A stretch of DNA of 36,586 bases from positions 5,673 to 42,258 of the forward strand of contig PGXE01000007.1 in the NCBI GenBank assembly GCA_002838935.1, read 5' to 3'. Below, one piece after another: positions 1 to 36,586 of this stretch. Source of the DNA: Thermoplasmata archaeon HGW-Thermoplasmata-1 (lineage in GTDB: Archaea > Thermoplasmatota > E2 > GCA-002838935). The translations under genes and the position numbers were made by a program. A model generated the notes under the pieces. That model had not been told where the DNA came from. It did no database searches and was given only the letters and a program-made list of their open reading frames with translations. The number at the start of each line of letters is the position of its first letter. Position 1 is the stretch's first letter.

Positions 1-469
1 TTACGAACAAGGAAATGAAACCAAAACATTTCAACGAGCAGGCACCACGAAAAAGAATCCGGTCACTTCTGTAGGTCAACTACATCTTACCCTTCACAAA
101 ATTATTGACAGAAAAAAAGAGAAAAATATATTTCGACCCATTGAAGATCAGATAGAATTCAACGGGAAGAAGAAATATCAAGAAGACATCTCCATGATTA
201 GCGCGGAACTCGCTGCCAAGATGACCTATCGTGATACAACAAATGAGGCAAAACTGTTTCTGAATGATTTTCCATGCCCCAGCACCGTGAACCGATGTGT
301 AATCGAATACGGAGAAGAACTCGCAAGATTCAACAAAGATGCTACAAAAGGAGCTGATGTTAAAAAACGCCTGTGGACAAGTGCGCCATACGATAACGAC
401 TCGCTAGTGAGACGAACCGCTTACTTTCTTAAACAGTTTTTCCATTTCCTTCTTCGATGCTGTATATAG
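1..469 (+). pseudogene. Truncated transposase remnant (N-terminal part, ISLre2/UPF0236-like), partial at window edge
   Basis: Frame 2 is open from base 2 to the stop at 467-469 (...VGQLHLTLHKIIDRKKEKNIFRPIEDQIEF...MISAELAAKMTYRDTTNEAKLF...STVNRCVIEYGEELARF). From memory only, the layout resembles the N-terminal half of ISLre2-type transposases. No DDE catalytic region follows, and the tail (FFHFLLRCCI) runs into the next gene start. Confidence 0.3.
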
Positions 470-1527
470 TCTCCACCACCGGCTTATGCAACCTTTGCTG
501 CCGCTACTGCGGCGGCTCCATCTCAGAAGAGGTCATGCCGCACGAGGTGCAATACGATATTGAGAAGCTTGCGCGGCTTGTGGGCGACGACCCCGATGCA
601 ACGGTCGCTTTCTATGGCGGCGAACCTCTCTTGCGAATACCGCTCATTTCGGAAATGATGGAAAAACTGCCTGCGAAGCGTTTCGTGGTGCAGACGAACG
701 GCACCCCGCTCGACGAATTGCCGCAGGAGCTTCTTTGCAGGTTCGACGCGATTTTGGTCTCGCTCGACGGCAGGCGGCACGTGACGGACACGAATCGGGG
801 CGAGGGAGTATACGACAGGGTCGTTGCCAACGTCGAAAAAATACGACCCATCTTTGGCGGTGACCTAATAGCGAGGATGGCCGTAAGCGAGGAGTGCGGC
901 ATCTACGAGGACGTAATGCACCTGTTCAGCCTAGACTTCGACCACGTCCACTGGCAGCTAAACGCAATCTGGGCGTCCGACGACTCGTGGACCGATTTTG
1001 GAAAGTGGATATACGAATCCTACAATCCCGGCATAACACGGCTAAAGGAACTCTGGCTTGGCGAGATGAAAAAAGGAAAAATCCTCGGAATCGTGCCGTT
1101 TCAGGGCATAGTCCGCCGCATGTTCTTTGGCGGCGAGGGCGTGCCCTGCGGTGCCGGAAGCACCAGCTTTGCGGTAGCGACAGACGGGCGGATACTCGCC
1201 TGCCCGATTTGCGGCGAATACGAATGGAACCGCATAGGCGAACTGGGAAAAGAGACTGTGCAGTCGCTAAGGGGCAGGGTCGGGATCAACGAGCCGTGCA
1301 GAAGCTGCGACGTTTACGCGATATGCGGCGGCCGCTGCCTCTTTGCGAACAGGGAAGGGCACTGGAAACAGGAACAGTTCGATCTCGTGTGCATGACGGT
1401 TCGCCACCTCGCAAGGGAAATGCGGGATGCAAAGAAACGCATCGACGAACTTCTCAAAGCAGGCACAATAACGCGAGAGCAGTTAGATTATCCGCAGTTC
1501 AACAATACGACGGAGATAATACCGTAA
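457..1527 (+). CDS. Radical SAM / SPASM-domain protein (archaeal AF_0577-like putative peptide-modifying enzyme)
   Basis: CX3CX2C cluster motif C11-NLC-C15-RY-C18 (CNLCCRYC). GGEPLL SAM-binding motif. C-terminal Cys-rich SPASM-type region (CGAGSTS...CPICGEY...CRSCDVYAICGGRCLF). The AF_0577-like family name is from recollection. Confidence 0.8.
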   Translation: MLYIVSTTGLCNLCCRYCGGSISEEVMPHEVQYDIEKLARLVGDDPDATVAFYGGEPLLRIPLISEMMEKLPAKRFVVQTNGTPLDELPQELLCRFDAILVSLDGRRHVTDTNRGEGVYDRVVANVEKIRPIFGGDLIARMAVSEECGIYEDVMHLFSLDFDHVHWQLNAIWASDDSWTDFGKWIYESYNPGITRLKELWLGEMKKGKILGIVPFQGIVRRMFFGGEGVPCGAGSTSFAVATDGRILACPICGEYEWNRIGELGKETVQSLRGRVGINEPCRSCDVYAICGGRCLFANREGHWKQEQFDLVCMTVRHLAREMRDAKKRIDELLKAGTITREQLDYPQFNNTTEIIP

Positions 1528-1659
1528 GATATGGCGCCCGCGAAATTTTGCCTTCGCCCATCCGCCTAAATTATACCGGCACAACATTTTAATTGAGCCA
1601 TTTTATTCATAGTCGAAGGTATAAGTGATTAACAGTTCTATACCTATGCCTTCGCCATA

Positions 1660-2035
1660 GTTGAGGAAGTTGAAAACTTCCGAAATAGAACTAACCCGAA
1701 CGAAGCGAGGGTTAGTGCGTGTTGAGGAAATGCATAGCAGTTCCGAAATAGGGCGAATGTCGAAGCGAAAGCGAAACATTCCGCCCGTGTCGAGGAACTG
1801 CGAAGCAGTTCCGAAATAGGGCGAATGTCGAAGCCCGTGTTGAGGAATTTTGAAAAATTCCGAAATAGGGCCAATCCGACCAAATGGAGGATTAGTCCGT
1901 GTCGAGGGATTGCGTAGCAATCCTGAGAGAATGAATCGCAAAAGCGATTCTGTTCGTAAGTTACGGTTGAGGGATTACGAAGTAATTCCGAAATTCCGAA
2001 ATAGAACAAATTGCATAGCAATTCTGTTCGTGACG
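1660..2035 (+). repeat. Tandem array of six 50-68 nt units, each with a conserved-flank hairpin A and a variable hairpin B (candidate structured RNA or REP-like element)
   Basis: Units start at GAGG 1663, 1724, 1792, 1842, 1904 and 1969. Each has a 5' flank GTGTYGA, a hairpin of 7-8 bp (GG..CC) with a GAA/ATA/GTA loop, and a 3' flank GAAATAG. Stem interiors differ between copies but stay complementary. See findings. Confidence 0.75.
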
Positions 2036-2096
2036 TTTGAACAATTCGATAACTAATGTCCGTAACTACAATGCCGCATTCATAAAGGTGATAACA

Positions 2097-2816
2097 ATGG
2101 AAAAAGGAAGCGTCGTAAAGATCGATTACGAGATGTGGGTCGAAGGCAGCGAAAAGCTTTTCGACACCACGAAGGAAGATGCAGCAAGGAACGCAGGCAT
2201 TCACAACCCGCAGATACCGTACGCGCCGCTCACCACCATAATCGGCGACGGCAGGCTCATAAAAGGGTTTGACAGCCACCTGCTTGCGGCGGAGATCGGA
2301 AAGGATTACGAAGTTGCGATTTCCGCAAAGGACGCCTACGGTGCGCACGACCCTTCCAAGGTCCAGACCATCCCGCTCATCCAGTTCAAGAAGCAGAACG
2401 TGAAGCCGCACGTGGACATGCAGGTGAACCTCGGTCAGACGCAGGGGCGGATAAGCCGCATAACCGATTCGAGGGCGTTTGTCGACTGCAACCACCCGCT
2501 TGCGGGCAAGTCGCTCAGATATCGGTATACCGTAGTCGGCGAGGCGAAGGACCCTTGCAAGAAGGCGGGTTGGATAATGAAGGCGAATTACCCCCGTGAA
2601 GTCGAGTTCGAGTCAGAGATAGACGGCAAGAGCGTAACGATAAAGGTCCCCGAGCCCTGCAAATACGACGTGCAGATGTGGCCTCTTGCGAAATACAGGG
2701 CGGTAGGCGACCTTCGCAACTTCGGCGGATTCGAGAACGTCTTCTTCGTCGAGGAATACATAATGCCGCAACAGCCGGAAAAGGAAGTTGTGGCAGAAGG
2801 CAAAAAAGAGGATTAA
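2097..2816 (+). CDS. FKBP-type peptidyl-prolyl cis-trans isomerase, long archaeal/SlyD-like type
   Basis: FKBP core with insert-in-flap layout (VKIDYEMWV...FDTT...IIGDGRLIKGFDSHLL...DAYG...VDCNHPLAGKSLRYRYTVV). ATG at 2097 is preceded by GGTGAT (2086-2091). The track's 2037 start lacks an RBS and adds a non-homologous leader. Confidence 0.85.
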   Translation: MEKGSVVKIDYEMWVEGSEKLFDTTKEDAARNAGIHNPQIPYAPLTTIIGDGRLIKGFDSHLLAAEIGKDYEVAISAKDAYGAHDPSKVQTIPLIQFKKQNVKPHVDMQVNLGQTQGRISRITDSRAFVDCNHPLAGKSLRYRYTVVGEAKDPCKKAGWIMKANYPREVEFESEIDGKSVTIKVPEPCKYDVQMWPLAKYRAVGDLRNFGGFENVFFVEEYIMPQQPEKEVVAEGKKED

Positions 2817-2858
2817 GCGAGATAAATCGCCGCAACCCGGATTTTTTTTAAATCCTTC

Positions 2859-3293
2859 TCATTCTTCCAGTATCGCCGCCTTCAGCTTGTGGCCTTCAGG
2901 GCATTCGACCTTCTTTCGCTCTATTTTTATTATCTTGTAGGTCTTGCCCGCGGCGAGCGCGTCTGGGTGGCAGAGCCGCCAGTTGCCGCATCCGCGGTTC
3001 TTGCAATCTTCGGGATTCAGGGTGATTGCCGTGCCGTTCGCCGATTTTTCCGGTATCGCGGCCTCGTGCGCCGTCACTTCCGTCACCTCGACGACCCTTG
3101 CCCCCGTATCGTGCAGCAGGCAGTCGTGGAGCTTTTCCCTTATCGCCGCGACCTCGTACATCTTTCCAGCTTCCAGATTGAAGCAGATGGTCCTCAATTT
3201 GCATTCCTTGCACGTCTGGGTATGCCCGAGATAGACGAACCTTCCCCCTTTTTTTGCCTGGCATTCGCCAAGAAGAGTGATTATATTCGGCAT
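2859..3293 (-). CDS. UPF0179 family protein (archaea-specific, Cys-rich)
   Basis: MPNIITLLGECQAKKGGRFVYLGHTQTCKECKLRTICFNLEAGKMYEV...HDCLLHD..ARVVEV matches the UPF0179 pattern as I remember it. Length of 144 aa is typical. Confidence 0.7.
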   Translation of the reverse strand: MPNIITLLGECQAKKGGRFVYLGHTQTCKECKLRTICFNLEAGKMYEVAAIREKLHDCLLHDTGARVVEVTEVTAHEAAIPEKSANGTAITLNPEDCKNRGCGNWRLCHPDALAAGKTYKIIKIERKKVECPEGHKLKAAILEE

Positions 3294-3395
3294 TTTTCAT
3301 TTCTCCGTTGATTTTTAAGCAGATGCGGAAAGGGAGGCGATAAGCCGCCGTAGCCGCATTTACGATTTTTTATAAATCCGATTTTTGAACCCGCG

Positions 3396-4463
3396 TTACG
3401 CCACGCCCGTTGCCTTGAGCAGCCGGTCGGCGGCCTCTTTTGTAAGCCCCTTGTCGCCGAGTATCGTATAACGGTCCGGCCTGAGTTCATGCGCATGCAC
3501 GAGCGCCTCGATAAACTTTGCCCGCGGCATCCCGAGCTCCTTTGCGGTCGTGGGCGCGCCTATCAATTTCAGCGCGTTTCGTATCATCTTCCAGTCGCCG
3601 CCGTGCAGGTACATGGTGAGCATCGATGAAACGCCGCACTGCTCGCCGTGCATCGCCGTTCCGGGTGAAAGCCGGTCTAGCATGTGGCTTATCATGTGCT
3701 CGGCCCCCGACGCCGGGCGGCTGCTTCCGGCAACAGACATCGCGACACCCGAGACTATAAGCGACTTTATGACAGTCCAGCTTGATTCCTCGATGCCGGG
3801 TTTTATGTATTCCGCGTTGTCGAGTATGAGCATTGCCGCGGTCTTTGAGAGCACTGCCGCAAACGAACTGAACTCCTCGTTTCGCAAGCGTCGAGCAAGG
3901 TCCCAGTCCATGACCGCGGTGAGATTGGATATCGCGTCCGCGCACCCCGAGGCGAGGCTGCGGTACGGCGCCTTGCTTATGACCGCGGTGTCCGCAAGGA
4001 TGGAAAGCGGTGCGTTCGCGGATATGGATACCGAGCCCACCTCCTCTTTGATGGAGGCTCTCGGGCTTGCCACGCCGTCGTGGGCCGCGTTTGTCGGCAC
4101 CGAGACGAAGGAGACGCCGAACTTGTAGGCCGCAAGCTTCGCCACGTCTATTATCGAGCCGCCGCCGACGCCGATGAAGAACTCGGATCCGACCTTCTTT
4201 GCGTGATCGACAACGCGCTTGACCTCTTTCATCGTCGCCCCGTGAGTCACGTTTATGACGTCGACCGCGTATCCGTTTTTTTCAAGCGTTTCCGTTATCT
4301 TGTCGCCCGCAAGCTTCTTTGTAATCGGGTCGTATATGACCAGCGGGTCGTTGCCGGCGTGTATCTGGTCGCACAGTTCCGCTATCCTGTTCGTCACGTC
4401 GTGCCCGACGAGGACGTTTCGCGGGAATACCATGACCTTCCACTTGTCGAAAATCTCTTCCAT
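3396..4463 (-). CDS. egsA: Glycerol-1-phosphate dehydrogenase [NAD(P)+] (archaeal lipid backbone synthesis)
   Basis: 355 aa. Fold motifs of the Fe-ADH/DHQS superfamily (GVGGGSIIDVAKLAAY, PTNAAHDGVASPRASI, metal-binding His residues near the C-terminus). GGTGAT RBS directly upstream of the ATG at 4463. TATA-like ACTATAAAAAAATA further upstream on the - strand. Confidence 0.88.
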   Translation of the reverse strand: MEEIFDKWKVMVFPRNVLVGHDVTNRIAELCDQIHAGNDPLVIYDPITKKLAGDKITETLEKNGYAVDVINVTHGATMKEVKRVVDHAKKVGSEFFIGVGGGSIIDVAKLAAYKFGVSFVSVPTNAAHDGVASPRASIKEEVGSVSISANAPLSILADTAVISKAPYRSLASGCADAISNLTAVMDWDLARRLRNEEFSSFAAVLSKTAAMLILDNAEYIKPGIEESSWTVIKSLIVSGVAMSVAGSSRPASGAEHMISHMLDRLSPGTAMHGEQCGVSSMLTMYLHGGDWKMIRNALKLIGAPTTAKELGMPRAKFIEALVHAHELRPDRYTILGDKGLTKEAADRLLKATGVA

Positions 4464-4564
4464 CGAATCACCAGCACTATCATTTACCGGATAACACTAT
4501 TTTTTTATAGTCTTTATGCTTTCCCCGAAGCGATTTGCCTTATATTGCGGCTACAGATTCGGCG

Positions 4565-6103
4565 ATGGTGAAACAAATGACGGATTCCTTTGATGAAATG
4601 ACGAAGTGCTGCGGCGACTGCGATTGCGATTGCGAAAACCAAAGCGACGATAAGACGGACGCAGGGTGCCGCTGCACCAAAGATGCCGCCGCAAACGCGC
4701 ACACGGGCGGCCATTTCGGCTGCGCCGAAGATTCGGTCGCGCATGGCGATTCGGGTTGCACCTGCGGCTGCGGCGAAGAGGGCAGTGGGACAAGCAAGGG
4801 CGCAGGCAAGAAGAAAGGCGCCTGCTGCAGAAGCGGAGATGCCACAGAAAAAGGGTGCCCCGCCTCGCGGGCTTGCGATGCCCTCTCGCGCTTCTACCGC
4901 AACCACAACACCTTGTTCTGGCTGCTCGCCGTCGGGTTGCCGCTCCTTGCCCTCGTAATCGGATGCATAGTCCGCCCCGAGATATTCTACGACCAATTCG
5001 TCTGGAAATTCTACTGGGGACCGATAGTCGCGGACGGCACCGGGCATCCGGTCTCTCACAACGGGGTCGTCGCCTCATCCGGATACAACGTCGTGAATAC
5101 CATCAGCTGGGCGGTATTGATGATAGGCATCCTCGTATGGCTCAACAAAATCTTCCGGAGGTTCTCCATAAAAGTCGACCTCCGGTTCATACCTGGCGTC
5201 GTGGTCTACATCGTGATGGGTGCGATACTGCACGTCATGGAGGACAGCGGGATGTTCCTCGCGCCGCTAAAGTTCTTCCTCATAACCCCGCTCATATATC
5301 TGGAGGTCGCCGCGGTCGCGCTTCTCGTCCTTGCGGTGGGAATCCTGCTTGGAAAGGCGCATGCAAGGAACCGGAAGGTTGCGCTCATCGACTGGGCAGG
5401 CATCCTCGTTCTCGCGAACGTGGCCTACCTCATAACCTACCTCAACATGCCAGGCCAGATAATCTTCATGGCAAACCCGCTCGTTCTACTCGTTGCGAGC
5501 GTCCCCGGTTTCCTGATGGTGTTCTTCAGGGAGCGCAAAACCGGCGGGATGAATCCTGTCCACGTCATGACCGCAGGCGGCGTCGTCATGCTCATACTGC
5601 AAGTATATCTGGTGTTCCACTGGATGGTCATAGGCAAGTGGGCGTATACGGAAGGGACCCACGCATGGATACTTCTCCCCGTAATTCTCGGCTCGGCCGC
5701 GATAACGGGTGCGGTCTACGGCATCGCAAGGGCGCTGAAGAAAAAGCATTCGGGCGCAGCCGCATACATGATGCCGCTCAACCTGATGATGATATTCGCG
5801 CAGATGACGGACGCGATAGCAAGCAGCATGGGCATAGATTTTTTCCCCTACAGCGAAAAGCACGTGCTGCCAAAGATGCTCATCGACTTCTTCGAAAAGC
5901 TCGGCTTAAGCCTTCCCGCGACAACCGCGATGATGCCGTTCAAATTTCTCATCGTCATGCTGGTGATATACATGATAGACGTCGCTTCGAAAGAAGAGGT
6001 CAAAATGTATCCGAACATGGTCGGGCTTGTGAAGATGGCGATAATAATGCTGGGGATAGGCCCCGGTATCAGAAACGTCGTGAGGCTTGCGATGGGGGTT
6101 TAG
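4565..6103 (+). CDS. Polytopic membrane protein (DUF63-like) with N-terminal Cys/His-rich extension
   Basis: Long ORF. The N-terminal ~105 aa hold 15 Cys. Next comes FYDQFVWKFYWGPIVADG and many hydrophobic segments, which I recognise as DUF63-like from memory. The start is uncertain (TTG 4535 in the track, ATG 4565, ATG 4577). Confidence 0.6.
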   Translation: MVKQMTDSFDEMTKCCGDCDCDCENQSDDKTDAGCRCTKDAAANAHTGGHFGCAEDSVAHGDSGCTCGCGEEGSGTSKGAGKKKGACCRSGDATEKGCPASRACDALSRFYRNHNTLFWLLAVGLPLLALVIGCIVRPEIFYDQFVWKFYWGPIVADGTGHPVSHNGVVASSGYNVVNTISWAVLMIGILVWLNKIFRRFSIKVDLRFIPGVVVYIVMGAILHVMEDSGMFLAPLKFFLITPLIYLEVAAVALLVLAVGILLGKAHARNRKVALIDWAGILVLANVAYLITYLNMPGQIIFMANPLVLLVASVPGFLMVFFRERKTGGMNPVHVMTAGGVVMLILQVYLVFHWMVIGKWAYTEGTHAWILLPVILGSAAITGAVYGIARALKKKHSGAAAYMMPLNLMMIFAQMTDAIASSMGIDFFPYSEKHVLPKMLIDFFEKLGLSLPATTAMMPFKFLIVMLVIYMIDVASKEEVKMYPNMVGLVKMAIIMLGIGPGIRNVVRLAMGV

Positions 6104-6127
6104 GCCCCCATCTTTTTGCAATCTCTT

Positions 6128-6466
6128 CTAGCTCGATTTTGCCTTCTTTTCCGCAAAGTCGCCGATGAGCGGCAGCTTGAACCATTCTCCCTGGTATGCC
6201 TTTATCATCAGCACTATCCAGAGAACGAACATGAGCAGACCCACGAACATGCTTATTATCCATCCCACGGCAGGTATGAACGAGAGCGGGATGATGATTA
6301 TCATCAGCACGATGAATGTTATCAGCGACTGCAGGGCATGGAACTTCACGAACTGGCTCTTTTTCTCCACGAGAAGGAAGATTAGTCCCGTAAACCATCC
6401 TGCGATGTAGCAGAGCAGGCCTTCCACATTTTCGTCTATTCCGGTCGATGTTTTCTGTTCATCCAT
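6128..6466 (-). CDS. DUF4870-like small membrane protein
   Basis: LLCYIAGWFTGLIFLLVEKKSQFVKFHALQSL followed by two more TM segments, which is the typical DUF4870 signature. 112 aa. Confidence 0.65.
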   Translation of the reverse strand: MDEQKTSTGIDENVEGLLCYIAGWFTGLIFLLVEKKSQFVKFHALQSLITFIVLMIIIIPLSFIPAVGWIISMFVGLLMFVLWIVLMIKAYQGEWFKLPLIGDFAEKKAKSS

Positions 6467-6525
6467 TTTATCACCGACTCAGGTATTTCTTCGTCCACCT
6501 TTAAATAAGTTCTTGCCGCGGTTTT

Positions 6526-6930
6526 TTAGTCGAGCAGCCGCCGCTCCCAGTCAAGCCGCCGAAAACCTTCGATGTTCTGGCTCGCTTCAAGGCAGCCCAA
6601 GTATTTTCCGTCCGCGTCCCGAAGCGCGAAATACTCTATCACGACCTTCTCCTTGCCACCATCTTCGCCAAGAGGCAGGTCAATCCAGAACCGGGCGTTT
6701 TCCCTTTTACCCTCTTTCATCTCGGCAAGTATCCGTTCGACCTTGTCGAGGCTCTTTTTGGGGTGGCAGTTTCTCACGTCCCGCCCCACGACCGCCCCGG
6801 GGCGCTTGAATATCCTCGTTTCGTGCCTGTTCCACCCAAGCACCTTGTCGTCCGCGCCCAGGACCGAGAATTCTATGGGTATGGTCTCTAGCAGCGCGTC
6901 AAGCACGTTTTTTGGCAGTTCTCCCATCAT
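6526..6930 (-). CDS. Stand-alone PAS domain protein (PAS_10 / DUF438-associated type)
   Basis: LDALLETIPIEFSVLGADDKVLGWNRHETRIFKRPGAVVGRDVRNCHPKKSLDKVERILAEMKEGKRENARFWIDL...EYFALRDADGKYLGCLEASQNI matches the C-terminal PAS module of DUF438 proteins. I prefer the MM start at 6930 because a TATA-like element lies inside the longer ORF (which runs to 6990). Confidence 0.6.
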   Translation of the reverse strand: MMGELPKNVLDALLETIPIEFSVLGADDKVLGWNRHETRIFKRPGAVVGRDVRNCHPKKSLDKVERILAEMKEGKRENARFWIDLPLGEDGGKEKVVIEYFALRDADGKYLGCLEASQNIEGFRRLDWERRLLD

Positions 6931-6958
6931 GGTATCGGGAATCGTTTGTCGCCCGGGG

Positions 6959-6967
6959 TTTATAATA
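6959..6967 (-). promoter_or_regulatory. Putative TATA box (TATTATAAA on - strand) for the PAS gene
   Basis: 28 nt separate the element from the ATG at 6930. That spacing fits a near-leaderless archaeal transcript. Confidence 0.35.
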
Positions 6968-7055
6968 CTTTTTGCCAGCGTCTTCCGCACAGCACGTTAC
7001 GCAAGGGCGCAAAGCTGATAATCCCGATAGGGTTATACCTTATCGGGGAAGAAGC

Positions 7056-7277
7056 ATGAACGCGAAAACGGTTCTGATATGCTTGTTCGTTTCGCTTGCG
7101 ACCGGCTTTGGCGTCGGGCTGCTTGCGACGGAGTTGTTGCAGCATGAGATAGAGTTCTCGCTTTTTGTCGGCATACCTGCAGGCGTCGCCGCCGCGGTCG
7201 CGGTCATGGTCGCGTCGCTTCTGTTTTTTGGCAAAAGGGGCAAGGTCGCGCCGGAGACCATAAACGAACTAAGATAG
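7056..7277 (+). CDS. Small two-TM membrane protein, unknown function
   Basis: MNAKTVLICLFVSLATGFGVGLLATELL...FVGIPAGVAAAVAVMVASLLFFGKRGK shows two clear hydrophobic helices. The ATG at 7056 was chosen over the track's upstream start. Confidence 0.45.
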   Translation: MNAKTVLICLFVSLATGFGVGLLATELLQHEIEFSLFVGIPAGVAAAVAVMVASLLFFGKRGKVAPETINELR

Positions 7278-7355
7278 ACTCCAAAATCACAACCGCAAGA
7301 CGTGGTTTGCTGTGGAAAACGTTTATAAAAATCGGGTTTGTAAAAACCGTTGTCT

Positions 7356-7574
7356 TCAGGCCTTGGATTTGCCTTCTATGGTATCCCAGTTCTCGAGTGC
7401 GAGACCCATGAGGCGATAGGCCTTTTGTCCAAGCTTGGTAAGGTGCCAGTAACCGTCGTTGTCCTGCGCGATCAGATTATCGCGGTTCTTGAGGTATGTC
7501 AGGACCGGCGGGACGCTGAACGGGTTGATATTCAGGCCGAGATATTCCGCGAATTCGACGGTCGGATTCACCAT
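7356..7574 (-). CDS. Small hypothetical protein (possible winged-helix-like)
   Basis: ORF beginning MVNPTVEFAEYLGLNINPFSVPPVLTYLKNRDNLIAQDNDGYWHLTKLGQKAYRLM. Its ATG overlaps the stop of the upstream small ORF (ATGGTGA). It may be the C-terminal half of one frameshifted gene (see findings). Confidence 0.4.
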   Translation of the reverse strand: MVNPTVEFAEYLGLNINPFSVPPVLTYLKNRDNLIAQDNDGYWHLTKLGQKAYRLMGLALENWDTIEGKSKA

Positions 7575-7732
7575 CTCCTCGCAACCCCCTTTACCTTGCC
7601 GTTTGACCCGATGTAGAATATCAGGATGCATTTTATGTCGTTGCCCATCGGACCGAGCATCATAGCCGCGTCTTTTTGTATCTGGCGCAACTTTTCCCTG
7701 CTCAGGTGTTCAAATTCCGTTATAGTTTTCAT
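7568..7732 (-). CDS. Small hypothetical protein
   Basis: MKTITEFEHLSREKLRQIQKDAAMMLGPMGNDIKCILIFYIGSNGKVKGVARRW. It sits directly downstream of a 420-bp AT-rich intergenic region. The internal ATG at 7732 was chosen. Confidence 0.35.
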   Translation of the reverse strand: MKTITEFEHLSREKLRQIQKDAAMMLGPMGNDIKCILIFYIGSNGKVKGVARRW

Positions 7733-8152
7733 GTGTTGAACCTCGGGTTGCTGGATGGGTCGTTTATCGACCAACTTGTAATGCGGACGGGGTTTTAACG
7801 TAATTTGTTTGTGCTTGATCGTAGGGTCTGAATTTCATAATTCCACAAGTCTGAAATGGGTTTTTAGTATAAATAATTTACATAAATTAAAAATATTATG
7901 AGGCATTAAAGCAGAATATTTCAATTTACTTGAAAAAGGAACCAGAACGCCACCAGTGTCGCGGGTGGTATTTTAGAAAAAAGTTGCAATATTAGCTAAA
8001 TAGGTTGCGGGTCGGCCTCAATTTTTCTTTTTCACAGAAGCAGCGCCTGTTTTGCGAACCGCCCGCGGCAAAAATAGATATAACCTTCCCACATAGGGTT
8101 TCTTCAATACTATATAGTATCTCATATATGCAACTCCAAAGAAGGTATATTC

Positions 8153-8581
8153 ATGTCATGGAAATCACCTGTAAGCTACGACGCCCAGTCCATGTCGCTG
8201 GTCATGCGCGAGGTTCTGGAAGAGATGGGCTACGAGTTCGAGAGGGGCCACTCGCAAAAGTATGGCACCCGGACCATGTTCGTCATGCCGGTGCCGACCA
8301 CAAGCTACGTTTTCCGGTTCACCGTAAAGAAGCCCGCGGAGTTCGTAATCGACCTCTACGACCTGCAGCTCACGCAATCGGCGTTCGTCCCCCACATCGA
8401 GATACCTGATATCACCTCCGCCAACATAAACGCGGTAAGGGCCGTGCTAAAGAACCTCGCAGGCAGACTGCCGCGAAAACCCTGGCATTTCACGTTCGGG
8501 CAACGGCTCGCAATCGGCCTTCTCAACCCCGAATTCCACAGGGCCAAAAAGGCGTGGCGGCGCCTCGGTTTCCCGACGTAG
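8153..8581 (+). CDS. Hypothetical protein (142 aa), no family recognised
   Basis: Clean ORF with compositional consistency. TATATA at 8112-8117 lies ~40 nt upstream of the ATG. Confidence 0.5.
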   Translation: MSWKSPVSYDAQSMSLVMREVLEEMGYEFERGHSQKYGTRTMFVMPVPTTSYVFRFTVKKPAEFVIDLYDLQLTQSAFVPHIEIPDITSANINAVRAVLKNLAGRLPRKPWHFTFGQRLAIGLLNPEFHRAKKAWRRLGFPT

Positions 8582-8773
8582 GGTGGCGATCCATTTTTGC
8601 GCCGGTTTTTCACCCGCGGCTTGAAAAATCCGCTCTTTCGCGCAAGCGCTGCCCCAAGCTTATAAACCGGGAGTGCAGTAAATCCACGATTCAACACTAA
8701 AAGAAAAACAAAAACTTATTAACCTAAAGAACCTTACCTTCCCTAGATAAATCGATAGTGTCGAGGTGCGATA

Positions 8774-9844
8774 ATGGATTACAAAATAAAGTCGATCAGC
8801 CTGATTCTGACCATGCTTATTGCGGCAAGCGCGCTCTTTGCGTCCGCGGCAATTGCGGGAACTTCCGACGAGCCTGAGATAACCGACCCGAGCGGAGATG
8901 CCGTAATCGGGGAATTTCCTGCCGCGACTCCTGTCAATTCGGCCGATATAGTGGCCGCATGGATGAACGACGACGGCGAGAACCTGTCGACCACGATACA
9001 ACTTTTTGCAATGGATTCGGATCCGACGGCGCCCGAATTCTTTTTCCTTTTCGAATTGCTACACATACGGGTAATCGTTTATGAATTCCACTTCACGGTC
9101 GACGAAACCGCATGCTGGACGAGAGCGACCTACCAGCTATCCGAGCCGAGTCCGCCCGATGTACCTGGCTCTGCGTATACGTGGGAATCGTCTGCGGGAA
9201 CCGCGAACGGCGTAGTCGACGATGCCAACAACACCCTTACGATAATAGTGCCTCTCGAAGATTTGGGGGTGTCTGTTGGTGACATAGCAACAGAACTCTA
9301 CGTCACTTCCGCAGCATATCTCCTCATGACGGACCTGTCCCCAGTGGCCGAAGACCGTGCCCCGGACGCAGACTTCGGCGAGGATTATACGATCGGCGGC
9401 GCGGGCGGCGTGCCTACCCCCGAGATAACCCTCTCTTGCAGCAGCAAGAGCAAGAACGTTGCCCCCGGCGCAAATGTCACCTACGCAATGGTCATCTACA
9501 ACACGGGCGGCACCGAGCACGCCGTGACGCTTGCATACGCAGGCCTTCCGTCCGGCTGGACAGCCACCTTCGATGGCGGCAGCGCAACAGCCACGATAAC
9601 CGTGCCCGCGCAGGCCGGCTCGACGCCGGGCTACAAGACAGCGAACCTGACAGTCGGCGCGCCGGCAACGGCGGCCGTAGGCGAAGCGGCCGCAGTCAAC
9701 GTCACAGCGACATACGTCGTAAGTTCCGTTAGTCATTCGAGCAGCGCACTGCTCACCTCCAAGGTCGTAGCCGCAGGCGACGACACCCCGCCCGGCGACG
9801 ACCCGGCGACGACGATGATGACGGCGCCGGCGGAGAGGGCATAA
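8774..9844 (+). CDS. Secreted surface protein with NEW3/CARDB-like Ig-fold domain; no C-terminal anchor in this frame
   Basis: GAGGTG RBS at 8762-8767. Signal peptide (KSISLILTMLIAASALFASAAIAG). C-terminal module NVAPGANVTYAMVIYNTGGTEHAVTLAYAGLPSGWTATF...NLTVGAPATAAVGE is typical of NPCBM-associated NEW3 domains. Confidence 0.65.
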   Translation: MDYKIKSISLILTMLIAASALFASAAIAGTSDEPEITDPSGDAVIGEFPAATPVNSADIVAAWMNDDGENLSTTIQLFAMDSDPTAPEFFFLFELLHIRVIVYEFHFTVDETACWTRATYQLSEPSPPDVPGSAYTWESSAGTANGVVDDANNTLTIIVPLEDLGVSVGDIATELYVTSAAYLLMTDLSPVAEDRAPDADFGEDYTIGGAGGVPTPEITLSCSSKSKNVAPGANVTYAMVIYNTGGTEHAVTLAYAGLPSGWTATFDGGSATATITVPAQAGSTPGYKTANLTVGAPATAAVGEAAAVNVTATYVVSSVSHSSSALLTSKVVAAGDDTPPGDDPATTMMTAPAERA

Positions 9845-9852
9845 CCGGGAAG

Positions 9853-10602
9853 ATGAACGACTTTGCCGAGACGCTGGGGCTTGGCGGCGTTGCGGACCAA
9901 ATCGGCCTCGAACCGTGGATTCTCCTGCTCCTGCTTATATTGCTCATCGTAATCCTGCTGATAATAATCATAATATTACTTCTGAAGGGAAAGAAGGCGA
10001 TAAGGATATACGCCCTTGAAAAGCTGCACGAGGTCGACCCCGGCGAAATAGCCGAGTTCCAGATAACCGTGCAGAATCAGTGCAAGCAGAAGCCAAACGG
10101 CAAGAACCGCCTCATAATCGGACTCGAGAGAATTGGCGACCTCCCGTCCGGCTGGAAGGCCGAGATGAACAAGGGCTCCTTCGACCTCGACGGCGGTGAA
10201 TCCGGCGAACTGAAGCTGACTGTGAAAACCTCGCCTTCGGCTTCGATGGACGAGTGGGCGAACATAACCGTCAAGGCCACGCCGCAGGAGAAGCCGAAAA
10301 AGGCGGCGGCGGTCGCGACGATAACGATGATAAAGGAGCACAAACCTGATCTCGTCATAACGAACGTCACCCACGCGCCTGTTTCGTTCAAGGGAGGCGA
10401 CGTAGTCACCACTTCCGCCACGGTCGAGAACAACGGCGATGCGCCCGCGGAGAACATTGCGGTCGTGTTCTACGTGGACGGCGAGGAGCGCGGACGCCTC
10501 GGCAACCTCAATCTCGTTCCCGGAGCGAAGGCGAAAGTCAAGTTCCCGTGGAAGGCGGGCGAAGGGGAGAACCACATCAACATGAAAGTAGAGGGCGTGT
10601 GA
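9853..10602 (+). CDS. Membrane-anchored protein with NEW3-like and CARDB domains
   Basis: Strong TM (WILLLLLILLIVILLIIIIILLL) followed by KGKK. Then EIAEFQITVQNQ...LPSGWKAEM... and a CARDB-like module (DLVITNVTHAPVSFKGGDVVTTSATVENNGDAPAENIAVVFYVDGEE). Confidence 0.6.
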   Translation: MNDFAETLGLGGVADQIGLEPWILLLLLILLIVILLIIIIILLLKGKKAIRIYALEKLHEVDPGEIAEFQITVQNQCKQKPNGKNRLIIGLERIGDLPSGWKAEMNKGSFDLDGGESGELKLTVKTSPSASMDEWANITVKATPQEKPKKAAAVATITMIKEHKPDLVITNVTHAPVSFKGGDVVTTSATVENNGDAPAENIAVVFYVDGEERGRLGNLNLVPGAKAKVKFPWKAGEGENHINMKVEGV

Positions 10603-10708
10603 AAAAGTCGCCATCAGGCGATTTTTAAACAAGCCGAACATCAGTGAGGACGCGTGAAAAAGTCGCCATCAGGCGATTTTTAAACAAGCCGAACATCAGT
10701 GAGGACGC
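10599..10708 (+). repeat. Perfect 55-bp tandem duplication, each copy carrying a terminator-like hairpin plus T-run
   Basis: GTGAAAAAGTCGCCATCAGGCGATTTTTAAACAAGCCGAACATCAGTGAGGACGC occurs at 10599-10653 and again at 10654-10708. The hairpin is TCGCC/GGCGA with A/T extension, followed by TTTTT. The first copy includes the stop codon of the upstream gene. Confidence 0.9.
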
Positions 10709-10872
10709 GTAATCCTAAAAACCCATTTTTCAAAATCCCCACTTTCCCGCAACACTCTTTTGATTTTTTCACATCCTTTTTCGATTTTCCTCATCCTTAT
10801 GGCATTTTCACCCTCAAAACGTTTTTTAACCAAAACTCAATGCTGAATCATCAAAACTAAGCTGGTTTGACA

Positions 10873-11757
10873 ATGAAGACGACTGACGGGCAGCAAAGGG
10901 AAGGGCTGCGGGACGAACTGCGCAACTGCGAGTCGAAACACAGGATGTTGATAGAGCGGCGCAACGAGCTAAACGAGCAGGCGAAGGTCACTAGGGAAGA
11001 GCGCGACATGCTCAATACGAGCAGAAAGGAGCTCGTCGGGAAGATGAACGCGTTGCGCGACGCCCGCACCGCGGCGGTTGCCCGGATGAAGCTTCACCGC
11101 GATGCGAGAAACGAGTACCAGAAGCAGGCAAAATCGCTGATAGAGGCGCAGAAAAAGAAGAAGGGGGGTATCGAGGGGTCGCTGCCCATGCGCGCAAACG
11201 AACTGAAAGCCGAGATACAGACACTCGAGCACAGGCAGGAAACCGTTCCGATGTCGGGCGCAAAGGAGAACGAATTAATAGACGACATCAGGGCAAAGCG
11301 CGCCGATTACGAGCGCATCTCGAAGGAGATTGGCAAGCAGAAGCTCCTGAAAGTCGACCTCTCCGACACCCACAAGGCGATAGACGAGCTTTTCAAGCAC
11401 GCGGACGACGAGCATATCCTCGTGCAGAAATACTACGCAGAGTCGCAGGCCGCGCACGAGGAGTACGTGAAACTAGCATCCGATATATCGGTGCTTATCT
11501 CCGAAGCGAACAAGAAGCACGAGGAGTACGTCGAACTGAAGGCGCGCGCGGACGAGCACCACGTAAAGGCGCAGGAGATGCGCGCCAAGGTCATGGAGAT
11601 GAAGAAGGAGCAGTTCGACGAGCGAAAGGCGGCAAGGCAGGCGATAAGCGATGTCAACGTGGCCGCAAGGAAGGCGCTCGCGGACGAGTCGGTTCTCGAC
11701 AACGTCGCGGATTCGGCCCTCGACGCGCTGAAGAAGGGGAACAGGATATCGCTGTAA
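10873..11757 (+). CDS. Archaeal coiled-coil protein (COG1340-like)
   Basis: Heptad-rich, charged sequence throughout (ELRNCESKHRMLIERRNELNEQAKVTREERDMLN...). Size and pattern fit the conserved archaeal coiled-coil family often mis-annotated as phosphoserine phosphatase. ATG 10873 is preferred over TTG 10867. Confidence 0.5.
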   Translation: MKTTDGQQREGLRDELRNCESKHRMLIERRNELNEQAKVTREERDMLNTSRKELVGKMNALRDARTAAVARMKLHRDARNEYQKQAKSLIEAQKKKKGGIEGSLPMRANELKAEIQTLEHRQETVPMSGAKENELIDDIRAKRADYERISKEIGKQKLLKVDLSDTHKAIDELFKHADDEHILVQKYYAESQAAHEEYVKLASDISVLISEANKKHEEYVELKARADEHHVKAQEMRAKVMEMKKEQFDERKAARQAISDVNVAARKALADESVLDNVADSALDALKKGNRISL

Positions 11758-11807
11758 TCCTCAATCCAAACCACCTCTCTTTTTAAAAGAGCATATCTCC
11801 ACAATCC

Positions 11808-11896
11808 CGTATCTTCAGAATCTCTCGCAAAAATCTCGTATCTTCAGAATCTCTCGCAAAAATCTCCGTATCTTCAGAATCTCTCGCAAAAATCTC
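11808..11896 (+). repeat. Three tandem copies of a 29-30 bp unit upstream of the PGF-CTERM gene
   Basis: CGTATCTTCAGAATCTCTCGCAAAAATCT(C) starts at 11808, 11837 and 11867. Confidence 0.9.
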
Positions 11897-11931
11897 GCCG
11901 CTTCGTTCTTCTCGAAAAACAGCCGCATCAC

Positions 11932-11940
11932 TTTTAAATA
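11932..11940 (+). promoter_or_regulatory. Putative TATA box (TTTTAAATA) of the 742-aa surface protein gene
   Basis: Ends 33 nt upstream of the ATG at 11974. GGTGA (11965-11969) would lie in a short 5' UTR. Confidence 0.4.
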
Positions 11941-11973
11941 CCCCCTTGACAATATTTCATTAATGGTGAACGT

Positions 11974-14202
11974 ATGAAAAACGTCTATTTCGTAGTTCTG
12001 ATAGCAAGCGCGTTACTGTTGCCGATGATAATGCCGACTGTTCCGGCAGCCGCCGGAGACCCCAAGGTCTGGGATACAGGCTCGATAAACGACCTTGCGA
12101 TGTCGGGCAACGGCAAGTTCCTCGTGGCAGGGTGCGCGGACAAGCAGGTTTACGCGATCAACTGGAACAGCGATTCCGTCGAATCCTACGATACTGCGAC
12201 CGGTCCTCTTCGCACCGACGGAGGCGCGATAAACGCGGTCGACGTTTCAGACGAGGTTGAAACAGGCGAATATTATGCTGCGGCCGCATGCCAGGACAAT
12301 TCGGTCTATTTCCTCAAGAGGACGAGCGCCGCGTGGATTGGAAGTATCGATTTAAGCAGGCCGGTTTCGACAGTCGCCATATCGGATAACGGCATGTACG
12401 CGGTCGCCGGCACTGCCGTCGAAACATGGCGCACCGAGAACGCGAAGATACACCTGATGACGAGAAGCGGCGATGTGGTCACAGAGACAAAGGGCACTTC
12501 CAACCCGTGGCCGTTCACGGTTAAAGGAAAATCCTCGGTGGAGCCAACCAGGAACATAAAAGCCATTGAACTGTCGGGCGACGGAAAATACATGGTCGCC
12601 GCGGCAGGCGGCTACGCCTACCAGTTCGAGAGAAGCGTTGGCGAGCAGTGGAACAGGTCGTTCACAAGCGACGTCACCGACGTCGCAATATCAAATGACG
12701 GCGGATATTATGCCGTTTCGACAGGTAACTTTATTCACGGCTTTGTAAGGGCGACTCGGCAGGGCTGGGCGTATAACGCGGGCGCAAGCGTAAGCAAGAT
12801 CGCGATATCCGGCGACGGCAAACTGATAGCCGCCACCGCCGGATCAAAACTCGTCGTTCTCGCATTCAACGCATCCGCAGCGCAGCCTCTCTCGCTAAAA
12901 TGGAGCTTCTCGGCGCCAAACGCGCTTAGCAGCCTTGCCATTTCGAAGGATGGCAACTACGTATCGGTTTCAAGCGGCAACAACGCATATTACTTCCATA
13001 CGAGTTCGAACACTCCCATCCGGAACTACGCGGGCGGCATGAGCGCGGTCTGCGTGGACGACAAGGGCGCATATCACGCGACCGGAGGCTCAAGCAAGGT
13101 CTATCTCATGGAGCCGGTCTACGGAATAGAGATATCGTCGCAGTCGCACACGGCATCGCTTTTGCCTGGCGCGAACAGGACATTCCAACTGACCGTAACC
13201 AACAAAGGCAACCGCTACGACCCGGTTTCGCTTTCGCACGCAGGCACCTACATAGCGTGGGGCGCGTTCGACACTTCGCCCTTAACGATTTCCCCCGAAA
13301 ATTCGGCGCTGTTCAACTACACGGTCGCGGTCCCCGACAAGAACTCGCTAGGGGATTACGGCGCGGCAAAGGCGGGCACGATAGCCCTGATACCGGTTAA
13401 GGCGACCTCCGGCCTCTCTTCGGCTGTGCACGGCTCACTCGACCTCGAAGTGAGCGTCCTGCAGAGATACAGCGCCTCGGTGCAGCCTGCGAGGGTTGCG
13501 GCTTCCGCCGATGCGGGGAGCGGCGCCACCCTCTCGTTTACGATACTGAATTCTGGCAACGGCGGCGATAAGATAAAGCTCTCCGTAAGCGAGACCACCT
13601 CGACAGGATGGCCATATACGCTTGGCGCAAGCACGCTCGAACTCGGATCCAACAGGTATCAGGAGGTCACGCTCACGGTCACGCCGCCGGCAAACGCTCT
13701 TGACGGTTCGCAGGCAGAGTTTCGGATAAGCGCAAAACCGCAGAACGGCGCCGGAGCCGCAGCAATCGCGGAAGGAGCGGTCGCGGTCAATCCGGTTTAC
13801 GGCGTAAAACTCGAAGGCGAGAGCGCCATCAGCGTGAAGGAAGCGTCTGCCGTGCAGCACTCGTTTAGCGTGAAGAACACGGGCAACCTCGATAGTACAT
13901 ACCTGCTTTCGGTATCTACCTCGGCGAGCGGCTGGGAATATCATCTGTCCGAGGAATCGCTCGAAGTTTCGGCAGGTGCGGCAAGAACGGTCACCCTGAC
14001 GGTCGTGCCGCCGGAGGGCGCCAAAGCAGGCGCCAAGGCGACTTTTACCATATCTGTTGTTGCAGAGGACAGCAGCGCGACATCTTCGACGCTCGCAGTC
14101 AGCGCGGTAGTGGAAAAGGTCGGCGGGATACCGGGTTTTGAAGTCGCATTCGCGATTCTCGGCGGGCTTTTCGTGGCGATTGCCACAAGAAGGAAGCGCT
14201 AA
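11974..14202 (+). CDS. Secreted beta-propeller + NEW3-domain surface (S-layer-like) protein with PGF-CTERM sorting signal
   Basis: Signal peptide (VVLIASALLLPMIMPTVPAAAG). Repeated blades (MSGNGKFLVAG, ISDNGMYAVAG, LSGDGKYMVAA, ISNDGGYYAVS, ISGDGKLIAAT, ISKDGNYVSVS). NEW3-like modules (TSTGWPYTLG, SASGWEYHLS). C-terminus GGIPGFEVAFAILGGLFVAIATRRKR is a canonical PGF + TM + basic tail. Confidence 0.85.
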   Translation: MKNVYFVVLIASALLLPMIMPTVPAAAGDPKVWDTGSINDLAMSGNGKFLVAGCADKQVYAINWNSDSVESYDTATGPLRTDGGAINAVDVSDEVETGEYYAAAACQDNSVYFLKRTSAAWIGSIDLSRPVSTVAISDNGMYAVAGTAVETWRTENAKIHLMTRSGDVVTETKGTSNPWPFTVKGKSSVEPTRNIKAIELSGDGKYMVAAAGGYAYQFERSVGEQWNRSFTSDVTDVAISNDGGYYAVSTGNFIHGFVRATRQGWAYNAGASVSKIAISGDGKLIAATAGSKLVVLAFNASAAQPLSLKWSFSAPNALSSLAISKDGNYVSVSSGNNAYYFHTSSNTPIRNYAGGMSAVCVDDKGAYHATGGSSKVYLMEPVYGIEISSQSHTASLLPGANRTFQLTVTNKGNRYDPVSLSHAGTYIAWGAFDTSPLTISPENSALFNYTVAVPDKNSLGDYGAAKAGTIALIPVKATSGLSSAVHGSLDLEVSVLQRYSASVQPARVAASADAGSGATLSFTILNSGNGGDKIKLSVSETTSTGWPYTLGASTLELGSNRYQEVTLTVTPPANALDGSQAEFRISAKPQNGAGAAAIAEGAVAVNPVYGVKLEGESAISVKEASAVQHSFSVKNTGNLDSTYLLSVSTSASGWEYHLSEESLEVSAGAARTVTLTVVPPEGAKAGAKATFTISVVAEDSSATSSTLAVSAVVEKVGGIPGFEVAFAILGGLFVAIATRRKR

Positions 14203-14308
14203 ACGTCCGTAACTAAAACAGAGGATGAATATTATGACCGGACTAACCCCTTCGCAGGATGCGCAACAGAAACCTGCCGTTAAGACAAGCATATCAGAGA
14301 TAAGAAAG

Positions 14309-14662
14309 ATGAACTTGAAAGGGATCTCAGAAAAGAAAGACCCCCAAATATACATCGACCATATATTCGAAACGGCTGATGAAATCGACGAGCTCATCGG
14401 GGAAATGGGTTTCGAAGAGTTTCTGAAAGATATCGCAGTCAAAAAGGCGGTCGTGTGCAACCTCATGATCATAGGTGAAGCCGCGGGGTGTATAGACCAA
14501 GAAACGAGAGCGAAATACCATGATGTCAAATGGAGCAAGATCGTGGGAATGAGGAACAAGCTCATCCACGAATATTTCGGAATAGATTATGAGGCTGTTT
14601 GGGGCGCCGTGCGTACGCATCTTCCGGAACTAAAACAGCAATTGAAAAAAACGAGGCGATAG
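14309..14662 (+). CDS. hepT: HEPN-domain (DUF86) toxin of a HEPN/MNT module
   Basis: RX4H motif in GMRNKLIHEYFGIDYEAVW. IIGEAAG helix. Typical ~117 aa if started at the ATG at 14309; the track's ORF starts at 14225. Confidence 0.8.
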   Translation: MNLKGISEKKDPQIYIDHIFETADEIDELIGEMGFEEFLKDIAVKKAVVCNLMIIGEAAGCIDQETRAKYHDVKWSKIVGMRNKLIHEYFGIDYEAVWGAVRTHLPELKQQLKKTRR

Positions 14663-14663
14663 T

Positions 14664-14966
14664 ATGAAACCCCGCTACGCAGATATAGATGTCGACGCGC
14701 TCGTCAAAGAGTGCGTAAAACACAACATAAGATTCATGGGTATCTTCGGCTCATATGCCAGAGGGGAACAGAAGAAAGGCAGCGACATGGACATCTTGGT
14801 TGAATTCTCTGACAAGAAGAGTCTTTTCGATTTGATGGATATCGAAGAAGAGCTTACGGAGATTCTTGGCATGCCTGTTGACATTGTCACGAAAAATGCG
14901 CTGCACCCCAAAATACGGGATAACATACTAAAAGAACTCCGGGTGATTTTCCAGCAATCGGCGTAA
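14664..14966 (+). CDS. mntA: Minimal nucleotidyltransferase (MNT) antitoxin
   Basis: GSX10DXD motif (GIFGSYARGEQKKGSDMDILVEF). 100 aa. Starts 1 nt after the HEPN stop. Confidence 0.85.
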   Translation: MKPRYADIDVDALVKECVKHNIRFMGIFGSYARGEQKKGSDMDILVEFSDKKSLFDLMDIEEELTEILGMPVDIVTKNALHPKIRDNILKELRVIFQQSA

Positions 14967-15152
14967 TGAAAGGAAGTAATTCAGCCGGCGTGTCGAACGT
15001 TTTCGTTTCTCTGTCACGGGCAACGCACTCTTTTCACTTTTTTGCACCACAATTCTTTTATTCTAGAAACGAACTCCCCCTACCAGAAAGAGCGTATGCC
15101 ATCGGGCATACCATAATGATAAAGATAACGAAAAACAGAGGAGTTGAAAAAT

Positions 15153-18100
15153 ATGACAAAAACAGGCAATTTCAACATGCCAAGGATGCTGGCCGTAATG
15201 CTGAGCGTCATGTTCCTTGTTCCGGCAGGAATGATTTTTTCAGGAAATAACGCAGAGGCGGCATCCCAAAGCTTTCCCGGCGTCCAGAGAACGCAGGTGG
15301 ATACCCTGAATTTCTGGTTCCATTACAATTACAACATGGATTTTTCAGAATCCACTGCCGAGGACCCAACGATAGAACCCGCCTTCGATGTGGACGACAG
15401 CGGTCCTTATACGCTGCCGATAGGTTTTGTCTATGATCCTACCTCTCCGTATACGGGGGATGCCCTCAAAAGCGACCTTGCAGTGAGAAACTACGCGGAC
15501 GGCACATCCGGTAAGGTAATCATCTACGTCGCCTCGCCCGGAAATGTCTTGGTGGATGTCACTGTGACAGCGAAGCTTTACAAGGGTACGAATAGCGCGG
15601 GAGAATTGATGCTCGAAGGCGAAAAAACGGAAGAATCTTTAGTGGGGGAAGATATGACGTTCACAATACCCCTCTCTTTGCCCGAGTCGAAGAATGAATG
15701 TGTATTTAGCCAGGGCGAGATGATATACGTTAAGATCGAGGCCGCACCCTCAGACCTAGCTGATCCCATTTTCCTCTACGACAGTGTGGACTACCCGGCA
15801 TATATGAGCCTCTTCTGCGAGAGCATCAAGACCGCTTTGGACACATACGACTACGAAAACAACGAAAAAGCAATATTTGATCCCCTTGCCGAGGACGACG
15901 ACAACCGCACCGTGAACTTCAAGTATTATCTCACCAACGCTTTTGGAACCGGGTACAGCAGCACGCCGCGCGTTACGCTTACAGCACCGGACGGAACTGT
16001 CCTGTGCTATGACTATGCGACGCCGAACAACATAAATTCAGCTACGAAGCTCTATAACTATTCGTGGACGTATCCCGAGAATGCAGCCACCGGAGATTAC
16101 ACGGTGACGTTTTACGGCAAGTCCAACGGGGGTAACGCGCTGCCTTACCGCGACAACCTGAAATTCAGGATGGGCGACTTCGACTATAAATTCACGGCTT
16201 ACGCAAACGACGTCACCCATTACGTTCGGGCAGGGGAATGGACTTCGTTTCTCATGAGAATAGAGAACACGGGCGCAACGACCGACACCTTCACTTTCGC
16301 AAACTCGGAGCCTGCATCGGGCTGGACCGCCGAAGCGCCCGCAGGCGTGAAGGTTGCGCCGGGCGGGCACGCGAACGTCTATTTCAAGATGAAGTCTCCC
16401 GACTCCGCGGCCGTGGGCGCGCTCTCGTCGCTGAGGCTTACAGCCACAAGCACCGGCGGCAAGGTTTCGCAAGACGTTGACGTAATCACGATAGTTACCG
16501 ACAACACGATATACGGCGTAAAGCTCACCACGCCAACGCCCGAAATAAAGATGAAGTACAACACGACCGAAACGGTCGAGGTGATGGTGAAGAACCTCGG
16601 GACGCTGTCGGATACCTTCGGCCTTTCCTACGCGGTTTCGTCCGGCTGGACCGACGGCGAAGGAAACGCGCTTGACACCGATAAGTGGAATGTGGAGCTT
16701 CTGCCACCCACAATAGATAATCTATATGGTTCGAGCACCGAAATTTCCCTGCTCAAAGTGACAACTCCAGAAGACGCGCAGATAGGCCAGTATATCAATG
16801 TAGACATAACAGGCAAGTCCTTCAACTCGCCGACGAAGACGCATACCCTGCGTGTCAAGGTGGCGATAGGCGGGTTCTACGGGTTTGAGGTAGATATATT
16901 GGGTGATGCAAAAACGCATAATCTTGGAGGATATGGTGAAGATGAATGGCTGGTGGGTGTCTTGGGGGGCGGAGTCTTCAGCACGGTCTATACCCGTGCC
17001 GGCTATAACTATTTCACGATAATGATTCATAATACAGGCGACGAGGATACATATATGCTCTCACACTGGACGCAGACCCGCAGCGCAGCGTGGGGATACT
17101 GTCTTGAAGACCGCGACGGGAATGAGATAAGCAGCATAACTGTCCCTGCCGGAGGCTATGGCGAGTTTAGATTGAGAACATCATACACTTCGTATCCCAC
17201 GAGCGGGACGTATGATAAATATTCCACTTATCACGTAGGGATAATGTCTCAGGCCAATCCCATAAAATATGTAACTGTGTCTGACCTTAAAACTGATGCC
17301 AACGATGGATATTCAGGCATTGAGAAATATAAAATATCTCTCGATGCGATAGAGATAACCGATCATGCTAATCATACTCTTGGATTGGCGGACATGGAGA
17401 AAACCCTAGTTCCGGGGGGGAATGTCAGTTACAAATTCAGAGTCACCAATACGGGCAACTTTGGTGACAACGCTTATTTGAGCAGTAGCCTTTCTTCTAA
17501 GCAAAAGCAAGATGGATGGAAGGTAGAGATGTTCGATGAGGCTGGCGATATAATTGGGGAAGATGGATACATCGCTCTTGGAACCGTTAATGCTGGCGCC
17601 TATACTGGAACCGGCCCCGGACTCGATGCTGAAATCGTTGTCAACGTCACTGCTCCCACAACCGCACAAGCCGGCGTATACCTCGACCTGACGGTTACGG
17701 CGGTCAGCAAGGGCGATGCCAGCAAATTCGACCAGATATCGTTCCTGACGACGATTGCGGAGACGAAAGCCGTCGATCTTTCAGTGTTGCCAGAAAGTGT
17801 GGCGATTCATCCCGGAAAGACGGCTAATTACCTCGTGACCGTCCACAACAGCGGAAGCACCTACGACGAGTTCGCGCTGTCCGCCGCCCTCGACAGCGCC
17901 TCGGTTGCGAAGGGTTGGGCCGCCTCGTTCTCGCAGGGCACGGTAGGCGTTCCCGCAGGCAGGAGCTACGGCACCGTGCTTTCGGTCAAGGCGCCGTCGA
18001 ATGCCGCGAGCGGCGAAACCTGCACGATTAACGTAACTGCGTTCAACAAGAACGATGCTAAAGTCAACAAAAGCATAGTCGTCGAAGCCAGGGTCGAGAG

Positions 18101-19691
18101 CTTCGTTGCTGGCTTGACTGTCAGCGCAAATCCGGCGTCAGGCAGCGTGCGCTCCGGCGAGAGTCGCACCTACGAGATAACAGTCGAGAACAAGCAGACG
18201 ATCGACGATACGATACTCGTCGTCGCATGTCCGGTCCCCGCAGGCTGGAACGTGACTTTCGCTTCGGGTAGCAAAGAGACGAGCGTTTCTCTCGGCGCAG
18301 GCAATTCGACGAAACTAATCCTGGCCGTTAAAGCACCCGTCGATGCTATCGCGGAAAGCGAGTTCTTGACTACAGTTAGGGGCGTTTCGTCTAACGTAGC
18401 CATATTCGACAAGGTCGGTATAATTACAAAGGTAACGGGCCAGGTCGGCGTCAGGATAGACTACGACTATCTGGCGAAGACGGTCGAACCCGGCGGTTAT
18501 TTCAACTATCCGATTCGCATCTGGAACGAGGGCACGGACTGGGACACCATTTCGATAACTACCTCCGCCCCTCAGCCTGGCTGGACAGTTGCCGCAGCCG
18601 ATGCCGCGCTCACGATACCGCCGCTCAGCTTCAAGCAGACCTACGTCAACGTGTCGGCTCCGGAATCTGCGGAGATGGGCGTGAGCATGAACACGCTCGT
18701 AACGGCACGTTCCGGCAAGGATTCGACAATCTATAAGACGGTTACGTTCAACACTACCGTGGCGATACGCGCACTCGACCTCATAAAAGCCTACAACCTT
18801 ACGATGACGCGGCAGTTCCCTGCAGAATCCGCGTTCTACATGCTCACAGTCAAGAACACGGGAACGCTGACCGACGAATTCGGCGTTACGGTTTCCATGC
18901 CTGCAGAACTCCTTGAGCAGGGCTGGAACGCGTCGCTCGACGTGAACACGACCTCGCAGCTTTTAGTCGGCCAGTCGAAGGACATAAAGCTGAACGTGAC
19001 CGCGCCGCTGAACGCAACGTCCGGGGATTACGCCCTCATATCCGTAAGGGCGCAGTCGCAAGGCAGAGTGTCCGTCGCAAAGACGGCGGTCGTGAACGTC
19101 AGCATATGCGACTACGCGGCAAGGGACCTTGACGGCGACGGAGTGATGGAATACGCGGGCGACATCGACGGCAACGCGACGACCGGCTACGAACGGTTCT
19201 TCGATTCCGGCATTGGCAACAACACGACTGCGATGGTATACCGCGTCTTTGGCGACCCGATAAACAAGACCGGCTTTATCCTCACGTCCGTCGATGAGGG
19301 AGTCGTCTACAAGTACTGGAACCCGCACGACGACGTGGTGACCAACATCACCTACCTCGCGAACATCACGGGCGATGAACTCCGGGAGATATTCATCGAT
19401 ACCACCGGCAACGGCAAGGTCGACGCCGTGTTCTTCCCGGAAACCGGGATGCTTTACCCTGTCATAATCGTGGATATCGACGGCGTCGAGCATTTCGTCG
19501 TGGACCTCAACGGGAACGGCGTGATGGACGAGGGCGACATCGTCTACAACCCGACCACTGCCGAGACCTACACCGTGATGCCCGAAGAATCGCTTGCAGA
19601 CAAACTGCTCGGCTACTGGTACGTCTATCTCCTTGCCGCTGTCGTGGCGCTGCTTGCGATAGTCGTGTCGAGCGTCAAGAGAAAGAAGTAG
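15153..19691 (+). CDS. Giant (~1513 aa) surface/adhesin-like protein with multiple NEW3/CARDB-like Ig domains, DxDGDG Ca-binding-like repeats and a C-terminal TM anchor
   Basis: GAGGAG RBS at 15138-15143 ahead of the ATG at 15153 (the track uses TTG 15144). Signal peptide (MLAVMLSVMFLVPAGMIFSGNNAEA). At least six modules with the xGW signature (ASGWTAEAP, SSGWTDGEG, AKGWAASFS, PAGWNVTFA, QPGWTVAAA, EQGWNASLD). DLDGDGVMEY, DIDGNATTGY, DTTGNGKVD and DLNGNGVMDEGD motifs. Tail WYVYLLAAVVALLAIVVSSVKRKK. Confidence 0.8.
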   Translation: MTKTGNFNMPRMLAVMLSVMFLVPAGMIFSGNNAEAASQSFPGVQRTQVDTLNFWFHYNYNMDFSESTAEDPTIEPAFDVDDSGPYTLPIGFVYDPTSPYTGDALKSDLAVRNYADGTSGKVIIYVASPGNVLVDVTVTAKLYKGTNSAGELMLEGEKTEESLVGEDMTFTIPLSLPESKNECVFSQGEMIYVKIEAAPSDLADPIFLYDSVDYPAYMSLFCESIKTALDTYDYENNEKAIFDPLAEDDDNRTVNFKYYLTNAFGTGYSSTPRVTLTAPDGTVLCYDYATPNNINSATKLYNYSWTYPENAATGDYTVTFYGKSNGGNALPYRDNLKFRMGDFDYKFTAYANDVTHYVRAGEWTSFLMRIENTGATTDTFTFANSEPASGWTAEAPAGVKVAPGGHANVYFKMKSPDSAAVGALSSLRLTATSTGGKVSQDVDVITIVTDNTIYGVKLTTPTPEIKMKYNTTETVEVMVKNLGTLSDTFGLSYAVSSGWTDGEGNALDTDKWNVELLPPTIDNLYGSSTEISLLKVTTPEDAQIGQYINVDITGKSFNSPTKTHTLRVKVAIGGFYGFEVDILGDAKTHNLGGYGEDEWLVGVLGGGVFSTVYTRAGYNYFTIMIHNTGDEDTYMLSHWTQTRSAAWGYCLEDRDGNEISSITVPAGGYGEFRLRTSYTSYPTSGTYDKYSTYHVGIMSQANPIKYVTVSDLKTDANDGYSGIEKYKISLDAIEITDHANHTLGLADMEKTLVPGGNVSYKFRVTNTGNFGDNAYLSSSLSSKQKQDGWKVEMFDEAGDIIGEDGYIALGTVNAGAYTGTGPGLDAEIVVNVTAPTTAQAGVYLDLTVTAVSKGDASKFDQISFLTTIAETKAVDLSVLPESVAIHPGKTANYLVTVHNSGSTYDEFALSAALDSASVAKGWAASFSQGTVGVPAGRSYGTVLSVKAPSNAASGETCTINVTAFNKNDAKVNKSIVVEARVESFVAGLTVSANPASGSVRSGESRTYEITVENKQTIDDTILVVACPVPAGWNVTFASGSKETSVSLGAGNSTKLILAVKAPVDAIAESEFLTTVRGVSSNVAIFDKVGIITKVTGQVGVRIDYDYLAKTVEPGGYFNYPIRIWNEGTDWDTISITTSAPQPGWTVAAADAALTIPPLSFKQTYVNVSAPESAEMGVSMNTLVTARSGKDSTIYKTVTFNTTVAIRALDLIKAYNLTMTRQFPAESAFYMLTVKNTGTLTDEFGVTVSMPAELLEQGWNASLDVNTTSQLLVGQSKDIKLNVTAPLNATSGDYALISVRAQSQGRVSVAKTAVVNVSICDYAARDLDGDGVMEYAGDIDGNATTGYERFFDSGIGNNTTAMVYRVFGDPINKTGFILTSVDEGVVYKYWNPHDDVVTNITYLANITGDELREIFIDTTGNGKVDAVFFPETGMLYPVIIVDIDGVEHFVVDLNGNGVMDEGDIVYNPTTAETYTVMPEESLADKLLGYWYVYLLAAVVALLAIVVSSVKRKK

Positions 19692-19777
19692 GCAAAAAAC
19701 GGCGCGGCCCGCGCAAATGCCCAGAACGCCATGCGCGAAAAGCGGCAAAGCAACCGCCCCTCCCGCATCAACTCTTT

Positions 19778-20335
19778 TCACTCTTCTAAAACCGGTTTTT
19801 TCCTTTCTTGTGTTTTTCCAAGATCCACCCATATCTCGGCAAAACGGTCGACCGTTTCGTCTAGGAAGCTTTCTTTGTAGGTTATCAGTAGTTCTGTTAC
19901 CGCGTCCTCGTTTTCAATGCAGAGGCGGCCGTTTGGGTCATTTGACACTATTCCGTTTTTTAGCAGTTGAGAAAGCGCGGACGATAACGCCGCCCCATCG
20001 AGCCCGATGTGCGCGCAGGCGTCCTTCGCCGTGCACGGCCCGCTTAGAAGGAGGTGCATGACGAGGTCGCGGGCATCCTTGCGCCGCAAAAGCATCATCA
20101 AATCCTTCTCCTTTCTCCCCATCTTCTCCTTTACGAAATACCTCACGTTCCTGCCGTCGCGCTTCTTCATCACGAGCTCCTTTTTTTCGAGGTAGTGCAG
20201 GTGGTATTCGAGAGTGCCAGTCGTCATGCCTATCCGGCGCTGAAGCTCCCGGTGGTGTATCCCCGGATTCAGAAGAAGGGTGCGGTAGATGTTGCGCCGG
20301 TTCTCAAGAGCCAGCAAGTCGGGTTCCTTTCCCAT
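19778..20335 (-). CDS. ArsR-family winged-helix transcriptional regulator (two wHTH-like halves)
   Basis: NRRNIYRTLLLNPGIHHRELQRRIGMTTGTLEYHLHYLEKKELVMKKRDGRNVRYF is a classic ArsR/SmtB-type HTH. The second half (CTAKDACAHIGLDGAALSSALSQLLKNGIV) looks like another wHTH. Confidence 0.7.
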   Translation of the reverse strand: MGKEPDLLALENRRNIYRTLLLNPGIHHRELQRRIGMTTGTLEYHLHYLEKKELVMKKRDGRNVRYFVKEKMGRKEKDLMMLLRRKDARDLVMHLLLSGPCTAKDACAHIGLDGAALSSALSQLLKNGIVSNDPNGRLCIENEDAVTELLITYKESFLDETVDRFAEIWVDLGKTQERKKPVLEE

Positions 20336-20349
20336 GCGAAACCTTCTTT

Positions 20350-20616
20350 TCAGACCCTTCCAATCGCAAGCGCCATGAACGCGAGAACGCCAAGCACGTA
20401 GAGCGAGAGCATGTTCAGCAGCGTGCCAGTCGATATCGCAACGGCAAAGCTCTCGAGCACGAGAGTCAGGCCGAATATCAAAAGCAGCAGTATCGCGCAG
20501 GCAATGAAGAAAAGCCGCAGGCTGCCCTGTTTCCTGTAGGCCGCAACCGACGTGTAGAGGAGCCAGCCGGAGAGCAGGGATATGCTTATACCTAGGATTA
20601 GATGCAGCAGGTTCAT
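20350..20616 (-). CDS. Small three-TM membrane protein, co-oriented just upstream of the ArsR-like gene
   Basis: MNLLHLILGISISLLSGWLLYTSVAAYRKQGSLRLFFIACAILLLLIFGLTLVLESFAVAISTGTLLNMLSLYVLGVLAFMALAIGRV. The internal ATG at 20616 was chosen because the upstream part of the track ORF is non-hydrophobic and overlaps the neighbouring gene. Confidence 0.45.
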   Translation of the reverse strand: MNLLHLILGISISLLSGWLLYTSVAAYRKQGSLRLFFIACAILLLLIFGLTLVLESFAVAISTGTLLNMLSLYVLGVLAFMALAIGRV

Positions 20617-20696
20617 ATTATCACAATATCGGGCAAACGCATGTCCGCTTATTAATTCTTTTGAAAAACGAACGTCAAAACAGAAAAAGTGCAGGC

Positions 20697-21905
20697 TCAC
20701 TCCCTTGGTGTTGCAACCTTCCGGACCGACGGTGCGGTATCGGGTGCATTTTTCACCCTTGGGGTGGTGTCGCGCAGATGCGCCCACGTTTCAAACGATC
20801 TCGGGTGGTAGCCGCTGTGGGATGCGCAGTATTTGCTTCCATCCTTTGCAACGTTCCCGCATTGCCTGCCGGACTCCGTTACCGCAGCGCACTGATAGTT
20901 TTTGGGATCACCCTCTGAAGATGCGGCCGTATCCGCGTTTTCGTATTGGACTCCGAGGATGGCGGGTTTCGTGTGGATGATGCCTTGCGCCGGTTCGTCC
21001 TCCATGCTCTTCATCATCTGCCCTTCGGTAAGTGGATAGTAACCCTTGTGCGAAGCGCAGTATTTGCTCCCTCTGCGTGCCGAGTTCGTGCACTGTTCGT
21101 CCGCCGCCGTTATCGCCATGCACTGCGGGCGGTAGCTCTTCTCCTCTGCGGCGTGATGGATGCGGTGGCCCTCCTTCATGAGAAACGGCATACCGGTCTG
21201 CTCGCTTACGCCGACGACGTACCCGTCTGGCTTTGGCGTCGGCTCCCCGCTTTTTGGCGTATGCTTCGAAAAGAAATAAATCGGCCTGCTCTTGCCGTTC
21301 TTGAGCGCGATGTCACTGCGGTATAACGTATAATCGCCGTAATGAAAAGGCGCTTCCCGCATCTTCGTTTCGCATAATGCCGTTGGCGCGAGGGGGGCTG
21401 GTTTAGCAGTTATCTTTCCTTTTGCCCAGCATGCGGGGCATATCGCGCGGTGACCATACTGGGACTTCTCGGCGCGGAATATCTCGCCGCATTTCTCGCA
21501 CTTCACCTTCATGTCCGTGGTTTCCCATTTTGCGTCAGCCGGATACTCGTCGCTTTCGGCGGCCGCCTCTTTTTTTGAGCGAGCCCTTTTCTTTGCGGAT
21601 ACGAGGGCGAGTATCAGTATGAGAATCAGCAGCACGCCGATTGCCCCAAGCACTATCGGCGCCCAAAGCACGACCGTGTCGAACGACACGCCGGTTCCAA
21701 AGAGGTCGGCGTCGCCCTCTGCGAACTTCAAAATCACGTATGTGAACAAACCTGCTATGGCAAGAACGAGTATCAGCAGGATTACGGCGGGGGCCACCCA
21801 CCACCTCGCGGCCTTTTTCTCCTTGGTTTTACGAGCGGACTTTTTATCCTTTGTCATGAGCGCACCATCCATCGCGTCAATTGCACAGATCCCCTGCCCG
21901 GGCAT
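20697..21905 (-). CDS. Membrane-tethered zinc-ribbon protein with two C-terminal CCCH (C-X7-C-X10-C-X2-H) modules
   Basis: Lys-rich N-terminus and two TM helices. CXXC...CXXC ribbon (KCEKCGEIF...ICPACW). Duplicated module QCMAITAADEQCTNSARRGSKYCASHKGY / QCAAVTESGRQCGNVAKDGSKYCASHSGY. The start may instead be the ATG at 21872 or 21857. Confidence 0.6.
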   Translation of the reverse strand: MPGQGICAIDAMDGALMTKDKKSARKTKEKKAARWWVAPAVILLILVLAIAGLFTYVILKFAEGDADLFGTGVSFDTVVLWAPIVLGAIGVLLILILILALVSAKKRARSKKEAAAESDEYPADAKWETTDMKVKCEKCGEIFRAEKSQYGHRAICPACWAKGKITAKPAPLAPTALCETKMREAPFHYGDYTLYRSDIALKNGKSRPIYFFSKHTPKSGEPTPKPDGYVVGVSEQTGMPFLMKEGHRIHHAAEEKSYRPQCMAITAADEQCTNSARRGSKYCASHKGYYPLTEGQMMKSMEDEPAQGIIHTKPAILGVQYENADTAASSEGDPKNYQCAAVTESGRQCGNVAKDGSKYCASHSGYHPRSFETWAHLRDTTPRVKNAPDTAPSVRKVATPRE

Positions 21906-22060
21906 CAGGTCTATCTATGCAAGAATGAAGAATACTTAATATAACCTTTTTGGTCGCATATACCTGTTTTTCTGCCATCTCCCCCCATTTTTCCAATAAA
22001 AACCTTATAGGCCTCATTCATTCAGGGATATACCAAAAAAGAGACGTGAAGAGGGATATC

Positions 22061-23125
22061 ATGACCTGTGCTTCTATTTCACAAAGCCTAAAAAACGGTT
22101 TCGCCATCAGCGTTGAGAAACTTGGCAAAATGGCAAAAAGGCCGGCAGTGGCCGCCGCGGCGATCCTGTTCGTACCCGGCCTGTTCATACTCTTGGGCCA
22201 CATCCTATACACGAACCTCGACAGCTACCTTTTCAGCCTTATCGTCATGGCGCCGATGTTCGTCGGCCTTGGTTTCCTCGGCCTGGGCTACATCTTCCGC
22301 CTTCGCTCGCGCCACATACTGATGGCCGTCGGCTGGCTCGTCTTCTCGCTTTACTGGGGAACGCAGGTCGACCTTCTTTACTGGGAGGAGGGCGGATTCA
22401 TAAACGCGGCCTTTGGCGCCGCAGCCGTTTACCTTTTTGCGTATCTCGCATACCACGAGGTCATCTCCCATGCGAAGAAGGAGAATTTCGCGCCACTCGA
22501 GTTCATGGCCGGAGCGACGTTCGTTGCCGCGTTCTTCTATTTTCTCGTAGAGCGGATACCTTCAGTATCGCGGTTCCTGATAACCGAGGTGGCCGACCAG
22601 TCCGCCGGCGTTCTGCGGCTATTCGGGCACGACTTCACGTCAGGCGTCGCAATCCTGCCGCACGGCGCACCCTGGTTTGCATTCAACGCGCCGATATATT
22701 ATAACGGCGAGATGACGAATATCTCGATAATACTCGCCTGCACCGCGCTGCAGTCGATAATGATATTCGTGGGTGCAATCTACGCCACGACAGGCAAGAT
22801 ACCGCTCAAAAGAAGGATTGCGGCGCTCGCTGCAACCGCCATACCGATATACGTTCTCAACCTTTTCAGGAACGCAGGCGTTATCTGGGCGGTCATAGTC
22901 AGGGGGTGGGATTTCGGGATCGTTCACGACTGGGTGGCGAAGTTCGGCGTGCTCCTGGTTTTGGTGGCGCTTGCCTATATCGTCTTCAAGCTTCTTCCAG
23001 AGCTTTACGACGACCTCGCAGGCCTGCTCGACCTTCCAAAGAGAAACGGCCCCGTAGAGCGGTTCTTCAGGGAGCGTTTTGGCAAAAAACCGGAAACCTT
23101 GAATGAGCAGGGTGGAGAGGAATGA
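22061..23125 (+). CDS. artA: Archaeosortase A (exosortase/archaeosortase family, PGF-CTERM-specific type inferred)
   Basis: Polytopic membrane protein with the family's Cys/Arg/His-bearing segments (ISIILACTALQSIMIF, LNLFRNAGVIW, FGIVHDWVAKF). A canonical PGF-CTERM substrate lies in the same window. Stop overlaps the next gene (ATGA). The start is uncertain (22061 or 22130; the track uses TTG 21950). Confidence 0.7.
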   Translation: MTCASISQSLKNGFAISVEKLGKMAKRPAVAAAAILFVPGLFILLGHILYTNLDSYLFSLIVMAPMFVGLGFLGLGYIFRLRSRHILMAVGWLVFSLYWGTQVDLLYWEEGGFINAAFGAAAVYLFAYLAYHEVISHAKKENFAPLEFMAGATFVAAFFYFLVERIPSVSRFLITEVADQSAGVLRLFGHDFTSGVAILPHGAPWFAFNAPIYYNGEMTNISIILACTALQSIMIFVGAIYATTGKIPLKRRIAALAATAIPIYVLNLFRNAGVIWAVIVRGWDFGIVHDWVAKFGVLLVLVALAYIVFKLLPELYDDLAGLLDLPKRNGPVERFFRERFGKKPETLNEQGGEE

Positions 23126-23763
23126 GGATAGCGGCGGGTTCCGTCTCGTGGATAATGGCGTCCCTTGCGGCAACGGCGCTGCTGCTTTTCGCATCCGTGC
23201 CAATATATACCGGAGGCGGGCGGTGGTTTCTCGCGCTGCCGCTCGCATCGTTGCTTTTCACTCTGTTCCTTTTCTTCTTCTTTCGCGACCCCGTGCGCAG
23301 TATCGGTGCCGGCATCGTGGCGCCCGCCGACGGGAAGGTGCAGTTTCTCGACCGCGTGAGCGACTCCGACGTCGGCGACGCGGTGCGGCTTTCGGTTTTC
23401 ATGAACCTGCACAACGTCCACGTCAACCGCTTCCCTCTTGCCGGACGGGTTATTTCGGTAGAGCGCGCCGCCGGAAAGCACCTGCCGGCATTCGATAAGG
23501 ATTCGGAGCGAAACGAGCGCGCGGTCATACTTATGGAAACCGGCATAGGCACAGTCAAGCTCGTGCAGATAGCGGGCGCCGTTGCAAGGCGGATATACCC
23601 CTACGTCAAGGGCGGGGAGAGCGTGCGGAAAGGCGACAAACTGGGCCTCATTCGGCTCGGTTCGCGTTTTGACATCTACGTTCCTTTTGGCGGCGCAGAG
23701 TTTACGGTAAAGGTGGGGGACAGGGTTCTTGCAGGCTTGACTTCGATAGGGCGCACGCTATAA
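23122..23763 (+). CDS. pssD: Phosphatidylserine/archaetidylserine decarboxylase proenzyme homologue
   Basis: FFFRDPVR...APADGKV...VFMNLHNVHVNRFPLAGRV...SERNERAV...VQIAGAVARRI...GDKLGLIRLGSRFDIYVP is a full PSD signature. It includes the LGS self-cleavage site region. Confidence 0.85.
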   Translation: MRIAAGSVSWIMASLAATALLLFASVPIYTGGGRWFLALPLASLLFTLFLFFFFRDPVRSIGAGIVAPADGKVQFLDRVSDSDVGDAVRLSVFMNLHNVHVNRFPLAGRVISVERAAGKHLPAFDKDSERNERAVILMETGIGTVKLVQIAGAVARRIYPYVKGGESVRKGDKLGLIRLGSRFDIYVPFGGAEFTVKVGDRVLAGLTSIGRTL

Positions 23764-23849
23764 AACCTCTTTTGCCGGAGCAAATCCCGCAAGCAACAGG
23801 CAGCAAAAGCAAAACGCGCGCAATATGGGCGCGCGCAATCGCAAAAATG

Positions 23850-26105
23850 TCAATACTTCTTTCTTGTGAATACCCAGTGGACTGCGATAACGATCAGCAA
23901 CGAGCCCATGACGAGCGGTATTATGAACGCAGGCTCCTCGCCGTATTCGGGATAGATGAAAAGCGTGTATTCCGGGGATGCTGCCGCATTTCCCGAAACG
24001 TCGGTCACTATGATAGAAAACTTCATGGTGCCCCCCTTTTCCACGTCCGGGAGGGCGACTTCGTAGAAAGTTTCGCCCGCGCCCCCTTCGTGCATCTCTG
24101 CAAGTTCCGCGTAATCCATGACACCGTTGAGTTCGTAGTGCAACTCCGCCTTCAGTATGGCGTTGTTGTCTATCGCGCTGCATCCGACCCATACCGGCTG
24201 TTTCCACATCGAATAGCTCTTCTTTCCGGCTTGCGAGATGTCGATGGTTTGCGCCTTCGACTCGCCGATGACCGTAATCGATATCTCGCGCCCTCCATTC
24301 TTTAGAAGTTCCGGTTTTTTGGTGTCGTTGTATGAAACGGTTATCCGGGTAACGTCCTTTTCGAGCATCACGCTGCCGTTTATCGTAATCCTCCCGGAGG
24401 TTTCGTTATGCACGAATTCGACCTCGTTTTCGCCCACGAAAACCGATTCGCAGGCCACGCCTTCGTTGAGCGCCAACGTCAGGTTATTCAATGCGATTGC
24501 GCGCTCCGGATTGAAGAGCGATATCCGTATCTCCCGCTCGCCGTATTCTATCGTTTTAGGGAATATCGCAAGGGGCTGTTCTATCCTGAGTGTATTCTGC
24601 CCTTGCAAGAGCGGCGTCACGGTTGCGAAGTGGTTCGCGCTTTTTGCATCTATGAAAAATCCGATTTCACGTAAAGCGCCCTCGTCAAGCAGGTATCCTC
24701 TTGAACCGAATGCGCCCGAAAGGTAATTTTCGCCAAGAGGGCTTGCCCATCCGCTTATCGCCCCAAGCGGCCCCAAAACGACCCGCCCCGGGCTTTCCAC
24801 ATCGGAATCTATCGTGACGTTCCACCTTGAGCGGCTTTCAAGGATATTGCCGCCGTCGACAGCATCGGCAAAGCGTTCGTAACCGGAGGCCGCCTTCTTG
24901 CCGGCGTATATCGTCAAATTGGATTCGAAAGGTTCGTCCGCCTTAATCGACAGCCCGCAAGACATGGAGAAGAGGGCAAAAGCCATTGCCTCGATATCAG
25001 GCGAGCCATCCGGTTTTACGAGCCAGCCGCTTTCGTAATCGAGCATTCCGCTGCCAAGCAGCCCCCTCGTAAAGAGCTTGCCCTCAAGGGATGACGCCGC
25101 CGCAGCCGCGTCGAGCACGACGCCTCCGCCCGCGTATACCGTCTCATCGGGAAAGAGTTCGCTCATCTTGAGCAGCAAGATGTGAAAGAGGGACGCGCCA
25201 AGCGAGCCGCTTACCCCGTCGCCGAAGCTGTCGAACACGAGCGCACCGCCGTCAAGAGAGTAACGCGACAGCACCTCCGCTATGAACCTTGTTGCCTGGA
25301 TCGAACGCACGGCGACCTCGTCGTTTTGCACCCGTTCGTGCAGCAGGAGCCCGGCAAGCGCGAGGGCCGCATTGTCGCAGGCGTTTCTTTTGCCGTCAGA
25401 GAGGTAAGCGCCACCGGAGAAATTCGTCCCCCCAAGATATTCGAGCGTTCTTTTCGCGTTCTTCTCGTATTCAGTAAAGCCGCCGTCGGCTACCTCAAGG
25501 GCGGCGATGACGGCAAGCGCCTGTTCGTAGTTGCCGGAATATCCGTCCCCGCCGCTGCCGCGCCCGTCCCCGCCGTAAATTCCCGGGACATCGGCCTTTC
25601 CGTAGATGTCGCCGTCGTGCGTGCCGTCCATCCAGGCGGCTACGGTGTCCGCCCTCTGAAGATAACCGTAAAGCCGGGTGGCGTCGTAAAGCGCCTTTGC
25701 AGCGATTATTGCCCATGCGTTTGCCAGAAGCGGGTCGCTGCCGTAAGGGTCGTAGCATCCAGTGTCGAGATCGAAGAACTGTTCGCAATATTGCCATGCG
25801 GTTTCGGCCCTATCGCGGTAAAGCGGGTCGCCGCCTCTTTGTGAAAGCACGGCAAGGGCCGCCATCCCCGCGAACTGACCGTATGGCGGCGCACCGAAAG
25901 CCTCCCCGAGGTCAGCATCCTGGCGGAGTATCTCGCCATCCGGCGCCACCGCTTCCAAAAGGGCATTCGCGAGGACGAGGTCGATGGTGGCTGCACCCTC
26001 AAGCGGCTTCGCATAAATGGCGGATGCGCCGCTGCAGCACGCGGAGAGCAGCAGGGCGCCAACAATCGCAAGCGAGATGCCGTAAAGAGCCTGATGTTTT
26101 CCCAT
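23850..26105 (-). CDS. Secreted alpha/alpha-toroid-like (prenyltransferase/terpenoid-cyclase-like repeat) protein with C-terminal beta domains and TM anchor
   Basis: Signal peptide with lipobox-like LLLSAC-C (MGKHQALYGISLAIVGALLLSACCSG). Repeats with the DGG(F/A) motif and helical hairpins (EVADGGFTEYEKNAKRTLEYL, SLDGGALVF). C-terminus EEPAFIIPLVMGSLLIVIAVHWVFTRKKY. The fold assignment is tentative. Confidence 0.5.
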   Translation of the reverse strand: MGKHQALYGISLAIVGALLLSACCSGASAIYAKPLEGAATIDLVLANALLEAVAPDGEILRQDADLGEAFGAPPYGQFAGMAALAVLSQRGGDPLYRDRAETAWQYCEQFFDLDTGCYDPYGSDPLLANAWAIIAAKALYDATRLYGYLQRADTVAAWMDGTHDGDIYGKADVPGIYGGDGRGSGGDGYSGNYEQALAVIAALEVADGGFTEYEKNAKRTLEYLGGTNFSGGAYLSDGKRNACDNAALALAGLLLHERVQNDEVAVRSIQATRFIAEVLSRYSLDGGALVFDSFGDGVSGSLGASLFHILLLKMSELFPDETVYAGGGVVLDAAAAASSLEGKLFTRGLLGSGMLDYESGWLVKPDGSPDIEAMAFALFSMSCGLSIKADEPFESNLTIYAGKKAASGYERFADAVDGGNILESRSRWNVTIDSDVESPGRVVLGPLGAISGWASPLGENYLSGAFGSRGYLLDEGALREIGFFIDAKSANHFATVTPLLQGQNTLRIEQPLAIFPKTIEYGEREIRISLFNPERAIALNNLTLALNEGVACESVFVGENEVEFVHNETSGRITINGSVMLEKDVTRITVSYNDTKKPELLKNGGREISITVIGESKAQTIDISQAGKKSYSMWKQPVWVGCSAIDNNAILKAELHYELNGVMDYAELAEMHEGGAGETFYEVALPDVEKGGTMKFSIIVTDVSGNAAASPEYTLFIYPEYGEEPAFIIPLVMGSLLIVIAVHWVFTRKKY

Positions 26106-26153
26106 CAAAAGGCAAATGGCTTTAATGCTTAAATCATTTCGTAAGTTGATTCC

Positions 26154-26795
26154 ATGGCGGACGAACAGCAAAAAACAGGCCTTCGCGGGTTGTTTGTGAC
26201 CTTTGACGGCATAGACGGCTCAGGCAAATCGACAGCCATCAAGAAGGTTGCCCGCGAACTCGTTAAAAGGGGATACGACGTTTTGCTGACGCGCGAGCCG
26301 ACTGATAGCTGGCTTGGGGACGCGGTGAACCGGGCGATAAGGGAGCAGGCCGACCCGTTTGTCATAGCCTTTGCGTTCATGGCTGACCGCGCGCTGCACG
26401 TAAACAGGATAGTGAAGTGGCTCGAGGAGGGAAAGATAGTCCTCTGCGACCGCTACGTCGATTCTACCTACGCCTATCAGGCCGCGCACATGGAAGGGTT
26501 CATGGAGAAGCCGATTGAATGGCTAAAGGCGATGCACGAGCCGTTTGCGCTGTGTCCTGATATCACGCTGCTTTTCGACATCTCTCCCGAAGATGCACTT
26601 GCCAGGGTGCAGGGAAGGGAAGAGCTCATCATGTTCGAGAAGGTCGAATTCCTTTCAAAGGTAGGGCAGAACTACCTTTTGCTTCTCGAAGACAATCCTG
26701 TTATGGCAAGGATTGACGCATCGAAAAGCATCACCGCTGTCGCGTCGGATTGCCTGAAAAAGATACTCGAAAGGATTCAGGATAATCCGGAGTAA
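26154..26795 (+). CDS. tmk: Thymidylate (dTMP) kinase
   Basis: P-loop FDGIDGSGKST. The TREP...DR(Y/A) pattern and the lid region fit the family. 213 aa. Confidence 0.85.
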   Translation: MADEQQKTGLRGLFVTFDGIDGSGKSTAIKKVARELVKRGYDVLLTREPTDSWLGDAVNRAIREQADPFVIAFAFMADRALHVNRIVKWLEEGKIVLCDRYVDSTYAYQAAHMEGFMEKPIEWLKAMHEPFALCPDITLLFDISPEDALARVQGREELIMFEKVEFLSKVGQNYLLLLEDNPVMARIDASKSITAVASDCLKKILERIQDNPE

Positions 26796-27006
26796 TCCGG
26801 AATAAATGTTATTTTGAGAGGCTTCGAGAAGCCGCTGGCGCAGACGAAAAGCACAAAATATTTGGCGTGAATTACGCCCTCTCGCTTTCGCGATTCGGCT
26901 CAGTCGCAAATCGAAGATTTGCTCCTACGTCCCAATGCTCACGTTATTCGCATTGGTTCTAATTCCGCAAGCGGCACTGTGAATTTGAAAAATTGGTGAG
27001 TTTGAA

Positions 27007-27078
27007 AGCCGCTGGCGTGAATTGAACACGCGACCTACTCCTTACCAAGGAGTCGCTATACCTCTAAGCCACAGCGGC
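27007..27078 (-). tRNA. tRNA-Thr (anticodon GGU), no encoded CCA
   Basis: Reverse complement folds as GCCGCUG-UG-GCUU-AGAGGUA-UAGC-G-ACUCC-UUGGUAA-GGAGU-AGGUC-GCGUG-UUCAAUU-CACGC-CAGCGGC-U. This is a 72-nt cloverleaf with G18G19 and a T-loop present. Confidence 0.9.
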
Positions 27079-27232
27079 ATGCGAGCAAGTCCGATATTGG
27101 CTCTTTCTTTTTAAGCTTTACCAACTTTTTCGCAAAGAGTTTGGACCCATCGCAACAGGGATATTCTGCCTTATAAAAAACCATAAATGCTTAAATACGG
27201 GCTTGATTATTCCGTGTTTGCGTTCTCACAAT

Positions 27233-27309
27233 GGGCCCATAGCTTAGTTGGTTAGAGCGCCCGGCTCATAACCGGGCGGTCGCCGGTTCGAATCCGGTTG
27301 GGCCCACCA
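27233..27309 (+). tRNA. tRNA with CAU anticodon (elongator Met or Ile2/agmatidine type), CCA encoded
   Basis: GGGCCCA-UA-GCUU-AGUUGGUUA-GAGC-G-CCCGG-CUCAUAA-CCGGG-CGGUC-GCCGG-UUCGAAU-CCGGU-UGGGCCC-A-CCA. The G1:C72 pair argues against an archaeal initiator. Met versus Ile2 cannot be decided by eye. Confidence 0.9.
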
Positions 27310-27573
27310 ATAACCCAATTTTACAAACCAACCAAGGACCAGACTGATATGGCTTAAACCGCTTCTCAAAATTCCAAAAAGGTTTAAGACAACTATCCGG
27401 TTGTGCCCATACCTACTTCTCAAACTCACAAAACAGCCGGATGAGAACTAAAACCAACGAGCGAAGCGAGTTAGACTGTCGCGAGAATCCGATTGGGCAC
27501 ACATCACAAATTCCTTTGGGGGATAGGATATCTTTTTATATCGTATCCATCTAATATCACAACAGGTGAGTTT

Positions 27574-28476
27574 ATGTCAAACACCAATACATCAAAAAAG
27601 GTGGCCGTTCTGGCGGTATTGCTGGCAGTTTCGTTCACGATTGCCGCGGCGGGCGCCGTTCTTGCGCAGGGCCAGTCCACAGGTGCAAAGGAAGGACAAG
27701 GCGGACCGCCGAGTTTCGCAGAGTCAAAAGCCGCAGGCAGCGAGAAGTGGATACTCAAAAACGACAACATAAGCGTCTGGTTCCAGGGGATGAAGCCCAT
27801 GCTCAAGGTGTTCAGCACTGCCGAGGACGGCAACGTTTCCGGATATCTCATCAAGCTCGACCAGATATACGAGAGGGATGGGGACGGCAACAAGGTCGCA
27901 TCCATAAACCTCAACGCGGCTTCCCTTGGGTGGACGAAGGCAGTAACGGAGACGGACGGCGGCCTCGATCTTCGCGTATTCGGCGAGGTTTCAGGCCCCG
28001 GTCTTTCGCCCACCACGACAAGCGCCTACATAGAGTTCGTGTTTCACCTCTATTCCAACTCCACCGATATAAAGTTCGATGTGAACGTCGAGGATTGGGG
28101 CTGGAAGTCGGATGACCCCGAAAACGCCACGCTTTCGCTGACGATGCTTCTCGTAGGCGAGAAAGCCCGCGAGAGATCAAACGGACAGGCCGTTAGCATG
28201 GGAAAGAAGGGCTACGTCGAGTGGGAGAAGAATGCAGAAGCCCACATGAGCAACGGCACTTCGAATGCCGCGCGGGTCCGCTCCAACGTTTCATCCGGGC
28301 AGGACGGAACGTTCGTAACGCTGACGTTCGAAACAGATGGCGGCTACGCATCGCTTTCCTACGATCCCACGCTCGGAGCGGATTCGATGGGAATACCGAT
28401 TGGCTGGGGCGTGCCGATAGCGGCACTTGGGGCAGCAGTCGCGTTGATTTCGAGAAGGCGCAAGGCAAGTCTTTAG
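27574..28476 (+). CDS. Secreted surface protein with C-terminal TM anchor and basic tail
   Basis: AGGTGA RBS at 27564-27569 and a TATA-like TTTTTATAT ~35 nt upstream. Signal peptide (KKVAVLAVLLAVSFTIAAAGAVLAQG). C-terminus GIPIGWGVPIAALGAAVALISRRRKASL. Confidence 0.65.
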   Translation: MSNTNTSKKVAVLAVLLAVSFTIAAAGAVLAQGQSTGAKEGQGGPPSFAESKAAGSEKWILKNDNISVWFQGMKPMLKVFSTAEDGNVSGYLIKLDQIYERDGDGNKVASINLNAASLGWTKAVTETDGGLDLRVFGEVSGPGLSPTTTSAYIEFVFHLYSNSTDIKFDVNVEDWGWKSDDPENATLSLTMLLVGEKARERSNGQAVSMGKKGYVEWEKNAEAHMSNGTSNAARVRSNVSSGQDGTFVTLTFETDGGYASLSYDPTLGADSMGIPIGWGVPIAALGAAVALISRRRKASL

Positions 28477-28862
28477 GGAACGGGGCGCGCTGCGACCGTA
28501 ATGTAATACCCTTCCGCGTCAACCACGAGGGCCGAATTGGAATTCCCGTTATGATCGCTAAAGCGGTAGGTCGAAACGGTCCCGCCAAACCTTCTCGATA
28601 TCGAATCCGCCATCTCCCGTTCGAGAGTCGAGAACCGTGCGGCATCGTCGCTTTCCATCTTGTGCGGCTTCTCATTGTCGATTGCTATCGTGCCGTAGTC
28701 GGGTATGTGCCAGTTGAGCCTTATTGTCGGCGGGTTGCCGTGACCGACTAGCGAAACCTCGCCGCTTTTTATGCCCAGCTTCTGGCGCAGTTTGTATTCC
28801 TCTCCTTCCATCAGTTTCTTTGCGTCCCATTTCTTGAGGACGGCCATCACCGTTTCTTCCAT
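28473..28862 (-). CDS. Hypothetical protein (129 aa)
   Basis: Strong AAAGGAGGAA RBS 8 nt upstream of the ATG at 28862. The stop overlaps the stop of the convergent gene. No family recognised. Confidence 0.55.
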   Translation of the reverse strand: MEETVMAVLKKWDAKKLMEGEEYKLRQKLGIKSGEVSLVGHGNPPTIRLNWHIPDYGTIAIDNEKPHKMESDDAARFSTLEREMADSISRRFGGTVSTYRFSDHNGNSNSALVVDAEGYYITVAARPVP

Positions 28863-29096
28863 TCTTCATTCCTCCTTTCGGACCTGCCGTGCGGACTTTT
28901 TTCTGCCGCGTTCACCTGAATATTGCAGCGCGGGGTAGAAAAACCTTGTTTTTGCGCGGGGTCCTGTTTTTGCGAAGCGTTGCTGCGGTTTTCCAGCTTT
29001 ATCCGCATGAGATATGAATTGGTTTCAATGATTTTTCCAACCCCTTAAATAACCCTTTTTAGATACCTTTTTCACGTCTATTACAGAGGTAATTTC

Positions 29097-29339
29097 ATGT
29101 TCAAGGCTCACATAGAGATAAAACTCAAGAAAGGCGTGGTCGACCCCGAAGGCAAGAACATAGAAAAGACCCTTCACCTGCTTGGTTTTGACACCGTGAA
29201 AAGCGTCCACTCGCAAAAGGTCATAGTCGTGGAACTCGACGCCGCAAGCAAGGAAGACGCGGCCGCGAAGGTCGGCGAGATGTGCAAGAGGCTTCTCACG
29301 AACCCGGTCACCCACGACTACACGGTCGTCATTTCCTGA
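29097..29339 (+). CDS. purS: Phosphoribosylformylglycinamidine synthase subunit PurS
   Basis: 80 aa. MFKAHIEIKLKKGVVDPEGKNIEKTLHLLGF..VKSV...K.I.VELDA...A...V.EMCKRLLTNPV..DY is the typical PurS pattern. GAGGTAA RBS. Confidence 0.85.
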   Translation: MFKAHIEIKLKKGVVDPEGKNIEKTLHLLGFDTVKSVHSQKVIVVELDAASKEDAAAKVGEMCKRLLTNPVTHDYTVVIS

Positions 29340-29496
29340 TGTTCCGGGGGCGATTTATCTGACCGGCGCAAAACACCTGTTTCGGAAGATTGAGGGCGCG
29401 GACTTCGAGATTTACGAAATCGAACTTCTCGGCGCAAGCGACAAGGAACTAAAAGCGCTAAGCGACGAACTCGGGATACGGCTCTCGCCAGACGAG

Positions 29497-31716
29497 ATGC
29501 GCACGATAAAGAAATACTTCGAAGGGAAGGGACGAAACCCGACGAACATAGAGTTGCAATCCCTCGGCCAGGCGTGGAGCGAGCACTGCTGCTACAAGTC
29601 GAGCAAGCCCGTTTTGCGCAAATTCCTCTTCGGCCTGAACCAGCCATACGTCATAGACAAGGGCGACGCGGGCGTGGTCGAGTTCGACGACGACAACGCC
29701 TACGCGATAAGGATAGAATCCCACAACCACCCCTCCGCGATAGAGCCCTACGGCGGCGCGGCAACGGGCATAGGCGGGATAATACGCGACATACTCTGCA
29801 TGGGCGCAAAGCCGATAGCGCTTGCCGACCCGCTCTTTTTCGGCCCCCTCGACGCGCCGCTGGATTCGGTGCCGGAGGGCATAAAGCACCCCAAATATCT
29901 CGTATCCGGCGTCGTTTCCGGCATACGCGACTACGGCAACCGCGTTGGCGTCCCAACGATAGCTGGCTCCGTCACCTTTGACGAGAGCTACGTGGGAAAC
30001 TGCCTCGTCAACGTCGCATGCGTAGGCATAGCAAAGAAATCCCAGCTTGTCACCAACTCCGCGAAGAACGAGGGCGACGCGCTCATCCTCGTCGGCGGCC
30101 ACACCGGGCGCGACGGCATACACGGCGCAAACTTCGCGTCGGTTGAGATAACCTCGGAGACCGAGGAGCAGGACCGCGGTTCTGTGCAACTGGGCGATCC
30201 GATAACGAAGGAACCGGTCATCCACGTCTGCGTCGAGTGCGCGAAGAAGGGGCTTCTCACCGGCATGAAGGACCTTGGCGCCGGCGGCCTCTCCTGCGTC
30301 ACGGGCGAGCTTTGCCTCAAGGGCGGCTTTGGGGCCGAGGTGCATCTCGACCGGGTCCCGCTCAAGGAGGCCGACATGGCCCCGTGGGAGATATGGGTCT
30401 CCGAGAGCCAGGAGCGCATGATGCTCGCGGTAAAGGAGGAGAACGTGCAGAAGGTGCTTGACATCTGCAACCTCTGGGACGTCTCCGCGATTCCGCTTGG
30501 AAATGCGATAAAGGACAAGGTCACGCGCATCTATTACCACGGAAAGAAGATATTCGAACTCGACCTCGACTTCCTCACCGAAGGGCCGGAGTATGAAAGG
30601 CCGTGCAATCTGCCGTCCGCGCCCATAATGGAAGAGGCAAAAAAGGCGAAAGCGGCAAAGCCCCGCAAGTTCGGCACTTACGGCGAGGCGCTCCTTGCGC
30701 TCCTTGCGGATTTCAACGTCTGCTGCCGCGACTGGGTCATAAGGCAATACGACCACGAGGTGCAGGGCAGGACCGTCATAAAGCCGCTCCAGGGCAAGAT
30801 GAACGCGAACGGCCCCGGCGACGCGACCGTGCTAAAGCCGGTCGAGGACTCCTACCGCGGCCTTGCGCTCTCGATAGCCTCCTCGCCATTCACGACCGCG
30901 ATAGACCCCTACAAGGGCGGCCTTGCGGTCATAGACGAGATGTGCAGGAACCTTGCGGCGGTCGGCGCGATGCCGCACTCCTACACGAACTGCCTCAACT
31001 TCGGCAACCCGGAAAAACCGGAGCGTTTCGGCGTATTCCACGAGGCGGTGCGCGGCCTTGGCGACGCGTCGAGGGCGATGTCGCTTCCCTGCCCGTCCGG
31101 AAACGTGAGTTTCTACAACGAGTCGCACAACGGCGCGATCAAGCCGACCATTTCGGTGCTTGGCGCGGGGATAGTCGATGATGTTCGCAAGTGCGTCACC
31201 ACCGACCTCAAGTGCGCCGGCAATTCCATATACCTATTAGGCGAAACGCGCGAGGATTTCGGCGGCTCTGTCTATTCGCGCATAACCGGAAGGGACGGCG
31301 GGGTTTCGCCGATCGATCTCGAAAATCTCAAGAGCGGCGTGGCGGCGACCGTGAACGCCATACGTTCGGGATGCGTCGCTGCCTGCCACGACCTCTCCGA
31401 CGGCGGCCTTGCGGTCGCGCTTGCGGAGATGTGCCTGGGCGGCTCCATCGGCGCGGAAGTGAACCTCGGTGCGCTCGGTGCGCTGCCGACCGACGCAAAA
31501 CTCTTTGCGGAGTCCGCCACCCGCTGGCTCTTTGAAGTGAAGACTGGCGAGGAGAAGAGGTTCGAGGCCGCGATGAAGGGACTTATGCTGTTCAGGATAG
31601 GGACCGTCGGCGGGGAGTCGCTGACGGTTGCGGACGGCAAGAAGCAGGCGGTATGCGAGAACGTGGAGACGCTCAGGAAGGCTTGGGCGGAACCGCTCTG
31701 GAACGTCATGGGATGA
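29497..31716 (+). CDS. purL: Phosphoribosylformylglycinamidine synthase subunit PurL (N-terminus probably longer, see findings)
   Basis: WSEHCCYKSSK, ESHNHPS, DYGNRVG, GRDGIHGA and further PurL/AIRS-type motifs are present over the full length. The first canonical start in frame is 29497. The same frame is open and PurL-like from 29338. Confidence 0.85.
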   Translation: MRTIKKYFEGKGRNPTNIELQSLGQAWSEHCCYKSSKPVLRKFLFGLNQPYVIDKGDAGVVEFDDDNAYAIRIESHNHPSAIEPYGGAATGIGGIIRDILCMGAKPIALADPLFFGPLDAPLDSVPEGIKHPKYLVSGVVSGIRDYGNRVGVPTIAGSVTFDESYVGNCLVNVACVGIAKKSQLVTNSAKNEGDALILVGGHTGRDGIHGANFASVEITSETEEQDRGSVQLGDPITKEPVIHVCVECAKKGLLTGMKDLGAGGLSCVTGELCLKGGFGAEVHLDRVPLKEADMAPWEIWVSESQERMMLAVKEENVQKVLDICNLWDVSAIPLGNAIKDKVTRIYYHGKKIFELDLDFLTEGPEYERPCNLPSAPIMEEAKKAKAAKPRKFGTYGEALLALLADFNVCCRDWVIRQYDHEVQGRTVIKPLQGKMNANGPGDATVLKPVEDSYRGLALSIASSPFTTAIDPYKGGLAVIDEMCRNLAAVGAMPHSYTNCLNFGNPEKPERFGVFHEAVRGLGDASRAMSLPCPSGNVSFYNESHNGAIKPTISVLGAGIVDDVRKCVTTDLKCAGNSIYLLGETREDFGGSVYSRITGRDGGVSPIDLENLKSGVAATVNAIRSGCVAACHDLSDGGLAVALAEMCLGGSIGAEVNLGALGALPTDAKLFAESATRWLFEVKTGEEKRFEAAMKGLMLFRIGTVGGESLTVADGKKQAVCENVETLRKAWAEPLWNVMG

Positions 31717-31740
31717 GCGGAACAATCAGGGTGATCCAAG

Positions 31741-32589
31741 ATGAAGGTATCAGACGCGAAGGTGTGCATCCTCCAGATAGAGGGGACGAACTGCGACGAG
31801 GAGACCTACTGGGCTTTCAAGAGACTCGGTGCCGACCCGGAGGTAGTCCACCTCAAGCAGCTCATAGGCACGGGCATACCGCACGGGATGAAGAGGTCGC
31901 TTTCCGACTACCAGTGCCTTATATTCCCCGGCGGCTTCTCCGCAGGCGACTACGTGAGGGCGGGAGCGATCTTCGCCGCAAGGATGAAGGCGACCCTCGC
32001 AAAGGAGTTGCGCACGTTCATCGGCGCTGGTTATCCGGTCGGCGGCATCTGCAACGGCTTCCAAATAATGGTCGAGCTTGGCGTGCTGCCCGGACTTGGC
32101 GAGAGCATGACGCCGCTTCCCGAAGCGATACTCGACAAGAACGACTCCGACCGCTACGAGTGCCGCCCGACGCTCCTAAAGCACGAGAGCAGGGGCAACT
32201 GCGTCTTCACCTCGAAGCTGCCGCAAAATAAGGTAGTCATGATCCCGTGCGCCCACGCCGAAGGGAAGCTGGCATTCCCCAAGAAGGAGGGGGACAGGAT
32301 AGTCGAGAAACTGATCGAGAACGACCAGATAGTATTCCGCTACGTGGACGAGGATGGCAACTACGCGGGATATCCGTGGTGCCCCAACGGCGCGATATAT
32401 AATATAGCGGGCATCTGCAACCCGGCGGGAAACGTATTCGGCCTGATGCCCCACCCGGAGCGCGCATTCCACCGATTCCAGCACCCGGACTGGACCCGCA
32501 CCGGACTTGGCGAAAGCGGCGAGGGCGAGAACGGCGACGGAAAGGTAATATTCGAGTCGGCTCTGGACTACATAGGGAAGAAGTTCTAG
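31741..32589 (+). CDS. purQ: Phosphoribosylformylglycinamidine synthase subunit PurQ (glutaminase)
   Basis: ILQIEGTNCDEET start. Nucleophile elbow GGICNGFQ. MPHPER catalytic His region. It follows purL by 24 nt. Confidence 0.85.
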   Translation: MKVSDAKVCILQIEGTNCDEETYWAFKRLGADPEVVHLKQLIGTGIPHGMKRSLSDYQCLIFPGGFSAGDYVRAGAIFAARMKATLAKELRTFIGAGYPVGGICNGFQIMVELGVLPGLGESMTPLPEAILDKNDSDRYECRPTLLKHESRGNCVFTSKLPQNKVVMIPCAHAEGKLAFPKKEGDRIVEKLIENDQIVFRYVDEDGNYAGYPWCPNGAIYNIAGICNPAGNVFGLMPHPERAFHRFQHPDWTRTGLGESGEGENGDGKVIFESALDYIGKKF

Positions 32590-32613
32590 AGCATCGTCTT
32601 TCTTATCGCCTCA

Positions 32614-32789
32614 GCAATCGGCGTCATGATTATATAGCGCCGCACCCCAAATATGACCTCGTTTTGCATAGCGCGTTTCGTGTCGCAATCGCCGTCATGA
32701 TTATATAGCGCCGCACCCCAGATATGACCTCGTTTTGCATAGCGCGTTTCGTGTCGCAATCGGCGTCATGATTATATAGCGCCGCACCC
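32614..32789 (+). repeat. 2.5 tandem copies of a 71-bp unit, each containing a TATA-box-like ATTATATAG
   Basis: Unit GCAATCGGCGTCATGATTATATAGCGCCGCACCCCAAATATGACCTCGTTTTGCATAGCGCGTTTCGTGTC starts at 32614. A second copy at 32685 has 2 mismatches. A third copy at 32756 covers the first 34 nt. Confidence 0.9.
32772..32778 (+). promoter_or_regulatory. Putative TATA box (TTATATA) of the SCP2 gene, in the last repeat copy
   Basis: Centre lies ~34 nt upstream of the ATG at 32809, which implies a very short leader. Confidence 0.4.
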
Positions 32790-32808
32790 ATTATTGCATT
32801 GTGGGCGA

Positions 32809-33147
32809 ATGGGCGAAATAGCGTCACCGAAGGAGTTCTTCGAAAGCGTAATGCCAAGCAGGTTCGATGCGGAGAAAGCTGCAGGCATCGACTGCATAAT
32901 CCAGATGAGCATTACCGGACCGAACGGCGGGGAATGGCAGATAAACGTCAAGGATCAGAAGATGAACGTCTCCGCCGGAGTCAATCCGTCCCCGACGATA
33001 ACGGTGACGATGAGCGACGAGGATTTCCTGAAAATGGTCAACGGAACACTGGGGACGATGGCCGCATTCTTTACAGGTAAACTCAAGTTCAAGGGCGACA
33101 TGGCTACCGCGCTCAAGCTGCAGAAGATAGGGATTTTCAACTTTTAG
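32809..33147 (+). CDS. SCP2 sterol-carrier-like domain protein
   Basis: PKEFFESVMPSRFDAEKAAGIDCIIQMSITGPNGGEWQINVKDQKMNVSAG...VTMSDEDFLKMVNGTLGTMAAFFTGKLKFKGDMATALKL is the characteristic SCP2 pattern. Confidence 0.75.
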   Translation: MGEIASPKEFFESVMPSRFDAEKAAGIDCIIQMSITGPNGGEWQINVKDQKMNVSAGVNPSPTITVTMSDEDFLKMVNGTLGTMAAFFTGKLKFKGDMATALKLQKIGIFNF

Positions 33148-33177
33148 TTAGTGTATTTGATATAATTATTCTTTCGC

Positions 33178-34050
33178 TTAGTTCATCTTCATCTTTACGA
33201 GCCCGTCCCTGCCGAAGGAAAGATGGCTGCCGAAAAGACTGCGTATGCTGGAGGCCTCGCTTTGCGGATGTGCGTCCGGATTTATGAGAAACAGCGCCGT
33301 TATCGTTCGGTCGGCCAAGCGCTCGAGCGCGGACTTTACGAAAGCGTATGCGGTTTTTATCCCGTCGGATATTATGAGGTCTGTAAGGTTGTCGTATATC
33401 ATCGCCACGCTCTTTCCGGCGTGCTGTTCGAGTATCGGGGAGAGCATCAACTGCGCTCCGGCTTCTATAGTCTGGATGCGTTCCTCGCACTTTGCCACCG
33501 CGTATAGATTGCTCGACGGGTTGGTGATTACGACTACTTCGTCCCCGTTCTCCATAAATTCGATTACGAAGTCCCTCAGGCACATCTCGTATGGCGCCGC
33601 CGGATCGAATCCCAGCAGGATTTTTCTGCCCGAAACCTGCTGATGGCTGAGCGCGAGCGCCGCCGAAAACTTGATTTTCCTTACAATCGCCAGATGCTTT
33701 TCAACCTCCCCTTTGAGTATGTCGATTGTGAACGGCTTTACGATGTAGCCGTTTGCGCCCGCGTCCTTTCCCATCTTCTTGTCGGTGTCGCGCCCGAGCG
33801 CCGAGAAAAGCACTATCGGGATGAATCTTGTCTTGGAGTCCTGCTTGAGAATCCTGCATACGTCAAAACCGTTCTTTCCCGGAAGAATTATGTCGAGAAG
33901 GACAAGGTCGGGAAGTTCGGAGTTCGCCTTTGCCAGCGCATCGTCGCCGTCCGGCGCGGTGACGACCTCGTATCCTTCCCCCTCAAGCATTATCTTTGCG
34001 AGATTGAGGATATCATCCTCGTCGTCCACCACCAGAATTTTTCCCTTCAT
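33178..34050 (-). CDS. Response regulator: receiver domain + degenerate RecA/KaiC-like C-terminal domain
   Basis: REC motifs are present (ILVVDDEDD, phospho-acceptor LVLLDIILPG, SALG, KPF). The C-terminal 160 aa follow the RecA/KaiC strand order (ILLGFDPAAPYE...GDEVVVIT...AMIYDNLTDLI...ITALFLIN...) without a Walker A GKT. The start overlaps the kinase stop (ATGA). Confidence 0.65.
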   Translation of the reverse strand: MKGKILVVDDEDDILNLAKIMLEGEGYEVVTAPDGDDALAKANSELPDLVLLDIILPGKNGFDVCRILKQDSKTRFIPIVLFSALGRDTDKKMGKDAGANGYIVKPFTIDILKGEVEKHLAIVRKIKFSAALALSHQQVSGRKILLGFDPAAPYEMCLRDFVIEFMENGDEVVVITNPSSNLYAVAKCEERIQTIEAGAQLMLSPILEQHAGKSVAMIYDNLTDLIISDGIKTAYAFVKSALERLADRTITALFLINPDAHPQSEASSIRSLFGSHLSFGRDGLVKMKMN

Positions 34051-36586
34051 CCTTTACCACCATCCTCTAAGCGCTTATCTCTATTTCCCCCTTCTTGCTT
34101 TCCCTTCCCTTCTGCGTTTTTCGCCCCCCCCCCAAGCGAAATTTTGGGGATGCTCACCGTAAACGTCGCCCCTTTTCCTTCGCCTTCGGATTCCGCTTTG
34201 ATTGTCCCGCCGTGCGCCTCGACTATGCCCTTGGCGACGCTCAATCCGAGTCCCGTTCCCTTGATATAGGTCGCTTTCTTGACGTCTGCAAACGGCTCAA
34301 ATATCCTTGTCAAATCCTCCTTGCGGATTCCCATTCCGGTATCCGATATCGATACCCTGACGTCACCTCCTGCCTCTTCGGCGCGCATGGCTATTGTCCC
34401 GCTTTCCGGGGTGAACTTGGATGCGTTGTTGAGTATGTTCATGAACACCTGCTCCAGGCGCGCACCGTCGCCGTTGACGCTGAGCGGGCGCTCAGGTATT
34501 TCCAGATTCAGTTTCTGCTTTTTGTCTTCAACAAGCGGCTTGATTTCGCCGGCGCAGTGATTGATGGCGTCCCTCAGGTCTATCGGCTGCATTTCTATCG
34601 TCAGCCTTCCAGATTCGATGCGCTGCACGTCAAGCAGGTCCTCGACGAGCCGGAGCAGGCGGTCGGTGTTCCTCGCCGCAACATCAAGCAGGTCCCTTAT
34701 CTTCTGGGGAACGTCGCCAGCCTTGCCGGAAAGCACCAAGTCCGTATATCCTTTCACCGACACTAACGGAGTGCGGAGTTCGTGCGTCGCTACGGATACG
34801 AACCGCGTCTTGAGTTCGCTCAGGCGCTTCGCGGCTTCCAACTGCGCCTGCACCTTCTCCGCCTTCTTGCGCTCGGTTATGTCCATCACGATTCCCTGAT
34901 AGTGTATTATCCTGCCTGCCGGGTCGCGCCTGACAAACATCCTGTCCTCCACCCACCGCGTTTCCCCGGTCTTCGTGAGCAGGCGGTATTTCTGGGTGAA
35001 TTCTTTGAGGTGCTGCTTAGTATAATCCGAAATCTCCGCGGCGACCCGTTTCGTGTCGTCCGGGTGGATTCTCTTCTCATACTGCCGATTCGCCATACCC
35101 TGCGTGGAGTAGCCGAACTGGCGTATGCTGTCTGAAACGTATTCCACGGGCCGTCCTTCCTCATTGCGCCATAGGAACACGACGACAGGGCTGCGGTTGA
35201 TTATGTTCTCCATCTCCTCCCTTCTTGCCAGCGCCTCTATCAGGACTTTCTCGGCAATCTTTTTCTCGGTGACGTCCCTTATAATCGTCTGTACCGCCGG
35301 CCTGCCGCGATGGGTGGTCAGCACCGAAGAAACATCTACGTCGATAACGATTCCGTCAAGGCGCACGTACTTTTCCTCGATTGGAGATACTTTCTGCCCA
35401 TTCTCGATGATTGCCTTAACCCGCTGCCCCACCTTGTCCCGGTAGTCCGGATGAACGACGTCCATTATCGGCTTTCCAATAATGTCCTCAGGGACTTTTG
35501 CGCCGATGAGTTTCACTCCGGCGGAGTTGACGAATACAAACTTTCCGTCCTGATGCACCGCGACGGCGTCCGGCGAAAGTTCCACCAGTTGGCGATATCT
35601 TTCCTCGCTCGCCTTGATTGCTTCCTCCGCCTTCTTGCGTTCCGTCAGGTCGTGGACGACGACCTGCCCTCCCATCAGTTTTCCATTCACTATCGACGGC
35701 ATCGCATTTATCTCAACCACTGCTGGCGTGCCGTCTTTCCTGACGAGAGACATCTCCATGCCTTTTGTCTCCCCGCCCCCCATCGCTGCAGCGAGTGTTT
35801 CTTCGACTATCTTGGATGGCTCGGAGATTCCAAGATCCTGCATCATATCGACAATGTTTCTCCCGACGACTTCTTCCGATTTATACCCCGACATCTTCTC
35901 TATGGAAGGGGAAACATAGGTGACCTTCAGGCTCTCGTCCACGGTAAATATCAGGTCGAAACTGTTCTCCGCAATCGCCCTGAATCTCTCCTCGCTGTGC
36001 CTCAGTTCTTCTTCCATCTTCTTGCGCTCGGTGACATCACGCATCGTGGCCTGGATTCCCTTGAACTTCCCGTTGACAAACACTGGCGCGACGTTCACCT
36101 CGGTCTGGAGCGGAGTGCCGTCTTTCTTGGTCATTGGAATCTCAAGGCCTTCGATTGCGGTTCCTTCGGCAAGACTGCTCATATATTCCTTGAACATTTT
36201 CTCCGCATCCGGGATTTTCAGGTCGCCCATCACCGCAATTCCGCTCTTTCCGACGAATTCTTCCGGCTTGAATCCCCTAATCCTTTCCACGGACGGGGAG
36301 ACGTATGTCACTATTCCATTCTCGTCTATCGTGGCTATGATGTCGAAGCTGTTCTCCGCCAGTTTTCTGAACTTTTCCTCGCTGCGCATGGCTTCGGATG
36401 CTTCTGATATGATGCTCCGCACCTTTTCCACCAGAAAGTCGTCGGCGGGAAGCGGCTTCGTTATGTAGCCGTCAGCCCCCGCCTCCTTCGCCATTTTCTT
36501 GTCGCTTTCCCTTCCAAGGGCGGAGAACATCACCACCGGGATGGCTTTTGTCTTTGGGTTGGATTTTATCTCTCTGCATGCCGCGA
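34047..36586 (-). CDS. Hybrid sensor histidine kinase: REC (partial) - 4 PAS - HisKA - HATPase_c; 5' end outside window
   Basis: The frame stays open to the window edge (AACREIKSNPKTKAIPVVMFSALGRESDKKMAKEAGADGYITKP, the end of a receiver domain). Four PAS-like modules (EEKFRKLAENSFD..., SEERFRAIAENSFD..., SEERYRQLVELSPD..., MENIINRSPVVVFLW...). H-box SVATHELRTPL. N/G boxes (NILNNASKF, DTGMGI, GTGLGLS). Confidence 0.85.
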   Translation of the reverse strand, partial: AACREIKSNPKTKAIPVVMFSALGRESDKKMAKEAGADGYITKPLPADDFLVEKVRSIISEASEAMRSEEKFRKLAENSFDIIATIDENGIVTYVSPSVERIRGFKPEEFVGKSGIAVMGDLKIPDAEKMFKEYMSSLAEGTAIEGLEIPMTKKDGTPLQTEVNVAPVFVNGKFKGIQATMRDVTERKKMEEELRHSEERFRAIAENSFDLIFTVDESLKVTYVSPSIEKMSGYKSEEVVGRNIVDMMQDLGISEPSKIVEETLAAAMGGGETKGMEMSLVRKDGTPAVVEINAMPSIVNGKLMGGQVVVHDLTERKKAEEAIKASEERYRQLVELSPDAVAVHQDGKFVFVNSAGVKLIGAKVPEDIIGKPIMDVVHPDYRDKVGQRVKAIIENGQKVSPIEEKYVRLDGIVIDVDVSSVLTTHRGRPAVQTIIRDVTEKKIAEKVLIEALARREEMENIINRSPVVVFLWRNEEGRPVEYVSDSIRQFGYSTQGMANRQYEKRIHPDDTKRVAAEISDYTKQHLKEFTQKYRLLTKTGETRWVEDRMFVRRDPAGRIIHYQGIVMDITERKKAEKVQAQLEAAKRLSELKTRFVSVATHELRTPLVSVKGYTDLVLSGKAGDVPQKIRDLLDVAARNTDRLLRLVEDLLDVQRIESGRLTIEMQPIDLRDAINHCAGEIKPLVEDKKQKLNLEIPERPLSVNGDGARLEQVFMNILNNASKFTPESGTIAMRAEEAGGDVRVSISDTGMGIRKEDLTRIFEPFADVKKATYIKGTGLGLSVAKGIVEAHGGTIKAESEGEGKGATFTVSIPKISLGGGAKNAEGKGKQEGGNRDKRLEDGGKG

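Follow-up and report, generated by a model that had tools for sequence, protein, structure and literature searches.

Bacterial extragenic palindromic repeats have been connected with mRNA stability, with genome plasticity and with domesticated HUH transposases. REP elements act both in mRNA, where they protect 3′ ends, and in DNA. To our knowledge, no REP system has been described in archaea. DNA mini-hairpins of the type GCGNAGC / GCGNNAGC are found at the phage G4 origin, at ssiA and at N4 vRNAP promoters, and stable hairpins with C-GNA-G triloops are typically made of DNA, not of RNA (PMC13037366). The hairpin array examined here comes from the uncultured Thermoplasmata archaeon HGW-Thermoplasmata-1, on the contig that encodes proteins PKK86457–PKK86484. 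Among known kinds it most resembles the bacterial REP and BOX extragenic palindromic repeats. A search of the literature returned no description of such archaeal arrays, nor of the HGW-Thermoplasmata-1 MAG. The whole stretch of DNA that was analyzed, 36,586 nt, is referred to as the window.

Layout of the hairpin array

The array occupies positions 1656–2029 on the + strand, where six A hairpins alternate with six B hairpins. Taken as a whole it comprises about 13 small hairpins in tandem, upstream of an FKBP chaperone gene. Every unit is oriented head-to-tail on the + strand, and the spacing of the units is irregular (63, 68, 50/68, 62 and 65 nt). A preliminary description of the locus had placed GAGG at 1663, 1724, 1792, 1842, 1904 and 1969, and all of these coordinates are correct. 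The six A stems, their loops, the CTAACCC/GGGTTAG pair at 1691–1715 and the non-Watson-Crick positions G1906.T1924 and G1973.T1987 were likewise as claimed. A B hairpin had been assigned to the unit and is present in every one, with the correction that the array extends to 2029 by way of B6.

The A hairpins have 7–8 bp stems and mostly GNA triloops (GAA in three, then GTA, ATA and TGAA). Their feet and outer stem are conserved as CGTGTYGA-GGAA...TTCC-GAAATAG. The foot keeps a tandem G.A/A.G mismatch and has not been turned into a perfect palindrome. Loops and linkers are A/G-rich. The + strand of the array has no T5 run; the − strand has one at 1853–1857.

Three pairs of sister units can be distinguished: A1B1~A4B4, A2B2~A3B3 and A5B5~A6B6. 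In the first pair, unit U1 (1656–1691) contains hairpin A1, GGAAGTT-GAA-AACTTCC (1665–1681), between the feet GTTGA and GAAATAG, as found by sequence and by covariance model (E 3.4e-5). Unit U4 (1835–1871) contains A4, GGAATTT-TGAA-AAATTCC (1844–1861), which rests on sequence, covariance model and sister test and differs from A1 by a G-C to T-A double change. Hairpin B1 (1688–1718), GAACTAACCC / GGGTTAGTGC, was identified by repeat family D2 and by folding; it forms 9/10 pairs around an 11-nt loop and has CTAACCC/GGGTTAG as its core. Its sister B4 (1868–1898; sequence and sister test), GGGCCAATCC / GGATTAGTCC, contains G1870.T1896 and a C1872.A1894 mismatch.

In the second pair, both A hairpins were assigned by sequence and covariance model. 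Unit U2 (1717–1754) contains A2, GGAAATGC-ATA-GCAGTTCC (1726–1744), with one A.G mismatch, and unit U3 (1785–1822) contains A3, GGAACTGC-GAA-GCAGTTCC (1794–1812), with a perfect stem. The apex of A3, GCGAAGC (1800–1806), is an exact mini-hairpin motif (PMC13037366). Hairpin B2 (1751–1786; sequence and fold) is built in two tiers: its outer stem is GGGCGAATGT / ACATT(C)CGCCC, and inside this sits the mini-hairpin GCGAAAGC (1765–1772). Comparison with other assemblies revealed that B3 (1819–1836) is shortened in the window copy to GGGC...GCCC.

In the third pair, again assigned by sequence and covariance model, unit U5 (1897–1934) contains A5, GGGATTGC-GTA-GCAATCCT (1906–1924), and has a degenerate 3′ foot (GAGAGAATG). 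Unit U6 (1962–2003) contains A6, GGGATTAC-GAA-GTAATTCC (1971–1989), and its 3′ foot carries an 8-nt duplication in which GAAATTCC is followed by GAAATAG (period-8 repeat, 1984–2002). Hairpin B5, GAATCGC-AAAA-GCGATTC (1933–1950), was found through repeat family D7 and folding. The array ends with B6, GAACA-AATTGC-ATA-GCAATT-(C)-TGTTC (2004–2029; repeat families D5 and D7, sister test), where a C-G pair of B5 has become T-A by a double change. Besides that of A3, the mini-hairpin motifs capping array hairpins are GCGTAGC (1912–1918) and the inner tier of B2.

Stem pairing is maintained by compensatory substitutions

RNA folding of 1640–2060 gave z −8.7 for the + strand and z −7.1 for the − strand, with 0/100 shuffles as good. 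The covariance-model check proposed for the array was carried out with a model trained on four units; the two units held out were recovered at E 8e-10 and 3e-5, and no further match was found in the window. In the A helix 98% of the cells are paired and 3/8 pairs show changes on both sides. The covariation score of this helix was reached by 0/500 shuffles, and controls with slid partners collapse. These results bear out tandem hairpins with conserved single-stranded feet and variable, complementary stems, and confirm that the array is real and non-random.

A permutation test was carried out with the units treated as sister duplicates. Pairing was retained in 37–39 of 40 bp, compared with 26.7–28.1 expected (P ≤ 2e-5), as the earlier claim of compensatory change required. 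Pairing is maintained by compensatory double substitutions, significant even between sister duplicates. A covariation signal can come from one genome, without cross-species conservation. The covariation does not extend to the flank helix UGUU/AAUA that had been suggested, as the U-to-C changes in U3 and U5 are uncompensated.

Over both arrays of the genome (see below) eight GNA triloops lie on the + strand and none on the − strand (0 TNC). The RNA z-score is better for the + strand at both arrays. Folding with DNA parameters gave about equal results for the two strands. The + strand is the better candidate because all eight GNA triloops are on it and because its RNA z-score is better. The G.U wobbles had been said to fit the + strand only, which is overstated, since the C1872.A1894 mismatch of B4 becomes a wobble pair only on the − strand. 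With the second array included, wobble pairs number about 5 (+) versus 1 (−), which is not significant, and G.U pairs are a weak mark of the + strand.

The array varies between assemblies and has a counterpart 8 kb away

The array is the only site of difference between otherwise identical assemblies. No differences were observed over window positions 1–1630 and 2100–5816. Inside the array the assemblies differ by an 18-nt indel, by SNPs and by the arrangement U1-B1-U2-B4'-U2-B4'. Compared with three further assemblies of the organism, the window copy has lost 18 nt of B3; in those assemblies B3, with its 18 extra nt, is identical to B2. Four contig ends fall inside the array; such arrays break metagenomic assemblies.

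A second hairpin string lies 8 kb to the left (L042 190–600, z −17.9). It has the same feet, CGTGT...ATAG, and a short hairpin alternates with a two-tier hairpin as in the first array, with a 71-nt period. The units differ by an A-T to G-C compensatory change, and the caps are C-GAA-G and C-GTA-G on the same strand as in the first array. Because the second array is upstream of a − strand tRNA, a common leader role for both arrays is not consistent. A foot-plus-stem pattern scan of 45 kb found only the two arrays and one coding match, compared with 0.2 matches expected, and foot-bearing units number about 7 and about 4 in the two arrays. Sequence similarity between the arrays is weak (best common word 11 nt, E 0.057). 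Other intergenic tandem repeats, of 29–71 nt, are located at window positions 10591–10710, 11803–11896 and 32614–32789 and at L042 1–127 and 369–598.

Searches for related sequences

A scan of the whole window against Rfam 15 at gathering score detected two tRNAs only. A permissive Rfam scan of 1450–2150 returned only CRISPR-DR25 (E 0.94, − strand of B5) and DdR1 (E 8.5). The array is in no described family, as the preliminary description had supposed. Exact-pattern scans for unit A gave 12 matches in the genome collection and 13 in the metagenome collection, equal to chance and stemless except for one Methanomassiliicoccales unit, and 5 in the viral collection, all chance. No match to plasmids or phages was found with blastn. 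The one possible unit, in a Methanomassiliicoccales MAG (class Thermoplasmata), has identical feet, flanking B-like hairpins and a covariance-model E of 4.5e-4, and came from a scan whose number of matches equaled the chance expectation. It is absent at five orthologous loci in relatives of 70–82%. The nearest homologue of the FKBP protein (41% identity) has no array upstream of its gene.

Proposed interpretation as a family of palindromic repeats

The best reading is that these hairpins belong to a repeat family, the archaeal counterpart of REP/BIME in bacteria or of BOX in pneumococcus, and do not make up a single isolated RNA gene. With a probability of about 0.4, the array represents a REP/BOX-like family of extragenic palindromic repeats that is specific to this lineage, with hairpins on the + strand and a foot that is probably recognized by a protein. 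A REP/BIME-like cluster was among the options of the preliminary description. It gained support from the second array with the same feet and from the strain-level variability. Two features depart from it: the units are direct and not inverted, and the called genes of ~45 kb include neither an HUH or RAYT gene nor a transposase or any other candidate partner.

The sister units, together with the indels and reshuffling between strains, show that modules of 50–71 nt, each with a short A and a longer B hairpin, are gained and lost by tandem duplication and unequal recombination. The feature that is kept would be a hairpin extruded from the + strand, with a sequence-constrained foot, CGTGT(YGA)GGAA...TTCC(GAA)ATAG. 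The distal stem would be free to change only where pairs are kept, and a C-GNA-G loop would form the cap. The pattern of conserved feet and freely changing paired stems leads one to expect a protein that would read the foot and the shape of the helix, not the inner stem sequence. The likeliest arena may be a + strand transcript running from the AT-rich segment at 1567–1630 through the array toward the FKBP gene, in which the hairpins could be repeated protein-binding, processing or nuclease-blocking modules. Under the same explanation they may instead serve in ssDNA, as REP/RAYT-like or priming-type hairpins.

If the family reading holds, extragenic palindromic repeats are extended to archaea, and the locus offers a compact case of compensatory hairpin evolution within a single array. 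Such a case would help to separate structural selection from mutational self-correction. We regard it as improbable that Thermoplasmata carry an undescribed hairpin-repeat system, with stems that vary freely but stay paired and with the CGTGT...ATAG foot read on one strand by a dedicated enzyme. An RNA-processing nuclease that trims array transcripts to unit-size hairpin RNAs of ~60 nt would be one such enzyme, and a Y1-HUH-type ssDNA enzyme that spreads the modules another. If true, it would give archaea their first REP/RAYT-like or ToxI/CRISPR-like (non-Cas) repeat system.

Alternative explanations

The array may instead be a dedicated structured RNA of this locus, a possibility that we consider unlikely. 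It would be a ~400–450-nt 5′ leader of the FKBP26-type mRNA, or an ncRNA reading through into FKBP, whose hairpins would tune translation or stability or would serve a regulator as sponge or scaffold. In that case the array would be particular to one gene and would stand outside any genomic repeat family. Sequence and domain calls place an rSAM gene, with its stop at 1527, and the start of the FKBP26-type gene (2047–2099, ATG 2097) on the + strand on either side of the array. Since the FKBP gene has a Shine-Dalgarno sequence, AAGGTGAT (2085–2092), it needs a leader. An AT-rich + strand segment at 1567–1630, between the rSAM stop and the array, contains the TATA-like boxes TAAATTATA (1570–1578) and GTATAAGT (1619–1626), recognized from sequence and by-eye comparison with other such boxes, and T4 runs occur nearby at 1546, 1587 and 1601. 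We infer that the segment may both terminate rSAM transcription and supply the promoter of a + strand transcript that enters the array. No T5 terminator run lies between the array and the FKBP gene. The + strand fold, the A/G-rich loops and linkers and the significant compensatory changes are also in keeping with an RNA. A scan for sigma-70 promoters and intrinsic terminators, a method unsuited to archaea, gave 0 matches.

Against a leader or ncRNA, other genes of the window appear to be short-leadered, with TATA-like boxes 35–48 nt before the ATG when compared by eye, and the FKBP gene has a weak TATA-like GATAACTAAT likewise placed at about −50 to −40. The closest FKBP homologue lacks the array, the locus is hypervariable between strains, and the same feet are found in the second array, whose locus is unrelated and precedes a tRNA on the opposite strand. 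The C-GNA-G triloops are of the kind typical of DNA hairpins (PMC13037366). Coding function was rejected. The + frames are full of stops, and a long − strand ORF over the array is a composition artefact, with the units in different frames.

It is doubtful that the array is a neutral minisatellite without function. On that reading the genome would readily form intergenic tandem duplications of 29–71 nt, the array would be an old one, and its palindromes would stay complementary through intrastrand template switching (quasi-palindrome correction) as the DNA is replicated, with no part for selection. Intergenic tandem repeats are dense in the region, the strain indels and reshuffling are confined to the array, and under DNA parameters the two strands fold about equally, all as a minisatellite would have it. 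Uniform mutation, however, does not predict that the feet and outer GGAA/TTCC are far more conserved than the inner stems, and the G.A/A.G mismatch at the foot remains uncorrected. Loop orientation is strand-biased (8 GNA versus 0 TNC), and the feet are shared by the second array and perhaps by another genus.

Double-stranded DNA sites, whether transcription factor operators, an FKBP upstream activating region or a replication-origin or iteron-like region, are a very improbable explanation. GGAA...TTCC dyads are indeed repeated upstream of a promoter-like box. Unit-specific complementarity of the inner stems has no part in duplex recognition, however, the spacing is irregular, and neither orc1/cdc6 nor a local GC-skew switch is nearby. 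An archaeal oriC, with ORB or mini-ORB dyads beside orc1/cdc6 and a skew switch, was rejected in particular, with no Orc1/Cdc6 in the gene lists and no skew inflection at 1.5–2 kb.

The chance that this is a degenerate or atypical CRISPR-like array, with A and its feet as 29–33-nt repeats, B as ~20–39-nt "spacers" and Cas6-type processing, is very small. The periodicity of 50–68 nt, the hairpin-forming repeat with its GAAAT end and the strain-variable, assembly-breaking locus would fit. Against this, the repeats are only 72–86% alike and carry compensatory stem changes. The "spacers" are homologous self-complementary hairpins (B1 shares 77% identity with B4, and in other assemblies B2 and B3 have the same sequence). 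No Cas family was found among Pfam/NCBIfam matches or gene calls over ~45 kb, and no Rfam CRISPR-DR match to hairpin A, the sole one being that on the opposite strand of B5.

A cluster of K-turn or box C/D-like RNAs binding L7Ae, also put forward in the preliminary description, is hardly credible. The foot of the A hairpin allows a tandem G.A/A.G, GUGUUGA is C-box-like, U5 contains CUGA, and the weak DdR1 match (E 8.5) is to a snoRNA. No unit, however, has the order C stem, 3-nt bulge, G.A/A.G beside a canonical stem, and NC stem (UUCC is followed by GAA-AU, not NNN-GA), and the A4 of the C box, which forms a sheared pair in canonical RUGAUGA, is U in GUGUUGA. CCGA is 17 nt from the putative C box versus 12, C'/D' boxes are lacking, the D-box sequence CUGA is present in U5 alone and is off by one in register there, and the DdR1 match is noise (14 bits versus a gathering score of 70).

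H/ACA and BHB readings were checked against the sequence and rejected. In integrons, attC sites have R''/R' cores (RYYYAAC ... GTTRRRY) that are complementary to each other, and gene cassettes separate one site from the next; here GTTGAGG lacks a 3′ CCTCAAC partner, and the units abut with no ORFs between them. Termini of an IS or MITE were dismissed, there being no transposase domain in the neighbourhood. The only direct repeat, TGCCTTCGCC (1549 and 1647; chance expectation for a repeat of this kind about 0.2), bounds an 88-nt AT-rich segment without inverted termini.

Comparison with known systems

Type III toxin-antitoxin loci share with this locus tandem short structured RNA-like repeats right before a protein gene. 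In ToxI loci, however, near-identical 34–45-nt units precede a terminator and the gene of an endoribonuclease toxin. The units examined here are diverged, no terminator was found and the downstream gene encodes an FKBP26-type PPIase chaperone. A ToxI-like antitoxin was therefore rejected. Exact motifs of the DNA mini-hairpins cap array hairpins, and C-GNA-G caps recur in the second array. The known mini-hairpins are single and lie in phage or plasmid ssDNA initiation sites, whereas the hairpins here are in tandem chromosomal arrays.

The BOX elements of Streptococcus pneumoniae (boxA-boxB(n)-boxC) are unrelated in sequence, have terminal A and C modules, are dispersed like MITEs in >100 copies, and do not have compensatory stem evolution between tandem units as a hallmark. 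Like the array, they are modular intergenic repeats in which the tandem number of one module is strain-variable; they form stable stem-loops once transcribed, and they adjoin ordinary genes, which they can influence.

REP/BIME elements (REPINs) differ in their foot (GT[AG]G versus CGTGT...ATAG), in their inverted pairs compared with head-to-tail units and in their proteobacterial hosts, and in the 45 kb of the archaeon that were covered only two arrays and no RAYT gene were seen. Both consist of short, imperfect palindromes in extragenic DNA that cluster in the gaps between genes (array stems are 7–10 bp), and in both the 5′ foot of each hairpin carries a short conserved sequence. In both, stems differ among subfamilies while complementarity is kept, the hairpins are strand-specific, and copy number and arrangement vary between strains.

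The hairpin array and its setting

The 569-nt intergenic gap lies between a TIGR04084 radical SAM/SPASM gene (rSAM; 457-1527, + strand) on its 5' side and an FKBP26-type peptidyl-prolyl isomerase gene (FKBP; ATG at 2097, + strand), which has a Shine-Dalgarno sequence, AAGGTGAT, at 2085-2092. The layout claimed for this gap in the preliminary description matches the sequence, with GAGG starts at 1663, 1724, 1792, 1842, 1904 and 1969. Each of the six A units (U1-U6) has a 5' foot, (C)GTGTYGA, a hairpin of 7-8 bp that opens with GGAA or GGGA and closes with TTCC, and a 3' foot, GAAATAG; this 3' foot is degenerate in U5, and in U6 it includes an 8-nt duplication. The loops are GAA (three copies), GTA, ATA and TGAA. 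B hairpins of 6-10 bp alternate with the A hairpins, the last of them (2004-2029, + strand) ending the array, which totals ~13 hairpins within 375 nt. Repeat finding recovered the same unit families.

The TIGR04084 gene is of the AF0577 'peptide-modifying' radical SAM/SPASM type (window 1-1527 region). It is preceded, with a 13-nt overlap, by a 212-aa gene called on the JGI contig L042 that has no Pfam match, and a precursor peptide gene was not evident next to the rSAM gene. The sequence TGCCTTCGCC is present twice, just past the rSAM stop (1549-1559) and just ahead of U1 (1647-1656), and is 10/11 complementary to GGTCGAAGGCA at 2138-2148, within the opening 50 nt of FKBP coding sequence. Judged by complementarity, these segments could form a long-range pairing enclosing the array and the start codon, for which the chance expectation is ~0.1-0.2.

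Folding and covariation

The + strand of 1640-2060 folds as RNA at -153 kcal/mol (z -8.7) and the - strand at -129 kcal/mol (z -7.1); no shuffle equalled the native RNA fold on either strand. With DNA parameters the strands are equally exceptional (z -6.8 and -7.9). A covariance model trained on U2, U3, U5 and U6 recovered the left-out U4 (E 8e-10) and U1 (E 3e-5) and, with filters off, no further units in the 36.6-kb window. In the model alignment 98% of cells are paired, 3/8 pairs show changes on both sides, and one A-helix pair takes four forms (UA, AU, CG and GC). The covariation score was reached by 0/500 shuffles, and the signal was lost when partner columns were slid by 1-3 positions.

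The preliminary description had raised the possibility that covariation would disappear once the units were treated as recent duplicates. Sister hairpins, the tandem-duplicate pairs inside the array (A1/A4, B1/B4, A2/A3, A5/A6 and B5/B6), were compared by randomly re-dealing the observed number of stem substitutions. The signal survives: 37-39/40 pairs are kept versus 26.7-28.1 expected (P <= 2e-5), and the sister comparisons include four clean double substitutions and one mismatch-to-pair change. The hairpin array is a solid, well-controlled structural observation.

A second array

Contig L042 reaches 8.4 kb left of the window (L042 8360 = window 1). At L042 190-600, some 8 kb before the window begins, an unbroken hairpin string adjoins a tRNA-Arg(CCU) gene (L042 113-188, - strand) and folds as RNA with z -17.9 (+ strand) and -12.5 (- strand). 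It holds 3.3 copies of a 71-nt unit, CGTGT-[TGCCCRT...AYGGGCA]-ATAG-CAC-[two-tier hairpin]; therefore the CGTGT and ATAG feet and the alternation of short and two-tier hairpins are common to both arrays. Unit 1 differs from the others by a compensatory A-T to G-C double change. The non-repeated part has four + strand hairpins capped C-GAA-G or C-GTA-G, one with two G.T wobbles. Scanning ~45 kb of this genome for the feet ('CGTGT, stem >= 6 bp, ATAG') found only the two arrays and one coding-region match, shuffles averaging 0.2, and ~100 kb of other Thermoplasmata gave no match. At the level of plain sequence the arrays resemble each other weakly (best common word TTAGTGCGTGT, E 0.057). A T5 terminator-like sequence, CCGTTTTTACGG, lies 3' of the second array at about L042 628-640.

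Strand and molecule

Several observations point to the + strand as the relevant one. Its two arrays together carry eight GNA triloops, against none of the TNC type (which would read GNA on the - strand), and a C-G pair closes seven of these hairpins. RNA z-scores are better for the + strand at both loci. Wobbles had also been taken to mark this strand, and about five do, but C1872.A1894 wobbles only on the - strand and the difference is not significant. The array has no T5 run on its + strand and one on its - strand (1853-1857).

A-rich loops, neighbouring genes on the + strand, TATA-like boxes at 1570-1626 and no terminator ahead of FKBP all fit an RNA, and would suit a dedicated FKBP leader or noncoding RNA. 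However, the array motifs GCGAAGC, GCGTAGC and GCGAAAGC are exact 'mini-hairpin' motifs, found at ssDNA initiation sites and far stabler in DNA form than in RNA form (PMC13037366). Furthermore, the second array is situated upstream of a tRNA on the - strand, and thus the common property is the DNA strand, not leader position. A dedicated leader or noncoding RNA is possible, though unlikely.

Variation between assemblies and other tandem repeats

Exact protein matches (PKK86457 and its neighbours) assign the contig to Thermoplasmata archaeon HGW-Thermoplasmata-1. Over 1-1630 and 2100-5816 the window agrees at every base with five other assemblies of this organism, and all differences from them are confined to the array. 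In three, 18 extra nt in B3 make it identical to B2; another has the unit order U1-B1-U2-B4'-U2-B4', plus SNPs. Four contigs begin or terminate within the array. The ends of L002, L003, L042 and L043 (JGI, NCBI and Logan assemblies) fall within window 1700-1850. Because contigs of independent assemblies break inside the array, the window may show a collapsed copy of it, with a unit number other than that in the population. Gain, loss and reshuffling of units concentrate at this locus.

Near-perfect intergenic tandem repeats with units of 29-71 nt also occur elsewhere in this genome. A 55-nt unit (x 2.2; 10591-10710), directly past a gene stop, bears a terminator-like hairpin in each copy, AAAAAGTCGCC-ATCA-GGCGATTTTT. 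A 29-nt unit (x 3.2; AATCTCCGTATCTTCAGAATCTCTCGCAAA; 11803-11896) fills part of the gap upstream of a WD40/Ig surface-protein gene at 11974. Each 71-nt unit (x 2.5; 32614-32789) upstream of an SCP2-domain gene includes a TATA-like GATTATATAG, giving up to three promoter-like boxes. At L042 1-127 a 63-nt unit stands twice in perfect tandem and takes in the final 14 nt of the tRNA-Arg(CCU) gene; this repeat may represent either an att-like duplication or one more minisatellite, and since L042 begins within it, further copies may exist. Such turnover and company would fit a neutral, self-correcting minisatellite, a reading that we consider rather improbable.

Relatives

The array has no match among Rfam families or in plasmid and phage collections. 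Pattern scans of genome, metagenome and viral collections gave a chance number of matches, with the stem in none but one Methanomassiliicoccales MAG unit, GCGTGTTGA-GGAAA-CTTAT-TTTCC-GAAATAG (covariance model E 4.5e-4). This unit, flanked by B-like hairpins, belongs to an intergenic cluster of ~7 hairpins (DAOVXH010000054, 7225-7455, + strand, z -4.0) that has a T7 run at its end. In the minimum-energy fold of the locus, the unit does not close on itself: its interior is paired with a complementary 13-nt stretch located 70 nt upstream. Because the unit is missing at the equivalent position in five relatives (aminotransferase 70-82% identical), it is sporadic at best. The closest FKBP homologue, at 41% identity, shows nothing unusual upstream. 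These results give no basis for a cross-species comparative test. As proposed earlier, no described family accounts for the array, and no description of one like it was found in the literature searched. It is an orphan of a single, poorly sampled lineage.

Interpretation and comparison with known systems

We favour, at a probability of about 0.42, a lineage-specific family of extragenic palindromic repeats. Its modules would spread locally via tandem duplication and recombination, and the feature maintained would be the + strand hairpin. A protein probably recognises foot and helix, since the feet and outer stem are invariant and the inner stems are free but paired. The repeated GGAA...TTCC dyads could instead mark double-stranded DNA sites, a reading to which the free but paired inner stems leave very little room. 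The palindromic repeats may act in the + strand transcript heading to FKBP, with ssDNA as the alternative.

A CRISPR-like locus would alternate repeats and spacers, but the repeats here covary and agree at 72-86%, the 'spacers' are hairpins homologous to one another, and no cas genes lie within 45 kb, which makes it exceedingly improbable. The K-turn or box C/D geometry suggested earlier for the feet has just as little chance: in no unit do a C stem, a 3-nt bulge and G.A/A.G follow one another in the required order, U replaces the essential A4 of the C box, and the spacing of the boxes does not fit. Core sites without a complementary partner and the lack of cassettes dismiss attC; diverged units and a downstream chaperone gene dismiss a ToxI-like element. 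Termini of an IS or MITE, also considered earlier, are contradicted by the absence of both a nearby transposase and inverted termini, and an oriC by the absence of a nearby orc1/cdc6 gene and a skew change. A coding role is rejected as well: stop codons close the + strand frames, and a long - strand ORF runs through the units in differing frames. REP/BIME and BOX elements are closest in kind to the array, from which they differ in feet, orientation and host domain.
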